Assembly (NCBI GenBank): GCA_036679645.1
Contig: JAZDCY010000025.1
Coordinates: 1-49,289 of the forward strand
From: Gemmatimonadota bacterium
GTDB taxonomy: Bacteria; Gemmatimonadota; Gemmatimonadetes; Gemmatimonadales; GWC2-71-9
Length of the DNA stretch: 49,289 nucleotides
Direction of reading: 5' to 3'
Shown: piece by piece, positions 1-49,289 of the stretch
Layout of the letters: each line of letters starts with the position of its first letter
Position numbering within the stretch: position 1 is the stretch's first letter
Made by a program: the position numbers and the translations under genes
Notes under the pieces: model-generated
The model's input: the letters and a program-made list of their open reading frames with translations, nothing else
What the model was told of the DNA's origin: nothing
Database searches by the model: none

Positions 1-29
1 TCTCCGTGCCGTACGGCAACGTCACCGTA

Positions 30-130
30 TCAGGAACGCGGTCCGTGCACCCGGATTGCCAGCTCCAGCACCGACTCCCAACCGCGAAGGTGCCTCGCCG
101 TTTCCCACGAACAGTCCAGGTACCGCGGCG
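30..130 (-). pseudogene. 3' fragment of the regulator at 6789-7742 (also at 2144-2229 and 4720-4820)
   Basis: Translates RYLDCSWETARHLRGWESVLELAIRVHGPRS*, matching RYLGCSWETARHLRGW near 7060-7110. Confidence 0.8.
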
Positions 131-161
131 TCACGGGCCGACTAGAGGCGCAGCGCCGACA

Positions 162-200
162 TTGCCGTTGGGCAACGTCACTGCCATTGCCGTCTGGCAA
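162..200. promoter_or_regulatory. Pair of TTGCC-N4-GGCAA palindromes 25 bp apart (a third at 6-19), with an overlapping minus-strand sigma54-like motif at 172-186
   Basis: TTGCCgttgGGCAA (162-175) and TTGCCgtctGGCAA (187-200); minus strand reads TGGCAG-tgacg-TTGC; same layout in other units. Confidence 0.6.
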
Positions 201-245
201 CCGGATGGGCTCCCGTGCCGGCGTTCTATGGACACTCTTCATCCC

Positions 246-331
246 ATGGAACTACCGAAGGTCGGGGTGGTGCAATCACGAGCACGGACACCGTGGATTT
301 CTTGCTCGCCGTCCTGGGCGTCAGGCGCTGA
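246..331 (+). pseudogene. Internally deleted thioredoxin-like gene (~454 bp missing relative to 2359-2901)
   Basis: ATG-ELPK (cf. GTG-QLPK at 2359) joined out of frame to GRGGAITSTDTVDFLLAVLGVRR* (cf. GRGGAITRTETVDSMLAALGVVRP*). Confidence 0.8.
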
Positions 332-369
332 TTGGCGAGCTGTTTCACCTCACACGCACGGAGGTCAAG

Positions 370-576
370 ATGAAACGCACACTCACGCGCACTATCCGTC
401 TTGCCGCGATCCTGGGGGTCGTCGCGGCACTCAGCTTCGGTGTCCAGCAAGCCGTGGCATCGTCGGCTACGACGAACTCCACCTCATGTACCTGTACATT
501 CCCCAACAATGGTGAATGTACCGATTGCTGTCAGGGGCCGGGGTTCTGCACTACGGCGGGGTTCTGCCTCTGCTAG
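370..576 (+). CDS. Secreted 8-Cys defensin-like peptide precursor, copy 1 (68 aa)
   Basis: GGAGG RBS; Sec-type signal ending QQAVA; core CTCTFPNNGECTDCCQGPGFCTTAGFCLC; two paralogs with identical Cys spacing. Confidence 0.9.
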   Translation: MKRTLTRTIRLAAILGVVAALSFGVQQAVASSATTNSTSCTCTFPNNGECTDCCQGPGFCTTAGFCLC

Positions 577-585
577 AGTATTTCT

Positions 586-628
586 GACAGAGAGGGGCCG
601 GCTTCCACGGAAATCGGCCCCTCTTGTC
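586..628. terminator. Hairpin between convergent peptide and lipoprotein genes
   Basis: AGAGGGGCCG...CGGCCCCTCT stem; equivalent hairpins in the other units. Confidence 0.7.
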
Positions 629-645
629 TGTCACTCTCTCAGGTT

Positions 646-2019
646 CTAGCGGACGCGCCCGGGCGTCAGCGAGTCAATTCTCTCGAAGTCCCGCGCGGAG
701 GTCTTCGTCCGTTGGAGCAGTATCTGCCCGCCAAACAACCCGAGCGATTTCCGCGCGATGGAGTAGTACCCCTCACCATCGTTGAAACGCCCACGCTGGA
801 GATCGAACACAGGACTGATACTCTGCGCACAGTACTTCTCGTCCCCTCCCAACGGATCGGAGATGCTGCGAGCGGCGATGGACGTGAACACGTCCAGAAT
901 CCGCTCGCGGGGAATCCGCGGGATGGAATTATTATAGTTTCCGGGCCGCATGAAGGGGACCGTGGTGAGATCCACCGTGTCCGCGACGAAGAAGATGGCT
1001 CCGAGGTCCAGGCGGAAAATCATGCCGCGGCCGAGGAACGATAGGAACTCCTCGACGATCGTCATCGTATTAGGCACGGCTGGATTATCGACGTCGGCCG
1101 AGCCGACGGACTCGAAACGCGCGTTTGCGAGGTTCGGGAGCCGACTATCCACCGCGCTGTGGTCAATGGCGTCGGTGGCGATCACGGCCGCGGTTCCTGG
1201 TGCCAACGGATACTGGGTCCCGGTGCCCGGAAGCCGAATGAGGTTTGGCGACCACAGCCCGGCCGAATCCGTCTGCCACTGCACCGTCAGCGAGCAGGGA
1301 AAAAAGCCCCGAGCTCCTTGCCCGAAGTCTCGGAGCCACAGAGGTCCGAACCCCACGAGCTTCCCGTCGAGATAGATCGTCGTATCGGCGTTGTTGTACA
1401 GCTCCAAGTAAGTTGCGTTCACGTACGAGTTGTCGTTGATGAAGGGCCAGCTGAAGTAGATCTCACTGATCACGAGCGAGCCGCGCCGCCCGGCGCTCGC
1501 GTTCAGCGCCACAGTCCGTTCCGGAGCCCGCAGCGTCACCACACCCCCTCCCGCAAACCCCGTCACGTCCTTGAGCTCCGGCCGCAACCGCGCTCGCTCC
1601 TCGGCCGTCAGCAGCCGCAACACCGACACGTCCCACGTCCCCGGCAAGAGGTCCGTGAACCGTACCTCCCCTGCCGAGTCCGTCACGCCGGCCACCTGAT
1701 CCGACGAGCCCCGGCGGCTCGCCTCCACTTGCCCGTCCGCCAGCGGGCCCTGGCTCCACCCGAGATCCTGGAACAGCGGCACGTCGCTGGAACTCTGTGC
1801 CACGGCCCGCGCCGTCACGACGAGCGCCGCCCGCTGCACGTTCCCGCCCGTAGTGTCCCGGCCCGAGGTGTCACGGGGCATCGTGCCAGTGGTATCGCTT
1901 CCTACGGAATCAGGGGGAGGAGGCGTGACCAGCCGCAACTCGGGGTTGCAGGCCGCGAACAGCCCGCCCGCTGCAACCGCGAGCCCGGCCAGCAGGAGGC
2001 CGGTACGGCATTGAGACAT
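646..2019 (-). CDS. DUF4876-like (lamin-tail-like) lipoprotein, copy 1 (457 aa)
   Basis: GGAGG before ATG 2019; lipobox LFAAC; motifs LVISEIYF, YLELYNNADTTIYLDG, YPLAPG, ATDAIDH, DVDNPAVPN; N-terminal prealbumin/carboxypeptidase-regulatory-like segment (VTDSAGEVRFTDLLPGTW). Confidence 0.8.
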   Translation of the reverse strand: MSQCRTGLLLAGLAVAAGGLFAACNPELRLVTPPPPDSVGSDTTGTMPRDTSGRDTTGGNVQRAALVVTARAVAQSSSDVPLFQDLGWSQGPLADGQVEASRRGSSDQVAGVTDSAGEVRFTDLLPGTWDVSVLRLLTAEERARLRPELKDVTGFAGGGVVTLRAPERTVALNASAGRRGSLVISEIYFSWPFINDNSYVNATYLELYNNADTTIYLDGKLVGFGPLWLRDFGQGARGFFPCSLTVQWQTDSAGLWSPNLIRLPGTGTQYPLAPGTAAVIATDAIDHSAVDSRLPNLANARFESVGSADVDNPAVPNTMTIVEEFLSFLGRGMIFRLDLGAIFFVADTVDLTTVPFMRPGNYNNSIPRIPRERILDVFTSIAARSISDPLGGDEKYCAQSISPVFDLQRGRFNDGEGYYSIARKSLGLFGGQILLQRTKTSARDFERIDSLTPGRVR

Positions 2020-2273
2020 GATTGCCTCCGGAACGACGTGGAGCTTCCGTATACTGATACCGCCGCATCGCCGGCCGCAAGAGGTACCGGCCCGCCGTCC
2101 GGCGCTCCGCGCGCTCTCCGTGCCGTACGGCAACGTCACCGCATCAGGAACGCGGTCCGTGCACCCGGATTGCCAGTTCTAGCACGGATTCCCAACCACG
2201 AAGGCGCCTCGCCGTTTGCCACGAACAGCGGAGGTGGCGCCGCGCCACCGGTCAAGAAGACCGTGCAGCCACG

Positions 2274-2312
2274 TTGCCGGTGAGCAATGTCGCTGCCGTT
2301 GCCGCCCGGCAA
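2274..2312. promoter_or_regulatory. Palindrome pair TTGCCggtgAGCAA / TTGCCgcccGGCAA (third at 2120-2133) with minus-strand sigma54-like CGGCAG-cgaca-TTGC
   Basis: Motif and 25-bp spacing are kept although the flank 2230-2273 is unrelated to the other units. Confidence 0.6.
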
Positions 2313-2358
2313 CCGGACGGGCTCACGTGCCGGCCCATTCCTGACATCTTGTCGTATC

Positions 2359-2901
2359 GTGCAGCTGCCAAAACTTCCCGCCCGCATGCTCGCGCGCGTC
2401 TTCGTCATGGCGGCCCTCCTCGGTGCCACCGGGCTCGTGGTCGTACTCGCGGCGCAGAGCCGGGAGTTGCGCGAGCAGGTTCGGCACCTACGCCGCGAGC
2501 GGCGGATTCTGCACGATGGAGTCGTCGTGCCCGCTTTCCGCACGACGGGGCGGCAGCTACTCATGATCCTCAACGCTGCATGCCTGTATTGCCGTGAGAC
2601 GCTACCGCATTGGAAAAACGTCCTCCGCCGCATCCGCGCCGACACCGTGGCGATTGAGCCTTACGCCGTCTCGCTCGACCCCGACAGTGTGGCGCGGGCG
2701 TACCTGACCGAGCACGCGTTCGACGTTCCCGTGATCCGGTTCCCGAACGAGCGGACCGCCGCGGTCTACCGCGCCATCGGTGTGCCGATCACCGTCGTGA
2801 TCGGTGCCGGCGGGCAGGTGCTCTACGGTCGGGGCGGAGCGATCACGAGAACGGAAACCGTGGATTCCATGCTCGCCGCCCTGGGTGTCGTCAGGCCCTG
2901 A
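2359..2901 (+). CDS. Membrane-anchored thioredoxin-fold protein (TlpA/ResA/MauD-like), CLYC active site
   Basis: N-terminal TM helix, CxxC, AVSLD, cis-Pro loop GVPITVVI; GTG start inferred from the ATG of the 246 paralog. Confidence 0.85.
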   Translation: MQLPKLPARMLARVFVMAALLGATGLVVVLAAQSRELREQVRHLRRERRILHDGVVVPAFRTTGRQLLMILNAACLYCRETLPHWKNVLRRIRADTVAIEPYAVSLDPDSVARAYLTEHAFDVPVIRFPNERTAAVYRAIGVPITVVIGAGGQVLYGRGGAITRTETVDSMLAALGVVRP

Positions 2902-2939
2902 TTGGCGAGCTGTTTCACATCACACGCACGGAGGTCAAC

Positions 2940-3146
2940 ATGAAACGCACACTCGCACGCACGGTCCGTCTGGCCGCAATCCTGGGGGTCGTCGGGGCTC
3001 TCAGCTTCGGTGTCCAGCAAGCCGTGGCCTCGTCGGCTACGACGAACTCCACCTCATGTACCTGTACGTTCCCTAATAACAGCGAATGCGATGACTGCTG
3101 CGGGGGAGATGGGTTCTGCCCTACGGCGGGGTTCTGCCTCTGCTAG
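2940..3146 (+). CDS. Secreted 8-Cys defensin-like peptide precursor, copy 2
   Basis: GGAGG RBS; signal peptide; core CTCTFPNNSECDDCCGGDGFCPTAGFCLC. Confidence 0.9.
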   Translation: MKRTLARTVRLAAILGVVGALSFGVQQAVASSATTNSTSCTCTFPNNSECDDCCGGDGFCPTAGFCLC

Positions 3147-3160
3147 AGTGTTTCTGAGAG

Positions 3161-3198
3161 GAGCGGCCGATTTCCGCTGAGGTGAAAATCGGCCGCTC
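3161..3198. terminator. Hairpin between convergent genes
   Basis: GAGCGGCCGATTT...AAATCGGCCGCTC. Confidence 0.7.
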
Positions 3199-3221
3199 TT
3201 GACTCTCAGTCTTTCCAGATT

Positions 3222-4595
3222 CTATGGGACCCGCCCGGGCGTCAGCGAGTCAACCCGTTCGAAATCCCGGGCCGAGGTCTTCGTGCGCAGCAGCAGGACG
3301 CGCCCGTCGAAGACGCCGAGGCTTTTCCGCGCGACGGAGTAGTACCCCTCACCATCATTGAAACGCCCACGCTGGAAATCGAACACGGGACTGATACTCT
3401 GCGCGCAGTACTTCTCGTCTCCTCCCAACGGATCCGAGATGCTGCGAGCGGCGATGGACGTGAACACGTCCAGAATCCGCTCGCGGGGAATGCGCGGAAT
3501 GGTGTTGTTGTAGGTTCCGGGACGCATCCAGGGCACCGCCGTCAGGTTCACAGGGTCCGCGACGAAGAAGATGGACCCGGTTGACACGCGGAAAATCACG
3601 CCGCGGCCCAAGAAGGTCAGAAACTCCTGTACGACGATGGTTGCGTTCGGCACCGAGGGATTGTCCACATCGGTCGAGCCAATCGACTCGAACCGCGCGT
3701 TCGTGAGGTTCGGTAGCCGGGCGTCCACCGCGCTGTGGTCAATGGCGTCGGTCGCTATCACGGCAGCGGCTCCAGGGGCCAGCGGATACTGCGTCCCGCC
3801 GCCGGGAAGCCTGATCAGGTTCGGCGACCACAGCCCGGCCGAATCGGTCTGCCACTGTACCGTGAGCGAACAGGGAAAGAACCCGCGCTGTGTTTGTCCG
3901 AAGTCTCGGAGCCAGGCAGGTCCCTTCCCCACGAGCTTCCCGTCGAGATAGATCGTGGTGTCGCTATTGTTGTAGAGTTCCAGATACGTGGCGTTCACGT
4001 ACGAGTTGTCGTTGATGAAGGGCCAGCTAAAGTAGATCTCGCTGATCACCAGCGAGCCGCGCCGCCCAGCGATCGCAAGCAGCGGTACCGTCCTTTCCGG
4101 AGCTCGCAGCGTCGCGTCCCTCGCCCCCGCGAACCCCGTCACGTCCCGCAGCTCCGGCCGCAGCCGCGCTCGCTCCTCCGGCGTCAGCAGCCGCAGCACC
4201 GATACGTCCCACGTCCCCGGCAAGAGTTCGGCGAACCGTACCTGCCCCGCCGAGTCCGTGACGCCGGCCACCTGATCCGAGGAGGCCCGGCGGCTAGCCT
4301 CCACCTGCCCGCCCACCAACGGCCCCTCGCTCCACCCCAGATCCTGGAGTAGCTGAAAGTCGCTGGAACTCTGCGCCACGATCCTTGCCGTCACGACGAG
4401 CGTCGCCCGCTGCACGTTCCCGCCCGTCGTGTCCTGGCTCGACGTATCACCGGGCATCGTGCCCGTCGTATCGCTGCTAAGCGAATCTGGGGGTGGAGGC
4501 GTGACTAGCCGCAGCTCGGGGTTACAGGCCGCCAACAACCCGCCCGCGGCAACCGCGAGCCCGGCCAGCAGGAGGCCGGTACGGCATTGAGACAT
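3222..4595 (-). CDS. DUF4876-like lipoprotein, copy 2 (457 aa)
   Basis: Close paralog of 646-2019; lipobox LLAAC. Confidence 0.8.
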   Translation of the reverse strand: MSQCRTGLLLAGLAVAAGGLLAACNPELRLVTPPPPDSLSSDTTGTMPGDTSSQDTTGGNVQRATLVVTARIVAQSSSDFQLLQDLGWSEGPLVGGQVEASRRASSDQVAGVTDSAGQVRFAELLPGTWDVSVLRLLTPEERARLRPELRDVTGFAGARDATLRAPERTVPLLAIAGRRGSLVISEIYFSWPFINDNSYVNATYLELYNNSDTTIYLDGKLVGKGPAWLRDFGQTQRGFFPCSLTVQWQTDSAGLWSPNLIRLPGGGTQYPLAPGAAAVIATDAIDHSAVDARLPNLTNARFESIGSTDVDNPSVPNATIVVQEFLTFLGRGVIFRVSTGSIFFVADPVNLTAVPWMRPGTYNNTIPRIPRERILDVFTSIAARSISDPLGGDEKYCAQSISPVFDFQRGRFNDGEGYYSVARKSLGVFDGRVLLLRTKTSARDFERVDSLTPGRVP

Positions 4596-4851
4596 GATTG
4601 CCTCCGGAACGACGTGGAGCTTCCGCATACTGATACCGTCGCATCGCCGGCCGCAAGGGGTAGCCGCACGTCGTCGGGCGCCCCGTGCGGTCTCCGTGCC
4701 GTACGGCAACGTCACCGCATCAGGAACGCGGTCCGCGCACCCGGATTGCCAGCTCCAGCACTGACTCCCAACCGCGCAGGCATCTTGCCGTTTCCCACGA
4801 ACAGTCCAGGTACCGCGGCCTCACAGGCCGACTAGAGGCGCAGCGCCGACA

Positions 4852-4890
4852 TTGCCGTTGGGCAACGTCACTGCCATTGCCGCCTGGCAA
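4852..4890. promoter_or_regulatory. Palindrome pair TTGCCgttgGGCAA / TTGCCgcctGGCAA (third at 4696-4709) with sigma54-like motif
   Basis: Same layout as 162-200. Confidence 0.6.
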
Positions 4891-4936
4891 CCGGACGGGC
4901 TCACGTGCCGGCCCATTCCTGACATCTTGTCGTATA

Positions 4937-5480
4937 GTGCAGCTGCCCAAACTTCCCGCCCGCATGCTCACGCGCGTCTTCGTCTTGGCGGCGCTGCTTG
5001 GTGGTACCGGACTCGTGGTCGTACTCGCGGCGCAGAGCCGGGAGTTGCGCGAGCAGGTTCGGCACCTACGCCGCGAGCGGCGGATTCTGCACGATGGAGT
5101 CGTCGTGCCCGCTTTCCGCACGACGCGGGCGCCAGTTGCTCATGATCTTCAACGCCGCATGCCCGTATTGCCTCGAGACGCTGCCGTATTGGAAGAACGT
5201 CGTCCGACGCATCCGCGCCAACACCGTGACGATTGAGCCTTACGCAGTCTCGCTCGACCCCGACAGTGTGGCGCGGGCGTACCTGACCGAGCACGCGTTC
5301 GACGTTCCCGCGATCCGGTTCCCGAACGAGCGGACCGCCGCCGTCTACCGCGCCATCGGTGTGCCGATCACTGTCGTGATCGGAGCCGGGGGGCAAGTGC
5401 TCTACGGCCGGGGCGGAGCGATCACGAGAACGGAAACAGTGGATTCCCTACTCGCCGTGCTGGGCATAGTCAGGCCCTGA
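4937..5480 (+). pseudogene. Thioredoxin-like gene, CPYC site, +1 frameshift near 5126 (may be a sequencing error)
   Basis: acgacg-C-gggcgccag versus acgacg-gggcggcag in the 2359 copy; 544 nt versus 543 nt. Confidence 0.75.
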
Positions 5481-5523
5481 CGGGCGCGTCCATCACCCTC
5501 AACTTCCTTATACGGAGGTTATC

Positions 5524-5730
5524 ATGAAACGTACACTCACCCGCACGCTTCGTCTGGTCGCGGTTCTGGGGGTTCTCGCGGCGCTCAGCTTCGGCGTCCA
5601 GGAAGCCGTGGCATCGTCGGCGACGCAGGACTCCGCCACGTGTCACTGTCAGTTCCCCGACAACAGTCCGTGCCTCGGGTGCTGTGGCGGACCCGGCTTC
5701 TGCACGACCGCAAACATCTGCATTTGCTAG
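5524..5730 (+). CDS. Secreted 8-Cys defensin-like peptide precursor, copy 3 (most divergent)
   Basis: GGAGG RBS; core CHCQFPDNSPCLGCCGGPGFCTTANICIC; all 8 Cys kept. Confidence 0.9.
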   Translation: MKRTLTRTLRLVAVLGVLAALSFGVQEAVASSATQDSATCHCQFPDNSPCLGCCGGPGFCTTANICIC

Positions 5731-5745
5731 GACGTACTCCCAGGA

Positions 5746-5781
5746 GAGCGGGGCCGACTCCGGTGGAAATCGGCCCCGCTC
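5746..5781. terminator. Hairpin between convergent genes
   Basis: GAGCGGGGCCGA...TCGGCCCCGCTC. Confidence 0.7.
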
Positions 5782-5802
5782 GACTCTCAGTCTTTGCAGA
5801 TT

Positions 5803-6993
5803 CTAGGGGACGCGCCCATCTTCGTGCGTTGCAGCAGTATCTGCCCGCCAAACAACCCGAGTGACTTGCGCGCGATAGCGTAGAAGTCGTCGCCGTCGGC
5901 GAAGCGTCCTTCTTGCAGGTCAAAAACCTCGTTGATGAAGTTCTCGCAGTACTTCGCACCCCCGACCCCGTCCGTGATTCGTCGCGTGGCCTTGGATGAG
6001 AAGACGTCGAGGATTGCCTGCCGAGGGATCCGCGGGATGGAATTATTGTATTGTCCGGGCCGCATCCAGGGCACCGTCGTGAGATCCACCGTATCCGCCA
6101 CAAAATAGATGGTACCTAGGGTATTGCTGAAGATGATTCCCCGGCCGAGAAACGTTAGGAACTCTTGCACCACGATAGTGGCGTTTGGCACAGACGGATT
6201 GTCCACGTCGGCCGAGCCGATTGACTCGAACCGCGCGTTGGCAAGGTTCGGGAGCCGACTATCCACCGTGCTGTGGTCAATGGCGTCGGTGGCGATCACG
6301 GCCGCTGCCCCGGGCGCCAGGGGATACTGTGTCCCGCTGCCGGGAAGCCGGAGCAGTTCGGGTGACCAAAGCCCTAGCGAGTCGTTTTGCCACTGCTGCG
6401 TCAACGAGCAGGGAAAGAATCCGCGTTGAGTGTCCCCAAAATCCCAGAACCAGAATGGTCCCCTTCCGACGAGCTTTCCGTCCAGATAGATCGTGGTATC
6501 GCTGTTGTTGTACAGTTCGATATAGGTGGCGTTGAAGTACACGTTATCGTTGATGAAGGGCCAGGTGAAGAAGATCTCGCTGATCACGAGCGAGCCGCGC
6601 CGCCCGGCGCTCGCGTTCAACGCCACCGTCCGTTCCGGAGCCCGCAGCGTCACCACCCCCCCTCCCGCAAACCCCGTCACGTCCTTAAGCTCCCGCCTCC
6701 ACTTGCCCGTCCGCCAGCGGGCCCTGGCTCCACCCCAGATCCTGGAACAGCGGCACGTCGCTGGAACTCTGTGCCACGGCCCGCGCCGTCACGACGAGCG
6801 CCGCCCGCTGCACGTTCCCACCCGTCGTGTCCTGGCCTGACGTATCACCGGGCATCGTGCCCGTCGTATCGCTGCTAACCGAATCTGGGGGTGGAGGCGT
6901 GACCAGCCGCAGCTCGGGGTTACAGGCCGCGAACAGCCCGCCCGCGGCAACCGCGAGCCCGGCCAGCAGGAGACCGGTACGGCATTGGGACAT
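5803..6993 (-). pseudogene. DUF4876-like lipoprotein, copy 3, broken by ~140-bp (near 6693) and ~40-bp (near 5817) deletions
   Basis: Alignment by eye to copy 1; N-terminus lies in ORF 6685-7263 and the body in ORF 5787-6680. Confidence 0.8.
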
Positions 6994-7742
6994 GATCGCC
7001 TCCGGGACGGCGTGAAGCTTCCGCATACTGATACCGTCGCATCGCCGGCCGCAAGGGGTACCCAACCGCGAAGGTGCCTCGCCGTTTCCCACGAACAGCC
7101 CAAATACCGCCGCGCCCGAGTATGCCACGTTCGTGGGTTGGTGGTGTCTGTACCACTCCAGCCCGCGGCGCGCAGGGCCATCCGGGCCACGATGCGCCAG
7201 TCCCGGGCGTTCCATCGGCTGAGCCGCGCGAGCCGCCTGCTGTAGTAGGAGCTGGAGCGACATGATGACGGAGTCGAACTCACGACGGCCGCGAATTGTT
7301 CCGCCAGCAAGCCTCCCAGCTCGTCCGAGCGGAGTCGCAATGCGACGAACCGGGCCAGCACCGTCGGAGGCGGAACGGGACGCGCGTCGACCGCGCGAAG
7401 GACGCGCTCGGGCCGAAGCGGAACGCCCACGGGCAGATCATCTCGGGCGAGTACGTGGCTCCAGTCGGGTATGCAGTCGATCAGATGCTCGAGCAAGGCG
7501 GGCCGGGAAGACTGGAACAGACACGGCACGATCCAAGGCCATTGGTGACGTCGAACCACCAGCGTCGCGGTGCCGGCAAGTGCGTCCGGTGCACTCCCCC
7601 TTCCATCGGCACACAGAATCGTGCCAACTTCGGGCTGGCCTTGAGCTGCGTGGGCTGCCGCGGCCAGCGACCGGTATGGAGGGGTCATCACGTACACGTT
7701 GGCCTGCGAGGGCCACGGAACCGAAAGCGGCGGGGCGCTCAT
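6789..7742 (-). CDS. Putative transcriptional regulator with a degenerate AraC-like C-terminal HTH; native stop removed by a ~104-bp deletion at 7060
   Basis: GGAG RBS before ATG 7742; SYYSRRLARLSRWNARDWRIVARM...RTWHTRARRYLGCS resembles a two-HTH AraC region; the intact 3' end survives in the duplicated fragments. Confidence 0.45.
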   Translation of the reverse strand: MSAPPLSVPWPSQANVYVMTPPYRSLAAAAHAAQGQPEVGTILCADGRGSAPDALAGTATLVVRRHQWPWIVPCLFQSSRPALLEHLIDCIPDWSHVLARDDLPVGVPLRPERVLRAVDARPVPPPTVLARFVALRLRSDELGGLLAEQFAAVVSSTPSSCRSSSYYSRRLARLSRWNARDWRIVARMALRAAGWSGTDTTNPRTWHTRARRYLGCSWETARHLRGWVPLAAGDATVSVCGSFTPSRRRSCPNAVPVSCWPGSRLPRAGCSRPVTPSCGWSRLHPQIRLAAIRRARCPVIRQARTRRVGTCSGRRSS

Positions 7743-7782
7743 GGTCACACTCCAACAACGGCATCCGCCGAAAAATATCCTG

Positions 7783-7795
7783 CCCCCCCCCCCCC
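7783..7795 (-). repeat. G13 homopolymer ~40 bp upstream of the regulator start
   Basis: 13 consecutive C on the + strand. Confidence 0.85.
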
Positions 7796-7907
7796 TCGCA
7801 CAAGAGCGCGTGCCCCTGTGGGAAGGGAATCGACTAGGGCGCCCCGACGGGCCCAGCTTTGTTCGATGTGAACCAGCGTTCACAGTGATGCGCGCGGAAG
7901 GCGAGAC

Positions 7908-8663
7908 TCAGCGGCAGGACGTGTTGTCGCTCGTCACGTACATGCGCTGACCGTCCACGTAGGTCCCCCCGTCCCGGTACTCCAGCAGCGCCTGGCCGAC
8001 GTTCCCGTTATGCCAGCGCAGCTCAATGCCCACGATGTTGCCCTGTTCGACGATTCTCCAGGTGCCCGCGCCTCCGTCGCTTCCTCCGCTGTACCCCCCC
8101 GTACCGCCACATCGACGCTGACGGAGCTGGACCCCGAATAGAAGAAGCGCCCATCGCTGCAGAGGTCGTACTCCTCCCGCGCGCTATAGCCGCCCGTACC
8201 GCCCGAACTCGAGTAGCTCTCGATCCGCGTGACCCTCTTGCCCGCCAGATGCGCGAGCCATTCCCGTCCCATCTGGGAGAGTTGCTGTTGCCCTGCCTGG
8301 CCCTGACCGGGCGGCTGCGTTGCCGGGGCGGGTTGCCGTGCTCCGGCAGCCTGCCGGCGGAGTTGCAGTGTTTGCCCATCTACAGTACATGACGAGCAGA
8401 TCGCCCTGCAGGGCCGCGGTCCAGGGATACGTCGTCCCCTGCGCCGAGTAGCTTCCCTCGAGACCGTTCATGGTCTGCCGGGCGGTGACTGGGAACCGTT
8501 GCCCCTGCAAGACGGCCACTCCGCTGTACCCACCCCGCGCGGCCTGGAGTTGCAGAACGAGCACGTCACTACTGAACGTCCCGACATACGGATCACTCTG
8601 TGCTGCCACGCTCCCCAGCGGTGACGCCAAGGTGAGAATGAGGATGACGGTGGGGACACGCAT
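7908..8663 (-). CDS. Secreted hypothetical protein with two apparent frameshifts (~8385, ~8105)
   Basis: Signal peptide MRVPTVILILTLASPLGSVAAQ; frames join into GREWLAHLAGKRVTRIESYSS...LCSDGRF...GTWRIV...TYVDGQRMYVTSDNTSCR*. Confidence 0.65.
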
Positions 8664-8735
8664 GATATGCCTCGGTGAATCGGGAGCGAATGACTCCAGA
8701 ATGGTAGGGCTCGCAGGACCTGTCAACGGAAGCCG

Positions 8736-9803
8736 CTATCGTCCGCGCCAGATCCTCCACCGGTCCACGACATCCTGTCCGCGCACCACCACGTACTCGT
8801 CGAAGCATGCGACGGCGAGACATGAATGATTGGGCAGGACGCGAACGCGCTCGCCGTACGGCAGCGAGCCGTGGACCTTGCCGTGTTCCTGACTCAGACC
8901 GGCGACCCAGACGTCGTCGCGCAGCGTGCCTGCGGCGTAGTCGGCATAGATGCGTCCCATCGATTCGAGACCGCGGTCCGGTCCCGGGTCCTTGGAAAGG
9001 GCGAGCGCTCCGGCGTCGGTCACCACGTGCTCCGCGTCCGGTTGAGCGGAGACGACGCTCGCGAGCACGGTGACGGCACAATCAGCGGCCGTACACGAGC
9101 CGAGCGCGACCTGCATTCCGTCATAGAAGGCGTAGTTGCCCGGGCGGGTCTCGGTCACACCGTCGAGCGACTCCACGACGGACATCGCCGGTGTAGATCC
9201 GACACTGGCCTTGGCATCGATTCCCTCGTCGGCCAGTCGCGCTCGCAGGTCGGCCACAGCTTGCCGCTCCTGCTCTGCAATAGCGCGCCGTTCGGCAGTG
9301 TCGTACGCATCGTACGCGTGGCCGGAGTGCGTGAGGAGCCCCTCGAAATGCAGCGTCAGTGATGCGGCGATACGACGGGCAAGATCCAGGGTTGTCGCGG
9401 CCTCGGGATCCATGCCCGCGCGGTGATACCCGCAGTCGATCTCGAGCCACACCGGGAACGGAACCCCGCGCCGTTCGAGCAGATCGACCGCGAGGGCGGT
9501 ATCTACAGTGACCCCTTGGCTTGGGATGAGTGGAAAAGCCCACGTGATGTCCTCGAACCCGTGGTCGGCGAATATCGTAGCCTCGTAGAGCGTCGATACG
9601 GTGATGCCCTGCGCGCCGAGTTCCCGTTGCCGTTGGGCGATCTCGATGCACTTGTGTGTCTTGATATGCGGCCGCAGCGAAACGCCCAACGCGCGGCATC
9701 GCTCCGCCATGTGCACCAGGTTCCGGTCGAGCCGTTCCCGGTCGAGCACGAGCGCGGGCGTTGGGATGTCGGCGAGCGTTACCATGACGGACACGGCTGA
9801 CAT
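8736..9803 (-). CDS. D-threonine aldolase / D-serine dehydratase (DSD1)-like PLP enzyme, alanine racemase fold
   Basis: TPALVLD, LRPHIKTHK, HSGHAY, GSTP, RPGNY, SQEHG, PNHSC. Confidence 0.9.
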   Translation of the reverse strand: MSAVSVMVTLADIPTPALVLDRERLDRNLVHMAERCRALGVSLRPHIKTHKCIEIAQRQRELGAQGITVSTLYEATIFADHGFEDITWAFPLIPSQGVTVDTALAVDLLERRGVPFPVWLEIDCGYHRAGMDPEAATTLDLARRIAASLTLHFEGLLTHSGHAYDAYDTAERRAIAEQERQAVADLRARLADEGIDAKASVGSTPAMSVVESLDGVTETRPGNYAFYDGMQVALGSCTAADCAVTVLASVVSAQPDAEHVVTDAGALALSKDPGPDRGLESMGRIYADYAAGTLRDDVWVAGLSQEHGKVHGSLPYGERVRVLPNHSCLAVACFDEYVVVRGQDVVDRWRIWRGR

Positions 9804-9885
9804 GGGCTGCTGAACGGTTGCGGAGCGGATTGTGTGGCGGAGGCGCGCGGAGCGGCGGCCTGGACGACCGCGGCGCAGCGGGCTG

Positions 9886-11988
9886 CTACGTTACTTGCTC
9901 GCTCAACAGCTTGTGGATCGTGAAGAGAAGGTCTGTGACGGTCCATGGCTTGTGCAGGAACGGGATTTCGGGGTCTAGTTGGGCACGCTCAGCGGCGTAC
10001 CCGCTCACGAATAAGAACTGCACGTTCGCGTCCTGACTGCGCAAGGTCTCGAACAATTCGCGGCCGCCCATGACAGGCATGACCATGTCCGTGATGACCA
10101 GCGAGATGTCGCGTTCGTTCTCCGCGAATCGACCGAGCGCTTCCTGCCCGTTCCCCACGAGGAGCACCCGATACCCGGCGTGCTCGAGCACGCGCGTGGT
10201 GACGCTTGCCACAGCGTGGTCGTCTTCGACGAGCAGGATCGTCGCCGGCCGGGCGGCACGTACCGCCGCCTGCTCGCGATCGCGATGGTGCTCCGCGTCC
10301 TCGCCAATGACGGGGAAATACATCTGCAGCGTCGTGCCACGTCCGGGAGCGCTGCGGAGATCGACGAAGCCGTCCTGCTGCTTCACGAGCCCGTAGATCA
10401 TGGCCATGCCGAGCCCTGTCCCGACGCCGGTGGGCTTGGTTGTAAAGAAGGGTTCGAAGGCACGCTGCACCGTTTGCTCGTCCATGCCCTTCCCTGTGTC
10501 ACTCACAATGATGCTCACATAGTGGCCGGGCTGTCCCCATCCGTGACGCGCACGGTGCTCCTCATCGATCCATGTGTCGCGTACCTCGATCGTGAGCACA
10601 CCGCCCCCGGACATCGCGTCACGCGCGTTCGTCGCGGCGTTGAGCACCATCTGCTCGATGGTTCCGGGATCGACGCGCACGATCGGGGTGTGTTCCGGCG
10701 TGATCACCCGAATCTCGATGTCTTCGGGGAGCAGTCGCTGCAGCGTCTTGGATAACGGCTGCACCACGGAGCCAAGATCCGTGGGTCGCTGCTCGATCTG
10801 GGTCTGGCGGCTGAAGCCGAGCAGGTGCTTGACGAGTTCTGTTCCCCGTTTGGCGGCGGCTTGAAGCTCATCGACGTCGCAGGCGAGTTCGAGCTGGTCC
10901 TCATGAAGCGAGTGCTTGATGAGATCTGCGGTCGCCATGATAACCGTGAGGATGTTGTTGAAGTCGTGCGCTATGCCGCCGCTGAGCTGGCCTACAGCCT
11001 CCATCTTCTGCGCCTGACGGAGCTGCGCTTCGAGCGCACGGCGCTCGGTGAAATCCTCGACGGTCATCTCGAACCCGAACACGCAGTCATCAGAGTCCCG
11101 CAGGGGCCGGCCAAAGAGCCGTACGGTTAGCGCTGAGCCGTCCTTTTTCCGCCAGTGCGCCTCGAGTCCCTCGATCCGTTCGGACGCCTGGTACGCCTCG
11201 ACCAGCATGTGGCGTTCTGCCGGGTCGGCGTACACGTCCCGGGTGACGTCGAGATCCAGCACTTCCTCGATGGAGTCGTAGCCCAGCATCGCGACGAGAG
11301 CCGGGTTCACAGCCAGGAACCGACCGTCGATCGTGGAACGGTAGATGCCGACGAGCGCGTGATCCACCAGCGCACGGTAGCTGGCCTCAGAGGTGCGGAG
11401 GGCTTCCTCAGTTCGCAGACGCTCGCTAGCCTCCACCGCGAGGGCCGCATAGTCAGCAATCGACCCGACGAATAGCTCGTCCTCGGGCAACCACCTGCGG
11501 ACGCCCCCCACGTGCTCGTGACACACGACGCCGATCGTACGGCCGCCCACTCGGATCGGTGCGTCGAGCATGGCACCTATCCCGAATTCCGTGAGGTAGC
11601 TTTCGGAGAATTCCGCCGTACGCGGATCCGCATGGACATCGTATACGGCGATCGTACGATGCTCCTGCAGCGCGGCGAAGTAGTCTGCGAACTCCTGTGC
11701 GCTCAGTGTGGTGCCGGCGCTGTGGCGCTGTGCGTCGCGCTCCCACAGGTCCGCGCAACGGATCGAGGTGTGCGTGTCATCGAAGAGCCAAATGCCCACA
11801 CGCGCGACGTCGAGCACGTCCGCGGCCGTTTCCGTGATCGCGCGGAATGCCCGCTTGCGGTCCCCGCGCCGAAAGGCCTCGATGCTCGACAGGGCCGCAA
11901 GCGCATCCTGACGGGCGCGGAGCCGCTCTTCGGCGGTACGGTGCTCCGGCTCGGGCCGGTGCGCGGCGGGTGGATTTGGTACGTGCAT
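9886..11988 (-). CDS. Hybrid sensor histidine kinase (GAF-PAS-HisKA-HATPase-REC)
   Basis: GGIAHDFNNIL, NARDAM, DTGKGM, FEPFFTTK, GTGLG, receiver LLVEDD/TDMVMP/KP; start could be 12033. Confidence 0.93.
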   Translation of the reverse strand: MHVPNPPAAHRPEPEHRTAEERLRARQDALAALSSIEAFRRGDRKRAFRAITETAADVLDVARVGIWLFDDTHTSIRCADLWERDAQRHSAGTTLSAQEFADYFAALQEHRTIAVYDVHADPRTAEFSESYLTEFGIGAMLDAPIRVGGRTIGVVCHEHVGGVRRWLPEDELFVGSIADYAALAVEASERLRTEEALRTSEASYRALVDHALVGIYRSTIDGRFLAVNPALVAMLGYDSIEEVLDLDVTRDVYADPAERHMLVEAYQASERIEGLEAHWRKKDGSALTVRLFGRPLRDSDDCVFGFEMTVEDFTERRALEAQLRQAQKMEAVGQLSGGIAHDFNNILTVIMATADLIKHSLHEDQLELACDVDELQAAAKRGTELVKHLLGFSRQTQIEQRPTDLGSVVQPLSKTLQRLLPEDIEIRVITPEHTPIVRVDPGTIEQMVLNAATNARDAMSGGGVLTIEVRDTWIDEEHRARHGWGQPGHYVSIIVSDTGKGMDEQTVQRAFEPFFTTKPTGVGTGLGMAMIYGLVKQQDGFVDLRSAPGRGTTLQMYFPVIGEDAEHHRDREQAAVRAARPATILLVEDDHAVASVTTRVLEHAGYRVLLVGNGQEALGRFAENERDISLVITDMVMPVMGGRELFETLRSQDANVQFLFVSGYAAERAQLDPEIPFLHKPWTVTDLLFTIHKLLSEQVT

Positions 11989-12082
11989 ACCGTTCGATTG
12001 TGAGTGAGTCAACGCCCTGAGTATCGGCGCCATTGGGAGGGTCCTGAAGGCGAGAACGGGCTATCTTTTTGCCCCTATGCAT

Positions 12083-13522
12083 ATGTCAGAAAGCGACATG
12101 CACCCCCTCGAGCTTTCGGCCGAGGCGATGCGGCAACTGGTCGATGACGCGATGGATCACATCGTCCGCCACATCGTCTCGCTACCCGATCAACCGGCTC
12201 ACGATCTTGCCGACCCGGCCGATGCTGCGCGCAGCTTGCGCGAATCGCTTCCGGAGAATGGTACGGCGCACGGCGAGCTGTTCGACCTTCTGTTCAACAG
12301 CTGTGTGCATAAGAGCTACAACACCGCCGGCCCCGGGTACCTCGCGTACATCCCCGGCGGCGGGCTCTTCCACTCGGCGGTAGCCGATCTCATCGCCGAC
12401 GCGATCAACCGGTACGTCGGCGTGTGGATTGCCGCGCCGGCGCTCGTCCAGCTCGAGGCAAACGTGATCCGGTGGTTCTGCGAACTCGTGGGATATCCGG
12501 CCGACGCGGGTGGCATTCTCACCAGTGGCGGATCTCTCGCGAACCTCTCCGCTGTCGTGACTGCGCGCGAGGAGAAGCTGGGAGAGTCGTTCCAGGACGG
12601 CCGGATCTACGTCTCGGACCAGGTACATCACTCGATCGAGAAAGCGGCGATGCTTGCGGGGTTCCCCAGCCGCTGTGTGCGCGTCCTCCCGTCGGACGCG
12701 CGCTACCGCGTGCGTCTTGACGCGCTCGAGGAAGCGATCGCCGAAGACCAACAGGCGGGTCACCGGCCCTTTCTCGTGGTCGAGAGCGCCGGTACGACCA
12801 ACACGGGCGCGATCGACGATCTAACCGCGATTGCCCGGGTGGCACGGGAACACGATCTCTGGGTTCACGCGGACGCGGCGTATGGCGGGTTCTTCGCGCT
12901 GACCGAGCGCGGCCGCGCGGCGCTCGCGGGGCTCGCCGAGGCGGACTCGATCACCCTCGATCCGCACAAGGGGTTGTTCCTCCCGTACGGCACCGGATCG
13001 CTTCTCGTGCGGGATTGCGCAGCCCTGCGGCGTGCCCACGAGCGGGACGCCGCCTACCTGCCCGAGATGCGCTCCGATGCGGACTTCGTAGATTTCTGCC
13101 AGCTCTCGCCCGAGCTGTCCCGGGCGTTCCGTGGGCTCCGCGTGTGGCTACCGTTCAAAATGGCGGGCGCCGCCGCCTTCCGGGACGCACTGGACGAGAA
13201 GCTGGACCTCACGCAGTGGGCCACCGACGAGCTGCGCGGTATCCCGGGCATCGAGATCGTGGCTGAACCCCAGCTGTCGATCGTCGCGTTCCGTCTCGCG
13301 GTGTCCGGCTCCGATCCAGAGACCGAGAATCGAGTGAATCGTGAATTCCTCGATCGGATCAACGCCATGCGGCGCGTCTACCTGACTGGGACGACGCTCG
13401 ACGGACGGTTCGTATTACGCATTTGCGTGCTCTCGTTCCGCACACACATCGATCGGATGCACGAAGCGCTGGCCAACATCCGCACCGCAGCCGCAGAGCT
13501 GACCGCCCGGCCCACGGGGTAG
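12083..13522 (+). CDS. Group II PLP-dependent decarboxylase (aromatic L-amino acid/glutamate family)
   Basis: SGGSLANL, AGTTNTGAIDD, HADAAYGG, DPHKGLF. Confidence 0.92.
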   Translation: MSESDMHPLELSAEAMRQLVDDAMDHIVRHIVSLPDQPAHDLADPADAARSLRESLPENGTAHGELFDLLFNSCVHKSYNTAGPGYLAYIPGGGLFHSAVADLIADAINRYVGVWIAAPALVQLEANVIRWFCELVGYPADAGGILTSGGSLANLSAVVTAREEKLGESFQDGRIYVSDQVHHSIEKAAMLAGFPSRCVRVLPSDARYRVRLDALEEAIAEDQQAGHRPFLVVESAGTTNTGAIDDLTAIARVAREHDLWVHADAAYGGFFALTERGRAALAGLAEADSITLDPHKGLFLPYGTGSLLVRDCAALRRAHERDAAYLPEMRSDADFVDFCQLSPELSRAFRGLRVWLPFKMAGAAAFRDALDEKLDLTQWATDELRGIPGIEIVAEPQLSIVAFRLAVSGSDPETENRVNREFLDRINAMRRVYLTGTTLDGRFVLRICVLSFRTHIDRMHEALANIRTAAAELTARPTG

Positions 13523-13585
13523 GCCAAAACGACGTAACGCATTGCCACATAAGCAGATGATCGACGCCATTCTGGCAGATTTGGC

Positions 13586-13600
13586 CGGCATGATGTCTGC
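13586..13600 (+). promoter_or_regulatory. Possible sigma54 -24/-12 promoter for hsp20
   Basis: CGGCAT-gatgt-CTGC (GG-N10-GC) ~60 bp upstream of the start. Confidence 0.35.
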
Positions 13601-13658
13601 GTAATAGGGCGCCGGAAGTCTCAGACATCGGATGTACCTAATCTCAGGAGGTGTTGTG

Positions 13659-14120
13659 ATGACGTATCCGACGCTGTGGCGGGGCACGACGCCCTCCGTG
13701 TGGGGTGATCTTCTTGGCGCACGCCGCGAGTTCGACCGGCTCCTCGACCGTTTCGCGGACCGGGCCGCCGACACGAGCCCGTCCCTGGCTCCCGCGGTCG
13801 ACGTGCGCGAGACCGAGGACGGGCTCCTAGTGACGGCGGAACTGGCGGGCATTCGCCAGGAAGACGTGAACGTCAGTATCGAGAACAACGTGCTCACCAT
13901 CTCGGGCGAGAAGAAGGACGAGGTTCGGGAGGGGAATGGGGACGGCAACTATCATCTTCTCGAGCGCCGCTACGGGCGCTTCGAGCGCACGTTCACACTT
14001 CCCCGCACGGTAAACACCGATAAGATCGATGCGCGGTTCGAGAACGGTCTGTTGACCGTGACGCTGCCGAAGTCGGAGACAGCCAAACCGCGGAAGATCA
14101 AGGTGTCGGTGGGCAAGTAA
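13659..14120 (+). CDS. Hsp20/alpha-crystallin small heat-shock protein
   Basis: AGGAGG RBS; PAVDVRE, LTISGEK, ERRYGRFERTFTLP, NGLLTVTLPK. Confidence 0.95.
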   Translation: MTYPTLWRGTTPSVWGDLLGARREFDRLLDRFADRAADTSPSLAPAVDVRETEDGLLVTAELAGIRQEDVNVSIENNVLTISGEKKDEVREGNGDGNYHLLERRYGRFERTFTLPRTVNTDKIDARFENGLLTVTLPKSETAKPRKIKVSVGK

Positions 14121-14144
14121 GACGCCCAACCCCACACTCAACGC

Positions 14145-14174
14145 AAACGCCCGGCCTAGGCCGGGCGTTTTCTT
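14145..14174. terminator. Intrinsic terminator between hsp20 and the convergent tRNA
   Basis: Perfect palindrome AAACGCCCGGCCTAGGCCGGGCGTTT followed by T-rich bases. Confidence 0.85.
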
Positions 14175-14184
14175 CGCCCGAAAG

Positions 14185-14257
14185 CTCCGGAGGAGGGACT
14201 CGAACCCCCGACCCGACGGTTAACAGCCGTCTGCTCTACCAACTGAGCTACTCCGGA
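14185..14257 (-). tRNA. tRNA-Asn(GTT), CCA not encoded
   Basis: Cloverleaf: TCCGGAG acceptor, GCTC-AGTTGGTA-GAGC D arm, GACGG-CTGTTAA-CCGTC anticodon arm, TTCGAGT T loop. Confidence 0.97.
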
Positions 14258-14801
14258 TCAGCGAACGCAGTCTAATTGCACGGCTTGTGATCATCAAGCA
14301 GCGTGCCGTTCACGCTCTCGGCTGCTGGAGAGGGACTCGACGCGCAGGCTGCGCCCACGCGGATCGCCGGTGTCGAATGGAGGCAGCCAGTCGGTTGGTA
14401 CGTGGGCGTCGAGGAGACGAGCCAACGCTCGCCTGCGCCGTCGCACCGGGGCGTTACGAGAGAGGCAAGCGCATCCCCATGGAGCTGTCGGCGGGTCGGA
14501 CAGTCCTGTACGGACCAATACATCGGCATTGTGTTAACCTTGAACGACGAGAAACTCGTCATTATCAAGGAAACCGAGGTACGCCCCATCCGCGTCGAGC
14601 ACGAGTATCGGCGTCATGGGGTGTGTGCCTACATCGCAGCGTGGGACGTGCATCGGGCCCATCTCTTCGGCAGACTGTCGAGGTCTGCCAACGGTGCATC
14701 GAGCCAGCCGGTCCAGCGATTTCAGCCTGTAGCGGAGGACTAGTACCTGCCCAGGGGTGCCTTTTGGGGCTAGGGAAACGGTGGGGAGAAGGGGAAGGCA
14801 A

Positions 14802-15602
14802 ATGCACGACTTGAAGATGGCAACGCATTTCAAGACGATCGCCCCGGTGTATCGCACGCTCCGCGAGCTCGATGGGCGGGCCGTTCGTCGTGTCTCACTC
14901 GAATTGCGTCAACTCGCCACCGTCATGGGCGGCGTCAGCTTCCTGGACGTGGGTGCGGGCACCGGCAGGTATACGGACGCGGTACTCCCTGACCGGAGCG
15001 TACGGGCTGATCTCGGCTTCCGTGGTGTCGCGTGTGACGCGATCTCCGAAATGTTGCGTGGCGGGGCTGCTAACCACGGGCCGCGTGCGACAGGCATCGA
15101 CGCTGTTGTCGGGCTCTCGGAGTCCCTGCCCTTCGCAACGAAATCCTTCGATGCGGTCTTGTCGTTCAATGCTATCCACCACTTCGACCTGCAGGGATTC
15201 CTCTCCGAGGTCGGCCGCGTGCTGCGTTCGGATGGACGGCTCATCGTATACACACGGAGCCCGGAGCAGAACCGACGCACGATTTGGGGGCAGTACTTCC
15301 CGCACTTCGCCGAACGCGAAGCGCGGCTCTATACCGAGAATGCCTTGATCGCCGCGTTCGAGGCAACGAAGGTGTTCACGTCGCTTCAGCTGCTTGACAT
15401 GCCCTGGACGATTCGCACAAGTCTGTCTCGGCTCCTAGATCAAGCCCGGAGCGGCGCCTACTCCACGTTCCGGTTCTACTCAGCGGAGGAGCTCGACGAC
15501 GCGCTGGATGTTTTCGAGACGCAGGTGAAGGCGAACTTTGCTGACCCTTCGGCAATCACCGCCCGCAACGATCATACGCTGGTGCTGGCGAGCCGGCGCT
15601 GA
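14802..15602 (+). CDS. Class I SAM-dependent methyltransferase
   Basis: FLDVGAGTGRY, LPFATKSFDAV, AIHHFD, RVLRSDG. Confidence 0.9.
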   Translation: MHDLKMATHFKTIAPVYRTLRELDGRAVRRVSLELRQLATVMGGVSFLDVGAGTGRYTDAVLPDRSVRADLGFRGVACDAISEMLRGGAANHGPRATGIDAVVGLSESLPFATKSFDAVLSFNAIHHFDLQGFLSEVGRVLRSDGRLIVYTRSPEQNRRTIWGQYFPHFAEREARLYTENALIAAFEATKVFTSLQLLDMPWTIRTSLSRLLDQARSGAYSTFRFYSAEELDDALDVFETQVKANFADPSAITARNDHTLVLASRR

Positions 15603-15849
15603 GCGCGGCACCGCCTGATTGGTTCTCGAACAAAGGCCGGAATGGACGCTTTCTGCTTCTCGGGTCGGTCTCTCCCTTGCTGACGGCGCGGGTTTCCGAA
15701 TCGTTGGCGGGACGCCTTTCGCCGATCCAACTAACCCTGTTCCCCTGGACCGAGCTGAAAACCGAAGGTATCCCGAAAACGCCTCCTGCAATCTCGATGG
15801 CTCATCGAGCGGCTTCATCATTGGCCCGCGTGAGGCGGTCATCTCGCGA

Positions 15850-16491
15850 TCAGTTGACCGAGACGAAGATGGCGATCGAGAGAAAGACCTGAACGATTCC
15901 GACAACCAGGACCCAGTCTTCGCGCGTGAACCACTTCCGTGGCACGATGATCTCGTCGCCGGAGCGCACGCCGATTTCCGCCAGAGTTCTTCCGCTCAGC
16001 GTTTCGCGCTCAAAGTCGAACTCCGCTTCCGCCCCCGTACGGAGCACGCGGATCTTTCCGATGTTTCCCTGCGACGTGGGGCCACCGGCCAACGCGACGG
16101 CGTCGAGCACGCTGAGAGTGGGGTCGACCGTATAGAGTCCGGGGTTCCGCACGTGGCCGAGGACCGCCATGCGAAAGAGCGGAGTGACCGTTACGAACGG
16201 ATTCACGAAGATGTTTTCCAGTTCCGCGCGGATGCGGTCGCGCACCTCAGCGATTGTTTGCGACCGGACCTCCAGATCTCCCACACCGGGATACTGGATC
16301 TCCCAGTTCTCGTTGACCTGGAACCGGCCCGAGAACTCTTCGTGGCCCCACACGCGCACCTCGAGAATGTCTCCGGGGCTGAGCCGGTACGTGGAGCCGG
16401 CGCCCATGACGGCGCCCTGGGGTTCTTGCGCGTGTGCGGCGAGGGGCACGGCGCACGCGAGGATCGCGAGGGACAGCAGTCGGGAGCGCAT
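15850..16491 (-). CDS. Polysaccharide biosynthesis/export (Wza-like, SLBB) protein
   Basis: Signal peptide, YRLSPGDILEVRVWG, VLGHVRNPGLY, DAVALAGG, C-terminal helix. Confidence 0.85.
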   Translation of the reverse strand: MRSRLLSLAILACAVPLAAHAQEPQGAVMGAGSTYRLSPGDILEVRVWGHEEFSGRFQVNENWEIQYPGVGDLEVRSQTIAEVRDRIRAELENIFVNPFVTVTPLFRMAVLGHVRNPGLYTVDPTLSVLDAVALAGGPTSQGNIGKIRVLRTGAEAEFDFERETLSGRTLAEIGVRSGDEIIVPRKWFTREDWVLVVGIVQVFLSIAIFVSVN

Positions 16492-16523
16492 GGCGCACAA
16501 TGTTGTTATTGCGGCTCCTTGGG

Positions 16524-19331
16524 TCAACGGGCAGCGGGGGTTGGGTTGGTAATCCCGAGCGCTGCGCGCAGGGCCGCCGCGGTGTGGGTCTCGGCGTCGG
16601 CAACGGTTTCCGGCCGTCCCGTGGCGACGACGCGGCCCCCATCCATGCCTCCCTCAGGACCGAGATCCACGACCCAATCGGCCCGCTTGATCACGTCCAC
16701 GTGGTGCTCGATCACGAGCACCGTATGGCCGGCGTCGACCAGGCGGTCGAGCACGCGTAGCAGGGTCTGCACGTCTGCCAGGTGCAGACCGGTGGTCGGC
16801 TCGTCCAGAATGTAGAGCCGGCGGCCGGTCTTTCTTCCCACGGTCGCCAACTGGCGTGCGATCTTGAGCCGCTGCGCCTCGCCGCCTGAGAGAGTGGTCG
16901 CCGGTTGCCCTAGGCGGAGGTAGCCCAGGCCGACCTGCTGGAGATGCCATAGGGCTTTGCCGAGGCGCGCCTGGTGGCGGAAACGCGTGATGGCCTGATC
17001 GACGGAGAGTTGGAGCACCTCGGCGATATGGAGGCCCTTGATGCGCACGTCCAGGACGTCCGGCTCATAGCGCGTCCCTCCGCAGGCCTCGCACGGCACA
17101 TACACGTCCGCGAGGAATACCATCTCGACCCGCACGTGGCCCGCCCCCTCGCAGGCGCGGCACCGGCCACCGCGCGGAGCGTTGAAGCTGAACGTGCCCG
17201 CCGTGTAACCGCGCGCGCGAGAGAGAGGCTGATCGGCGAAAAGGCTGCGAATCTCGTCGAAGGAGCGAATGTACGTGATCGGGTTGGAGCGCGGGGAGCG
17301 CCCAATTGGCGACTGATCTACCAAGACGACGTCGTCGAGCGATTCCCACCCGGTGAGTGCCGCAACCTGTCCCACACGCTCGCCGAGATGTTCCTTGGCC
17401 CCATGCGCCCCGTGCAGGCGGGCGGCTAGTTGGCGGTAGAGGATGTCGTGCACGAGCGTCGATTTCCCGGAACCGGATACGCCTGTCACGACGGTAAGCG
17501 CGCCCAACGGAAACGAGACGTCGATGCCATCGAGGTTGTGCAGACACGCGCCCTCCAGACACAGTTGCCGGGTGCCGATCGGGCGTCGCGCCGACGGAAC
17601 CGGGATTTCAGACGTCCCGTGCAGGTAGCCGCCGGTCAGGGTCGAGGGGGGAAGGTCGGCTGCAGCACCCGCGTAGACGATCTCGCCACCGTGTTCGCCG
17701 CTGCCGGGGCCGAGTTCAATGATGTGGTCGGCCGCACCGATCGCGGCGAGATCGTGCTCGATCACGACCACCGTATTTCCCGCCGCGCGCAGTCGCCGCA
17801 ACACGTCGAGGAGCCGCCCAATGTCTCGCGGATGGAGTCCAATAGACGGCTCGTCCAGCACGTAGAGCGTGTCCACGAGCTGGGCCCCCAGAGCGTTGGC
17901 CAGGGCGATGCGCTGCGCCTCGCCGCCCGAGAGGGTCCGGGTGAGCCGGTCGAGCGTGAGGTAGCTCAATCCGACGTCGAGCAGAAAATCCACACGGGAC
18001 TGCACTTCGCGCAGAATCGTCGTCGCCACATCGCCTTCGAACGGCGTGAGCGCGAGACACGAAAGCCACCCGGCGAGCTGCTCCGCAGTGTACGCGTTGA
18101 CCGTTCCGAGCGAGGCGCCGCCCACGGTGACGGCCAACGCTTCCGGCCGCAGTCGGGCGGCGTGACAGGCCGGGCAGGGGAGCGCCATCTGGTATTGCCG
18201 GAGAAACACCCGAATGTACTGCTTGTATCGTTTGCGCTCGAGGGCGCGCAGAAACGGAAAGGCCCCAACGAATCGACCGGACTTGCCGTGCAGCAGAAAC
18301 CGTTTGTCGGCCGCTTTGATGGCTTGCCACGGCCGTTCCCACGGGATGTCTCGCGCGGTGGCCGTCGTGCGCAACAGTCTGCGTCGGTCCGTGTACCGAG
18401 GCTTGGTCCACGGATCGATGGCACCGTCAGCGAGGGAGCGCTTGCGGTCGGGCACGATCAGTGATTCGTCGTACTCGAGCACGGCGCCGAATCCGTTGCA
18501 ACCGGGACACGCGCCCGCTGGGCTGTTGAACGAGAACAGGGCTGGTGTGAGTCGCGGGGCGCCCCGTCCGCATGCGGTGCAGCGTGGGTGTTGCGAGTAT
18601 GTGGCCGACGCGCCCGCACCCAATACCTTCGCCAGTCCCTCGCCCTCATCGAACGCCGCGCCGATGGCCTCGGCAATGCGGGTCCGGCTGCGTTTGGAGG
18701 CGCGTAGACGATCCACGACCACCAGCACATCCGACCGGTCGAGGCGTGTCCGTGCGGGAAGATCCTCGAGACGGCAGGCCTCGGTCGGACCCCCGCGGCG
18801 TCGCTCGATCACGACACGCACAAAGCCCAGCGCACGCAAGTTCTCGACGATCAGGTCGTGCGTCGTATGGGCCGACTGGGGCAGGGGGAACGTGAGCAGG
18901 ATATCCGTTCCGCCAAACTGCTCGACGACGCGCTCGGCGGCGGTTGAAGGCGAATCGGCGGTGACCGGTTTACCGCACCGGTGACAGTGCGGGTGACCGA
19001 TCCGTGCCCACAGGAGCCGCAAGTAGTCGTAAATCTCGGTCGCGGTCCCGACGGTAGAGCGCGACGATGTCGTGGGGTTCTTCTGCTCGATGGCCACCGC
19101 CAGTCGATCGACATCGGGTTTGGGCATGCGCTCGAGGAACTGCTTCGCGTAGGTCGACAGCGATTCGATGTAGCGACGCTGACCTTCGGCGTAGAGCGTA
19201 TCGAAGGCCAGCGAACTCTTGCCTGAGCCGGACGGACCCGTCACGACGGTCAGCGCGCGGTGCGGGATCGTGACGTCGATGCCTTTGAGGTTGTGCTGGC
19301 GCGCGTTGTAGATGTGAATGGACCCGGGCAT
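16524..19331 (-). CDS. uvrA: Excinuclease ABC subunit A (probably a UvrA2-type paralog)
   Basis: ARQHNLK, two Walker A motifs (GPSGSGKSS, GVSGSGKST), LSGGEAQR twice, Zn fingers. Confidence 0.93.
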   Translation of the reverse strand: MPGSIHIYNARQHNLKGIDVTIPHRALTVVTGPSGSGKSSLAFDTLYAEGQRRYIESLSTYAKQFLERMPKPDVDRLAVAIEQKNPTTSSRSTVGTATEIYDYLRLLWARIGHPHCHRCGKPVTADSPSTAAERVVEQFGGTDILLTFPLPQSAHTTHDLIVENLRALGFVRVVIERRRGGPTEACRLEDLPARTRLDRSDVLVVVDRLRASKRSRTRIAEAIGAAFDEGEGLAKVLGAGASATYSQHPRCTACGRGAPRLTPALFSFNSPAGACPGCNGFGAVLEYDESLIVPDRKRSLADGAIDPWTKPRYTDRRRLLRTTATARDIPWERPWQAIKAADKRFLLHGKSGRFVGAFPFLRALERKRYKQYIRVFLRQYQMALPCPACHAARLRPEALAVTVGGASLGTVNAYTAEQLAGWLSCLALTPFEGDVATTILREVQSRVDFLLDVGLSYLTLDRLTRTLSGGEAQRIALANALGAQLVDTLYVLDEPSIGLHPRDIGRLLDVLRRLRAAGNTVVVIEHDLAAIGAADHIIELGPGSGEHGGEIVYAGAAADLPPSTLTGGYLHGTSEIPVPSARRPIGTRQLCLEGACLHNLDGIDVSFPLGALTVVTGVSGSGKSTLVHDILYRQLAARLHGAHGAKEHLGERVGQVAALTGWESLDDVVLVDQSPIGRSPRSNPITYIRSFDEIRSLFADQPLSRARGYTAGTFSFNAPRGGRCRACEGAGHVRVEMVFLADVYVPCEACGGTRYEPDVLDVRIKGLHIAEVLQLSVDQAITRFRHQARLGKALWHLQQVGLGYLRLGQPATTLSGGEAQRLKIARQLATVGRKTGRRLYILDEPTTGLHLADVQTLLRVLDRLVDAGHTVLVIEHHVDVIKRADWVVDLGPEGGMDGGRVVATGRPETVADAETHTAAALRAALGITNPTPAAR

Positions 19332-19417
19332 GCCGAAGCATACCGGGGGAACGGCGAACTTCCAATGTCGAACGTGCGACGTTGAAGTTCGCCGCTCAGC
19401 ATTCAGCGTTCGACGTG

Positions 19418-20584
19418 CTACATTGTGTACCGCTCCAGGTACTGCAGGTCGAATTCGTCGCGTACCATCGTGTAGACGACCCCGTTGCCGAAACCAATGA
19501 CTTGCCGTCCGGCTGGGAGGGTGATCTGCGTGCGCAGCTCGCCGTCGGGGCCGAAGACGTCGTACACCGCGTGCTGCCCGGCCGGCCGGGACCGTTCCAC
19601 CCAGAGTGTGCCATCAGGGGTGACGCGGACGGCCTCGGCATTGAACGCAGGCTTCCGGTCGGGCCACGAGTACTGATCCAGCTCACGATTGCGCGCCGCT
19701 GGTCCACCACGACTGAACGACATCTGGCGCTGACCGTTGTTGATGTTGACGCCAATTCTCAACCCCCCGCTCGACCGGTTCACCCACTCCTCTTTCTCCG
19801 CTCGTCTAATGGGGACCGGGTCGTAGGCGATCTGGGGGCCCCGGACGACGCGACCGTCGGGGTGGTGCCACTCGACCGAGTAGGGATTGGCACGCACGAG
19901 CGCGATCCGCCCGTCCGGCGCCACGGCCCAGCCGTCGGCCGGAGAGAGCGGCACCTGCTGGATGCTCACGCTGCGGTTGTTGGCGCCGCCGGACGACTGG
20001 CGTCGCAGTTCCCGGATCTTCACAACCGCAACCGTGTCGATGCGCTGGGAGGCGCGGTCGAACCGCATGACGGGGGCGGAATCGGGCAACGCGCCACCCG
20101 GGCGGCCCAGCCCCGTACCCTGGAGATAGAGGCGCCCCCGCGCGTCCACCTGACGCGGCAGGAGGAACAACATGCCGCCGCCGAGTCCGGGTCTTCCCGG
20201 GTCCCCCTGCGCGATCGGCATGGTCGGTCCAAATCCGAACGACGGGCCGAGTGCGGTGAGGCGTGCGTTGCCCAGATCGACCAGCAGCGTCGAATCGCCG
20301 GGGAGGGGGAATATGCCGTCCGGTTGCCGGTATTCCTCGGGTCCCTGACCAACGCGTCCGATGGTATCGGCCACGCCAGTCGTGAGATCGACGATGACCA
20401 GGACCTGTCCCAGGGGATCGGCCACCATCACTCGTCCGTCGGGTAGCTCGCGGAGGCCTCCGATCATGCTGAACGCTTCCTCGACTGTCGCGTTGGGGGC
20501 CGTTAGCGCCTGGCCGAACGCCTGCGGAACGCACACCAGGAAGGCCATCGCGGTTCCAGTAACCATCATGTGACTACTGCGCAT
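19418..20584 (-). CDS. Secreted beta-propeller protein (6-bladed type)
   Basis: Signal peptide; IGRVGQGPEEYRQP; YDVFGPDGEL; C-terminal VRDEFDLQYLERY. Confidence 0.75.
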   Translation of the reverse strand: MRSSHMMVTGTAMAFLVCVPQAFGQALTAPNATVEEAFSMIGGLRELPDGRVMVADPLGQVLVIVDLTTGVADTIGRVGQGPEEYRQPDGIFPLPGDSTLLVDLGNARLTALGPSFGFGPTMPIAQGDPGRPGLGGGMLFLLPRQVDARGRLYLQGTGLGRPGGALPDSAPVMRFDRASQRIDTVAVVKIRELRRQSSGGANNRSVSIQQVPLSPADGWAVAPDGRIALVRANPYSVEWHHPDGRVVRGPQIAYDPVPIRRAEKEEWVNRSSGGLRIGVNINNGQRQMSFSRGGPAARNRELDQYSWPDRKPAFNAEAVRVTPDGTLWVERSRPAGQHAVYDVFGPDGELRTQITLPAGRQVIGFGNGVVYTMVRDEFDLQYLERYTM

Positions 20585-20703
20585 TTCTGAGCTGCTCCGT
20601 GAGAGTCGGTTCGTGCTAATGATGCACAGTGGGTGTTTCGGGTCGCACCACCGCCCGGGACGTGTTGACGGCGGCTCCATTCCGGACCTAGGTTGGCGTC
20701 GCG

Positions 20704-21774
20704 ATGCCGACCCCGCTGGCGCCCCGGATTCTTCGTCGTGGCCTCGAGCTCTTCGCCGTCATTTCGGTGCTCGGGTTCATCGGGCTGCTGTTCTACGGCA
20801 ACAATTTCGACCGGTTCCTTACCGCCATGGTGTCGGTCGATTTCCGCTGGATCTTGGTGGGTGTGGGGCTCGCATCGCTCGATTGGTTCGGCGGCGGCCT
20901 CCGGCTCTATGTCATCGGGCGGCACGTGTATCCCGGCCAGTCCCTCAAAGGGGCCATCCTCGCCGGTGGGCTGAACACGTGGGCCAGCTACCTGACGCCA
21001 TCCCAGACCGGTGGCGGCCCCATGATGGTGTACACGCTCACCCGATACGGCACCCCCCTGCCGGAGGCGATGGTTGCGGGCCTCATGAGCTTCGTGACCA
21101 CGGTGATCTTCTTCGCGGTTGCCGGGCCGGTAGCGATCTTTTTTGGGGCCGGGCGGTCGCTGGAGCAACACGGGGTCATTGGACAGACGGTCGATCTCTA
21201 CGACCTCTTCATGTTGAGCCTCGGGGGGTTCGTCACGATCGGGCTGATCATCGTGGCGCTGATTTCCTTTCCGAATATCGCCAGGGCGCTGGCCCGGGCG
21301 ATCCACGCCCACCTCGAGCGCAGGGGACGGGCCACGTGGGCCGCCAAGGTCGCGAGCATGGAGGCCGGTATCGACCAGGCGCACTCCGCCATCGCGGCGT
21401 TCGCCAGTGTCCGTGGATGGGGTGCGTTGGGGGTAGCGGTACTGCTCACCGCGACGGCGCATGCGAACAAGTTGCTTGCCGGCTACGTTGTGTTGCGGGC
21501 GCTCGGTATCGAAGCACCGTTTTTCGAAGTGCTGTTGCTACAGACCCTCATCAGTTTTCTGCTCTATTTTGCACCGACGCCGGGCGGTTCCGGACTTGCA
21601 GAATTGCTGTCTGCCGCAGTGATGTCCATCTACGTGCCTCGCGTCCTAATACCCTCCTACATCCTCCTGTGGCGCGTGTTGGTCTCGTATCTGACGGTCG
21701 TATTCGGCTCGGCCGTGTTTTGGCGCTGGCTCAAGCTCGCGGAAGAGGGTGAAGGCCCCGCGGGAGCGGGCTGA
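20704..21774 (+). CDS. Lysylphosphatidylglycerol synthase TM / flippase-like (UPF0104) protein
   Basis: Multiple TM helices; TPSQTGGGP, PTPGGSGLAE, LLWR. Confidence 0.88.
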   Translation: MPTPLAPRILRRGLELFAVISVLGFIGLLFYGNNFDRFLTAMVSVDFRWILVGVGLASLDWFGGGLRLYVIGRHVYPGQSLKGAILAGGLNTWASYLTPSQTGGGPMMVYTLTRYGTPLPEAMVAGLMSFVTTVIFFAVAGPVAIFFGAGRSLEQHGVIGQTVDLYDLFMLSLGGFVTIGLIIVALISFPNIARALARAIHAHLERRGRATWAAKVASMEAGIDQAHSAIAAFASVRGWGALGVAVLLTATAHANKLLAGYVVLRALGIEAPFFEVLLLQTLISFLLYFAPTPGGSGLAELLSAAVMSIYVPRVLIPSYILLWRVLVSYLTVVFGSAVFWRWLKLAEEGEGPAGAG

Positions 21775-21845
21775 TTGTCAGTTGCACCGCCCTTTCGGCC
21801 GCACTACATTTTTGAATTGCCCCGGTCGTACGAGGTTCTATACGC

Positions 21846-23474
<1,629 letters not shown>

Positions 23475-23475
23475 C

Positions 23476-24267
23476 TTGAGCCAGCACGTCGAGTTCACCT
23501 GCGCCGGACGCACCGACGTCGGCATCGTGCGAGCCGGGAACGAGGACAACTACCTCATGATCCCGGAGCGGGCGCTCTTCATTGTCGCCGACGGTATGGG
23601 CGGTCACGCCGCAGGTGAAGTCGCCAGCGAGATGGCGGTGCGGATCATCTCGGAGGAACTCGGCGACGTGCGCGGGGCTGCCGAAGTCGATGCCGCCGAG
23701 CGCATGCGCGAGGCCATCCGGCAGGCGAACGCCACGATTTTCGAGCGGACCCTCACGGAGCACGACAAGCGCGGCATGGGGACAACCGCCACGGCGCTCG
23801 TGCTCAACGGGCAGCGGTATCTGATTGGGCAGGTGGGCGATAGCCGGGCGTACCTGCTGCGCGACAAGCAACTCACCCAGCTCACCAAGGATCACTCCTA
23901 CGTACAGGAGCAGGTCGACGCCGGATACCTCAGTCCCGAGGAAGCCCGCACTCATCCCTACAGCAACGTCATCACCCGGTGTGTCGGGGCAAACAACGAT
24001 GTGGCACCCGATACGTACGCGGGGACAGCGCACAGGGGCGATCTGTTTCTCCTCGCATCTGACGGACTGACGGGTATGATCGATGATCCGGAATTGCACA
24101 CCATCCTGCTGGCCGACACGAATCCGCAGGCACTGGCCGATCGCCTCATCGAGGAAGCGAATCAGCAGGGCGGGCTCGACAACATCACGGTGGTCATCGT
24201 GCGCGTGGACAAGGTCGAGGCCGCTCGCGCCGACGACCGTCCGACTCTGGCGACCGCCGAGGAGTGA
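23476..24267 (+). CDS. PP2C-family Ser/Thr phosphatase (Stp1/IreP type)
   Basis: TDVGIVRAGNED, VADGMGGHAAGEVAS, VGDSRAY, ASDGL, GGLDNIT; TTG start inferred. Confidence 0.93.
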   Translation: MSQHVEFTCAGRTDVGIVRAGNEDNYLMIPERALFIVADGMGGHAAGEVASEMAVRIISEELGDVRGAAEVDAAERMREAIRQANATIFERTLTEHDKRGMGTTATALVLNGQRYLIGQVGDSRAYLLRDKQLTQLTKDHSYVQEQVDAGYLSPEEARTHPYSNVITRCVGANNDVAPDTYAGTAHRGDLFLLASDGLTGMIDDPELHTILLADTNPQALADRLIEEANQQGGLDNITVVIVRVDKVEAARADDRPTLATAEE

Positions 24268-24449
24268 CCACCGGTCCCGACCGTGATGCCGTGGGCCGGG
24301 TTGCCGCCGAACATCTAGCTCCCATTCTCTATGCACTGGAGGTCTGCGCGGTCTCGATGGAACAGGCCGGGCGGATCGACGACGCGCAATACTATCGGAA
24401 GGTGGCGGGCCTGCTGGCCGACGCGGGCGGAGCAACCACGGACCGTTAG
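24264..24449 (+). CDS. Small hypothetical protein (61 aa)
   Basis: GTGA overlap with the PP2C stop; helical-looking sequence. Confidence 0.6.
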   Translation: MTTGPDRDAVGRVAAEHLAPILYALEVCAVSMEQAGRIDDAQYYRKVAGLLADAGGATTDR

Positions 24450-24450
24450 C

Positions 24451-25710
24451 CTACAGGATAGCGGCGTCCCGCTGGATCATCTCCGCGGCCCCGGCTCTCC
24501 CCGCTTCAACCAGCGCAATGATCCTGTCTCCACTAACGCGCACCGGGCTCCGCGTGTAGAGCCGCAACCGTCGCGCCGCGGTGTGTAACTCATCGGTGAT
24601 ACTGTGAATGCCAAGCTCCGCGGGTGCGACTGCGCCTCCGCGAGCGAGTACCGGAGCGATGCCGGTCAGCATCTGGGGTTTCTTCGGGAAATCCAGAAGG
24701 ACCTCGCCCGCATGCAGGCCCAGTTCGGTCGCTAGCCGGTCCTCGACCGCCTCCACCAGGGCAGGATCGTCGGCGACCCAACTCCCGGCACCGGCGGGAA
24801 GCGCACGCGCGGGAAGATCGAGCACGCGCTTGTACAGCCTGCGACGGCGCAGTTGTTCTGCTATGGTGGCCGACGGTAGCGCACGCATACGTTGCATGAG
24901 TTCTTCGTCGGTACACGTGGCGATCCATGCGGTGTCGAGCGCGTGGTCGGCGATGGCCGTGCGTACGACGCGTTTGAACATGGCCGTGGCACTTCGGACG
25001 GCGTGATGCCAGTAGACGTTGCGGTACATCTGATACTTCGCGAAGAGCAACGACTCGAGCGCGCTCACCCCTTTCTCGTGAATACCGACGACCTCGCGCC
25101 CCTCATAGGTCACGAGCGTGAGACTGTGCACCAACCGGTCGACATCGACGGTGCCATACGGTACCCCGCACATCCGTGCGTCACGGGTGAGGTACTCGAT
25201 CTTGTCGAGATCGAGCGCCCCGGAGATGAGCCCGGCCAGCGGCGAGGGTGACCGACCCGCGACCAGGTCAGCCAGACGGGTCGCGATGTCGTCTAATCCG
25301 GTGGCCCGGAGTGCCTCCGCAAGCTCCGAGGCTCGGAACCGGTCGGGAGCCAGTTGTTCATGGTTGGGGAGCCCGGCTTCCTCGAGTGCATGGGAGAAGG
25401 GATAGTGCCCGATATCGTGCAGCAAGGCCGCCAGGCGCACCAGAGGTGCCTCGTCACCGGGAAAATCGGCGAGCTGGCCACGCCGGTCGAGCAACTCGAG
25501 TGCGCGGTTGGCAAGATGGTACGTTCCGAGCGCGTGCTCAAATCGTGTGTGGGTCGCGCCGGGATAGACAAGGAACGCATGTCCTAGCTGGCGGACGTAT
25601 CGGAGTCGCTGGAACGGCGCGCTGTCGATGATGCGGAGCGCCGGCGGATCGATGCCGATGTTGTTCCACAACGGGTCGCGCACGACCTCGAATCCGCGGG
25701 CCATCTCCAT
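24451..25710 (-). CDS. HD-domain phosphohydrolase (dNTPase/SAMHD1-like)
   Basis: FQRLRYVRQLG, HTRFEHALG, LLHDIGHYPFSH, DLDKIEYL, VYWHH. Confidence 0.92.
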   Translation of the reverse strand: MEMARGFEVVRDPLWNNIGIDPPALRIIDSAPFQRLRYVRQLGHAFLVYPGATHTRFEHALGTYHLANRALELLDRRGQLADFPGDEAPLVRLAALLHDIGHYPFSHALEEAGLPNHEQLAPDRFRASELAEALRATGLDDIATRLADLVAGRSPSPLAGLISGALDLDKIEYLTRDARMCGVPYGTVDVDRLVHSLTLVTYEGREVVGIHEKGVSALESLLFAKYQMYRNVYWHHAVRSATAMFKRVVRTAIADHALDTAWIATCTDEELMQRMRALPSATIAEQLRRRRLYKRVLDLPARALPAGAGSWVADDPALVEAVEDRLATELGLHAGEVLLDFPKKPQMLTGIAPVLARGGAVAPAELGIHSITDELHTAARRLRLYTRSPVRVSGDRIIALVEAGRAGAAEMIQRDAAIL

Positions 25711-25713
25711 GCG

Positions 25714-27300
<1,587 letters not shown>

Positions 27301-27344
27301 TTCGGTTTTGGAGATGCCTTCAAGTGTTTAGAAATGAACTACTT

Positions 27345-27373
27345 AGGTTACGAGCCGGCCATTTGGGTGTCAA
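27345..27373 (-). promoter_or_regulatory. Sigma70-type promoter of pckA
   Basis: TTGACA-N17-TAACCT, 45 bp upstream of the ATG. Confidence 0.7.
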
Positions 27374-27420
27374 GTCGCTTGGGGTAGCGTTTCGACCGAG
27401 ATCGGCGGGCCGGCCTGCGG

Positions 27421-28077
27421 CTACCTACCAGCGGGGATCCCGACAGTGGGCTCCGAGTGGTAGAGCGTCGAGAAGGTCGCACGGTCACGCAGCGACAGAG
27501 CCTCTGCCCGCGGGCGTCCGTGCATGAGATCGGTCGGGTCGTCACTGTGCAGGAACAGTCCGAGCGAGTGTCCCAGTTCGTGTGCCACCACGATGCGCAT
27601 GCAGCGTTCCACCTCCTCGATGCGCGCGCCAAGCCGCGGCGAGATCGTGGTGCGGAACGGCAGGATCATGGTGGTGTCGGCGTTCACCAGGATAGGGGTG
27701 CGACCCTGGCAGTCGAGCGTTGCCTCGTCCTGGCGCACAAAGGCGACTGGTTCGGATCGCAAGAACAAGATGTCCGCACGTTGCGAGTCTGATACGAATC
27801 CGGCCCGGAGTTCCCCGTAGAGTCCCGCGTCGATCCAACCCCGGACGCCCTCGGCCACCTTGCGTGACAGGTCGGACCCCGGCTGCACCCAGATCCGCAC
27901 CGGCAACGCGTGACGGGGCCACTTGAAGGTCAGGAGGGGGGGCGCATCGTCGGTGCATCCGACAGCAGGGTTCGAACAGTCGATGGCGAACTGATACGGG
28001 GCCGGACGCTCGGGCCGCGTCGCATCGCCGCAGGCGAGTACTGCCAGGAGGCCGAACGGTATCGCCAAACGGCTCAT
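27421..28077 (-). CDS. Matrixin-like zinc metalloprotease lipoprotein
   Basis: Lipobox VLAC; HELGHSLGLFLHS...DLM. Confidence 0.85.
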   Translation of the reverse strand: MSRLAIPFGLLAVLACGDATRPERPAPYQFAIDCSNPAVGCTDDAPPLLTFKWPRHALPVRIWVQPGSDLSRKVAEGVRGWIDAGLYGELRAGFVSDSQRADILFLRSEPVAFVRQDEATLDCQGRTPILVNADTTMILPFRTTISPRLGARIEEVERCMRIVVAHELGHSLGLFLHSDDPTDLMHGRPRAEALSLRDRATFSTLYHSEPTVGIPAGR

Positions 28078-28718
28078 GGCTCGGGTCGCTCCGGCGGATG
28101 TATGTCGGGTGGGGTATGGTAGAGAATCTGCAATACGTTGCGGTCGTTCATCGAGGGCGTACGTACTCGTGGATTGGCATTCATGAGATCGCCTGTATCG
28201 GCGCTGTGGGCGAAGAGCCCCAGGGTGTGCCCTATCTCGTGCGTCACGATGCGCGCCAGGCAGTTGGCGACGTCGCTGGGATCGGCGTCCTCGCTCCAGT
28301 CAATCCGCACACGGAGTGGGCCGATGATCGTATGGTCGTCAGCAAGGCTGTCGACACGGGTCCTACCTGCGCATGCATTGAGCACCGGTGCCGCGTCGGT
28401 GAGCGGCACATCGGGCGGCGCGCCTCCGACAACCCGCACGATCACGTCCGCCGTGGAGGAATCGGTGGAGATGATGCCGCGATACTCGCCGTAGAGTAGT
28501 TGCTGTTCCCAGGCAACGATCCCATCGGACACGAGGCGGGCGGTCGGCCCAGCGTCGGGTGCGACGTAATATCGGACGGGGAGCCTCACGACCGGCCACG
28601 AGAACGTCAGGCCGGACCCGAGCCGATCGAGCGGGTAGGTGGCGGTGCGGGTTGGCGCGGTGAGCGACTCGCACCCGAGTGCCACCAGCGCCACCAACAG
28701 ACTACTCGCCTTGCGCAC
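28074..28718 (-). CDS. Matrixin-like zinc metalloprotease lipoprotein (paralog)
   Basis: Lipobox ALGC; HEIGHTLGLFAHS...DLM; GTG start approximate. Confidence 0.82.
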   Translation of the reverse strand: MRKASSLLVALVALGCESLTAPTRTATYPLDRLGSGLTFSWPVVRLPVRYYVAPDAGPTARLVSDGIVAWEQQLLYGEYRGIISTDSSTADVIVRVVGGAPPDVPLTDAAPVLNACAGRTRVDSLADDHTIIGPLRVRIDWSEDADPSDVANCLARIVTHEIGHTLGLFAHSADTGDLMNANPRVRTPSMNDRNVLQILYHTPPDIHPPERPEP

Positions 28719-29349
28719 GGCCGCCCGCCCGAATGGAGATGCCAAGCATGAACCGATGCACGGTAGTATTTCCCGTGAACCCTTCCCTTTCCAATCTCGT
28801 CGTCGTGAACTGGTGCGCGTCGTAGCCGATCTCGACCGCGGCGGTGAAACGCGAGCTTAACGGTGGTGAGGCCGAGAGCGATACGCCGAGAACCGGCTCG
28901 ACCGGCGTACCGCCCTGGAAGATGCCCACCCGGCTGCTGGGGCGGTAGATGACGGCCCCGGCCCGTACTTCGATGTTGAACCAGGGGGTGAGCCGCTGCG
29001 ACAGCGTCGCGGCTGGTGTCCAGACGGTGAGTGTGACCACCGGAGTTTCTTCGGCGGGGGTCTTGACCACGAGGTCGCTCCGGCCCACCTGCACCGATGC
29101 GCCGAACCACGTGCCGGGACGGACCTGGGTCTCGAGGGTCACGCCGAGATACGCGGCTGTGTTGGGTCGGACCGTGATCGGCTCGGCCGCGATCGAGTCG
29201 CGCACCAAGTTTGAGGTCACCAGCACGCCCCCGCGCACGCCGACGCGCACCTGCGCACGCGCGGCGGCGGACGGAAAGCTGAGACCGAGACTGAAAAGCC
29301 CGAGCACGGCGAGGCGACCCGCGGTGCCGGGCTGTACTGGCCACGACAT
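28702..29349 (-). CDS. Small outer-membrane beta-barrel-like protein
   Basis: Signal peptide ending ARAQ; alternating beta-strand pattern. Confidence 0.6.
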   Translation of the reverse strand: MSWPVQPGTAGRLAVLGLFSLGLSFPSAAARAQVRVGVRGGVLVTSNLVRDSIAAEPITVRPNTAAYLGVTLETQVRPGTWFGASVQVGRSDLVVKTPAEETPVVTLTVWTPAATLSQRLTPWFNIEVRAGAVIYRPSSRVGIFQGGTPVEPVLGVSLSASPPLSSRFTAAVEIGYDAHQFTTTRLEREGFTGNTTVHRFMLGISIRAGGRAQGE

Positions 29350-29389
29350 GGCCCCAAGTATAGCACCGCGTCCGTGTGGAGGTGTGCGA

Positions 29390-30238
29390 TCATCGTGGCG
29401 CGGCGCGCGCGTATGCTCGCAGGCGTCGCAGCATACGTCGATCGGTGTGTGTCGGATCGTCTCCCTTAGGTGTCTCGATGATCTTGATGACGTCGCCGAA
29501 TCCGCGATCGCGCATGATGCGCCTGAATGGCTCGGGTCCAAGCGTCCCTTCGCCGATCAGCTCGTGGCGGTCGCGGTGTGAGCCGAGCGCTCCCTTCGAG
29601 TCGTTGAGGTGGAAGCACCGCAGATACCGGCGTCCGATCGTGCGGTCCCAAGCTGACCACACCTCGTCCCAGCGGCGCACGAGATCGTAACCGGCGGCGA
29701 ACAGGTGGCAGGTATCCGCGCAGTACCCGATCCGGTGCCGGAGTCCATCAGGGACGCGTTCGCGGAGTTCAGCCAGCTCCTCAAAGGTCGCGCCGAGCGC
29801 CGTACCGGCCCCGGCCGTGGTCTCGATGAGGATCGAGGGTCCGTCAACGGCGGCCAACGATTCGGCGTAGGCAGTCGCGTTGCGCACGAGGCCCGCCGCC
29901 CTGCGCGTGATGGCGTTCCCCGGGTGGGTCACGACGTAGGGTATGTGCAAGGCCCCACACCGCTCGAGTTCTGCGACGAAGCTCGTGCAGGAGCGGCGCC
30001 AGAGCTTCCGGTCGGGCGACGCGAGGTTTATGAGGTAGGAATCGTGTGAGACGACGACCTCTATGCCGCTCCGCTCGACGGCGGCGTGGAACGCCTCGAC
30101 CGTTCCGTCCGTCAGGACGGGCTCGCGCCACTGGTTTGGCGTCTTGGTGAAGAGCTGGATTGCGGTGGCACCTATGGCGCGACCGCGCGCCGGTGCCTTG
30201 TCTACACCGCCGGCAGACGAGACATGCGCTCCGAGCAC
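29390..30238 (-). CDS. nfo: Endonuclease IV
   Basis: LGAHVS, HDSYLINLAS, HPG, ETTAG, DTCHLFAAG, HLNDSK, DRHE, ETP. Confidence 0.97.
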   Translation of the reverse strand: MLGAHVSSAGGVDKAPARGRAIGATAIQLFTKTPNQWREPVLTDGTVEAFHAAVERSGIEVVVSHDSYLINLASPDRKLWRRSCTSFVAELERCGALHIPYVVTHPGNAITRRAAGLVRNATAYAESLAAVDGPSILIETTAGAGTALGATFEELAELRERVPDGLRHRIGYCADTCHLFAAGYDLVRRWDEVWSAWDRTIGRRYLRCFHLNDSKGALGSHRDRHELIGEGTLGPEPFRRIMRDRGFGDVIKIIETPKGDDPTHTDRRMLRRLRAYARAAPR

Positions 30239-30246
30239 TGCTGTTG

Positions 30247-30906
30247 TCAGTTGTGTTCGGGAAAGGCGTCGGGTGAGATCAGTGGGACGAACCGACAGCC
30301 GCTCATCCGGTGTTCCGGAAACCCGGTGGGAGTGCGTTCAATTACGGCAAGATTCTGAAGATCGCGGTCGCCCACCGGGATGACGAGTCGTCCGCCAACG
30401 GCGAGTTGGCCGAGCAGCGCGGGCGGTGGCTGTGGGGCGGCGGCGGCCACGACGATTGCATCGTACGGTGCCGCTGTCACGTAGCCCGTTGCCCCGTCAC
30501 CGTCGAGTACAGTCACGTTTCTCACCCCGAGCGTTGCCAAACGTCGGCGCGCATCGTCCGCCAGAGCAGTGATTCGCTCGACCGACCAGACGTGCTCGGC
30601 CAGGTGGGCGAGGATTGCCGCCTGGTAGCCGCTCCCGGTGCCGATGTCGAGGACGCGGCTATGCCTGCCGACTGCCGCGGCTTCGGTCATCGCGGCGACG
30701 ATGTACGGTTGCGAGATGGTCTGCCCGTAGCCGATGCCGAGCGGTGTGTCCGCATACGCTTCCGCCGCCTGCTGCTTGCTGACGAACGCCTCACGTGGGA
30801 TCGATGCCATCGCCGCTAGCACGCGCTGGTTCGTCACGCCACGCGCGGCAATCTGCTTTCGCACCATGCGCCGCCGGGCGCGCGCGGTGGTGGTGCGCTG
30901 CCACAT
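30247..30906 (-). CDS. pcm: Protein-L-isoaspartate O-methyltransferase
   Basis: GQTISQPYIVA, VLDIGTGSGYQAA, APYDAIVVAAA, RFVPL. Confidence 0.96.
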   Translation of the reverse strand: MWQRTTTARARRRMVRKQIAARGVTNQRVLAAMASIPREAFVSKQQAAEAYADTPLGIGYGQTISQPYIVAAMTEAAAVGRHSRVLDIGTGSGYQAAILAHLAEHVWSVERITALADDARRRLATLGVRNVTVLDGDGATGYVTAAPYDAIVVAAAAPQPPPALLGQLAVGGRLVIPVGDRDLQNLAVIERTPTGFPEHRMSGCRFVPLISPDAFPEHN

Positions 30907-30912
30907 GGCCCG

Positions 30913-31611
30913 CTAGCCGCCGTCGCCGGGTACACGGCGGCGGAAGAGCCCGCCACGTTCCCGCGACGCGAGGGATTCCTCCGCCTCGGCGGCCCGTTGT
31001 TCGATCTCGACCTTCGAGCGACGCAGCCGTTCGACCAATTCGCGTTCCTTCTCGAGTTCGTCCCGTAAACTCGCGAGTCGGTCTTGCAGTCCTTCGGCAT
31101 CTGGTACGCTTGCCGCCGGCACGTCTGCGCTGTCGCGGACGGGCGGGAGGCTCCGCGTCGTCTGCTGTTCCAGGAGACCCGCTACCTCGCCGAGCACCGA
31201 ATGTTGGCGTTCGATCGCTTCACCTAGTCGCACGATCTCACGCGCCATCTGCCACATCACTTCCCTGCGCTCCCGTTCCCCGTCCAGCACCAACGCGAGC
31301 AGCTCTCCTTCCCCACCGCGTGGCAGCACCGGGGTGGCGAGAGGATAGGTCACGACCGGCTCGGCGGTCGGCGTCTCCTCGTCGCTGTCCGCGACGAGTA
31401 AGTCGACGATGTCGTCCCGCGTGAGGCCGTCGGCGTAAGCGGTGGCGATGGTGCGGAAGAGCGGCAGCGTCGTGCGAGGGTATCGTCGCCGGCGCCCCCT
31501 CCCGACAACGGGGAGGTAGTCGGCAAAACTGTCGCGGTGGTACCGGACGGTCGATTCCGGAATGTCGAGTGCCAACGCGATGGCCCTGAGGGTGAGTGGG
31601 AGAGCTGCCAT
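30913..31611 (-). CDS. MerR-like HTH protein with C-terminal coiled coil
   Basis: LTLRAIALALDIPESTVRYHRDSF..GRRRRY; heptad-rich tail. Confidence 0.75.
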   Translation of the reverse strand: MAALPLTLRAIALALDIPESTVRYHRDSFADYLPVVGRGRRRRYPRTTLPLFRTIATAYADGLTRDDIVDLLVADSDEETPTAEPVVTYPLATPVLPRGGEGELLALVLDGERERREVMWQMAREIVRLGEAIERQHSVLGEVAGLLEQQTTRSLPPVRDSADVPAASVPDAEGLQDRLASLRDELEKERELVERLRRSKVEIEQRAAEAEESLASRERGGLFRRRVPGDGG

Positions 31612-31664
31612 GGCAGGAAGATAAGGCGCTTTTGCGCGCACCACAGCGTGATCGAGCGGGTGGG

Positions 31665-32774
31665 CTAGTCGAGCGTCTTGCGAAACCTTCTGGTGCTGAG
31701 CGTGATGAGACCGACGGCAAACACCATGAGTGCCGCGATCTGTGGCCAGAGATGGGCCGCGTGGAGTCCCTTGAGCAGGATGCCCCGCAACACCTGCAGA
31801 TAGTAGGTCAGTGGGAGTGCGAGTCCCAGCCACTTCGCCAGGGGCGGCATCGCTTCACGAGGGAACATGAACCCCGAGAGGAGGATGTTGGGCAAGACGA
31901 AGAAGAAAGACAGCTGTAGCGCCTGCTGCTGTGTCTTTGTGACGGTCGACACGAGGAGCCCGACGCCCAACGTGGCGACGATGAATACCAACGTGATGAT
32001 GTAGAAGAGCAGGAGATTGCCGCTAATGGGAACGCGAAAGATGAGGCGACCGGCGAGGAGGACGACGGTAACCTGCACGTATCCCACGAGGACGTACGGC
32101 GCAATCTTACCGAGCATCAGCTCCACGCGGCTCAGCGGTGTCACGATCAGCTGCTCGAGCGAACCACGCTCCCGTTCGCGCACGATCGCCATGGAGGTGA
32201 CGGTGACGAGCGTGAGTGACAAGATGATGCCGATCAGTCCGGGGACGATGTTGTGGGCAGTCACGAGTCCGGGGTTGTATCGCGGCCGCACACGGACATC
32301 GATGGGCAACTGCGTATTGGTGCCCCTGCGCCGCAGCTCGCGAATCGACTCCGTGCGACCTACAGCGAGTGCTGACTGGATGGCGGCCTGGGATGCGAGT
32401 GGGTCGGTGGCATCGACGATCACCTGGACGGTCGCCTGACGGCCACGCGCAAGGTCACGTGGGTACGACCATGGGATGACGATGGCCGCGCGGGCACGCC
32501 CCGAGGCGAGGGCATCATCGAGCTCCGGTCGGCTCGCTACGGAGCCGACGATTCGGAAACTCGCGGTGTTGGCAAATGCATCCACCAGCGCGCGCGTCGT
32601 CTGTGTCCGCGCATTGTCCAGCACGACCGTGGGGAGGTGCTTTACGTCAGTCTGGATCGCGTAGCCGAACAGAAGGAGTTGAAAGATCGGGATGCCGATC
32701 ATGATGCCGAGCGTGAGCCGGTCGCGGCGCATCTGGATGAACTCCTTACGGATCATCGCCGCGAGCCGGCTCAT
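31665..32774 (-). CDS. ABC-2 exporter permease
   Basis: RKEFIQMRRD, VRERERGSLEQLIVTP, LSGFMFP. Confidence 0.93.
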   Translation of the reverse strand: MSRLAAMIRKEFIQMRRDRLTLGIMIGIPIFQLLLFGYAIQTDVKHLPTVVLDNARTQTTRALVDAFANTASFRIVGSVASRPELDDALASGRARAAIVIPWSYPRDLARGRQATVQVIVDATDPLASQAAIQSALAVGRTESIRELRRRGTNTQLPIDVRVRPRYNPGLVTAHNIVPGLIGIILSLTLVTVTSMAIVRERERGSLEQLIVTPLSRVELMLGKIAPYVLVGYVQVTVVLLAGRLIFRVPISGNLLLFYIITLVFIVATLGVGLLVSTVTKTQQQALQLSFFFVLPNILLSGFMFPREAMPPLAKWLGLALPLTYYLQVLRGILLKGLHAAHLWPQIAALMVFAVGLITLSTRRFRKTLD

Positions 32775-33508
32775 CGGGTTTCTCCGGTCTGTTCCTGAAG
32801 CTTGATGAAGACATCCTCCAACGTCATGGCTTTCCCAAAATGGCCGGCCACCTCGGCTGGTGTCCCCAGTGCGATCAACCGACCGTACATCATCATCGCC
32901 AGCCGGTCGCACCGTTCTGCCTCGTCCATGTAGTGCGTTGTGACGAGCACGGTCGTGCCGCGCTCCGCCAGCCGACTGATGATTGTCCAGAACGTGCGCC
33001 GGCTCGCCGGATCGACGCCTGCAGTCGGCTCGTCGAGAAAGAGAATGGGCGGTTCGTGCAGGATGGCGCTTGCGAGCGAGACTTTCTGTTTCCAGCCGCC
33101 AGAGAGCGTGCCCACCAGCTGGTCCCTCCGCCGTTCCAGGCCGAGAAACGACGCGATCTCGTCGACCCGCGCCGTGAGGTCGGACGCCCGCAGGCCATAG
33201 AGGGCACCGTAGAAGGTCATGTTCTCGCGCACCGTGAGATCGTCGTACAGGCCGAACCGTTGCGACATGTATCCGATCCGGCGGCGCACCGTCTCGGGGG
33301 CCTCGATGACGTCAACGTCGGCCACTCGTGCCGTGCCCGCCGAGGGACCGAGCAGCCCGCACAGCATCCGGATTATGGTCGTCTTCCCCGAGCCGTTGGG
33401 ACCCAGCAAGCCGAAGATCTCGCCCCGTTCGATCGACAGGGTGAGGCCATCGACGGCGAGCAGATCTCCGAAGCGGCGGGTCAGGTTGGAGGTCTCGACA
33501 GCGTGCAC
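32771..33508 (-). CDS. ABC exporter ATP-binding protein
   Basis: GPNGSGKTT, LSGGWKQ, FLDEPTAGVD. Confidence 0.95.
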   Translation of the reverse strand: MHAVETSNLTRRFGDLLAVDGLTLSIERGEIFGLLGPNGSGKTTIIRMLCGLLGPSAGTARVADVDVIEAPETVRRRIGYMSQRFGLYDDLTVRENMTFYGALYGLRASDLTARVDEIASFLGLERRRDQLVGTLSGGWKQKVSLASAILHEPPILFLDEPTAGVDPASRRTFWTIISRLAERGTTVLVTTHYMDEAERCDRLAMMMYGRLIALGTPAEVAGHFGKAMTLEDVFIKLQEQTGETR

Positions 33509-33513
33509 CGCGG

Positions 33514-34473
33514 TCAGGTGGCGAGGGGGATGATCAAGTCCACGGGCATGCCCGGTTTGAGGCGGCCCTGCGCATCGTCGATGCGGACCTTGATGCCGAA
33601 CACTAGATCTGCGCGCTCTCGCTCGGTGAGCGCGGCCCGGGGAATGAACGCCGCGTCGGGGTCGATCTCGGCAATCACGCCGGCGAAGGTAGTGTCGGGG
33701 TAACTGTCGATCGCAATGCGAACGTCGGTGCCGCGTCGTACGCGTCCAATGACATCTTGCCCAACGAAGGCGCGGATCCAGGGGTCGCCGACCACGCCGA
33801 GCGTCAGCACCGGAGTGCCGGCGCCGATCACCTCCCCGACCTCGGCCAGGCGGAGCAGGATCACTCCCGGTTGCGGCGCGGTCAGGGTCAGCTCGTCTCG
33901 GAGTGCGGTGAGCGAAGCGATGTATGCGCGGGCGGCCTCCGCGTCGCGGCGGGCCGCCAGCAGCGTCTGCTCGCGTGGCCCGGCCTCGAGGAGTGCCAGG
34001 TCCTCTCGCGCCTGCCGCGCACGGGCGGCGCTGGTCGTCGCCGCCGCGGCGGCCGCGTCTCGATCGGCTGCCGAAGCGGCGGTCGAGTCGTACAGGCGCG
34101 TGATGCGGGATGCGTCGAGCGCGGCCCGCGCGGAATCGGCGAGAGCACTCTCGAGTCCGGCGCGGGCACGCTCGAGTTCCTGCCTTCGCGCCCCCGCCGC
34201 CAGATCGCGTACGTGCGCGACAGCCGAGCGGTGTCTCGCGATGGCCTCGGCGATTCGTTCCTCGAGACCGGGTTGTGTGAGGACGGCAACGGTATCTCCG
34301 GTGCGAACCGAATCGCCCTCGTCCGCCACGAGCCGCGCTAACCGGCCGTCGACAAGGGGGGCGAGGTTGACCTCGCGGATCTCGATCGTGCCGGCCACGG
34401 TGATGGATGTTTCATCTCCGCCGCACGCGGCACCGCACAGGGCCAAAGCCATCCACGTGTATCCGGTTCTCAT
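33514..34473 (-). CDS. HlyD-family periplasmic adaptor (lipoprotein)
   Basis: Lipobox GAAC, lipoyl halves, LKPGMPVD. Confidence 0.9.
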   Translation of the reverse strand: MRTGYTWMALALCGAACGGDETSITVAGTIEIREVNLAPLVDGRLARLVADEGDSVRTGDTVAVLTQPGLEERIAEAIARHRSAVAHVRDLAAGARRQELERARAGLESALADSARAALDASRITRLYDSTAASAADRDAAAAAATTSAARARQAREDLALLEAGPREQTLLAARRDAEAARAYIASLTALRDELTLTAPQPGVILLRLAEVGEVIGAGTPVLTLGVVGDPWIRAFVGQDVIGRVRRGTDVRIAIDSYPDTTFAGVIAEIDPDAAFIPRAALTERERADLVFGIKVRIDDAQGRLKPGMPVDLIIPLAT

Positions 34474-35066
34474 CTGGCCTCCCTTGGCTCCAGAGCCCCG
34501 CAGACGATATCCGCCACATGGCGTTCGACGGCTCCCGGCAGGTTGGCGGGCAGCGCGACGCCTGCGATGTCCTGGATCTGCCGTCCTATCACCGCGAACC
34601 AGACCGATTGGGAGATGATGCTGAACGCCGCGAGGAAGGGCTCGATGGGCCGGAACCGGCCGGTGTCGATCCCGTCGCGGATCACTGTCTGAATGGCGGC
34701 GAGGTTGCGGCGCATGAACGGGACGGCCGGATCGGGCGGCGCCCCGCTTGCCACCTCGCGAATGACGAGGCGGGGGGCGTCCGGCGCATCGGCAAAAAAA
34801 CCAAAGAACGCAGCGACGATTCCGCGAAGCCGCGCTTCGGGGGTCCCGGGCGCCGTAGCGGCCGCCTCCGTCCGACGTGCGAGGTCGGCAAAGACGTGCT
34901 CGAGCACCGAGGCATAGAGCGCTTGCTTGGACCCGAAGTGGTACGTGACAGACCCCAGGTTGGCCCTGGCGTCCCGAGTGATCTCGCGGATGCTGGTGCC
35001 GTCAAACCCCTTGTCAGCGAATAGCTTTCTGGCGGAGTGCTGGAGGCGTGCGGCGGTATCATTCAT
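34470..35066 (-). CDS. TetR/AcrR-family regulator
   Basis: ARKLFADKGFDGTSIREI...VTYHFGSKQALY; start could be 35084. Confidence 0.92.
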   Translation of the reverse strand: MNDTAARLQHSARKLFADKGFDGTSIREITRDARANLGSVTYHFGSKQALYASVLEHVFADLARRTEAAATAPGTPEARLRGIVAAFFGFFADAPDAPRLVIREVASGAPPDPAVPFMRRNLAAIQTVIRDGIDTGRFRPIEPFLAAFSIISQSVWFAVIGRQIQDIAGVALPANLPGAVERHVADIVCGALEPREAR

Positions 35067-35080
35067 ACGTTTGTATGAAT
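35061..35080. promoter_or_regulatory. Probable TetR operator
   Basis: Perfect inverted repeat ATTCATAC-gttt-GTATGAAT overlapping the tetR start. Confidence 0.75.
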
Positions 35081-35116
35081 ACATGGTGCTACCTACCTGC
35101 GCAAGGGGGCTCCCTG

Positions 35117-36316
35117 CTACCTCGTCCTTCGCCGCACGAGCCAGTTGCGAGGATCGAGGGCGATCGTCTCCCCACCCCCGATATTCTCGCGGATCTGAAA
35201 CTCTACGTGAGGGCCTTCTTCGGTGGCCTGGCCGCCCGACGCTCCCACGACGTCGCCGGCCTGTACTACCTGGTCGCCCGTTACGGCGATGCGGGAGAGA
35301 TAGAGGTACAACGTGTAGTAGCCGCCACCGTGCTCGATCATGACGGTCGGGCCGTACGTCCCGAAGGCGCCGGCGAAGAACACCTGACCGGCTGCGACGG
35401 CCCGCATCTGGGTTCCGACCGGCGCTCGCACACCGACGCCGTCGTAGCGGATCGTCGTGTTGTCGGGGCCCGAGGCGCGTCCGTACCGGTAGAGGACGGG
35501 GCCATCGATGGGCCACGGAAGGGTCCCGCGCGATGCGCCCGTGATGCTCCCGGCGGTGACGGCGCGTCCATCGGCGAATGCTGCGCGGCGTCGGCGTTCG
35601 AGCGTTGCGATGATACCGTTGAGCTGCGTTTCAGCTGCTTGCAGCTCGGCAATTCGCTCAGTGGCCCGCGCCGCCGTCGTTCGAGTCTCGCGGAGGCTGC
35701 GCTGTCGTCGCCGCTCCAACCGCTGGACTCGCGTCAGTTCGCGGCCACGCTCATCCCTGGAACGGGTCAGTTCTCCCTGGATGACCGCCATCTGCTCCCG
35801 CTCCTCGGCGATCCGGTTGCGCAGGTCCTCGACTTCGTCGACCAGCGCCCGATCCTGGCGGGAGACCAGGACAAGGTATTTGTACCGGCTGAGCAAGTCG
35901 GCAAAACTCTGGGCGGCCAGCATGACCTCGAACGCCCTGGAGGGGCCGCGCTTGTAGATCTCAACGATGCGCCGCTGCTGGATGGCGCGTTTCTCGGCGA
36001 GCTCGTCTCCCGCAAGGAGCAGATCCAGCGTGACCGTGTCGAGTTGGCTGGTGAGCTGCGACATCTGCCGGTCCAGCTCGTTCACAATGCGGGTGGTCGC
36101 ACTCTTCTGGCGCTCGATGTTCACCAGTTCGCTAGAGATATCACGCAGCCGCCCGCGCAGGTTGGCGAGCTCCGATTCGAGCCCGTCCCGTTCGCCGCGG
36201 ATCGAGTCGAGACGCGCCTGGTTCTGTCGGATTTGCCTGTTCAGGTCGTTCTGCGCCCGCGCGCTCTGGGGAACCAGCGCGAGGGAGAGCGTCAGCCCAA
36301 GAGCCGCGGTGCGCAC
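35117..36316 (-). CDS. envC: EnvC-like murein hydrolase activator (coiled coil + degenerate M23)
   Basis: Follows ftsX; LPWPIDG, YDGVGV, EHGGGYYTLYLYL. Confidence 0.85.
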   Translation of the reverse strand: MRTAALGLTLSLALVPQSARAQNDLNRQIRQNQARLDSIRGERDGLESELANLRGRLRDISSELVNIERQKSATTRIVNELDRQMSQLTSQLDTVTLDLLLAGDELAEKRAIQQRRIVEIYKRGPSRAFEVMLAAQSFADLLSRYKYLVLVSRQDRALVDEVEDLRNRIAEEREQMAVIQGELTRSRDERGRELTRVQRLERRRQRSLRETRTTAARATERIAELQAAETQLNGIIATLERRRRAAFADGRAVTAGSITGASRGTLPWPIDGPVLYRYGRASGPDNTTIRYDGVGVRAPVGTQMRAVAAGQVFFAGAFGTYGPTVMIEHGGGYYTLYLYLSRIAVTGDQVVQAGDVVGASGGQATEEGPHVEFQIRENIGGGETIALDPRNWLVRRRTR

Positions 36317-37173
36317 TACACCCCCTTGATGTGCCGGCTGACGCTCACGGCGCTCGATACGAGACCAAGGGATGTCCCGAACAGCACTATGAAGCTCATC
36401 TGCAGAGGGCCGAAAAACTCGCCTTCGAGCAGGAGTCGGCTGACTACCAGGAACGCGCCATAGCAGAGCGCCACGGCCAGCCCGCCGCCTAGCGCGCCCT
36501 TGATCGCACCCTCCAGCAGGAACGGGCGCCGGATGAAGGAATCGGTGGCGCCCACCAGCCGCATGATTGAGATCTCGTGGGACCGGTGCAGCACGGTCAT
36601 GCGGATCGTCGTCCCGATGATGATTACCGACGCTGCCACAAAGGCGAGTCCGATCAGCGCGCCCACCGCGCTCGCGATGTCGCGCAGACGATCGAGTTTG
36701 GCAATCCAGTCCTGTCCGAACCGCACATCTTCCGCGAACCTGAAACCGCTGAGGCGGTCAGCGACATTGCGGACGTGCTCCTCGTCGCGAAATCCGGGAC
36801 GCACACTCACCTCGAGTGATGCGGGCAGCGGGTTCGTCTCGAGGTCCTCGAACACGCCACTGAACTCAGTGAGTTCGGTCCGCGCTCGCATGAGGGCATC
36901 TTCTTCGGTGACGTGGTGTACGGATTGCACTTCCGGGAAGTGCTCGATGTCGCCGATCGCAACAGTAATCACGTCGAGCGGCGTGCCACGCCGCAGGTAC
37001 ATCACGACCTCCACCCGCTCCTCGACCGTCTCGAGCGCAGTGCGCAGGTTCAGCGCGACGAGTCCGACGAGACTCACCACGAACAGCGCAAAGGCGATCG
37101 TTGTAATGGATAGCGCGGACAGTACGGGCGCGCGGCGGAACCCGAGCATGGCTTCCCGGACGACCAGCGCCAT
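36316..37173 (-). CDS. ftsX: Cell division permease FtsX
   Basis: NPLPASLEV, EISIMRLVGAT..FIRRPFLLEG. Confidence 0.95.
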   Translation of the reverse strand: MALVVREAMLGFRRAPVLSALSITTIAFALFVVSLVGLVALNLRTALETVEERVEVVMYLRRGTPLDVITVAIGDIEHFPEVQSVHHVTEEDALMRARTELTEFSGVFEDLETNPLPASLEVSVRPGFRDEEHVRNVADRLSGFRFAEDVRFGQDWIAKLDRLRDIASAVGALIGLAFVAASVIIIGTTIRMTVLHRSHEISIMRLVGATDSFIRRPFLLEGAIKGALGGGLAVALCYGAFLVVSRLLLEGEFFGPLQMSFIVLFGTSLGLVSSAVSVSRHIKGV

Positions 37174-37862
37174 CAGGCTTCCCCTTCGCCGGTGTCGTCC
37201 GTTGCCGAATCGAAGACGATGGCTCCCTGCTGCAACTCGATGGTACGGAACGATGTCTGCCGAACGATGTCGAGGTCGTGCGTAGCCATCATCACCGCGG
37301 TGCCATTGGCATTGATGTCGCGCAGGAGTTGGAACACGCCTCGTGTCGCCCGCTCGTCGAGGTTACCGGTGGGCTCGTCCGCCAACAGCACGAACGGGTC
37401 GTTCACGAGCGCGCGAGCTATGGCAACGCGTTGTTGCTCGCCGCCCGACAGCTCTGTAGGATAGGAGCGTGCCTTTGCCGCAAGACCAACTTGCGTGAGT
37501 ACACGGGTCACCTTGGGGGCAATCACCCCGCGTCGGGCGCCGGTTACCTCGAGCGCGAACGCAACGTTCTCCTCCGCGGTCCGGTCCTCGAGGAGTTGGA
37601 AGTTCTGAAACACAATGCCGAGACGCCGGCGCAGTTTGGGGACCTCGCGGCGCGAGAGCTTGGCTGTGCGGAACCCCGAAACACGGACCTCACCCTCGGT
37701 AGGCAGGTCCTGGGCGTAGATCAATCGTAGGACGGTGGATTTGCCCGCTCCTGAGTGGCCCGTGAGGAAAGCGAATTCGCCCTTCGAAATGTGAAAAGAC
37801 ACGTCGCGCAGAGCGAGCGTGCCTTTGCCGTAGGCCATGAACACCTTGTTGAACTTGATCAC
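37173..37862 (-). CDS. ftsE: Cell division ATP-binding protein FtsE
   Basis: GHSGAGKST, LSGGEQQRVAIARA, ADEPTGNLD; upstream of ftsX. Confidence 0.96.
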   Translation of the reverse strand: MIKFNKVFMAYGKGTLALRDVSFHISKGEFAFLTGHSGAGKSTVLRLIYAQDLPTEGEVRVSGFRTAKLSRREVPKLRRRLGIVFQNFQLLEDRTAEENVAFALEVTGARRGVIAPKVTRVLTQVGLAAKARSYPTELSGGEQQRVAIARALVNDPFVLLADEPTGNLDERATRGVFQLLRDINANGTAVMMATHDLDIVRQTSFRTIELQQGAIVFDSATDDTGEGEA

Positions 37863-37864
37863 GA

Positions 37865-39016
37865 CTATCCGCTAAGCGCCTGCTTGAAATCTGCCATCAG
37901 ATCGTTGGCGTCCTCGATCCCCAAGCTCACGCGGACGAAGCCGTCCGGTATGCCTTGGGCCGTACGCTCCGCCGGCGTGAAGCTGGCGTGCGACGTGAGC
38001 CGCGGTTCCGACACCAATGTCTCGACGCCACCGAGGCTCGGGGCGTGCTGCGCCAGCCTCAGGCGTTTCAGCATCTTCTCCGCGCCGCGCGCGCCACCCT
38101 TGATCTCGAGCCCCACCATGCCCCCGAAACCGTCGTACTGGTCTTTGGCGAGGGCGTGATCCTGGTGGTCGGGCAGGCCCGGATAGTGGACCGCTCGGAT
38201 GCCTGAGTGTGTGTCGGCCCACTGCGCGAACTTCATCCCGTTGGCGTTGTGGCGTTCCATCCGCACGGCCAGCGTTTTCAGCCCCCGATCGACGAGCCAG
38301 GCGGCATGTGGGTCCAGAGCCTGACCCCATAGCTGCATGAGCTGGCGCACCTCCTCGACAAAGGTCTCCGTCCCGGCGATGGCGCCCGCGATGACGTCGG
38401 AGTGTCCATTGAGGTACTTGGTCGCGCTGTGAATGACGACATCGGCCCCGTGCTCGAGTGGCCGGAAGTTGATTGGTGAGGCGAAGGTGGAATCGACCAG
38501 GAGTGCGATGCCCTTCTCTTGGCACAACTTGGTCAGAGGCTCCACGTCCACGATCCGCATGAGTGGGTTGGTCGGCGTCTCGACGAAGACGGCGCGCGTG
38601 CGACTCCGCAGGCGCCGCTTCCACGTCCGTGGCTTGGACGGATCGATATAGGTGACGTCGATCCCCAGGCGTCCAAACTCCCGGTCGAAGAGCTTGCGGG
38701 TGCCGCCGTAGATCCAGGCGGATGAGAGGAGATGATCGCCGGGGCTGAGGATGGCGAGATGCGCGAGTGCCGTTGCCCCCATCCCGCTGGCGAGGAAGAT
38801 TGCCGATTCTGCACCTTCCAGCGCGGCGAGGCGCTTAGCGATCTCGACCTGGTTGGGGTTGTTGCCGTACCGGGTGTACAGTACCTCCGCCCCCGATCCG
38901 ACGGGATTGAGGAACGTGCTGCTCTGGTAGATCGGGAACGAAACGGGCGCTCGCTCGGCCTTGTCTTCCGCGCTCGCGTGAATCGCGCGGGTAGAGAGGC
39001 CCTTGCGGCGGGTCAT
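37865..39016 (-). CDS. Cys/Met metabolism PLP enzyme (cystathionine gamma-synthase/lyase family)
   Basis: YTRYGNNPN, ASGMGA, ETPTNP, HSATKYLNGHSD, SLGGVETL. Confidence 0.93.
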   Translation of the reverse strand: MTRRKGLSTRAIHASAEDKAERAPVSFPIYQSSTFLNPVGSGAEVLYTRYGNNPNQVEIAKRLAALEGAESAIFLASGMGATALAHLAILSPGDHLLSSAWIYGGTRKLFDREFGRLGIDVTYIDPSKPRTWKRRLRSRTRAVFVETPTNPLMRIVDVEPLTKLCQEKGIALLVDSTFASPINFRPLEHGADVVIHSATKYLNGHSDVIAGAIAGTETFVEEVRQLMQLWGQALDPHAAWLVDRGLKTLAVRMERHNANGMKFAQWADTHSGIRAVHYPGLPDHQDHALAKDQYDGFGGMVGLEIKGGARGAEKMLKRLRLAQHAPSLGGVETLVSEPRLTSHASFTPAERTAQGIPDGFVRVSLGIEDANDLMADFKQALSG

Positions 39017-39558
39017 GCGCAGCGCAGCGGCTGGAAGCCGTTTGCCCCTTCACGGACGAGGCGGCGGGCGCACAACTCCTGGAGTGCGGCTGTGGCCGCT
39101 TCCGGCGGCACGGCGAGGCGCTGGGCGATTTCGTCGGCGGCCGTTCTGCCGTATCCCGAGGTGGTCAGAACGTCAAACGCATCCCTTGCTCGGTCGGGAA
39201 TGGACCCCAACACTCGCGGGGTGCCCGAGCGATCCTCGGCTACCACTGCCAGTTGGTGGCGTTCAAGGACGGGCTGCAGGGCATCTCGGTGGCCATCATC
39301 GACACCGACCAGCAGGAAGTACCTTGCGCTCCCGTACTGTAGCAAGAGCTTGCCCACGATCTCGTCCGCACAGGAGAGATCGAGACAACGCACCGTGCCG
39401 AAATCGATGACCGCAACCTCGGTATCGCAGTCGTCGAGCATCTCCTCGATCTCACTGCGCACTGCCTGTCCGGTCCGTCGCGTGACGAGGTCGCCGTACG
39501 GTCCAGAGACCGCGCGGCCCAGCACCTCTTTCAGGTCAATCCTTTGCATGACGGTCAT
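39013..39558 (-). CDS. STAS-like protein with C-terminal winged-helix-like region
   Basis: LVTRRTG, IDFGTVRCLDLSCADE; ATGA-coupled to both neighbours. Confidence 0.7.
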   Translation of the reverse strand: MTVMQRIDLKEVLGRAVSGPYGDLVTRRTGQAVRSEIEEMLDDCDTEVAVIDFGTVRCLDLSCADEIVGKLLLQYGSARYFLLVGVDDGHRDALQPVLERHQLAVVAEDRSGTPRVLGSIPDRARDAFDVLTTSGYGRTAADEIAQRLAVPPEAATAALQELCARRLVREGANGFQPLRCA

Positions 39559-40445
39559 TCGGTATGCGCCGGTATGATCATCAGTAATTGACTGCCAGGA
39601 AACTGCGGCAACTGATCCGCCAACGGCACGTCGTCGTCCCACGAAGGTACCATCGCGGCCCGCGCGGTGCCGCTGCGGATGGAGAACTTGCCCGACCAGC
39701 GGTTAAGGTAGCGCCGAATCCCGGCGATGCCCTGGCCACGTCCCGAGTCACGGAAGCGGCTGACACCCTGGATGAGAGCGGCCTCGAGTGCAGCCGCGTC
39801 CCCCCATCGATCTCCGAACCGTTTGGCCTGTGTGGACTCGAGTGACCTGCGGAAGCCCATTCCCGCGTCCGTCACCGCGATTACCACCACCCGACGGCCC
39901 AGGCGTTTCCGCCATGTGTAGGTCTGGACCGCCACCCAGCCTCCGGTGCCCGCGTGCTCCACAATATTCTGACACGCCTCCGAAAGCGCCATACCGAATC
40001 CCATGGTCGCCTGCGGATCAAGCCCCAGTTCGCCCGTTAGGATGGCGGCGGACCTGTCCTGGATGCGTCCCACGACGTCATGAACGTCGTCGGCTCCGCG
40101 GACGGCCGTCACCTCGAGCAGTACGTCGGAGTCTCCCCGGGCGTGCACGCGCGGGGCCTTGCCGTGCAACTCGAAGAACGCTTCGGCATGATCGACGAAC
40201 CCGGTCCGCGCCCAGTAATGGGCGACATCGCGGTCGCGCGGTAGCGTGAGGAGGGGCTTCTCGAGGCCCTGCTCGGCGACCGCCTGGCCTGCGGAGAGCA
40301 AGCCGAGCAGGCCAAACGGGGAAGCCCACTGGGCCGCGTGCGCGTCGAAGAGGAGGCGCGTGCCGGAGGGGTCCCCAAACGCCTTGGCGAACTGGTCGAA
40401 CGAGTGATCGTCGAAGTGTGCCGGGATCTCGACGACCCGCGTCAT
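39555..40445 (-). CDS. HATPase-fold ATP-binding protein (anti-sigma/RsbW-like)
   Basis: SEACQNIVEHA, VTDAGMG, GRGQGI, FPGSQ. Confidence 0.8.
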   Translation of the reverse strand: MTRVVEIPAHFDDHSFDQFAKAFGDPSGTRLLFDAHAAQWASPFGLLGLLSAGQAVAEQGLEKPLLTLPRDRDVAHYWARTGFVDHAEAFFELHGKAPRVHARGDSDVLLEVTAVRGADDVHDVVGRIQDRSAAILTGELGLDPQATMGFGMALSEACQNIVEHAGTGGWVAVQTYTWRKRLGRRVVVIAVTDAGMGFRRSLESTQAKRFGDRWGDAAALEAALIQGVSRFRDSGRGQGIAGIRRYLNRWSGKFSIRSGTARAAMVPSWDDDVPLADQLPQFPGSQLLMIIPAHTE

Positions 40446-41401
40446 CGTGGGGCGATCTCTCCGCGCAGATGGAATTGCAAGTTCGTGGCGCCTCGATGTT
40501 CGATGTTGCGTGCCGCCAACCGGTTTGCGGCGCGGATCGCGTCGTCCAGATCCTGCTCGCTCAGCAGGCCCGCGAGGAGCGTCGCGCCAAAGACGTCACC
40601 GCAACCGGTTGCGTCCCCTTCACCGTACGGCTCGAGAGAGGTGATGCGTGCCGTCTCGGTGGGTCCGCCCCGACTGGTCCCCTCACTCCCCCCGGTGCGG
40701 TGGGCAAACGCGAACGGGCGTGACGTAAAGTACACTGCGCCCTGGACGCCGAGGGTAACGACCAGCAGCCGCACGCCGGCGAACAGGGCCGCGGCGGCGG
40801 TCTGCATGGCGTCACCCCCGAGCAATTTCATTTCGTCCTCGTTGACCTGGACGGCGTCGAAGCATGCCAGCCATCGACCGGCGTCCTCGAGTGGCTGGGG
40901 ATATCGCTCACCCTTGCTCGTGAGTCCCAGGAGCAATGAGTGTAGGTCGGCGTAGATCGGGCCCGGGAAAGCGGCGCGCAGGGCTTCCGCGCACGCCAGA
41001 TCCAGCTCAGAGCCAGAAATGAAGTTCACGTAGATTGCGTCCAGATCGCGCAGCAGTGGCTCGAGCTCCTCCCAGCGCCATGGAGGGACGCCGCCGGTCA
41101 GATGCTCTGTCCGCCGCTGGAGGGACTCGTAGCGGAGCACAACCCGGTTGTTCGGCTCGGGAACGGCAAGGAAACGGTCGGCCGCCCGCTTGGACAGCGT
41201 ATTCAGAAACACGTCGGCGGATTGGAGCAGGTCGTCGCCAACCTTGACCAGCGGGACGAAGGTCCAGTCGTCGGGTAGTGTCGCCTCGAGTGCGGCCAGG
41301 GCGTATGAGATCCCCCCCCACTCTTCGGTGGGGCCCGTTACCGCGCCGGCGCGGTGAATGCGGTCCCACACCATCGTCCCGATGACGCCCAGACGTCTCA
41401 C
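40442..41401 (-). CDS. PfkB-family carbohydrate kinase
   Basis: NEDE, VTLGVQG, DATGCGDVFG. Confidence 0.88.
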   Translation of the reverse strand: MRRLGVIGTMVWDRIHRAGAVTGPTEEWGGISYALAALEATLPDDWTFVPLVKVGDDLLQSADVFLNTLSKRAADRFLAVPEPNNRVVLRYESLQRRTEHLTGGVPPWRWEELEPLLRDLDAIYVNFISGSELDLACAEALRAAFPGPIYADLHSLLLGLTSKGERYPQPLEDAGRWLACFDAVQVNEDEMKLLGGDAMQTAAAALFAGVRLLVVTLGVQGAVYFTSRPFAFAHRTGGSEGTSRGGPTETARITSLEPYGEGDATGCGDVFGATLLAGLLSEQDLDDAIRAANRLAARNIEHRGATNLQFHLRGEIAPR

Positions 41402-42378
41402 GCGCTATCTAGGTTCTGCCGCATGAACGAGGCGACCGCGCCGTATACACCAGCGGTGCCGGGAAGTCCACCGGGCACGATGCGACAGGCCTGGACTGCC
41501 GGCCGGAACGCGCGGCGGCTGACCTCGGTCTGGAGCGGGCGGAAGAGCAGGTCGCCGGCGAGCGTAACGCCGCCACAGACGACCACGACGTCTGGATTGA
41601 GGATGTTCACGATGGTCGCAATGCCCGTTCCGAGAAACCGCGCCGTGTCCTTCACGACCTCTCGCGCCAGATCGTCCCCGTCGTGGGCGGCCTCATACAC
41701 GACCTGTGCGGTGATCTGGCTCAGATCGCCCTGCACGTAGTCGGCGACGGACGACGCGGTGCCCGCTTCCAGCTCCTCGGCCGCCCGGGCCGCTATGGCG
41801 GGGCCGGACGCGTATGCCTCGAGACACCCGTAGTTGCCACACTTGCATAGCCGACCCGTGATGTCGATGGTCATGTGTCCCATCTCGCCTGCCACATCCG
41901 ATGCGCCGTGGAAGATCTGGCCGTCGATGACCACCCCGCCTCCGACACCGGTCCCGATTGTGATGCCTACCACATTCGGAGCCCCTCGAGCCGCGCCGCG
42001 CCACCATTCGCCCAGCGTTGCGCAGTTGGCGTCGTTGTCGAGTGTGGCGGGGAGCCCTGTTGCCTGGGCGATCCGGTCGCGCAACGGCATGTTGGTCCAG
42101 CCCAGATTGGGCGTGAGAATCACCGTTCCCGTCTTGGTGTCGAGTGGCCCGGGGCTCCCGATGCCGATCCCCACTAGCTCGATCTCGCCGCCCAGTTCCC
42201 GTTCCGTCGCCGCGATCGATTTCTTGACGAGATCGACGATGCGGTCTACGACGCCGTCCGGTCCCAGCTCGACCGGTGTGGGGTGCATCTGGGGACCGTA
42301 GAGCGTACTCCCGTCCTCGGGCACCGTACCCACGACGATGCTCGTGCCGCCCAGGTCAACACCGACGATGAGTCTCAT
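41398..42378 (-). CDS. ROK-family sugar kinase (glucokinase-like)
   Basis: GVDLGGT, NDANCATLGE, GTGVGGG, GEMGH..CKCGNYGCLEAY. Confidence 0.93.
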   Translation of the reverse strand: MRLIVGVDLGGTSIVVGTVPEDGSTLYGPQMHPTPVELGPDGVVDRIVDLVKKSIAATERELGGEIELVGIGIGSPGPLDTKTGTVILTPNLGWTNMPLRDRIAQATGLPATLDNDANCATLGEWWRGAARGAPNVVGITIGTGVGGGVVIDGQIFHGASDVAGEMGHMTIDITGRLCKCGNYGCLEAYASGPAIAARAAEELEAGTASSVADYVQGDLSQITAQVVYEAAHDGDDLAREVVKDTARFLGTGIATIVNILNPDVVVVCGGVTLAGDLLFRPLQTEVSRRAFRPAVQACRIVPGGLPGTAGVYGAVASFMRQNLDSA

Positions 42379-42421
42379 TGCAGTGCGCTGTACGCGGTGA
42401 GCGGTGCGCGGGGTGTCGTGG

Positions 42422-43459
42422 TCATGTTGCTCTCACGGTACGGGCTGTGAAGCCGCGAGAAGATGGCGTACGGGTCGAGCGAATGACGCGCAGCACGACC
42501 TCGTAGACGCTGTCCGGATCGAGGTCGCGCAGGCAGCGGTGGTGGCTCAGTGGACACCGGGGCCCTCCGTGCGTCGAGCAGGGCCGGCACGCGAGCCCGT
42601 CCACTCCCAGCGCATGATCGAACGGACCGCGCGGCCCGAAACCTCGTGACGGATCGGTCGGGCCGAAGAGGCCAATAACCGGTGTCCCGACTGCCTGGGC
42701 AATGTGGAGCGGCGCCGAGTCGTTCGTGGCGGCTGCCGCGGCCAAAGCAATGACGGCGGCACTTTGGCGGATGGGAAGCAGGCCACGCAGGTCGGCTGCG
42801 GCCTGGTCAAATGGCTGCTCGGCCGAATGGGCTTTCGGAGCGGGTGGACCACCCACGATTACCGCGGGGCAATGTGCCGCGAGCCGTTGGGCCAGATGCC
42901 CAAAATACGGCCACCGTTTGTTCGCTCGTGCTGAGCCCGGAGCGAGTACCACGAATGGCGGTGACACACGCGCTTCTGCCAACGCCGCGCGCGCCGCAGC
43001 GAGATCGTCGTTGGTGAGCGAGAGGGTGAGTTCGGCCGTTCCGGGGGTCGTCGTTGCGAGCGACCGGAGGCGAAGGGCCTCATGCTCGCCGATTGGAGCG
43101 ACGCGGCGCGTGTAGAGCGTGCGGCCCGCCGCATTGGCGAATCCGACCCGTTCGCGTATCCCGGCGAGCCGGGTGAGCAGGGCACTGCGCCATGAGCCAT
43201 GTGCCAGGTAGGCGCGTTCATAGCCGGCGTGGCGCAGCCGGCGCGCCGTGCGCACGAGACCCACGAGCCCGCGATCGCGGTTGCGTTTGTCGAACAAAAC
43301 GATGCGGCCGACGGCCGGATGGGTCTCGAGCAAGGGAGCGGCCGCCGGGGTCGTCACGACATCGATCTTGCCGTACCGTTCTCCCAGCGCTCTCAGAAGT
43401 GGCGTCGCGAGGATCGCATCACCGAGCCACGCGGTCTGCACTACGAGCGTGTCGGTCAC
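42422..43459 (-). CDS. Glycosyltransferase family 9 (WaaF-like heptosyltransferase)
   Basis: [36 protein letters not shown]. Confidence 0.9.
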
Positions 43460-45252
43460 TCGAGCTGCAGCACCGCGAGGAACGCTTCCTGGGGGATCTC
43501 GACCGATCCCACCTGCTTCATGCGTTTCTTCCCCTCCCGCTGCTTCTCGAGCAGCTTGCGTTTCCGCGTGATGTCACCGCCGTAGCACTTGGCGGTGACG
43601 TTCTTCCGCAGCGCTTTCACCGTCTGTCGTGCGATCACCTTGGAACCGATCGCCGCCTGGATGATGACCTCGAACATCTGCCGTGGGATCAATTCTTTCA
43701 ACTTTTCGGCGATCTTGCGTCCCCAGTCATAGGCCTTGTCGCGGTGGATGATCACGCTGAAGGCGTCCACTGGATCTCCGTTGATCAGCATGTCGAGCTT
43801 TACCAGGGCGCTGGTGCGGTAGCGCGAGAACTCGTAGTCCATGGCGGCGTAGCCGCGGCTGATCGTCTTGAGGCGATCGTAAAAATCGATGATGATCTCG
43901 GCGAGCGGAAACTCCCACTCGAACTGCACACGACTCGGATCGAGGTAGTGCATACCCGTGTACTCACCGCGCCGCTCCTGCCCGAGCTGCATGATGGCGC
44001 CGATGTATTCCGACGGTGATGTGATGCGCGCCTTCACGTACGGTTCCTCGACGCGATCGACGCCCGTCCCGGTCGGCATCTTGGTCGGGTTCTCGATCAC
44101 GACCATCGAGCCGTCCGTCTGTTGCACGTGGTACTCGACGTTCGGCACCGTACTGATCAGGTCGAGATCGAATTCCCGCTCCAGTCGCTCGCGCACGATA
44201 TCCATGTGCAGGAGTCCCAGGAACCCGCAGCGGAACCCAAAACCAAGGGCGACGGATGTTTCGGGCTCGTAGTGGAGAGAGCCGTCGTTCAGCTTCAGCT
44301 TGGCGAGCGCGTCACGCAGCTCCACATACTGGTTCGAGTCGGTCGGGTAGAGGCCCGCGAAGACCATGGGTTTGATGTCGCGATACCCCGGGAGCACGTC
44401 GGCCGTGTTGTCTGCATCGAGCACGGTATCACCGGCGCGGGTCTCCTCGACACCCCGGACGTTGGCTACGACGTACCCGACCTCGCCCGCCTCGAGGGTT
44501 TCCGTGCGGTGCCGGCCAAGCTGCAGGTACCCGATCTCCGCCACCTCGTACACATCCTCGGGGTGTGAACCAAACGCGATGTTCATACCCTTGGCCAGGG
44601 TGCCGTCCACGACCCGGATGCTGGGGATGGCGCCGCGGTACCGGTCGTAGTAGGAGTCGAAGATCAGCGCGCGCAGCGGGGCATCCGCACTGCCCCCCGG
44701 CGGCGGGACCCGTACTATGATCTCCTCGAGTAGGTCCCCGACACCGGTCCCGTCCTTGGCGGAGACGTGCACGATCTCCTCAGGGGCGATGTGAATGAGG
44801 TCGTGCAACTCCTTTGCCCGACGGTCCGGCTCGGCTGCGGGGAGATCGATCTTGTTGAGAACCGGGATGACCTCGAGATTTGCGTCGAGAGCCAGGAAGA
44901 GGTTGCTCACAGTCTGCGCCTGGACCCCCTGACTTGCGTCGACTACGAGCAGCGCCCCTTCGCAGGCGGCCAGCGAGCGGGACACCTCGTAGGTGAAATC
45001 GACGTGTCCCGGCGTATCGATGAGGTTCAGTTCGTACTCGGCACCGTCCCGGGCGGTGTAGCTCATGCGGACCGCGTTGAGCTTGATCGTAATGCCCCGT
45101 TCGCGCTCCAGGTCCATCGTATCGAGGACCTGGTCCCGCATCTGCCGCTGTTGCAGCGTCCCGGTGGCCTCCAGCAGCCTGTCGGCCAACGTCGACTTCC
45201 CGTGGTCGATGTGGGCCACGATGCAGAAGTTGCGGATGCGGTTCTGTCGCAT
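43456..45252 (-). CDS. lepA: Elongation factor 4
   Basis: [41 protein letters not shown]. Confidence 0.99.
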
Positions 45253-45325
45253 GGCGGGGAATATAAGGCCGCCCGGCGCAGCGGACGCTCGCCGCGTCCG
45301 GTCGTTCGTCCTATCTTTGCGACTG

Positions 45326-47958
45326 ATGTCGGAGATCCTCGAGCAACTCAAGGCCGCTCTTACCGGCCGCTACAATGTCGAGCGTGAGCTGGGTGCGGGC
45401 GGCATGGCGATCGTCTATCTGGCCGAGGACGTGAAGCACCACCGGCAGGTGGCCGTGAAGGTGCTGCGACCGGAGCTGGCCGCGGCGATCGGTGCCGAGC
45501 GATTCCTGCGGGAGATTGAAATCTCAGCGCGTCTCCAACACCCGCACATCCTCGCGGTTTACGATTCCGGCGAGGCGGGCGGGTTTCTCTACTACGTCAT
45601 GCCGTATGTAGAAGGGGAATCCTTGCGCGACCGACTGGATCGCGATCAACAGCTTCCCCTGGATGACGCGCTGCGACTGGCCCAAGAGGTCGCCGATGCC
45701 CTGAGCTACGCACACAACCATGACGTCGTTCATCGCGATATCAAGCCGGAAAACATCCTTCTCAGCTCGGGGCACGCGCTGGTCGCCGATTTCGGCATCG
45801 CGCGCGCCATCACGGCAGCCGGTGGTGACCGCCTCACTCAGACCGGTCTCTCGATTGGCACACCCGCGTACATGAGCCCCGAGCAGGCCGCGGGTGAGGC
45901 AACCGTCGACGGGCGCAGCGACATTTACTCACTCGGCTGCGTGCTCTATGAGATGCTCGCTGGGGAGCCACCGCACACCGGGCCCAACGCTCAGGCGATT
46001 ATCGCAAAGCGCCTTACCGAACCCGTGCGCTCCCTGCGAGAGCGCGCGAGAGCGTCCCAGCAGCTACCGACGAGGCGCTGGCCCGGGCCCTCGCTCGCAT
46101 ACCGGCAGATCGCTACGCGACGGCCGCCGAGTTCGCGAGCGCGCTCAAGCGGGAGGACACGCCACCACGCCCACGGAGCGCCGAGTTGCCCAAGGCGCTT
46201 CGCATCGGCGTGTTGGCCGCGGTGATCGCGGTGATCGCTGTGATCGGATTCGGCTCCTACGTGGCGATCACGGGCCAGGGCGAGTCGTCAGCCGACCGAA
46301 CGCTCCCCCGCCTGGTGGTGCTACCGTTCGAGAACCTGGGTGCCGCCGATAACGAGTACTTCGCGGCCGGGATCACGGACGAGGTCACGGCACGTCTCGC
46401 CGGCCTCAATGGGCTCATCGTGATCGCGCGGCAGAGCGCGATGCAGTACAAAGGCAGCGACAAGACCCCTCAGGAGATTGGCGGCGAGCTCGATGCGCAG
46501 TACCTGCTCGAGGCGACGGTGAGCTGGCAGCGAGGTGCGGACGGCTCGAGTCGCGTCCGCATTCGACCGCAGCTCATTCGAGCCAGCGACGCCGGCCACG
46601 TCTGGGCGGATGTCTACGATGAGGACATGACCGAAGTCTTCGCTGTACAAACCGCCATCGCGAACAGGGTTGTCGATGCGCTCGGCGTGGCGCTGCTCGC
46701 GCCCGAAGAGCAATCGCTCGCGGCTCGTCCCACGGACAATCTCGAAGCGTATGATCTCTTCCTGCGCGCGAATGGCGTGTGGTCCGACCTGTTTACTAGG
46801 CGGGGCGGGGAGATCGCGCTACCGCTCCTCGAACGGGCAGTCGAGCTCGATCCGGATTTTGCTCTGGCCCATGCGTCGATTGGCGAGACCCATCGGCAGA
46901 TGTATCACTATTTCTTCGATCGTACCGAAGCGCGGCTGGGTCGGGCGAAAGAATCGATCGACCGGGCGATCGCCATCGATCCTACGCTCGTCGAGGCTCG
47001 ACTCGCGCTCGCGAATTACTACTACAGCAGATTCGACTACGATCGGGCACTCGCGGAGCTGGAGCCGATTCGTCAAGCGCATCCGAACCACAGTGAGATA
47101 CTACTCATGAGGGCCTCGGTGCTACGCCGGCGCGGCAACGTCGAGGAGTCCATTGCAGACTACGAGGCCGGCGTGCGAGTGAACCCGCGATCGGCCTCGC
47201 TCGCGCTGAACCTGGCGCTCTCGTATATGCTCGTGCGCGAGTACGCCGCGGCCGCACGCGAGCTAGATCGTGCCATCTCGCTCAGTCCAGAAGTGGCCCG
47301 CCAATACAAGTACAAGCTCCAGCTCTCGCTGCAATGGCGCGGGGACACCGCCGCCGCACGGGAAACCATGGCGCAGGTGGAGCGTCTCGGTTTTCTCACG
47401 GCGCCCGATGTGGTTCCCGCAGCCATGTTCGTCTACTGGCTGGGTGGCCGGTTCGACGACGCGATCAGTCTCCTGGACCGGCTGCCGCGGGACTTCGCAT
47501 CAGATATTCAGTATTGGTACCTGCCCAAGGAGCTGCTGTACGCCGAGACGTTGCACCGGATGGGGAGGACCGAAGCCGCCCGCGCCCATTTCGAATCCGC
47601 CAGCGTCGCGCTCGAAGCCCTCGTCCGGTCTGACACGACCGAAGCTCGGTATGCGCGTTCCTTGGGAATCGCGTATGCTCGGCTCGGTCGGCGGGAGGAA
47701 GCAATCCGCATGGCGCGGTTGGGGGTCGACTTGCTCCCGGTAGAGCGAGAAGCGCTGCGCGGCGTGTACGGCGTTGAGGATCTCGCGGCGGTGTACACCA
47801 TCGTTGGAGAGCACGGGGCGGCGATCGACCGACTAGAGTACTTGCTCTCCATTCCAAGCATGATGTCAGTCCCACTTCTTCGCATTGACCCACGATGGGA
47901 TGCCCTGAGGGACCAGCCGCGCTTCCAGCGCATGGTCGAGGGCAGCGACGACGGCTGA
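45326..47958 (+). CDS. Ser/Thr protein kinase - TM - TolB-like - TPR fusion, with an apparent single-base frameshift near 46040
   Basis: [27 protein letters not shown]; shifted frame gives [21 protein letters not shown] and runs into ORF 46186-47958 (VVLPFENL, TPRs, DPRWDALR). Confidence 0.88.
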
Positions 47959-47992
47959 ACGGCGATCGTCCCCGCTGATCCACGACAATCCG

Positions 47993-49078
47993 GTGACCGG
48001 TCCAGTCAACGTTGCTGAGTACGAAGCCCTCGCCCGGGAGCGTATGGAGCCGGGTGCTTTTGGGTACCTCGAAGGGGGTGCCGGCGACGAGATCACGCTG
48101 CGCGAGAACTGCGCGGCGTTCGAGCGCCTGCGCCTGCTCCCGCGCGTGCTCGTGGACGTGTCTCACGTCGATACGTCCGTGGAACTACTTGGCGAGGAGC
48201 TCGACCACCCAGTGCTCCTGGCGCCCACCGCGTTCCAGACACTGGCGCACCCCGAGGGCGAGTTGGCATCGGCCCGCGCCGCCACGCAGGCAGGTACGCT
48301 GGCCGTTGTGTCGACGATGTCGTCGTATCGTCTCGAAGAGATCGCCGCCGCCGCTCCGGGCCCGAAGTGGTTCCAGCTCTACTGCTACAGGGACCGCAAC
48401 GTGGTGAGAGCGTTCGTGCAGCGGGCGGAAGCCGCCGGATTCCGTGCGATCTGTCTCACCGTCGATCTGCCACGCGTCGGTCAACGGGAGCGGGACCTGC
48501 GGTCGGGGTTCTCGCTTCCGGCAGATGTGCGGCCGCGGAACTTCGACGACGTGTCGCCGACGGATGTGGCGGATAGCGAGCTGTTCTTCCGCTACATCGA
48601 GGGCCTGATCGACCCGTCACTCACGTGGGAGTCCGTGGAGTGGTTGCGATCGGTGACGTCGCTGCCCGTCATCTTGAAGGGCGTGCTGCGCGCGGACGAT
48701 GCCGCCCGCGCGGTCGAGCACGGAGCGGCCGGCGTCATCGTGTCTAATCACGGGGCACGCCAACTCGACACCGCTCCCGCCACGATCGACGTGCTCGAGA
48801 ACATTGTGCAGGTCGTGGCCGGACGCGTTCCGGTGCTGCTCGACGGCGGCATCCGGCGCGGGACGGACGTGCTCAAGGCGATCGCGCTAGGCGCGAGCGC
48901 GGTGCTCATTGGGCGACCGTATGTGTGGGGGCTTGCGGCCGATGGAGAGACAGGCGTGCGGCGTGTGTTGGAATTGCTAGGCAATGAGATTGAATTGGGG
49001 ATGGCGCTGCTTGGTTGTCCCTCGGTTGCAGACGTGGGAAGAGACTACGTGGCAGGGCAAGAAATTGCAGATTACTGA
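47993..49078 (+). CDS. FMN-dependent alpha-hydroxy acid oxidase/dehydrogenase
   Basis: WFQLY, LTVD, SNHGARQLD, DGGIRRGTD, GRPYVW. Confidence 0.95.
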   Translation: MTGPVNVAEYEALARERMEPGAFGYLEGGAGDEITLRENCAAFERLRLLPRVLVDVSHVDTSVELLGEELDHPVLLAPTAFQTLAHPEGELASARAATQAGTLAVVSTMSSYRLEEIAAAAPGPKWFQLYCYRDRNVVRAFVQRAEAAGFRAICLTVDLPRVGQRERDLRSGFSLPADVRPRNFDDVSPTDVADSELFFRYIEGLIDPSLTWESVEWLRSVTSLPVILKGVLRADDAARAVEHGAAGVIVSNHGARQLDTAPATIDVLENIVQVVAGRVPVLLDGGIRRGTDVLKAIALGASAVLIGRPYVWGLAADGETGVRRVLELLGNEIELGMALLGCPSVADVGRDYVAGQEIADY

Positions 49079-49163
49079 TTGCAGATTTGAGATTTCAGAT
49101 CTTACCCGGCAACCGGCACCGCATCAATCTGCAATCTGCAATCACTAATCAGTAATCTACAAT
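49063..49163. repeat. Inverted arrays of 7-bp repeats (GATTGCA-like / TGCAATC-like)
   Basis: aattgca gattact gattgca gatttga gatttca gat ... atcaatc tgcaatc tgcaatc actaatc agtaatc tacaatt. Confidence 0.85.
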
Positions 49164-49176
49164 TCCTCACACTATC

Positions 49177-49289
49177 TAGAACTCATCTCATAAATAGCTG
49201 GCGCCCGGATCCGGGGCGGACATAGATTGACTGTCCGCCACCGGGAGGCCGAGCGCGATGGATCTGACCGACGAACAGTGGGTTGTCTT
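49177..49289 (+). mobile_element. Left end of an IS5-family element; transposase starts at 49258 and is cut by the window edge
   Basis: MDLTDEQWVV is a typical IS5/DUF4096 transposase N-terminus; preceded by a candidate terminal repeat (c)TAGAACTCATCTCATAA. Confidence 0.7.

Follow-up and report, generated by a model that had tools for sequence, protein, structure and literature searches.

What could a cassette of three genes, repeated in tandem at the left end of the window (the whole 49,289-nucleotide stretch of Gemmatimonadota DNA analysed here), be doing for the cell that carries it? A sequence-only reading had described units made of a thioredoxin-like protein, a secreted eight-cysteine peptide and a DUF4876-like lipoprotein, and had proposed an undescribed cassette of peptide, folding catalyst and cognate lipoprotein, diversifying like a toxin-immunity or signal-receptor array. 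The repeat spacing, 2576 and 2538, confirmed three ~2.58-kb units in the window, between which synonymous divergence (pS) was 0.23-0.62. This divergence, together with the separate error-free contigs of sequencing run X1 that hold parts of each unit, indicated that the units are old paralogs and not an assembly duplicate; X1 is possibly the source sample, and no single X1 piece spans the array. dN/dS between the three copies was 0.15-0.33, indicating purifying selection overall, with no sign among the window copies of the diversification that had been proposed. The spacer of every unit contains a 3' remnant of a regulator-like gene (30..130, 2144..2245 and 4720..4820, all on the minus strand), which marks the duplication breakpoint. 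Positions 1-130 had been taken for the edge of a fourth unit, but bases ~30-130 are this 3' end and not core genes; there is nevertheless a fourth unit, on contig C24, which also carries a TonB-dependent transporter (TBDT) and a DUF6850-like barrel. Contig C24 probably adjoins the window, judging from matching ends at the C24-C19 join, which would place beside the array, outside the window, the TonB receptor that had been suggested as worth looking for.

The trio was claimed for every unit, but as assembled three open genes are found in unit 2 only. In unit 1 the thioredoxin-like gene (246..331, plus strand) is a remnant of the first ~4 and last ~24 codons, with ~450 bp missing at 259/260, which may be a true deletion or a gap. 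The unit 2 gene (2386..2901, plus) has a 45-bp in-frame gap at 2547/2548, into which the loose end of an X1 contig at 2548 extends, and in lipoprotein 3 (5803..6993, minus) 140 bp are missing at 6693/6694 and another 40 bp at 5818/5819, two breaks at which run contigs end and continue into the absent sequence. Because run contigs extend into the missing sequence, the breaks in thioredoxin 2 and lipoprotein 3 are assembly gaps. The unit 3 thioredoxin-like gene (4964..5480, plus; active-site motif CPYC) is frameshifted in the assembly at about 5128, where no loose end was seen among the X1 contigs; this break and the one in thioredoxin 2 share their starting base and end one base apart, and because of this match the unit 3 break is probably a 44-bp assembly gap.

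The putative regulator said to close the array (7061..7742, minus strand; 3' end missing at 7060/7061 in the assembly) is present and belongs to an unnamed Gemmatimonadales family, but its identity as a regulator is weak, the one indication being an AraC-type helix-turn-helix match (HTH_18 in 3 of 15 relatives, best E 3e-4). It was found at 1 of 129 outside loci of the lipoprotein and is not a core part of the system. Other regulators adjoin some loci: a zf-HC2 anti-sigma gene immediately precedes the TBDT in 6 of the 129, all of one clade, with an ECF sigma factor ahead in 2 of these 6, and LuxR-type response regulators occur in 5 loci. The sigma/anti-sigma pair is absent from the window genome's array. 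These neighbouring regulators differ in kind, and most loci have none.

The peptides proved to be as described, with 68 residues, a Sec-type leader and eight cysteines in each unit: peptide 1 (370..576; net charge -2; chlorotoxin-type cysteine spacing), peptide 2 (2940..3146; -4) and peptide 3 (5524..5730; -2), all on the plus strand, the third 68-71% identical to the other two. They are predicted to adopt a cysteine-stabilised alpha-beta (CS-alpha-beta) fold of defensin or chlorotoxin type. Among 115 distinct peptides, CxxxC with a terminal CxC was found in 107 and a GxC gamma-core in 82, all three window peptides carrying the motifs, and a structural model placed a helix (18-24) over CxxxC, packed against a strand (35-37) with CxC, at a core pLDDT of 84-86. 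The model had no Foldseek match at E<=0.001, and its best structural alignment gave Z 2.6 and rmsd 1.3 over 28 residues. The Pfam family Gamma-thionin was matched by 5 of 45 members (best E 1e-4) and Toxin_5 weakly by 2 of 45 (best E 0.035), with no Toxin_5 match for a window peptide. A profile of type A, the window's type, aligned all eight cysteines with those of chlorotoxin (E 0.002), and the chlorotoxin-type eight-cysteine spacing with CxxCC occurred in 38 of 40 cores versus 2 of 20,000 shuffles. Plant defensins were the best matches of the type B profile (E 0.002), and xanthusin-1 was among the profile matches (E 0.054). The likeness to chlorotoxin may have come about through convergence, which is conceivable because the match rests largely on cysteines.

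All 115 cores carry a net negative charge (median -5), none being cationic, and in an independent set 1 of 150 further relatives was net positive, which argues against defensin-like killing. This bears directly on the toxin-immunity branch of the earlier proposal, by which the peptide would be a bacteriocin that kills relatives, perhaps via their TBDT, and the lipoprotein would protect the producer. Polymorphic 1:1 pairs in arrays would suit such a role, peptide-less lipoproteins could be orphan immunity genes, and CS-alpha-beta peptides are often antimicrobial, a bacterial example being actifensin (PMC11561630). However, the 457-aa lipoprotein belongs to a TBDT-lid family, producers retain the transporter that would admit the toxin, no dedicated exporter or leader peptidase was a fixed neighbour in the 129 loci (one mixed ABC cluster occurred at 6), and xanthusin-1, a defensin from myxobacteria, showed no activity in antimicrobial assays. 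We consider a toxin-immunity array rather improbable.

The thioredoxin-like gene had been placed ~40 bp upstream of the peptide, and the distance from its stop to the peptide start is 38 bp in unit 2 and 43 bp in unit 3. The unit 2 product is a membrane-anchored CxxC protein (ResA/TlpA/MauD-like), and CxxC was present in 79 of 93 distinct thioredoxin-like proteins; matches to MauD, StoA and ResA were weak. A membrane anchor and CxxC are shared with MauD, ResA/StoA, TlpA and BdbB-type oxidoreductases, but the window's enzyme scores far under all curated cut-offs of the MauD/ResA/TlpA families (best MauD, 28 bits versus 188.6); the AhpC-TSA cut-off was barely reached by the C24 copy (26.2 versus 26).

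Peptide and lipoprotein genes converge across a hairpin, as had been seen, in each unit (586..637, a likely bidirectional terminator, z -4.0; 3155..3209, z -4.5; 5745..5783, z -2.8). Lipoprotein 1 (646..2019, minus strand; 457 aa; lipobox Cys24) combines a prealbumin-like N domain with an LTD/DUF4876 domain, and lipoprotein 2 (3222..4595, minus; 457 aa) is 86% identical to it. The DUF4876 assignment holds, with PF16215 scores of 30.8 and 35.2 bits against a curated cut-off of 27.9, and at least 90% of the 84 rows compared share Cys24, a lipobox-like motif being present in 73 of the 84. A lipoprotein model (pLDDT 88) matched BT_1938 (PDB 4Q1Z) in Foldseek at E 1e-21 and aligned with it at Z 26.4 and rmsd 2.6 over 253 residues, the runner-up reaching Z 11.0. 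BT_1938 is a predicted TBDT lid, and the lipoprotein is accordingly a member of a family predicted to cap TBDTs. Surface exposure has been reported for a BT1938 homologue, and DUF4876-TBDT pairs, which have no known substrate there, are described as virtually confined to Bacteroidota (Price et al. 2023 preprint). The C-terminal part of the lipoprotein is itself acidic (median net charge -10.5), so charge complementarity does not explain peptide binding.

The trio recurs widely in Gemmatimonadota, a point the sequence-only reading had left to be checked: of the 129 outside loci, 93 have the peptide and 76 have both peptide and thioredoxin. The lipoprotein was found in 28 of 401 genomes, among which fall 15 of the 18 peptide-bearing genomes, and the peptide rule applied to the 4.05-Mb genome gave 6 matches, all adjoining DUF4876. 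We did not find this gene combination in the literature searched. The proposal of an undescribed cassette is thus supported; its signal-receptor branch fits better than the toxin branch, but a transporter must be added. Of the 64 loci spanning 8 kb or more, 56 have a non-SusC TBDT beside the lipoprotein and 51 a barrel. Both are also present at all four other loci of the window genome. In the two TBDTs scanned, both from outside the sigma-bearing clade, we recognised CarboxypepD_reg, plug and barrel domains but no STN signalling domain. Neither peptide nor thioredoxin was found by profile search at 3 of 3 Bacteroidota loci. A Prevotella locus is adjoined by an insulinase-family protease and feoB.

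A TBDT beside a secreted peptide could also serve for export, in the way that Myxococcus secretes PopC through Oar, with the lipoprotein a cargo-specific adaptor that passes the folded peptide on to the TBDT and the peptide's target elsewhere. A folded periplasmic peptide requires an exit, no other exporter recurs, and TBDT-dependent secretion exists according to excerpts of PMC11658791 and PMC6434023. Nevertheless, lipoprotein-TBDT-barrel loci without peptide genes persist, scattered over the tree, as do the Bacteroidota loci that lack peptide and thioredoxin; the BT1938 homologue is reported to be surface-exposed; and thioredoxin-peptide pairs are found in places that lack the transporter genes close by, three genomes having no lipoprotein within the 10-16 kb covered. 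An export machine appears quite improbable on this evidence.

The peptide and the lipoprotein travel together. The lipoprotein is the next gene downstream of 114 of 125 peptide genes, 64 convergent and 50 co-directional, and since both orientations occur the pairing evidently survives inversion. At least two trios are present in ten loci. In some arrays (L053, L057, L066 and L152) peptide and lipoprotein are repeated 1:1 with no extra thioredoxins. Peptide type follows the tree of the neighbouring lipoprotein: on a tree of 107 rows, cysteine type requires 4 changes and orientation 15. In 61 trios, related loci among which are not independent, core similarity had a partial r of 0.27 with the lipoprotein and 0.15 with the closer thioredoxin (0 of 500 permutations), and correlated similarly with the lipoprotein's C-terminal (0.29) and N-terminal (0.32) parts. 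Plain linkage also produces co-inheritance, and the correlation is modest. A thioredoxin-peptide pair and a lid-TBDT-barrel operon that were joined once and have stayed linked without functional coupling would leave such modest correlations, and each half does also occur alone; yet inversions and reorderings have not broken the pairing, and what arrays multiply is peptide with lipoprotein, 1:1, and not whole blocks, making mere linkage very improbable. The cognate pairing, the purifying selection and the predicted ~20 Å opening of DUF4876-TBDT pairs would also be expected if the peptide stayed in the envelope as a fixed subunit, docked on the lid or barrel opening to set substrate specificity or gate a nutrient importer. 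We doubt this strongly, since lids work or persist peptide-less in many loci and peptides occur lid-less.

With the gene set and its recurrence, the TBDT and barrel link, the modelled lipoprotein fold, the cysteine framework, the negative charge, the co-inheritance and the purifying selection established, we tentatively favour, at somewhat less than an even chance, a reading in which each cognate peptide is captured by its own lipoprotein lid on a shared TBDT, most likely as a strain-specific signal. This would be a lock-and-key role for the defensin fold in place of killing. The acidic peptide, if expressed, would probably be exported by Sec, its four disulfides would probably be made by the adjacent membrane-anchored thioredoxin, and it would cross the outer membrane, for which the DUF6850 barrel is a candidate route. 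Outside the cell its probable binding partner would be the DUF4876 lipoprotein encoded in the same unit, a putative exchangeable lid on the locus's single TBDT, and uptake and a downstream response would follow. Tandem duplication would add peptide-lid pairs to one TBDT, so that one cell could make and read several keys, and relatives that kept lids and lost peptide genes would be listeners only. Apart from the cysteines and one or two glycines the core is not conserved, which is what an identity tag would show, and the regulators that adjoin some loci also favour this reading.

Against the signal reading stand the lack of recognised STN domains in the two TBDTs scanned, the mixed and mostly absent regulators, the missing sign of diversifying selection, the three genomes with thioredoxin and peptide but no lipoprotein nearby, and the Bacteroidota relatives of the transporter operon, which excerpts of PMC10434189 describe as strongly iron-induced, pointing to nutrient uptake and not to signalling. 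The peptide might instead be a private nutrient carrier, an acidic molecule that binds a metal or scarce ligand and is recaptured via cognate lid and TBDT in the manner of a hemophore or methanobactin, its variation keeping the good private. The uniformly acidic cores suit this idea, as do the genes flanking the Prevotella locus; lids without peptide genes would then be cheaters. According to the same excerpts, iron limitation induces DUF4876 plus TBDT operons in two species, P. gingivalis (PG1019-22) and B. thetaiotaomicron (BT3625-33, where PepSY genes are adjacent), and the sigma/anti-sigma genes ahead of some TBDTs recall the fec and pyoverdine systems, as excerpted from PMC11658791. However, no non-cysteine metal ligand is conserved, and the genes flanking the 129 loci include no recurrent reductase, ABC importer or protease. 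We judge a nutrient carrier unlikely; it differs from the signal reading in cargo only, the binding step being common to both.

A wider and more doubtful possibility is that Gemmatimonadota hold a counterpart of plant self-recognition, with about a thousand lineages of disulfide-locked peptides of defensin and chlorotoxin fold acting as identity keys, each read by an exchangeable lipoprotein lid of its own on a common TonB transporter. If true, this would supply the first ligand for DUF4876, a TBDT that can be reprogrammed by swapping its lid, and a chlorotoxin cysteine framework in bacteria. No substrate is known for DUF4876 lids and the transporters that go with them (Price et al.), and here candidate ligands are encoded beside them, one per lid, so the substrate question reduces to pairwise binding with built-in non-cognate controls. 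The known bacterial CS-alpha-beta set (74 sequences, PMC11561630) would gain as many as 1,020 clusters at 50% identity (E<=0.001), although some of the weaker matches may be cysteine-rich proteins of other kinds. The chlorotoxin-framework type bears on that scaffold's origin, and a dedicated folding enzyme with natural scaffold variants could find practical use in disulfide-peptide production.

Bacterial cis-defensins (xanthusin-1, classes I-V, and actifensin) share with these peptides a signal peptide, CxxxC...GxC...CxC and predicted helix and strands, whereas the Gemmatimonadota family mostly has eight cysteines, is acidic throughout and sits in a constant gene neighbourhood; the cis-defensin survey (Cardoso et al. 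2024, PMC11561630) covered three phyla, and the words Gemmatimonad, chlorotoxin, thioredoxin and TonB do not occur in its main text. Chlorotoxin-type short scorpion peptides (Toxin_5) and plant defensins have cysteine frameworks like types A and B, respectively, but the present peptides are bacterial and acidic, and animal activity is not implied. At the Brassica S locus (SCR/SRK), as with the LURE pollen-tube attractants, a defensin-fold peptide serves as a polymorphic key and is genetically linked to the receptor that reads it. These systems act through plant receptor kinases and are analogous in logic only, without homology. The Bacteroidota 'alternative lid' TBDTs (BT1939/BT1938 and BT3633/BT3632) have the same lipoprotein fold, the same DUF6850-type barrel and a related TBDT (323 bits to the profile built here), to which the Gemmatimonadota locus adds genes for a thioredoxin and for a secreted peptide of CS-alpha-beta type, frequently as arrays. 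Methanobactin (MbnA/MbnT/MbnIR) and the hemophore HasA/HasR tie a self-made, ribosomally encoded product to a dedicated TBDT. The Gemmatimonadota loci likewise pair a self-made product with a TBDT, in some cases with sigma/anti-sigma genes ahead, but neither modifying enzymes of the methanobactin type nor a type I exporter were recurrent neighbours in the 129 loci. Compared with those systems, the scaffold here is predicted to be disulfide-locked and is polymorphic, and specificity seems to lie not in the transporter but in exchangeable lipoproteins.

Contig C19, one of 100 in a 4.05-Mb assembly, is covered entirely by the window, and the array at its start therefore runs off the contig's left end. 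Three units occupy positions 1-7060 with repeat spacings of 2576 and 2538 bp, confirming the sequence-only reading of at least three units of about 2.58 kb, and the gene order in each is a thioredoxin-like gene, a peptide gene, a hairpin and a converging lipoprotein gene. The hairpins, across which peptide and lipoprotein genes do converge as had been described, fold with z scores of -4.0, -4.5 and -2.8 in units 1-3; they have no T runs and were missed by a terminator scan, and a sigma-70 promoter scan returned 0 sites. Synonymous divergence between units is 0.23-0.62, with dN/dS of 0.15-0.33 that is alike for leader, core and lipoprotein, and the units appear to be old copies under purifying selection. 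No positive selection between units was found by whole-region counts, and the proposal that the cassettes are diversifying was not borne out. The region is present in one public run, which may be the source sample; the contigs of this run, together with the divergence of the units, ruled out a duplication made in assembly or a collapse of the array to one copy, a doubt raised at the outset about copy number. Summed contig depth over the 3' part of the lipoprotein gene was about 4x that of unique flank (428 vs 104), a ratio that is not a copy number.

The claim of a complete trio in every unit held only in part, as gene remains are present in all three units and, as assembled, the three genes are open in unit 2 only. 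Run contigs end at both breaks of lipoprotein 3 and then extend into the missing sequence, which rules out pseudogene decay of this gene, and C24, another contig of the same genome, starts exactly at the right-hand break of its 140-bp gap, as an assembly-graph node would. The 45-bp gap in thioredoxin 2 likewise has a loose run-contig end, at 2548, that extends into missing sequence. The break in thioredoxin 3, where run contigs did not show a gap, is probably one too, because its left end is common with that of the thioredoxin 2 break; pseudogene decay of this gene is doubtful. From 259 a run contig continues into an intact thioredoxin start with the letters of the C24 copy, and the diverged remnant in unit 1 suggests that the deletion of about 450 bp in its thioredoxin gene may be real.

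The stretch at 1-130, previously taken for the edge of a fourth unit, is of other origin: ~30-130 is the 3' end of the regulator-like gene that closes the array (7061..7742, minus strand), and it is present again in every spacer. The true fourth unit lies on C24 (1-6.3 kb), where its peptide gene lacks the last ~18 codons in the assembly, and is followed by its own divergent TonB-dependent transporter (TBDT) gene and a second DUF6850-like barrel gene. C24 and C19 have ends that can be matched over a repeat of about 540 bp, and we infer a join that would place a TBDT further left of the array, where a search for one had been suggested. Other loci in this genome carry thioredoxin, peptide, lipoprotein, TBDT and barrel genes together, namely C7 76.8-83.6 kb (own TBDT and barrel, with a plant-defensin-like peptide of type B), C8 90.5-98.3 kb (own TBDT and barrel) and C97 4.5-12.4 kb (own TBDT, and a barrel gene in two frames). 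Our rule for small exported Cys-rich ORFs gave six peptides in the whole genome, each adjoining a DUF4876 gene. At C22 77.9-82.9 kb lies a secreted cysteine-peptide cluster of another kind, in which small Cys-rich exported peptides are accompanied by a DsbA-like thioredoxin, an HTH-like gene and two proteins resembling six-bladed beta-propellers.

The regulator-like gene, first thought part of the system, was rejected as a core component: its family, which has a weak AraC-type match, is present in 18 of 401 genomes, and only 2 of the 17 other than this one are also on the lipoprotein list. In 8 of 17 outside loci the family adjoins beta-propeller genes, and the ESM Atlas gave no regulator match at >=0.9. 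About 40 bp upstream of the gene is a run of 13 C (7783-7795), a possible slippage tract, and 7934-8663 (minus strand) is apparently one exported-protein gene split over at least two frames, neither piece with a Pfam match. The rest of the window (8736-49289) holds ordinary genes, including those for a D-serine dehydratase-like enzyme, a GAF/PAS hybrid kinase, a PLP decarboxylase, Hsp20, methyltransferases, UvrA, an FHA protein, PEP carboxykinase, an ABC-2/HlyD/TetR set, FtsEX with an M23 peptidase, LepA and a Ser/Thr kinase. At six related loci (L035, L036, L046, L072, L115, L116) a zf-HC2 anti-sigma gene lies directly upstream of the TBDT gene, the pair divergent from thioredoxin, peptide and lipoprotein, and in L046 and L072 an ECF sigma gene stands in front of it.

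The module is real and widespread. A locus scan with a single sequence found no relatives, but alignment-based scans, with an 84-row lipoprotein alignment as query, gave 59 genome loci from the best 80 of 126 matches and 70 metagenome loci from the best 80 of 158, a set of 129 that includes a few identical or adjoining stretches. The peptide rule made 139 calls, from which 14 without a terminal CxC were removed. This left 125 peptide ORFs (115 distinct) among the matches listed, of whose named loci 56 of 58 belong to Gemmatimonadota. A peptide is encoded at 93 of the 129 loci, a thioredoxin at 88 and the two together at 76, so the trio singled out in this array does occur elsewhere. The closest named lipoprotein relatives are from Gemmatimonadales, and with the phylum of the named loci this makes the host a probable member of Gemmatimonadota. 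Among these listed matches, the 64 loci that span 8 kb or more include 50 with a peptide, 52 with a thioredoxin, 56 with a TBDT, 51 with a barrel, and 41 with peptide, thioredoxin and TBDT together; the order of this array (lipoprotein, inverted peptide and thioredoxin, TBDT) recurs in 13 of the loci listed, a co-directional order in ten, and ten hold at least two trios. Units are reordered as peptide, thioredoxin, lipoprotein in L040, L041, L049, L076 and L127, and in L022 a beta-propeller gene lies between thioredoxin and peptide. With the peptide profile, 1,020 clusters were reached at an E threshold of 0.001, of which 152 remained when it was tightened to 1e-10. No viral contigs with the system were found, plasmids yielded only 3 records, all distant Bacteroidota, and no RNA datasets were listed as holding the region.

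A survey of 401 genomes from the phylum detected the lipoprotein in 28, the peptide in 18 and both in 15; with this genome left out, 14 of 17 were shared vs 1.1 expected, kin not being independent. The other three peptide genomes have thioredoxin and peptide with no lipoprotein nearby, there being no DUF4876 gene within the fetched stretches (L213 in G151, L214 in G274, L216 in G289); G274 carries a tandem run of three peptide and two thioredoxin genes. Lipoprotein-TBDT-barrel loci devoid of a peptide are scattered over the lipoprotein tree, where a separate peptide-less clade was not seen (20 changes vs 23.7 in shuffles), and three 'no peptide' loci held peptides that the ORF rule had missed. 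Eight such loci without peptide or thioredoxin genes (L219-L223, L226, L044, L048) often have 2-3 lipoproteins, some nearly identical to ones from peptide-bearing loci. Three Bacteroidota loci gave no match to the peptide or thioredoxin profiles; all have DUF4876 and a related TBDT, and two a recognisable barrel. Set beside these peptide-less loci, a peptide that is a fixed subunit seems decidedly unlikely.

The window's peptides are 68 aa long, with a Sec-type leader, eight cysteines and mutual identities of 68-88%, and no family name was returned for any of them by Pfam or NCBIfam, nor a peptide match at >=0.9 by the ESM Atlas. The 115 distinct peptides comprise 40 of type A (CxxCC, the window's type), 66 of type B and 9 others; eight cysteines are present in 98 of them, and CxxxC together with the terminal CxC in 107. 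In the model of peptide 1, CxxxC falls within a helix and CxC on a strand, and structure searches gave weak matches only, with scorpion CS-alpha-beta peptides at the top. Chlorotoxins are the best solved matches of the type-A profile (E 0.002), the alignment pairing every one of the eight cysteines, and their cysteine spacing is found in 38 of 40 cores vs 2 of 20,000 shuffles; the type-B profile matches plant defensins. Both matches rest largely on the cysteines and are no proof of descent. In 97 of 115 leaders (alignment A6) the predicted cleavage site is preceded by an unusual FG motif, possibly the sign of a dedicated step of processing or hand-over. A subtype with an odd number of cysteines, nine (L053, L057, L152), and one with six (L031) each have their own lipoprotein clade. 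The core is net negative in 115 of 115 peptides (median -5) and in 145 of 150 further relatives; by charge and gene context these are not antimicrobial defensins. The toxin branch of the sequence-only reading fits poorly with such cores, and a toxin-immunity role is quite unlikely.

Lipoproteins 1 and 2 score above the cut-off for DUF4876, and the lipoprotein model (pLDDT 88) matches BT_1938, a Bacteroides DUF4876 protein of solved structure, with Z 26.4, which upholds the original assignment. BT_1938 is a predicted TBDT lid (Price et al.); that study cites surface exposure of a lipoprotein homologue and reports neither phenotype nor substrate for DUF4876 lids. The thioredoxin-like protein has a membrane anchor, with CxxC in 79 of 93 distinct proteins, and weak matches to MauD, StoA and ResA. 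One protein of 287 aa (P0215) has the thioredoxin joined to the peptide precursor within one reading frame, possibly through a lost stop or an error. Mapped onto a FastTree phylogeny of 107 lipoproteins, the cysteine type of the adjacent peptide requires 4 changes and gene orientation 15. Lipoproteins encoded in mixed arrays, among them L053, L057 and L152, often cluster with lipoproteins from elsewhere that have the same peptide subtype beside them in other genomes. The lipoprotein's variable loops lie at about residues 224-236, 318-341 and 379-425. In 61 trios the partial r of core distance is 0.27 with lipoprotein distance, a value that none of 500 permutations reached, vs 0.15 with the closer thioredoxin; these values are modest and of a kind that linkage alone gives. 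No single domain of the lipoprotein accounts for the signal, and peptide and lipoprotein alike are acidic. In our judgement the peptide quite probably contacts the lipoprotein in some way, and mere linkage is extremely improbable as the whole account.

In the mechanism we propose as the simplest, the peptide would be exported by Sec, its disulfides would be formed by the co-transcribed thioredoxin, and it would leave across the outer membrane, perhaps through the DUF6850 barrel, to be captured by its cognate lipoprotein, which would serve as the lid of a shared TBDT. The reverse, outward transport by the TBDT, as for Oar/PopC (PMC11658791), is given little probability. A private metal carrier would involve the same binding step, and in its favour the available text of PMC10434189 describes iron-induced operons among Bacteroidota relatives; however, no metal ligand and no iron-release gene is conserved, and this reading is unlikely. 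We tentatively favour, at a little short of even confidence, a strain-specific signal, on the grounds that conservation is limited to the scaffold, that pairs increase in number around a single transporter, and that some loci are adjoined by regulators of various kinds.

Systems that combine a secreted product with a TBDT are known, as for methanobactin and HasA. Bacterial cis-defensins have been described from three phyla (PMC11561630, whose Tables S2-S6 list the 74 peptides), and in the available main text of that paper none of the terms Gemmatimonad, chlorotoxin, thioredoxin and TonB occurs; for this phylum the available text of PMC11651109 mentions ranthipeptides alone. No description of the combination was found in the literature searched, most subscription journals being outside its coverage. 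The module is a member of the DUF4876-TBDT-DUF6850 kind, with which it has these parts in common, and its extension, not found described, consists of polymorphic acidic peptides of predicted defensin fold and a thioredoxin, the predicted folding enzyme.

What the first reader, a model, noticed from the sequence alone, without database searches (positions are those of the whole stretch)
370..5730. Three secreted peptides with a cis-defensin (CSalphabeta) signature plus one extra Cys pair
Seen: all three cores follow C-x-C-x7-C-x2-C-C-x5-C-x5-C-x-C and end on the last Cys. This contains CxxxC, GxC (GFC in all three) and terminal CxC. Signal peptides are conserved while inter-Cys residues vary (NGECTDCCQGP, NSECDDCCGGD, NSPCLGCCGGP). 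Known: CxxxC...GxC...CxC defines the cysteine-stabilised alpha-beta fold of insect, plant and fungal defensins; bacterial examples are few. Unlike typical antimicrobial defensins, these cores have no Lys or Arg and are acidic. Inference: they may be ligands, enzyme inhibitors or metal binders rather than membrane-lytic peptides.
Basis: partly seen in the sequence, partly recalled or inferred. Interest (0 to 1): 0.8.

Follow-up and report, generated by a model that had tools for sequence, protein, structure and literature searches.

The report
Defensin-fold peptides paired with transporter lids
These three genes encode small, acidic, eight-cysteine peptides predicted to be exported and to fold like scorpion and insect defensins, and they sit in a recurring bacterial gene set with a likely disulfide-forming enzyme and an outer-membrane importer whose surface "lid" protein likely recognises each peptide variant, which would be a new job for this fold.

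Summary
Observation confirmed: three 68-aa precursors with signal-peptide-like N-termini and C-x-C-x7-C-x2-C-C-x5-C-x5-C-x-C acidic cores. They are recent paralogs in a 2.57-kb tandem repeat. The fold reading holds. AlphaFold gives a helix plus hairpin, the family profile hits ergtoxin and chlorotoxin (same 8-Cys spacing), and 7 of 8 six-Cys relatives lose cysteines as predicted pairs. Each peptide follows a membrane-anchored CxxC oxidoreductase and flanks a DUF4876 lipoprotein (a predicted TonB-transporter lid); a TonB-dependent transporter and a DUF6850 barrel complete the cassette. It recurs patchily across the phylum (relatives labelled Gemmatimonadota), and a peptide profile hits 1,121 clusters. 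In near-identical strains peptide and adjacent lid swap together while the transporter stays 97% identical; old lids are kept, and some genomes keep only the receptor trio. Best reading: secreted, then recaptured through a cognate lid, likely carrying a metal. Toxin-immunity and kin-signal remain strong rivals; binding is untested. Paper searches found no description. This scan noted the same system earlier on other DNA (e1-3055937). Some apparent breaks in window copies may be assembly artefacts.

The parts
370..576 (+). Peptide 1 precursor, 68 aa: signal-like residues 1-30, 8-Cys core, net -2
   Evidence: model
2940..3146 (+). Peptide 2 precursor, 68 aa, net -4
5524..5730 (+). Peptide 3 precursor, 68 aa, net -2, one His
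246..331 (+). Remnant of oxidoreductase copy 1: start joined to its 3' end, about 500 nt missing in this assembly
   Evidence: whether the break is real is not settled
2386..2901 (+). Oxidoreductase copy 2: N-terminal membrane anchor, thioredoxin fold, CLYC; 45 nt shorter than the C24 copy at 2547/2548
   Evidence: a contig of run X1 carries a version of the missing segment
4964..5480 (+). Oxidoreductase copy 3 (CPYC), frameshifted in this assembly at 5124/5125 (44 nt missing against C24)
646..2019 (-). DUF4876 lipoprotein (lid 1), 457 aa, lipobox FAAC, open frame
   Evidence: Pfam; model pLDDT 93.5; Foldseek to BT1938, 4q1z, E 1e-21
3222..4595 (-). DUF4876 lipoprotein (lid 2), 457 aa, open frame, 86% identical to lid 1
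5787..6993 (-). DUF4876 lipoprotein (lid 3), broken in this assembly at 6693/6694 (140 nt missing) and 5817/5818 (40 nt missing)
   Evidence: a contig of run X1 that matches lid 3 with no differences over 481 nt runs on into intact-type sequence at 5818
585..634 (.). Hairpin between peptide 1 and lid 1, likely a two-way terminator
   Evidence: z -3.05; not called by the terminator scan
3154..3209 (.). Hairpin between peptide 2 and lid 2
   Evidence: z -4.18
5743..5787 (.). Hairpin between peptide 3 and lid 3
   Evidence: z -2.76
1..7115 (.). Tandem array of ~2.57-kb units (oxidoreductase, peptide, convergent lid). It runs off the contig start; contig C24 begins with a partial lid, a truncated peptide, an intact oxidoreductase, a TonB-dependent transporter and a DUF6850 barrel, and is likely its continuation
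   Evidence: the join of C19 and C24 is inferred

Best explanation
Each peptide is predicted to be exported by Sec and likely folded into a four-disulfide CS-alpha-beta knot by the oxidoreductase encoded just upstream, and it is likely bound outside the cell by its own neighbouring DUF4876 lid and taken back in through the cassette's TonB-dependent transporter, most likely as a strain-private carrier of a scarce metal. Shown: the genes, their order and linkage, the 8-Cys scaffold, the net negative charge, joint turnover of peptide and lid, and receptor-only loci. Predicted: the fold (about 0.9) and its connectivity C1-C4, C2-C6, C3-C7, C5-C8. Inferred: the oxidoreductase serves the peptide (about 0.8); the lid is the allele-specific partner (about 0.7); the peptide is imported (about 0.55); the cargo is a metal (weakest step). 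On this reading extra lids let a strain use other strains' peptides, and receptor-only strains are cheaters. How the peptide crosses the outer membrane outward is unknown; DUF6850 is one candidate.
For: Fold: AF2 helix 18-24 plus strands, core pLDDT about 85; profile hits ergtoxin E 6.6e-4 and chlorotoxin E 0.007 with all eight Cys aligned; the top four Foldseek rows are scorpion peptides, all weak; 7 of 8 six-Cys relatives lose a predicted pair. Oxidoreductase link: invariant CxxC and cis-Pro site; among 23 fully flanked loci chosen by the lid, 17 have the oxidoreductase, 16 of these an intact peptide and 1 a frameshifted one, while 0 of the 6 without it have an intact peptide; lids in peptide-less loci keep their own Cys pair (7 of 7). 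Lid link: over 23 loci peptide distance tracks lid distance after allowing for the transporter (partial rho 0.28, permutation p 0.002), less so the reverse (0.15, p 0.06), and not the oxidoreductase (-0.05). L132 against L136: transporter 97%, flank 98%, oxidoreductase 87%, but non-Cys core 35% and adjacent lid C-domain 65%; L136 and L134 keep a 97-98% copy of L132's lid as a second lid. L041 has lost oxidoreductase and peptide and keeps a 99% lid. Oxidoreductase-peptide-lid units are amplified before one transporter in L111/L112 too. Import: DUF4876 lids are predicted to cap TonB transporters leaving a ~20 A opening (bioRxiv 2023.03.17.533168); the Bacteroidota loci are induced up to 215-fold by iron depletion (PMC10434189); one peptide-less locus lies beside a CobW-type GTPase.
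Against: No non-Cys residue is conserved, His is present in only 102 of 247 cores, and net charge runs from -6 to +3 among 14 close alleles, which is hard to square with a fixed metal site. No conserved inner-membrane importer or reductase was seen among 30 hand-picked neighbours scanned. The strain-swap evidence comes from one lineage, and the Mantel test does not remove shared ancestry. In the window's own array the pairing is not clean: C24's peptide resembles peptide 3, but its convergent lid resembles lids 1 and 2 (85-88%) more than lid 3 (74%). Several loci have more lids than peptides, and 4 of 17 peptide-bearing genomes have no lid match; there the peptide and oxidoreductase sit beside beta-propeller proteins or unrelated genes. 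Bacteroidales homologues have the trio with no peptide seen. Iron regulation is known only for distant homologues. pN/pS within the window shows no positive selection.
Confidence: 0.38

Rival explanations
1. Polymorphic microcin-like toxin and immunity. The folded peptide is released and enters related cells through their TonB-dependent transporter to kill them; the cognate lid protects the producer by catching the peptide at the transporter mouth, and extra lids are orphan immunity genes.
For: Joint peptide-lid swaps, retained orphan lids and loss of the peptide with retention of the lid are the pattern of toxin-immunity loci (own knowledge). Cores are far more variable than signals among close alleles (0.89 against 0.26 bits). 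Cassettes are patchy (22 of 301 genomes) and some lie by insertion sequences, HipA or PIN genes. No conserved metal ligands. Class II microcins use TonB-dependent receptors (recalled).
Against: The producer encodes the transporter in the same locus. Lids of other families are needed for uptake, not for blocking it (bioRxiv 2023.03.17.533168). I saw no small membrane immunity gene in the short gaps (not searched systematically). The tested myxobacterial class II defensin xanthusin-1 showed no antibacterial activity on three test strains (PMC11561630).
Confidence: 0.27
2. Kin or density signal. The peptide is a pheromone whose allele is read by the cognate lid and transporter and relayed to a regulator, as in plant SCR/SRK or bacterial pherotypes.
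For: Linked, co-varying ligand and receptor alleles. An ECF sigma factor and zf-HC2 anti-sigma precede the transporter in one genus, and a weak AraC-type HTH match flanks the C97 cassette (E 4e-4). Two members weakly match SLR1-BP (E 0.005).
Against: No regulator is conserved across loci. The transporter shows no STN signalling domain in Pfam. Receptor-only genomes are harder to explain.
Confidence: 0.18
3. Periplasmic accessory. The peptide never leaves the periplasm and acts as a plug, chaperone or acceptor on the inner side of the transporter or barrel; its covariation with the lid reflects linkage only.
For: Sec export ends in the periplasm and no dedicated exporter is evident. The peptide-oxidoreductase pair also occurs without the lid.
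Against: The transporter is 97% conserved where the peptide core changes by about half or more. The oxidoreductase is equally close to the peptide yet does not covary with it.
Confidence: 0.1
4. Metallothionein-like binder. The cysteines stay reduced, kept so by a ResA/StoA-type reductase, and bind metal directly.
For: The oxidoreductase's closest solved relatives include ResA and StoA, which are reductases (recalled). 20% of core residues are Cys.
Against: 235 of 247 cores have exactly 8 Cys, and 7 of 8 six-Cys variants lose predicted disulfide partners together. The spacing matches four-disulfide scorpion peptides. The best NCBIfam match of the intact enzyme is MauD, below cutoff (E 6e-7).
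Confidence: 0.05

Closest known systems
Four-disulfide scorpion CS-alpha-beta peptides: chlorotoxin (1chl), ergtoxin (1ne5), insectotoxin I5A (1sis)
   Same: Eight-Cys spacing C..C..CxxCC..GxC..CxC aligns fully with the family profile; predicted helix-on-hairpin; peptide 2 shares the stretch CDDCCGG with chlorotoxin as printed.
   Different: Bacterial, net negative and almost without Lys/Arg; encoded with an oxidoreductase and a TonB transporter. No ion-channel activity is implied. Similarity is mostly Cys and Gly (E 6.6e-4 at best), so convergence is not excluded.
Bacterial cis-defensins: classes I-V of Cardoso et al. 2024 (PMC11561630) and actifensins (NCBIfam NF038042)
   Same: Signal peptide plus CxxxC, GxC, CxC core. 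Classes II-IV have acidic N-terminal tails. Class III has a fourth disulfide from Cys1, as the related subtypes here are predicted to have.
   Different: In the window's subtype the extra Cys lies inside the helix motif (CxxCC), unlike the three class III sequences in Table S4. The main text has no mention of Gemmatimonadota, TonB, thioredoxin or operon. The window peptides do not hit NF038042; one relative does at E 0.05, below cutoff.
BT1938/BT1939 and BT3632/BT3633 (DUF4876 lid plus TonB-dependent transporter) of Bacteroides thetaiotaomicron; PG1019-22 of Porphyromonas gingivalis
   Same: The lid is homologous in sequence (E 7.6e-24) and predicted structure (E 1e-21); it lies with a transporter and a DUF6850 barrel.
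   Different: Here an oxidoreductase and an 8-Cys peptide are added, lids are amplified, and the lid has an invariant Cys pair not seen in the BT1938 alignment. The substrate of the Bacteroides pairs is unknown.
Hemophore HasA/HasR, and siderophore-receptor pairs such as pyoverdine/FpvA (recalled)
   Same: Works like: a secreted self-made carrier recaptured by a TonB-dependent receptor, with strain-specific variants and receptor-only cheaters.
   Different: The carrier would be a 4-kDa disulfide knot with no conserved ligand set, specificity would sit in a swappable lid, and no type I exporter or biosynthetic enzymes are present.
Class IIa microcins (e.g. MccV) (recalled)
   Same: Small disulfide-bonded peptides that reach related cells through TonB-dependent receptors.
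   Different: No double-glycine leader or peptidase ABC exporter, no inner-membrane immunity gene seen, and the receptor lies in the producer's own cassette.

Membership tests
cis-defensin / CS-alpha-beta superfamily | CxxxC and terminal CxC (CSH motif) with C1...C2x3C3...C4...C5xC6 framework | tested here: met
   Invariant in the alignments; 148 of 148 short top hits; framework wording from the PMC5234102 abstract in the listing
cis-defensin / CS-alpha-beta superfamily | gamma-core GxC-x(3-9)-C | tested here: met
   GFC-x5-C in all three
cis-defensin / CS-alpha-beta superfamily | alpha-helix packed on a two-stranded beta-sheet | tested here: met
   AF2 helix 18-24, strand 35-37 and a two-residue strand before it, core pLDDT about 85, pTM 0.44; structural hits are scorpion peptides but weak (Foldseek E 3.6 or worse; Z 2.6, rmsd 1.4, 28 aligned). 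A prediction only.
cis-defensin / CS-alpha-beta superfamily | Parallel disulfides from the helix to the last strand | not testable with these tools
   Model coordinates were not readable; pairwise Cys loss fits the expected pairing in 7 of 8 cases
cis-defensin / CS-alpha-beta superfamily | Match to a Pfam defensin or scorpion-toxin family above cutoff | tested here: inconclusive
   Window peptides: no Pfam match. Of 35 members: AtDEF-like best E 0.0011, Gamma-thionin 4 members, Toxin_17 2 members, all weak
Chlorotoxin/ergtoxin-type four-disulfide peptides | Extra Cys pair: N-terminal Cys and the Cys inside CxxCC | tested here: met
   All eight Cys align; 4 six-Cys relatives lose the N-terminal and the mobile Cys together; the C1-C4 bond of chlorotoxin is recalled
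Chlorotoxin/ergtoxin-type four-disulfide peptides | Basic surface and ion-channel activity; scorpion venom origin | tested here: not met
   No Lys/Arg in the window cores and bacterial context; activity itself untested. Not filed as a member.
Bacterial defensin class III (Cardoso 2024) | Fourth disulfide from Cys1 to a Cys in the hairpin (Cx2CxC end), Polyangiaceae | tested here: not met
   Table S4 sequences differ from the window's CxxCC spacing
Actinodefensins (NF038042) | HMM score above 65 bits | tested here: not met
   No match for the window peptides; one relative 14 bits
Cationic antimicrobial defensins | Net positive charge | tested here: not met
   234 of 247 cores net negative; Lys+Arg 2.4% of core residues
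DUF4876 lid / non-SusC TonB-dependent transporter pair | DUF4876 lipoprotein encoded with a plug-and-barrel transporter | tested here: met
   PF16215 above cutoff for lids 1 and 2; plug and barrel on C24; adjacency direct on C7, C8 and C97, inferred across the contig gap for this array
DUF4876 lid / non-SusC TonB-dependent transporter pair | Lid binds the outer face of the transporter and is surface exposed | not tested
   Predicted for the Bacteroides pairs in bioRxiv 2023.03.17.533168; not run here
Class IIa microcin system | Double-glycine leader, peptidase ABC exporter, membrane immunity protein | tested here: not met
   Sec-type signal; no such exporter among the cassette genes or the 30 neighbours scanned. 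Defining features recalled.
Iron capture system (ICS) of Capnocytophaga | SusC/SusD-type core | tested here: not met
   The IcsC and IcsD homologues are annotated SusC/RagA and RagB (PMC5429918); a cassette transporter scores 58 bits against a SusC cutoff of 368

The most novel reading that the evidence does not exclude
Gemmatimonadota use a very large library of defensin-fold mini-proteins as genetically encoded, strain-specific keys: each is folded by its own oxidoreductase, secreted and recaptured through one shared TonB transporter fitted with swappable lids, so that the defensin/scorpion-toxin scaffold serves bacteria as a private metal carrier or kin code and DUF4876 lids are peptide receptors.
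Probability: 0.45. Interest if true: 0.88.

Novelty: new variant of a known kind. Interest (0 to 1): 0.72.

Why it matters
It supplies a concrete, cheap-to-make candidate ligand for DUF4876-lidded TonB transporters, whose substrates are unknown although their Bacteroidota homologues are strongly iron-induced. It widens the bacterial cis-defensins from the 74 listed in PMC11561630 to a family whose profile hits 1,121 clusters, including the chlorotoxin-type eight-Cys spacing, which bears on where and how often the CS-alpha-beta fold arose. It gives bacterial defensin-fold peptides a gene context from which a function can be tested: natural cognate and non-cognate peptide-lid pairs exist in near-identical strains. 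A dedicated folding enzyme for four-disulfide knots may also help bacterial production of such peptides.

Tried and rejected
Complex prediction of peptide with lid was not available, so binding was not modelled. Peptide-only searches miss the family: 1 of 41 relatives (own genome only), 4 proteins, 1 locus in genome contigs; the neighbours found it. ESM Atlas gave only sub-0.9 leads for peptide 2. VIA-align found nothing above Z 2.6, which is uninformative for 38 residues. No lid relative in viral contigs. No RNA holder listed. No sigma-70-type promoter, and none of the three hairpins was called as a terminator. My recalled link between DUF4876 and the Capnocytophaga ICS was rejected; the original ICS paper is not held. 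Positive selection within the window was not found. The ORF upstream of lid 3 (about 7070-7740, minus) has no Pfam or NCBIfam match and no similarity to the L057 neighbour, so I do not call it a regulator. The transporter tree is a quick tree only and the oxidoreductase tree did not finish. Whether the breaks in oxidoreductase copies 1 and 3 and at 6693 are real stays open. Paper searches that returned no description of this cassette: 'DUF4876' (5 papers); TonB-dependent/disulfide/secreted peptide/Gemmatimonad/cysteine-rich (2 plant reviews); BT1938, BT3632, PG1019, DUF6850, BF9343_2981 (15 papers, 12 listed, none with DUF6850); chlorotoxin+bacterial+origin+cis-defensin+evolution (0); defensin-like+bacteria+TonB-dependent receptor+gene cluster+thioredoxin (0); defensin+Gemmatimonad+cysteine+signal peptide (2 unrelated by title and abstract). 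Subscription papers, such as Dash et al. on bacterial CS-alpha-beta peptides (seen only as cited), were not searchable.
Full report
Observation. Their spacing is Cx1Cx7Cx2CCx5Cx5Cx1C, the mature parts have no Lys/Arg, and net charge is -2, -4 and -2. They are 71-88% identical and lie in a ~2.57-kb tandem repeat. Core pN/pS is 0.21-0.40, so they are conserved as proteins and show no positive selection here. A post-hoc 8-Cys pattern found 6 ORF ends in the genome, all family members, and none in three simulated genomes. A hairpin follows each peptide (z -2.8 to -4.2).

Surroundings. Each repeat unit holds a thioredoxin-fold protein with an N-terminal membrane anchor, then the peptide, then a convergent DUF4876 lipoprotein. 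The window is the start of contig C19. Contig C24 begins with a partial lid, a truncated peptide, an intact oxidoreductase, a TonB-dependent transporter and a DUF6850 barrel, so it is likely the continuation; the join is inferred. Three more cassettes with the same gene types lie on C7, C8 and C97. In this assembly oxidoreductase copies 1 and 3 and lid 3 are broken and copy 2 is 45 nt short. Contigs of run X1, which may be the source sample, contradict two of these gaps: one matches lid 3 exactly for 481 nt and runs on into intact-type sequence at 5818, and one carries, before 2548, a version of the missing oxidoreductase segment that differs from C24's. The breaks may therefore be assembly artefacts.

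Distribution. The lid matches in 22 of 301 genomes of the phylum, two of them weakly. The oxidoreductase profile matches in 21 of 401. The peptide profile matches in 17 of 301 (partly circular, since it was built from these loci). All 17 are among the oxidoreductase genomes and 13 also have a lid. Named relatives are Gemmatimonadales or Gemmatimonadota, so the host phylum is inferred. A lid-based metagenome scan gave 68 loci, many with a peptide beside the lid. Among 23 fully flanked loci chosen by the lid, 17 have the oxidoreductase; 16 of these have an intact peptide and one a frameshifted one; none of the other 6 has an intact peptide (four further loci in that table were chosen by other means and are left out of this count). 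Counted from the enzyme, 35 of 48 copies with enough downstream sequence have a peptide within 350 nt; several of the 13 misses have a broken peptide or one elsewhere in the locus. Four of five lid-bearing genomes without the enzyme, 96-100% complete, have no peptide match, and the fifth keeps only a signal remnant. In 4 of the 17 peptide genomes no lid was found, and there the pair sits by beta-propeller proteins or unrelated genes.

The family. I collected 62 distinct precursors from loci, after dropping six ORFs by eye, one false hit and two without Cx3C; the filter itself asked for at least 4 Cys near the end. Their profile hits 1,121 clusters at 50% identity with E up to 0.001, 77 of them up to 1e-10. 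Of the best 150, 148 are short precursors: all have CxxxC and terminal CxC, 143 have 8 Cys and 139 are net negative. The other two are repeat proteins from a moth and a spider. Over 247 distinct sequences, 235 have 8 Cys and 234 are net negative, and 102 contain His. One Cys is mobile: inside the helix motif (CxxCC, the window's subtype), or just before the terminal CxC (CCxC or CxCxC).

Fold. AlphaFold with 39 sequences gives a helix at 18-24 and a C-terminal hairpin, with core pLDDT about 85 and pTM 0.44. The subtype profile hits ergtoxin (E 6.6e-4), chlorotoxin (E 0.007) and insect defensin variants, with all eight Cys aligned to the scorpion peptides. Structure searches rank scorpion peptides first but below significance. 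Chlorotoxin has four disulfides (PMC12846725, passages). Its C1-C4, C2-C6, C3-C7, C5-C8 pairing is recalled and is inferred for the window peptides; I could not read it from the model. Independent support: of 8 six-Cys relatives, 3 lose the second Cys with the GxC Cys and 4 lose the first Cys with the mobile Cys, each a predicted pair; one does not fit. This favours disulfides over metal thiolates.

Partners. The oxidoreductase has invariant CxxC (CPYC in 17 of 48) and a conserved Pro. It resembles MauD, StoA and ResA, all below family cutoffs, so oxidase, isomerase or reductase activity cannot be told from sequence. It travels with the peptide and not with the lid, whose own Cys pair persists in 7 of 7 lids from enzyme-less loci. 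The lid model (pLDDT 93.5) matches BT1938. Price et al. (bioRxiv 2023.03.17.533168, whole text read; its supplements are closed) predict that DUF4876 proteins cap their transporters with a ~20 A opening, and report no phenotype or substrate for them. The Bacteroidota loci are induced by iron depletion, 21-215-fold for PG1019-22, 38-128-fold for BT3625-33 and 3.5-7.4-fold for BT1933-39 (PMC10434189, passages).

Which partner does the peptide track? Over 23 loci, peptide distance correlates with lid distance after allowing for the transporter (0.28, permutation p 0.002), more weakly the other way (0.15, p 0.06), and not with the oxidoreductase; kin are not independent, so these p values overstate. 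The clearest case is one lineage. L132 and L136 share 97% in the transporter, 98% in a flanking gene and 87% in the oxidoreductase, but only 35% in non-Cys core and 65% in the adjacent lid's C-domain. L136 and L134 keep a 97-98% copy of L132's lid as a second lid. L041 keeps that lid at 99% and has lost enzyme and peptide. Among 14 close alleles the signal averages 0.26 bits of variation, the non-Cys core 0.89 and the first loop 1.38, and charge spans -6 to +3. L111/L112 show the same amplification of enzyme-peptide-lid units before one transporter as this window. Against a strict one-to-one rule: several loci have more lids than peptides, and in the window's array the C24 peptide resembles peptide 3 while its convergent lid resembles lids 1 and 2.

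Mechanism. The data best fit allele-specific recognition of a folded peptide by a lid on a shared transporter. Lids of other families help uptake, so I commit to secretion and recapture, with a metal as the likeliest cargo because of the acidic bias, the iron induction of homologues and one CobW-type neighbour. I put this whole chain at 0.38, since no metal ligand is conserved and no inner-membrane partner recurs. Toxin-immunity (0.27) explains the swaps and orphan lids equally well. A kin signal (0.18) has an ECF sigma/anti-sigma pair in one genus only. Binding was not modelled or measured.

Comparison and novelty. Bacterial cis-defensins are known. Cardoso et al. (PMC11561630; parts 1-2 of 7, passages and a supplement search) list 74 in five classes from three phyla, none from this phylum and with no gene context. 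Their class III has a fourth pair but another spacing. Actifensins were seen as a search listing only. The paper searches listed under Tried and rejected found no description of the cassette; subscription journals are not covered. This scan's own notes hold the same system on another genome (e1-3055937) and a parallel one with a DUF4249 lid (e1-1425195); these are unchecked AI notes, and I had reached the reading before seeing them. Verdict: a real, selected family of predicted cis-defensin-fold peptides in an apparently unpublished five-gene outer-membrane cassette; a new variant of a known kind, interest 0.72.

Noticed in passing
window 2547/2548, 5124/5125, 5817/5818, 6693/6694, 259/260: Short deletions in repeat copies of this assembly; contigs of run X1 contradict two of them, so pseudogene calls in this array are unsafe.
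   Followed up: partly
window about 7070-7740 (-), with 3' remnants near 30-130, 2190-2245 and 4767-4820: An ORF without Pfam or NCBIfam match precedes lid 3; its 3' end is copied into every repeat unit, marking the repeat's origin.
   Followed up: partly
L094 6252-9517, L096 5964-11125, L099 7013-10536: The oxidoreductase-peptide pair (CxCxC subtype) lies beside six-bladed beta-propeller proteins and carboxypeptidase-regulatory or plug-domain proteins instead of a lid: a second partner class.
   Followed up: partly
L091 7048-9904, L092 8486-11427: Oxidoreductase-peptide pairs followed by Ig-plus-Kelch-propeller proteins, in a genome that also has lid cassettes.
   Followed up: no
L053 2251-3332; L096 11049-11255; L210 7795-7995: Other small secreted-looking Cys peptides with different spacings near propeller, thioredoxin-like or TonB genes.
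   Followed up: no
L165, L166, L167, L172, L174: Distant, Bacteroidales-like (my label) transporter-lid-barrel operons with no peptide seen are followed by an S46 peptidase (Pfam-checked in L165), which hints at peptide uptake or only at an insertion site.
   Followed up: partly
L100 3768-10810: A peptide-less transporter-lid-barrel locus lies beside a CobW-type GTPase.
   Followed up: no
L039 10907-12263; also L041, L132, L134, L136: An ECF sigma factor and zf-HC2 anti-sigma precede the transporter in one genus.
   Followed up: partly
G000 C90 4204-4473: An ORF end with a twice-repeated Cys-Asp-rich unit, unrelated to this family.
   Followed up: no
window 21846-24267 and 45065-47958: A triple-FHA protein next to a PP2C phosphatase, and a Ser/Thr kinase next to a TPR protein; the rest of the window is housekeeping (UvrA, PEPCK, FtsEX, LepA, ABC-2 exporter).
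   Followed up: no
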